Source: a virus. From it: 52,335 nucleotides of DNA. The first letter of the stretch is position 1. Each line of letters begins with the position of its first letter. Location of the stretch: the IMG/VR virus record IMGVR_UViG_3300033463_000194, positions 1-52,335 of that record; one strand, written 5' to 3'. The translations under genes and the position numbers were made by a program. The notes under the pieces are model-generated. The model was not told the DNA's origin and ran no database searches. It saw nothing but the letters and a program-made list of their open reading frames with translations. Positions 1-52,335 of this stretch are shown in pieces.

Positions 1-127
1 CCTTCATAAGTAATTTTAGGCAATTTTTCATATGTTTGTAATCTACCCCAAGAAAACATCATACTTTCAGGGTCAACAGGCTTTTGTTGGAAGTTAGTTT
101 GGAACAAATAATCTGGTATTTTACGCT
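1..127. repeat. Terminal direct repeat (assembly overlap of a circular or circularly permuted genome); identical to 52209..52335
   Basis: Base-by-base reading shows the first 127 nt equal the last 127 nt. terL reads in frame across the join. Unit genome is 52,208 bp. Confidence 0.9.
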
Positions 128-1220
128 TTTCTTCCTCAATTTCAAGGGTTGTTCTTAATTCAGGACAAGTACTTCTTCCTGTTTGATAGTCTAAAGCAGG
201 AACTCTACATATTGCTATACTTTCATCTTCATTAATATATGTATATTTATACTTATCGTGTGGCTTGAACTTATATTGAGATGTAACTTCTGTTACTAAC
301 AAACTGATAAAATCACCACTAGCCCATAAAGTACCACTTACAACGACTTTAGGTGTCTTATTTTGTACGAAACGTTTTCTCCATACAGTAGTAAACTTAT
401 TATAGTATTCTTCATTAGTTTTTTGTGACATTGCTTCTATATAAGAAGGATATAAGTCATCTATATGTATTCTTTGACTTGCTCTTACACCTACAACGTT
501 AGATTTAACTGTAGATGCTATATAACTACTACCTAGTTTACAATCTCTTAATTTCCAGTTTCCATCTGTTTCCTTAACAAAATAGTCTTTATCTTCACTA
601 GAATACTTCATATTTGGGAAAACTTCGCCAAACCATTCAGTTTTCATTTCATTTCTAACGGTACTAGAACCACCTTTTACAACATCTTCATTAGAACATA
701 AGGCTAATACTGTTCCTGTAGGGTCTATACCGAAAGCCCACGCTTCACTAATTTTTTCTGGATAAGTTTTACCATAACCAGAAGGCATCATTACAATAAG
801 CATCTTAAAATTAGGATTAGTGACTATTTCTTGTAAATAATGTACATAACCACGCATTATATCAAATCTAGGAGCAAAGAACTTATCTTCTTTTCTTTCA
901 CCCCATTCACGATATATAAAATAATGTTCCAAACTTGTTCTTGATGCTATTTTATAAGCCGTATGCAAGTATTTTTCATATTCTTCTGCATTATTTTTAT
1001 CTAATTTAAGCATTAAATCTAGTAAAGGAATATACCTTTTTAAAGCCATTTCAGAGGCTTTTACAGGTTCTTCCTTAAAATAGGCTTCAAACATTGTATT
1101 TAAGTCTGAAACCATCTCTAAAATCTTATTTAAAGGTATTCTTTTATCTTTAGGCGTATTTTTTTGTAAATTATTTTCAAATATAGTTAAATATTGGTCT
1201 ATATATTCCTTATAATTCAT
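1..1220 (-). CDS. terL: Terminase large subunit, N-terminal ATPase part (continues through the junction into 51668..52335; about 586 aa in total)
   Basis: Minus-strand ORF from ATG at 1220, open to position 1 and therefore missing from the ORF track. My translation is MNYKEYIDQYLTIF... It has a Walker A-like MPSGYGKT and a Walker B-like RIHIDDL. The frame matches 51668..52315 (1220-107 is divisible by 3). Confidence 0.9.
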   Translation of the reverse strand, partial: MNYKEYIDQYLTIFENNLQKNTPKDKRIPLNKILEMVSDLNTMFEAYFKEEPVKASEMALKRYIPLLDLMLKLDKNNAEEYEKYLHTAYKIASRTSLEHYFIYREWGERKEDKFFAPRFDIMRGYVHYLQEIVTNPNFKMLIVMMPSGYGKTYPEKISEAWAFGIDPTGTVLALCSNEDVVKGGSSTVRNEMKTEWFGEVFPNMKYSSEDKDYFVKETDGNWKLRDCKLGSSYIASTVKSNVVGVRASQRIHIDDLYPSYIEAMSQKTNEEYYNKFTTVWRKRFVQNKTPKVVVSGTLWASGDFISLLVTEVTSQYKFKPHDKYKYTYINEDESIAICRVPALDYQTGRSTCPELRTTLEIEEEKRKIPDYLFQTNFQQKPVDPESMMFSWGRLQTYEKLPKITYE

Positions 1221-1223
1221 AAA

Positions 1224-1802
1224 TTAACCCCTTTTATTAAGAAATTCCTTATATTCTAATATATTACCTTTAATACGATTATCATCTATACTTGCTTTAA
1301 TATTAACATTGACCTTTGGTTGTACCTTTTCTACCATTTCATTTTGTGCTTTTAACTTAAATAGAGTGGTTCTTTCCTTTGTAACACCTGTTTGAGCCAT
1401 AGAAATGTTAGTTTCATCGACATCATCGATAATTTTTTGTATTACATAGTGTAATTCCTCATTATTTTTCATTTCTTTAAAATCATTTAATGTAACACCT
1501 ATAAATCTACAAAATAAAGTCAAAGAAGAAGGAAAAGCCCCTATTTCATCATTAATTTTAGTTAATAATTCTTGATAATACTCATATGCTTGTGCCATTT
1601 GACTAGCCGTATAATTAGGTTTTTCATCAAAAGATACCACTGGTTTAAAGAAAGTATTAGTTAATATAACTGGATTAATTTCAATAAAGTGGTCTATCTC
1701 ATTTCCATTCCTATCAAAGACACTTTTATAGTGTTTTTTCTTATAATCTGTAATTTTTAACTCAATTTCTTCACTATTTTCATCAAAATTCATTATTTTC
1801 AC
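1224..1802 (-). CDS. terS: Terminase small subunit (by position)
   Basis: 192-aa ORF ending 3 nt before the terL start. It is the first gene of the late operon. No diagnostic motif recognised. Confidence 0.6.
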   Translation of the reverse strand: MKIMNFDENSEEIELKITDYKKKHYKSVFDRNGNEIDHFIEINPVILTNTFFKPVVSFDEKPNYTASQMAQAYEYYQELLTKINDEIGAFPSSLTLFCRFIGVTLNDFKEMKNNEELHYVIQKIIDDVDETNISMAQTGVTKERTTLFKLKAQNEMVEKVQPKVNVNIKASIDDNRIKGNILEYKEFLNKRG

Positions 1803-1863
1803 CTTCTTTTTTTAAAAATAACATATTAGACAACAAAAAACAAACAAGATATAATTAATCTAG

Positions 1864-2256
1864 GTGATAAGAATGGAAGAAAGTCTAAAAATAATCATAA
1901 ATACAAATCCTCGTTCAAAGAAAAATTCACAGGAAATAGTATTTAATAAAAAAACAGGTAAGAGAATGGTTATACAAAATAAAAGATACACTGAATTTGA
2001 AAAAGAATGTAAACAATATATGCCTGTTTTAAATAAACCAATAGACTACCCAATTAATTTACAATGCAAATTCTATGTATGTGATGCTAGAAAAAGAGAT
2101 ATTGCTAATTATTTAGAAGCAATACAAGATATTTTAGTTAAATATAAAATTTTGGAAGATGATAATTATAATATAGTTTCATCATTAAATGGTTGCTCTA
2201 TGGAAATTGATAGAGATAATAGTCGTATAGAAATAATTATAGATAAAATACACTAA
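1864..2256 (+). CDS. rusA: RusA-like Holliday junction resolvase (true start probably ATG 1873 after AGGTGA)
   Basis: About 127 aa with a basic N-terminus (NPRSKKNS), then ...RDIANYLEAIQDILVKYKILEDDNYNIV, which resembles the RusA D-x-x-N..K..D..DD core. Confidence 0.5.
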   Translation: MIRMEESLKIIINTNPRSKKNSQEIVFNKKTGKRMVIQNKRYTEFEKECKQYMPVLNKPIDYPINLQCKFYVCDARKRDIANYLEAIQDILVKYKILEDDNYNIVSSLNGCSMEIDRDNSRIEIIIDKIH

Positions 2257-2259
2257 ATA

Positions 2260-2268
2260 TGATATAAT
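2260..2268 (+). promoter_or_regulatory. Extended -10 promoter element (TGaTATAAT) upstream of the HNH gene
   Basis: TG at 2260-2261 and TATAAT at 2263-2268. The same TGnTATAAT form recurs before other plus-strand genes. Confidence 0.4.
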
Positions 2269-2322
2269 TATATTGAGGGTAGCCCTTATCTACCCTCAAT
2301 CATTTATAAGGGAGATGATTTT

Positions 2323-2829
2323 ATGAATAAGGAAATATGGAAAGATATACCAAATTACGAAGGGTTGTATCAGGCATCTAATCTAGGAAATATTAGAAGT
2401 ATTTATCGATATAAGAAAATTTTAACTCCTTATATCGATAAAGATGGTTATTATAGGATTAGACTTTATAAAAATAAAAAAGGCGTTTACAAAGGCGTTC
2501 ATAAATGGATTGCAGAAGCCTTTATACCTAATCCACATAATTATAATGAGATAAATCATAAAGATGAAAATAAGCAAAACAATTGTGTTGATAATCTTGA
2601 ATGGTGTAATAATTGGTATAATATTCATTACGGCACTGCTATCGAAAGACAAACTAAAAGTAGAAGCAAAAAAATAGGAAAATATCTACTAGATGATACT
2701 CTAGTAGAAATATACGAAAGTATATCTGATGCTAGTAGAAAAAATAATATTTATACTAGTAATATAAGTAAAGTTCTTCATAAAGAACGAATTACTACAG
2801 GTGGATTTAAATGGAAATATTTAAAATAA
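2323..2829 (+). CDS. HNH homing endonuclease (NUMOD4-type N-terminus)
   Basis: IWKDIPNYEGLYQASNLGNIRS ... HKWIAEAFIPNP ... INHKDENKQNNCVDNLEWC. Paralogous to 12425..12997 and 20292..20822. Confidence 0.85.
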   Translation: MNKEIWKDIPNYEGLYQASNLGNIRSIYRYKKILTPYIDKDGYYRIRLYKNKKGVYKGVHKWIAEAFIPNPHNYNEINHKDENKQNNCVDNLEWCNNWYNIHYGTAIERQTKSRSKKIGKYLLDDTLVEIYESISDASRKNNIYTSNISKVLHKERITTGGFKWKYLK

Positions 2830-2831
2830 CT

Positions 2832-2861
2832 AAAAAAGAGAACAAATAGTTCTCTTTTTTC
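2832..2861. terminator. Bidirectional intrinsic terminator
   Basis: AAAAA-AGAGAAC-aaata-GTTCTCT-TTTTT. It has an A-run on one side and a T-run on the other, so it works on both strands. Confidence 0.8.
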
Positions 2862-3901
2862 TTATGAAGATTAATTCAAGAAACTTCTAAATGACTGACA
2901 TTTTAGAATTAAAGGAGCGATTTCACTTGAATTAACTCGAAGGAGGTGTAGTATCTGCTAATACATAATTAAATCAGATATATTAGTGCTTATTAGCACC
3001 ACCTAATAGATATACCTGTTATGATAATAACTGACCTTTTAGGACTTGTCCTTCGGGAACTTATAATCCACAGATTATTAAGTAATTCATTTTAATATAT
3101 CTACTAGGTGCTACCAATAAGTTTAACCTCGTTAGATAGCACATTTGTTTCGTATGCAAGTTAAGGATTGCAATTTCCTATAAATATCACCTATCGTGAC
3201 AGAAAGGTTATTCAAATGCTTAATTGTTACGGTACAATTAAGAAAACCTCTATAAATCTCTTACATTAAGTAAAAGACTAATTGCATATATAGTCATATA
3301 TAACTATATAAGATGCCTTTTCTACACTTGGTAGATAGGTCTAGTGCTTTCTGGCCTATGCAGGACTTATCCCCCATAGGAAGTATAGTTCGTAAACTAT
3401 ACCGGTCTTTCGTGATAAGCACCATCAAGTAATATAAAGGTTTGGTTAGTTAATTACGCTAACCCACAGCATCTCTTTCCCCTACCATTGTCCTTTAATG
3501 CTATCTACAATGAATAACCCTTACAGGTACGATTTTTATATATTACTTGATGCTACCTATTACTAGATAGCACGAATATCCCAGTAAAATTCCAAAACGG
3601 AATTTGTCCTATGAATAGGATTGGTACTTTTAGGCTATATACTCTATTTAAGGCATATAACTCTTAATAAGCACCCTAGAATAGACATTGCTTTAACCTA
3701 GTCTTTTGACAATTCTAAAGTCTTATATATCTACTCTAGGCTACCTATTACGGTAACCTTTATACTGGAGTGTTGTTAGATAAAGAGATATACCTATATT
3801 TTAAAAGAATAGTGTATCTATGAAAAAAAGATATATATTAAGGATTTTTCTTATGAATAATACTTTATTATTAGTCGGTTTGTGATATATCTCCTTTATC
3901 T
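2835..3901 (-). ncRNA. Candidate large (~1.07 kb) structured noncoding RNA with three paralogous long-helix modules; family not recognised
   Basis: No ORF of 60 codons or more in any frame. Its own promoter is at 3908-3936 and its terminator at 2832-2861. Modules: 2989-3016/3094-3121, 3412-3436/3539-3563 and 3665-3688/3727-3750. Inner helices covary, and wobble pairs are valid only in minus sense. Confidence 0.7.
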
Positions 3902-3907
3902 AATTAC

Positions 3908-3936
3908 ATACTACCACTTATTTTTATACTTGTCAA
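3908..3936 (-). promoter_or_regulatory. Near-consensus sigma-A type promoter driving the large RNA
   Basis: Minus strand: TTGACA (3936-3931), 17-nt spacer ending in TGg (3916-3914), then TAGTAT (3913-3908). It lies directly downstream of the 3942-3972 terminator. Confidence 0.65.
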
Positions 3937-3941
3937 TACAC

Positions 3942-3972
3942 AAAAAGGAAGTAGTACCTTCATACTACTTCC
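3942..3972 (-). terminator. Intrinsic terminator (minus strand)
   Basis: 10-bp stem GGAAGTAGTA/TACTACTTCC with a 6-nt loop, followed on the minus strand by TTTTT (plus-strand A-run 3942-3946). Confidence 0.8.
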
Positions 3973-4021
3973 TCGGATAATGAGAATAGTGAATAATAAC
4001 TCATACTATCTATTCGATAGC
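3942..4021 (-). ncRNA. Candidate small RNA (~80 nt)
   Basis: Strong promoter at 4028-4056, a 5' hairpin CTATC-gaata-GATAG (4006-4020), an A/U-rich single-stranded stretch, and the terminator at 3942-3972. No ORF. Confidence 0.5.
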
Positions 4022-4027
4022 AATTTC

Positions 4028-4056
4028 AATATATCATATATTTTTATTTTTTTCAA
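4028..4056 (-). promoter_or_regulatory. Sigma-A type promoter with extended -10 (for the small RNA)
   Basis: Minus strand: TTGAAA (4056-4051), 17-nt spacer ending in TGa, then TATATT (4033-4028). Confidence 0.55.
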
Positions 4057-4295
4057 ATGTATTTACTTTGACATTGAGGTAATTTTTTTATTTAAAATTA
4101 AATTTTGGGGTAACTGATACGTTTTTCATTTTCTGCTAGGGTGTGGGGTGGTGTTGATAATGTAAAGTTAAATGATGTTTACTTTTATTATTCTTACAAT
4201 ATCACAAGTAAAAAAATGTATAGTATATGTAAATAAAATAATCTGATAAAGTCTTTTTAATATTCTGTTATTAAGTAATTGTTAATAATACCCTG

Positions 4296-4680
4296 TTAAT
4301 AACAAACAAACAAAAACGATATAATAATATATATAATTAATAAAGTAGAATAGATAATATATAATATATATACTATAGTATATGCTGTATATAGTAATAT
4401 AATAGTAGTATATGCTATATAAGAGTATTTAAGTATAAAATAAGCCTTTTTATAATAGAATAGATATAAATATATCAATACAATATAAAAACGCTTAAAA
4501 AAGGTGTTTAAAACGTGTTATAAGTCTATATATTATATATATAATAGTATATAGTAGTTATTATAATAGTAGTAGTATAATAGTACTAGTATATAGATAT
4601 ATCTGTTATATGGAGTTATTAAGTATAATATAGATGTTATTTAATAAGTGATATATAAATGTATATGTATGATGTAAAAG
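4296..4680. repeat. AT-rich, C-depleted low-complexity tract (TAGTA/TATAG-type words)
   Basis: By hand count only 3 C in 4321-4440. Short repeats include AGTATATGCT twice (about 4376 and 4407) and a G(G)AGT..TTAAGTATAA unit twice (about 4421 and 4611). Confidence 0.6.
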
Positions 4681-4756
4681 TATCTAAAAAGGCCTTTTAT
4701 TCTCTTTATATAATATAATACATTTGTATGTAATACATTAGTTCGTATTTATAGAT

Positions 4757-4787
4757 ATAAAAAAAGATGTATTTTTATACATCTTTT
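4757..4787 (-). terminator. Intrinsic terminator ending the 5961->4786 operon
   Basis: AAAAGATGTAT-tttt-ATACATCTTTT overlaps the stop codon and is followed by a T-run on the minus strand. Confidence 0.75.
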
Positions 4788-4995
4788 ATATATTAATTAC
4801 GTTTGTTTTATCGTTGTATAATTTAATTATTTTAACGTGTTTCATATCTATTATATGTAATAATAAATCGGTATCATAATAACAATAATTAGCACCTATT
4901 TTGTTTATACCTTTAACGCCTAATTTTCTTTTTATTCTTTGGCCTTCGTTTGTAATTATAATTATATTGTTTACGCCTTCGTTATACCCTATCAT
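4786..4995 (-). CDS. Hypothetical protein (69 aa)
   Basis: ORF tightly coupled to 4997..5380 (1-nt gap), with a terminator right after it. Confidence 0.5.
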   Translation of the reverse strand: MIGYNEGVNNIIIITNEGQRIKRKLGVKGINKIGANYCYYDTDLLLHIIDMKHVKIIKLYNDKTNVINI

Positions 4996-4996
4996 T

Positions 4997-5380
4997 TTAA
5001 GCGCTCACCCCTTCCGCTTCTTCTTCCATTTCTTCCACTGCTTCGTTGATTGCTTCGTCTAGTTCTTGGCTCAAGATGTAGCATCTTATTGTTACATCGC
5101 ACCATTCAGCGCCTTTTTCTAATACGCTTACATCTTCGCAACAAAACTCTTTTAATGCTTCCGCTAATAAGTCCATATTGTGCGCGATTGCTTCTTCTGC
5201 CTTCCAAGCGTTGCAATAATAAGAACCGCTAGCGTTACCCGTTACGCTATCTTCAATAAATAAATTGTCGTATAAGTCGCCGTTGTCTTCTTGTAGTTCT
5301 CTTGCTTCTTCTAGTGTATAATTCTCCTTGATATATTCTTTTATATCTTCCCTTACTGCTTCGTTATAATCATATACCAT
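4997..5380 (-). CDS. Hypothetical acidic protein (127 aa); compositionally GC-rich gene
   Basis: Well-formed ORF containing DSVTGNASGSYYCNAWKAEEAIAHNMDLLAEAL. GC is clearly above the genome average (GCG/CGC codons). Confidence 0.75.
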   Translation of the reverse strand: MVYDYNEAVREDIKEYIKENYTLEEARELQEDNGDLYDNLFIEDSVTGNASGSYYCNAWKAEEAIAHNMDLLAEALKEFCCEDVSVLEKGAEWCDVTIRCYILSQELDEAINEAVEEMEEEAEGVSA

Positions 5381-5472
5381 AATAATATCACTCCTTTACT
5401 TTTCTTTTATGGCTTTTCTTTGTTTGTACCTTCATTATAATACTATTTTTTTAATATCTATAAAATTATCGT

Positions 5473-5703
5473 TTATTGATAAATACCATATATTTCTTTA
5501 TTACATACTTTTACATCGTTGTATGTTTCCATACAAGTATTATATGCTTGTTTGTCTTTATCTGTAATAGTGAAGGCTTTTAACATTAAAAAGCCTATCA
5601 CCATAATAATTAATATAAATATAATTGTAAAAATTATTTCTTCTTTTATTTCTTTTTTTCTTTTAATTTTTTGTAGTCTTCTATTCATTTCTTCAATATT
5701 CAT
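5473..5703 (-). CDS. Small membrane protein (76 aa, one TM segment)
   Basis: Basic N-terminus followed by the hydrophobic stretch IIFTIIFILIIMVIGFLML. Confidence 0.55.
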   Translation of the reverse strand: MNIEEMNRRLQKIKRKKEIKEEIIFTIIFILIIMVIGFLMLKAFTITDKDKQAYNTCMETYNDVKVCNKEIYGIYQ

Positions 5704-5721
5704 ACTTTTACGCTCCTTTTA

Positions 5722-5961
5722 TTAATCTTCATAATCTGTATATATTATATATTTATTATCTATTATAATATATCTATCGTTATTTTTTAGGCTTGATATA
5801 TAACTATTGTTATAGTTTATTAAATCGGCCACTTGTTGCAACGTATCACATATACCGATGTTTTGTAAATCCTTGATGTTTGCTTCTGTTAACTCCTTTT
5901 CGTTTTCTTTTAGTACTATTCTATAAACAGAGTAGAACTTTTCAATTTTTGCGTTTTTCAT
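5722..5961 (-). CDS. Small putative HTH DNA-binding protein (79 aa)
   Basis: First gene after the divergent control region. The segment DTLQQVADLINYNNSYISSLKN looks like a helix-turn-helix. Confidence 0.45.
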   Translation of the reverse strand: MKNAKIEKFYSVYRIVLKENEKELTEANIKDLQNIGICDTLQQVADLINYNNSYISSLKNNDRYIIIDNKYIIYTDYED

Positions 5962-6021
5962 TTTTTACACTCCTTCTAACACATACAAGTTAAAACGCTT
6001 TTTTCTTGTTTGTGTAATTAT

Positions 6022-6050
6022 AATATAACAGATTAAAAAAGGTTTTTCAA
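6022..6050 (-). promoter_or_regulatory. Candidate promoter of the 5961->4786 operon
   Basis: Minus strand: TTGAAA (6050-6045), 17 nt, TATATT (6027-6022). Confidence 0.4.
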
Positions 6051-6389
6051 TACCTTTTTATAAAAAAGTTGCATTTTACATCAATTTTTTTATTTTTTGC
6101 GTGTTCCTTTTCTTTATTATATATATAAGGGTTTTTATTACATATCGATTAACGATAAAAACGTTTTTAAGCCACTTTATAACATAATCTAATACAATTA
6201 TACTTGAAACAACAAAAACGGCTAAAAAGGCACTAAAAACGCTTTTTAAAGGTATAATATCGTTATTCAATAAAAATATAGATATTCAATATATGATGGT
6301 ATATTGATATTGTTAATTTTAACAGAAGTTAACAAAAAACTATTGACTTTTAAAATATCAACTAAAAAAGGTTGACTATATCAATTTAT

Positions 6390-6580
6390 ATGTTTACAAC
6401 TGGAGAAGGCTTAAAAGTGTAAATCAATAGTAAATTTACATTATGGTTTACAAGTGTAAAGTAAAATCTGATTAAGTGTTAATCAATTGACTATTTACAC
6501 TCCATTTACAAATGTCAATCAAATGTATATTAATTGTAAATATACACAACATCTACACTTGTAAACTATTTGTAAATATA
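6390..6580. repeat. Iteron/operator-like cluster: 10 copies of TTTACA/TGTAAA in both orientations
   Basis: Copies start at 6393, 6418, 6435, 6447, 6455, 6494, 6505, 6535, 6559 and 6571. The cluster includes an inverted pair TTTACAAGTGT (6447-6457) / ACACTTGTAAA (6554-6564). Confidence 0.7.
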
Positions 6581-6693
6581 TAGTAAATATCACTATAAGT
6601 TATAGCATATATAACATATAGCATATTATATATAGATAAATAGCACAGCATATCGTAAAACAATAAAAATGTAGATTTAGAAGATTTAATGAT

Positions 6694-52335: not shown

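What the first reader, a model, noticed from the sequence alone, without database searches (positions are those of the whole stretch)
2832..3936. A ~1.07-kb ORF-free transcription unit that looks like a giant structured phage RNA built from three paralogous, covarying long-helix modules
**Boundaries.** The region lies between a bidirectional terminator (2832-2861) and a near-consensus minus-strand promoter: TTGACA 3936-3931, a 17-nt spacer ending in TGg, then TAGTAT 3913-3908.

**No coding capacity.** About 1.07 kb has no ORF of 60 codons or more in any frame. TAA, TAG and TGA all interrupt every frame, so stop-codon recoding does not explain it. The rest of the genome is densely coding. By hand count, GC is about 38-43% in lines 3301-3420, against about 10-20% in the flanking AT spacers.

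**Three modules with the same architecture:**
- A: 2989-3016 pairs with 3094-3121 and encloses 77 nt.
- B: 3412-3436 pairs with 3539-3563 and encloses 102 nt.
- C: 3665-3688 pairs with 3727-3750 and encloses 38 nt.

Each module has three parts:
1. An outer helix of conserved sequence (plus strand AT[A/T]AGCAC opposite CTACC[T/A]AT). Module A carries a compensatory A-T to T-A swap (2994/3116 versus 3417/3558 and 3669/3746).
2. A conserved C/C juxtaposition (2999/3111, 3422/3553, 3674/3741), which is G.G in minus sense.
3. A 14-17 bp inner helix. Its sequence is unrelated between modules, yet each is complementary to its own partner: A 3000-3016/3094-3110; B 3423-3436/3539-3552 (14 perfect bp); C 3675-3688/3727-3740.

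**Strand.** Inside the helices as defined, every non-Watson-Crick position is A.C on the plus strand but G.U on the minus strand. These positions are 2995/3115, 2997/3113, 3006/3104, 3015/3095, 3016/3094, 3418/3557, 3420/3555, 3670/3745, 3672/3743, 3681/3734 and 3686/3729. The fold therefore only works as a minus-sense RNA, which is the strand of the promoter and terminator. One opposite-sense case, 3414/3561, sits at the outer edge of module B.

**Other local hairpins:** 3219-3242 (9 bp), 3383-3402 (8 bp, UACG loop in minus sense), 3444-3464 and 3587-3605.

Large ornate RNAs such as GOLLD and ROOL are known from phages and prophages, but I cannot match this sequence to any of them by eye. A triplicated-arm design could be a scaffold for a multimeric partner or for self-assembly.
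Basis: partly seen in the sequence, partly recalled or inferred. Interest (0 to 1): 0.92.

Follow-up and report, generated by a model that had tools for sequence, protein, structure and literature searches.

The report
Tandem hairpin-module RNA island in phage
The ORF-free 1.07-kb unit is real, but it is a string of three copies of a widespread, so far undescribed phage RNA hairpin module rather than one giant folded RNA, and it sits exactly where related phages carry the enigmatic ROOL RNA, which gives a new handle on ROOL/tRNA islands.

Summary
Window 2832-3936 is an ORF-free minus-strand unit with a conserved promoter and terminator, and it holds three long-helix modules.

- **Strand:** the modules fold far better as minus-sense RNA (z -5.9, -4.2, -6.3) than as plus-sense RNA.
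- **Known families:** Rfam 15 gives no hit, including ROOL, GOLLD, OLE, HEARO and raiA.
- **Not a fixed giant fold:** close relatives carry 3, 4 or 5 modules in the same unit.
- **Widespread module:** the same module occurs 217 times in 142 viral contigs, 1-4 per locus, always co-oriented with neighbouring tRNAs. Consensus: (G)UGCUAYCU-UUAU-AGGUAGC | 13-17 bp helix | variable 6-145 nt apex | GGUGCUUAUAAAGCAC.
- **tRNA link:** three modules enclose a tRNA.
- **Covariation:** 19 of 23 stem pairs show two-sided changes.
- **Bistable:** the long rod and two flanking hairpins exclude each other, yet both covary.
- **ROOL link:** in phages with 63-65% identical terminase, the same slot holds ROOL RNA, and modules abut ROOL ends in 5 of 7 loci.

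My best reading, which is inferred, is a non-coding RNA island. Its modules act as processing or insulating stalks that delimit and release small structured RNAs, and the leftover arms refold into end-capping hairpins.

The parts
2832..3901 (-). Whole predicted non-coding transcript, about 1,070 nt. It runs from roughly 7 nt downstream of the -10 box to the terminator.
   Evidence: Promoter and terminator scan. No ORF above 44 aa. Both ends are conserved in L001, L040, L041 and L042.
3908..3936 (-). Sigma-70-type promoter: TTGACA, 17 nt with TG, TAGTAT.
   Evidence: TTGAC(A/T) and its spacing are conserved in five homologous loci.
3945..3974 (-). Intrinsic terminator of the upstream unit. It marks the 5' boundary of the locus.
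   Evidence: The hairpin plus T-run is conserved in L001, L040, L041 and L042 with compensatory changes.
3771..3908 (-). 5' long hairpin (arms about 3771-3795 and 3882-3908). It lacks the module core and may be a degenerate first module.
   Evidence: Inverted repeats I3 and I9 and the MFE fold. Relatives have a variant module (GAGUAGU...AGUGCUU) at this position. The homology is inferred, not shown.
3661..3760 (-). Module C. Rod arms 3727-3750 and 3665-3688; the core C-G pair is at 3740/3675. The upstream partner GUUACC (hairpin a) lies at 3752-3757. The apex is 38 nt.
   Evidence: (z -6.3).
3409..3576 (-). Module B. Rod arms 3539-3563 and 3412-3436; core pair at 3552/3423. X1 (GUGCUAUCU) lies at 3565-3573. 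An outer closing helix UUCGUG/CACGAA joins 3571-3576 with 3409-3414. The apex is about 102 nt.
   Evidence: I2; z -4.2.
2985..3142 (-). Module A. Rod arms 3094-3121 and 2989-3016; core pair at 3110/3000. X1 (GUGCUAUC) lies at 3135-3142. The hairpin b partner (AAGCAC) lies at 2987-2992. The 77-nt apex is shared with L041 module 4.
   Evidence: I1; z -5.9.
3155..3173 (-). Small inter-module hairpin UUGCAA-UCCUUAAC-UUGCA with a conserved loop.
   Evidence: It recurs in L042 (stem covaries: CACAA/UUGUG), L140 and L194.
2913..2948 (-). 3' tail with two anti-Shine-Dalgarno-like boxes: UCGCUCCU (2913-2920) and CACCUCCUU (2940-2948).
   Evidence: UCGCUCCU is kept in all five homologues; CACCUCCUU is kept in L001. 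No function was tested.
2832..2860 (.). Bidirectional intrinsic terminator shared with the convergent HNH/RusA genes.
   Evidence: The same terminator sequence ends the ROOL-containing unit of L207.

Best explanation
**Shown**
- The locus is a self-contained, minus-strand, non-coding transcription unit.
- It is a tandem array of three copies of a widespread phage RNA module, plus one possibly degenerate copy.
- Each module is a rod of about 27-31 bp. An outer helix, UUAUAGGUAGC / GGUGCUUAUAA, contains an invariant C-G, G.G, A-U, U.G core. It continues into a 13-17 bp inner helix that carries a variable apex ('cargo') of 6-145 nt.
- The same arm sequences can instead pair locally. They form hairpin a (GUGCUAYCU / AGGUAGC) on the 5' side and hairpin b (GGUGCUU / AAGCAC) on the 3' side. 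Both the rod state and the three-hairpin state show compensatory substitutions.
- In related phages the same slot, promoter - ncRNA - terminator - RusA(-) - terS - terL, holds ROOL RNA, usually followed or preceded directly by one to three modules and sometimes a tRNA.

**Inferred mechanism**
- The locus is a ROOL-less 'ncRNA island' transcribed as one precursor.
- The modules act as structural insulators and processing stalks. The rod is the form made in the precursor and is cut by a double-strand-specific host endonuclease (RNase III or Mini-III type).
- Cutting releases the apical RNA (a tRNA, tRNA-like or other small structured RNA) and separates neighbouring RNAs such as ROOL, tRNAs or late mRNAs.
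- The severed arms can no longer hold together. They refold into hairpin a, which caps the 3' end of the upstream product, and hairpin b, which caps the 5' end of the downstream product.
For: **RNA-level selection on the minus strand**
- Energy and z-score asymmetry between the strands.
- Invariant or dominant G.U positions in the helices.

**Covariation of the rod**
- 19 of 23 pairs have changes on both sides.
- 226 cells with two-sided changes, against 42 in shuffles (0/500 shuffles reach this).
- Covariation score 0.54, against 0.11 or less when the partner is slid.
- The outer-helix pairs, which I did not select on, exceed shuffle expectation: k6 142 versus 117, k7 149 versus 133, k9 139 versus 98.
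- L207 module 2 rewrites six outer pairs compensatorily.

**Alternative hairpins**
- Hairpin a is fully paired (7/7) in 89 of 149 modules, against 4.8 expected.
- Hairpin b is fully paired (6/6) in 85 of 149, against 12.8 expected.
- Both have compensatory variants.
- The rod is more stable in 119 of 154 modules, by a median of only 4.1 kcal/mol.

**Modularity**
- 3-5 modules in close relatives.
- 217 modules in 142 loci.
- 138 unrelated cargos.
- Cargo swap between L040 and L041.

**Punctuation-like placement**
- 44 module-tRNA pairs lie within 300 nt and all are on the same strand; none are on the opposite strand.
- tRNAs lie inside modules in L121, L163 and L066.
- tRNA-CCA ends abut the rod base.
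- Modules abut ROOL ends within about 20-75 nt in L045, L206, L207, L216/L228 and L217.
- Modules lie between late genes on the coding strand.

**Hairpin b and downstream RNA**
- Hairpin b is fully paired in only 4 of 16 modules that are followed at once by a terminator, against 80 of 135 otherwise.
- This fits a role for b at the 5' end of a downstream RNA.

**Established background (my own knowledge)**
- 3' and 5' terminal hairpins protect bacterial RNAs from exonucleases.
- RNase III sites punctuate T7 early mRNAs and rRNA precursors.
Against: - There are no transcript-end or cleavage data of any kind. The nuclease is unnamed and the host is unknown.
- Processing alone does not explain why the inner-helix sequence AUAGAGUAGAUAUAU and the G.G/U.G core are nearly invariant across phages with unrelated terminases.
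- tRNAs embedded in a module could be released by RNase P and RNase Z without any stalk cleavage.
- In L066 the tRNA-like acceptor stem is continuous with the rod. That looks more like display than release.
- The terminator enrichment downstream of modules is weak: 35/136 against 20/136 in the upstream control.
- The hairpin b depletion rests on only 16 cases.
- My module sets were selected by pairing criteria, which inflates the percent-paired figures. It does not inflate the counts of two-sided changes.
Confidence: 0.42

Rival explanations
1. Protein-binding or RNP scaffold, working like a Y RNA or an sRNA sponge. The conserved rod, with its G.G/U.G core, would be a sequence-specific binding site for a host or phage protein. 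The variable apex would be an effector or adaptor domain. The array would present three to five sites on one transcript.
For: - Near-invariant primary sequence of the core and of the commonest inner helix across unrelated phages.
- A rod plus a tRNA-like apex, as in L066, resembles the YrlA layout.
- The two flanking hairpins resemble each other, which would suit a dimeric binder.
Against: - No conserved neighbouring gene other than packaging and head genes.
- No Rfam Y_RNA or YrlA match. The best is a sub-threshold 17.4 bits against a 69-bit gathering score, driven by a T-arm.
- Many modules have different, freely covarying inner helices.
- It does not explain why two mutually exclusive folds are both conserved.
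Confidence: 0.25
2. One reading: one giant ornate RNA, in the GOLLD/ROOL class, whose three arms build a defined tertiary or multimeric architecture.
For: - The unit is about 1.07 kb, highly structured, and has its own promoter and terminator.
- It occupies the ROOL slot of related phages.
- Inter-module hairpins and the 3' tail are partly conserved.
Against: - Module number is 3, 4 or 5 in relatives with 86-92% identical terminase.
- Apices are swapped or reduced to a 13-nt loop.
- The module works singly in many other phages.
- No long-range conserved pairing was found.
- No Rfam large-RNA hit even at E<=10.
Confidence: 0.12
3. A DNA-level element. The conserved arms would be recombination or cassette-exchange sites, or ssDNA hairpins or protein-binding palindromes (pac/TerS sites, MITE-like elements), and RNA structure would be incidental.
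For: - The arms are palindromic at the DNA level (GTGCTTATAAGCAC; GCTACCTTTATAGGTAGC).
- Cargo exchange happens exactly at the arms (L040 versus L041).
- Copy number varies, and the location is near terS/terL.
Against: - Strand-specific G.U wobbles at fixed positions would be A.C on the other strand.
- Pairing of unrelated inner helices is maintained by compensatory change.
- Modules are strictly co-oriented with tRNAs and genes, 44 to 0.
- tRNAs are embedded in modules.
- A dedicated promoter and terminator are present.
- The same sequence occurs in phages with unrelated terminases.
- Recombination at the arms may well occur, but as a consequence of the repeats rather than as their function.
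Confidence: 0.1
4. A cis-acting conformational switch of the attenuator, thermosensor or ribosome-sensing type. It would toggle between the rod and three-hairpin states to control expression or stability of flanking late genes.
For: - The four-segment 1:2/3:4 versus 2:3 architecture, with both states covarying and close in energy.
- Many modules start a few nucleotides after a stop codon.
Against: - Hairpin b is not a terminator, since no U-run follows it.
- No Shine-Dalgarno sequence or start codon is sequestered.
- In the window and its relatives no ORF lies within the unit at all.
- No ligand-pocket-like conserved unpaired nucleotides are present.
Confidence: 0.06

Closest known systems
ROOL RNA (Rfam RF03087)
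   Same: - A phage/prophage non-coding RNA with its own promoter and terminator, often next to tRNAs.
- It sits in exactly the same slot (upstream of RusA(-)/terS/terL) in relatives L045, L050, L206 and L207.
- The L207 unit ends in the same terminator as the window.
   Different: - The window RNA has no ROOL covariance-model hit even at E<=10.
- ROOL is one ~580-nt fold with multistem junctions and pseudoknots (PMC5737381) that assembles into a cage (PMC12286853).
- The window unit is a variable string of independent rods.
GOLLD RNA
   Same: A large phage ncRNA associated with tRNA islands; tRNAs can be embedded in its linker (PMC12286853). This parallels tRNAs embedded in module apices.
   Different: No Rfam hit; no conserved 3' domain; the window locus has a modular repeat architecture.
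RNase III processing sites of phage T7 early mRNAs and the processing stalks of rRNA operons (my own knowledge, not tested here)
   Same: Conserved long hairpins with an internal mismatch, placed between co-transcribed RNAs. A stalk encloses the RNA to be released, and the residual hairpins stabilise the products.
   Different: - Cleavage is not demonstrated here.
- The module carries variable cargo.
- It is bistable, with dedicated refolding partners.
- Its sequence is conserved across unrelated phages.
Bacterial Y RNAs (YrlA, RF02553)
   Same: A basal rod formed by the 5' and 3' arms with a conserved irregular helix, plus an apical domain that can be tRNA-like (L066).
   Different: - No significant covariance-model match.
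- The conserved-helix sequence I recall for the Ro-binding site is not seen in the arms (my own knowledge, not tested here).
- No rsr gene was seen among neighbours.
- Most apices are not tRNA-like.
Candidate structured RNAs catalogued from IMG/VR (Fremin et al. 2023, PMC10690425)
   Same: That survey reports thousands of unnamed phage motifs. Some overlap tRNA predictions only in part of their copies, and some lie upstream of RusA or terminase genes.
   Different: No paper in the library contains the motif sequence.

Membership tests
ROOL (RF03087) | Match to the Rfam covariance model at or above the gathering score (99.1 bits) | tested here: not met
   The window has no hit at gathering, and region 2700-4400 has none at E<=10 with relaxed filters. 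The same search finds ROOL at 118-196 bits in L045, L050, L206, L207, L215, L216 and L217.
ROOL (RF03087) | Genomic setting: phage/prophage, near tRNAs, stand-alone ncRNA gene | tested here: met
   The window unit is syntenic with the ROOL units of relatives whose terminase is 63-65% identical.
GOLLD, OLE, HEARO, raiA and all other Rfam 15 families | Covariance-model match | tested here: not met
   Searches return only chance-level hits (best 23.6 bits against a 50-bit gathering score, SraG, on the terminator).
tRNA / tRNA-like | Cloverleaf detected by ARAGORN or the Rfam tRNA model | tested here: not met
   None in the window. It is met for the cargo of modules in L121, L163 and L066.
YrlA / Y RNA | Covariance-model match; Ro-binding helix; adjacent rsr gene | tested here: not met
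   No hit in the window or in relatives at gathering. The best is 17.4 bits against 69, in L066. No TROVE-like cluster appears among neighbour genes (only the top clusters inspected).
Phage rod module (family defined here) | Core ...UAGC at the end of the 5' arm and GGUG(C/U) at the start of the 3' arm, giving C-G, G.G, A-U, U.G | tested here: met
   Window modules A, B and C all carry it, at 3110/3000, 3552/3423 and 3740/3675.
Phage rod module (family defined here) | Inner helix of at least 11/12 pairs directly above the core, and an outer helix of about 10 pairs below it | tested here: met
   12/12 inner pairs and 9-10/10 outer pairs for all three. 3 found against 0.013 expected by chance.
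Phage rod module (family defined here) | Upstream partner X1 able to form hairpin a; downstream partner able to form hairpin b | tested here: inconclusive
   Hairpin a is possible in A, B and C. Hairpin b is clear only in A, weak in B (3 bp) and absent in C. Across the family, b is fully paired in 57% of modules.
Phage rod module (family defined here) | Score against a covariance model built only from other phages' modules | tested here: inconclusive
   Model R1, built from cargo-less mini-modules, scores module C at only 15.2 bits and misses A and B, because the 38-102 nt apex is treated as an insertion. This is a design limit of the model.
RNase III-type processing site | Staggered double-strand cleavage in the stem in vivo or in vitro | not testable with these tools
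   No transcriptome or enzymology is available. Only geometry (a rod of at least 27 bp with an internal mismatch) and placement are consistent.

The most novel reading that the evidence does not exclude
The rod module is a new class of modular RNA 'carrier arm'. It would be a bistable stalk that tethers, displays or hands over diverse small RNAs (tRNAs, tRNA mimics, aptamer-like domains) to a partner assembly such as the ROOL nanocage or a host RNP. Arrays like the one in the window would be ROOL-independent multi-arm versions. Under this reading, the module would be the missing link between ROOL/GOLLD cages and their long-noted association with tRNA islands.
Probability: 0.12. Interest if true: 0.92.

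Novelty: new variant of a known kind. Interest (0 to 1): 0.72.

Why it matters
**An undescribed, abundant motif**
- ROOL and GOLLD are among the largest bacterial and phage RNAs with solved structures but no known function. Their only consistent clue is that they lie near tRNA genes.
- This locus exposes a third recurrent component of such islands: an abundant, strongly covarying module.
- The module is absent from Rfam 15, from the GenBank phage collection and from the searchable literature.

**Why the link to ROOL is useful**
- The module directly abuts ROOL ends and tRNA-CCA ends.
- It can enclose tRNAs.
- In one phage lineage it replaces ROOL altogether.
- This gives concrete, testable predictions about how ROOL/tRNA precursors are cut and stabilised, or about what ROOL interacts with.

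**Why the fold is unusual**
- The module is a rare natural case of an RNA element in which two mutually exclusive folds are both maintained by compensatory evolution.

Tried and rejected
**Searches that found nothing**
1. Rfam at gathering and at E<=10 on the window gave nothing meaningful.
2. blastn of the region and of a consensus module against GenBank phages gave no match.
3. Exact 16-18-mers from the 3' tail (GATACTACACCTCCTT, CAGATACTACACCTCCTT, GCTATCTAACGAGGTT), searched in the viral, metagenome and genome collections, returned only chance hits apart from L001.
4. A ROOL-derived 17-mer found nothing in the viral contigs. A 16-mer found 20 loci, of which 4 were real ROOL.
5. A literature search by sequence and by topic found no description. 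The supplements of the IMG/VR structured-RNA survey are not held.

**Approaches that failed technically**
6. Covariance model R1, built from mini-modules with a GAAA loop, failed to recover modules with long apices.
7. My own dinucleotide-shuffle script hung. I replaced it with strand folding and Markov simulations.

**Hypotheses considered and dropped**
- CRISPR repeat or RNA anti-CRISPR mimic: only a loose likeness of hairpin a to type I-F repeats, recalled from memory.
- ToxI-like antitoxin repeats: wrong unit size and no direct repeats.
- TIGR, bridge or omega guide RNAs: no associated protein gene.
- Retron or DGR: no reverse transcriptase.
- attC or IS200-type ssDNA hairpins: no matching boxes and no transposase.
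- 5S rRNA loop-E mimicry: both look-alike strands lie on the same arm.
- Self-cleaving ribozymes: no Rfam hit and no unpaired conserved core.
Full report
**1. The observation**

Window 2832-3936 lies between two features found by the scan:
- a bidirectional intrinsic terminator at 2832-2860, with a 12-bp stem;
- a near-consensus minus-strand promoter: TTGACA 3936-3931, a 17-nt spacer with TG, and TAGTAT 3913-3908.

A further terminator at 3974-3945 closes the preceding unit. No frame has an ORF longer than 44 aa. GC rises to about 0.40 at 3301-3500 in a genome of about 23% GC.

Inverted repeats A (2989-3014/3096-3121) and B (3412-3436/3539-3563) are returned by the repeat finder. A motif-plus-pairing scan recovers A, B and C on the minus strand and nothing else in the 52 kb. 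That is 3 observed against 0.013 expected in 300 first-order Markov simulations.

The three modules fold much better as minus-sense RNA:

| Module | MFE minus / plus (kcal/mol) | z minus / plus |
|---|---|---|
| A | -45.9 / -34.2 | -5.9 / -4.2 |
| B | -41.5 / -28.0 | -4.2 / -3.0 |
| C | -34.8 / -16.4 | -6.3 / -1.6 |

The whole unit folds at -299.6 kcal/mol on the minus strand against -253.1 on the plus strand. Wobbles inside the helices are G.U in minus sense.

**2. Known families**

Rfam 15 gives no match in the window at gathering thresholds. Across 2700-4400 at E<=10 it gives no ROOL, GOLLD, OLE, HEARO or raiA match. ARAGORN finds no tRNA. blastn against GenBank phages finds nothing.

**3. 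Homologues of the whole unit**

The window is a temperate siphovirus-like genome.
- The large terminase gene lies at 1-1220(-), next to terS.
- RusA is at 1864-2256.
- A NUMOD4/HNH homing endonuclease is at 2323-2829.
- An integrase is at 12998-13933.

Contigs encoding a terminase 86-92% identical to the window's carry the same unit in the same place, with the promoter, upstream terminator, last module, 3' tail and terminator conserved. The interior is not conserved:

| Loci | Modules |
|---|---|
| L001, L208 | 3 |
| L040, L041 | 4 |
| L042, L043 | 5 |

L040 and L041 encode the identical terminase protein. Even so, the whole inner helix and apex of their last module differ (a 13-nt loop against a 77-nt structured apex), while the outer arms are identical. 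A fixed three-arm tertiary design is therefore not what is conserved.

**4. The module is widespread**

Two 18-19-nt patterns taken from module arms hit 114 and 85 stretches of IMG/VR.
- A strict scan finds 217 modules in 142 loci, with 1-4 modules per locus in tandem.
- Consensus: (G)UGCUAYCU-UUAU-AGGUAGC | AUAGAGUAGAUAUAU ... AUAUAUCUAUUCUAU | GGUGCUUAUAAA(G)GCACUA.
- The inner helix is 13-17 bp. The apex is 6-145 nt, with 138 different and mostly unrelated sequences.
- Neighbouring genes are large terminase, portal, minor head, scaffold and major capsid proteins and HNH, almost always on the same strand.
- Modules often sit just after a stop codon and before a terminator.
- The motif is absent from GenBank phages and from the full-text library.

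**5. Structure and covariation**

I used 70 diverse modules from other phages, with the apex replaced by GAAA to give a gap-free alignment (A3). Counts for the rod:
- 19 of 23 pairs have changes on both sides.
- 226 cells have two-sided changes, against 42.1 +/- 5.3 in shuffles (0/500 shuffles reach the observed value).
- The covariation score is 0.54, against 0.17 in shuffles and 0.11 or less when partners are slid.

Percent-paired figures are inflated by my selection. The outer-helix pairs were not selected on, and they still exceed shuffle expectation: k6 142 versus 117, k7 149 versus 133, k9 139 versus 98 of 154.

In the set used for those counts the core was fixed by my selection: C-G, a G.G mismatch, A-U and U.G. 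In variant modules the C-G becomes U-A (GUAGU...AGUGC) while the G.G mismatch stays.

**6. Bistability**

The arm sequences have alternative local partners.
- Hairpin a: upstream GUGCUAYCU pairs with AGGUAGC. It is fully paired (7/7) in 89 of 149 modules, against 4.8 expected. Compensatory variants include GAGUAGC/GCUACUC, AAGUAGC/GCUACUU, AUAUAGC/GCUAUAU and GGCUAGC/GCUAGUC.
- Hairpin b: GGUGCUU pairs with the following AAGCAC. It is fully paired (6/6) in 85 of 149, against 12.8 expected. Variants include GUGUCU/AGACAC, GUGCAU/AUGCAU and GUGUAU/AUACAC.

Hairpins a and b exclude the outer helix of the rod. Yet positions that are loop nucleotides in a and b covary with each other, as the rod requires. 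Both states are therefore under selection.

With ViennaRNA constraints the rod is more stable in 119 of 154 natural modules, by a median of only 4.1 kcal/mol. L207 module 2 preserves all three helices in a heavily diverged sequence.

**7. Link to tRNAs**
- 44 module-tRNA pairs lie within 300 nt, all on the same strand and none opposite.
- tRNA-Trp genes lie inside the apex of modules in L121 and L163.
- In L066 a tRNA-like element (44.5 bits) uses the top of the module stem as its acceptor stem.
- In at least six loci a tRNA-CCA end abuts the rod base through a short U-rich spacer.

**8. Link to ROOL**

In phages whose terminase is 63-65% identical to the window's, the syntenic slot holds a bona fide ROOL RNA: L045 at 151 bits, L050 at 118, L206 at 146 and L207 at 190.
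- ROOL is followed directly by one module in L045 and in L206.
- In L207, ROOL is followed by module, module, tRNA and module, and the unit ends in the same terminator sequence as the window.
- In independent IMG/VR ROOL loci, two modules directly precede ROOL in L216 (= L228), and two directly follow it in L217.
- Overall, 5 of 7 distinct ROOL loci examined have abutting modules.
- Conversely, 20 module-rich loci have no ROOL. The module is the more general element.

**9. Interpretation**

Shown:
- a minus-sense ncRNA island made of tandem, independently evolving, bistable rod modules;
- a locus positionally equivalent to the ROOL(+module+tRNA) islands of relatives.

Inferred, and my best guess at 0.42: the modules are insulating and processing stalks.
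- The rod forms in the precursor and is cut by a double-strand-specific endonuclease.
- The cut releases the apex and separates neighbouring RNAs.
- The severed arms refold into hairpin a, which caps the 3' end of the upstream product, and hairpin b, which caps the 5' end of the downstream product.

This reading accounts for several observations:
- the conservation of two exclusive folds;
- the abutment to ROOL and tRNA ends;
- the placement between late genes;
- the variable cargo;
- the lower frequency of hairpin b when a terminator follows at once (4/16 against 80/135).

It does not account for the near-invariant primary sequence of the core and of the commonest inner helix. That points to a sequence-specific partner (rival, 0.25) or to homogenisation by recombination at the arms. 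The giant single-fold reading (0.12), DNA-level readings (0.10) and a cis-regulatory switch (0.06) are less well supported, for the reasons given under each rival.

**10. Novelty**

The module matches no Rfam family, and I found it in no paper. It may be among the unnamed motifs of the IMG/VR survey (PMC10690425), whose sequences I could not inspect. I class it as a new variant of a known kind: structured phage ncRNA / processing-stalk-like element. There remains a small chance that it is something categorically new, namely a carrier arm linking small RNAs to ROOL-type assemblies.

Noticed in passing
window 4319-4601: A very AT-rich block with degenerate tandem repeats (periods about 28-30 and 7) lies just upstream, in RNA sense, of the ncRNA promoter. 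Similar AT-rich repeat blocks occupy the equivalent place in L001:150-420 and L050:7270-7640. It could be an origin or a regulatory region.
   Followed up: partly
window 4139-4157: The G-rich box GGGTGTGGGGTGGTGTTG sits in an otherwise AT-rich spacer. It is conserved as its complement in L001:541-560 and L040:186-205.
   Followed up: no
window 4997-5380 (-): This 127-aa ORF has 40-44% GC in a ~23% GC genome and has no Pfam hit. It looks recently acquired.
   Followed up: partly
window 2323-2829 (+): An I-HmuI-like homing endonuclease (NUMOD4 + HNH_3 + NUMOD-like domains) is wedged between the RNA terminator and RusA. It is absent at this spot in L001, L040-L043 and L208. L206 has a NUMOD4 gene plus RecU here instead of RusA.
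   Followed up: partly
L040:1059-1124 versus L041:1276-1409: Two contigs encoding the identical terminase protein differ by a clean swap of the inner helix and apex of the last module, while the outer arms are identical. This is cassette exchange at the conserved arms.
   Followed up: partly
L121:1688-1816; L163:646-761; L066:8925-9043: tRNA-Trp genes, with encoded CCA in L121 (L163 was not read), lie inside the module apex. In L066 a tRNA-like element with a 36-nt insertion shares its acceptor stem with the module stem.
   Followed up: yes
window 3155-3173 (-); L042:1146; L140; L194: A small hairpin with the conserved loop UCCUUAAC and a covarying stem (UUGCAA/UUGCAA versus CACAA/UUGUG) recurs downstream of modules in several phages.
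   Followed up: partly
window 2913-2920 and 2940-2948 (-): The 3' tail carries UCGCUCCU, kept in all five homologues, and CACCUCCUU, which is identical to the anti-Shine-Dalgarno core of the 16S rRNA 3' end (my own knowledge). L045 has UUACCUCCAAG in its tail. This might be mimicry of a ribosome-binding site or sponging of Shine-Dalgarno sequences. I did not test it.
   Followed up: no
L207:3350-4790; L216:4784-5802; L217:834-1743: Single transcription units combine ROOL, modules and tRNAs in different orders: ROOL-M-M-tRNA-M, M-M-ROOL-tRNA and ROOL-M-M.
   Followed up: yes
L046, L047, L049 (terminase P0037, 63% identity): These relatives have no intergenic gap next to the gene in the RusA position. 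L046 instead has two ORF-free gaps of about 0.9 kb elsewhere (2832-3700 and 4640-5557), which I did not examine.
   Followed up: no
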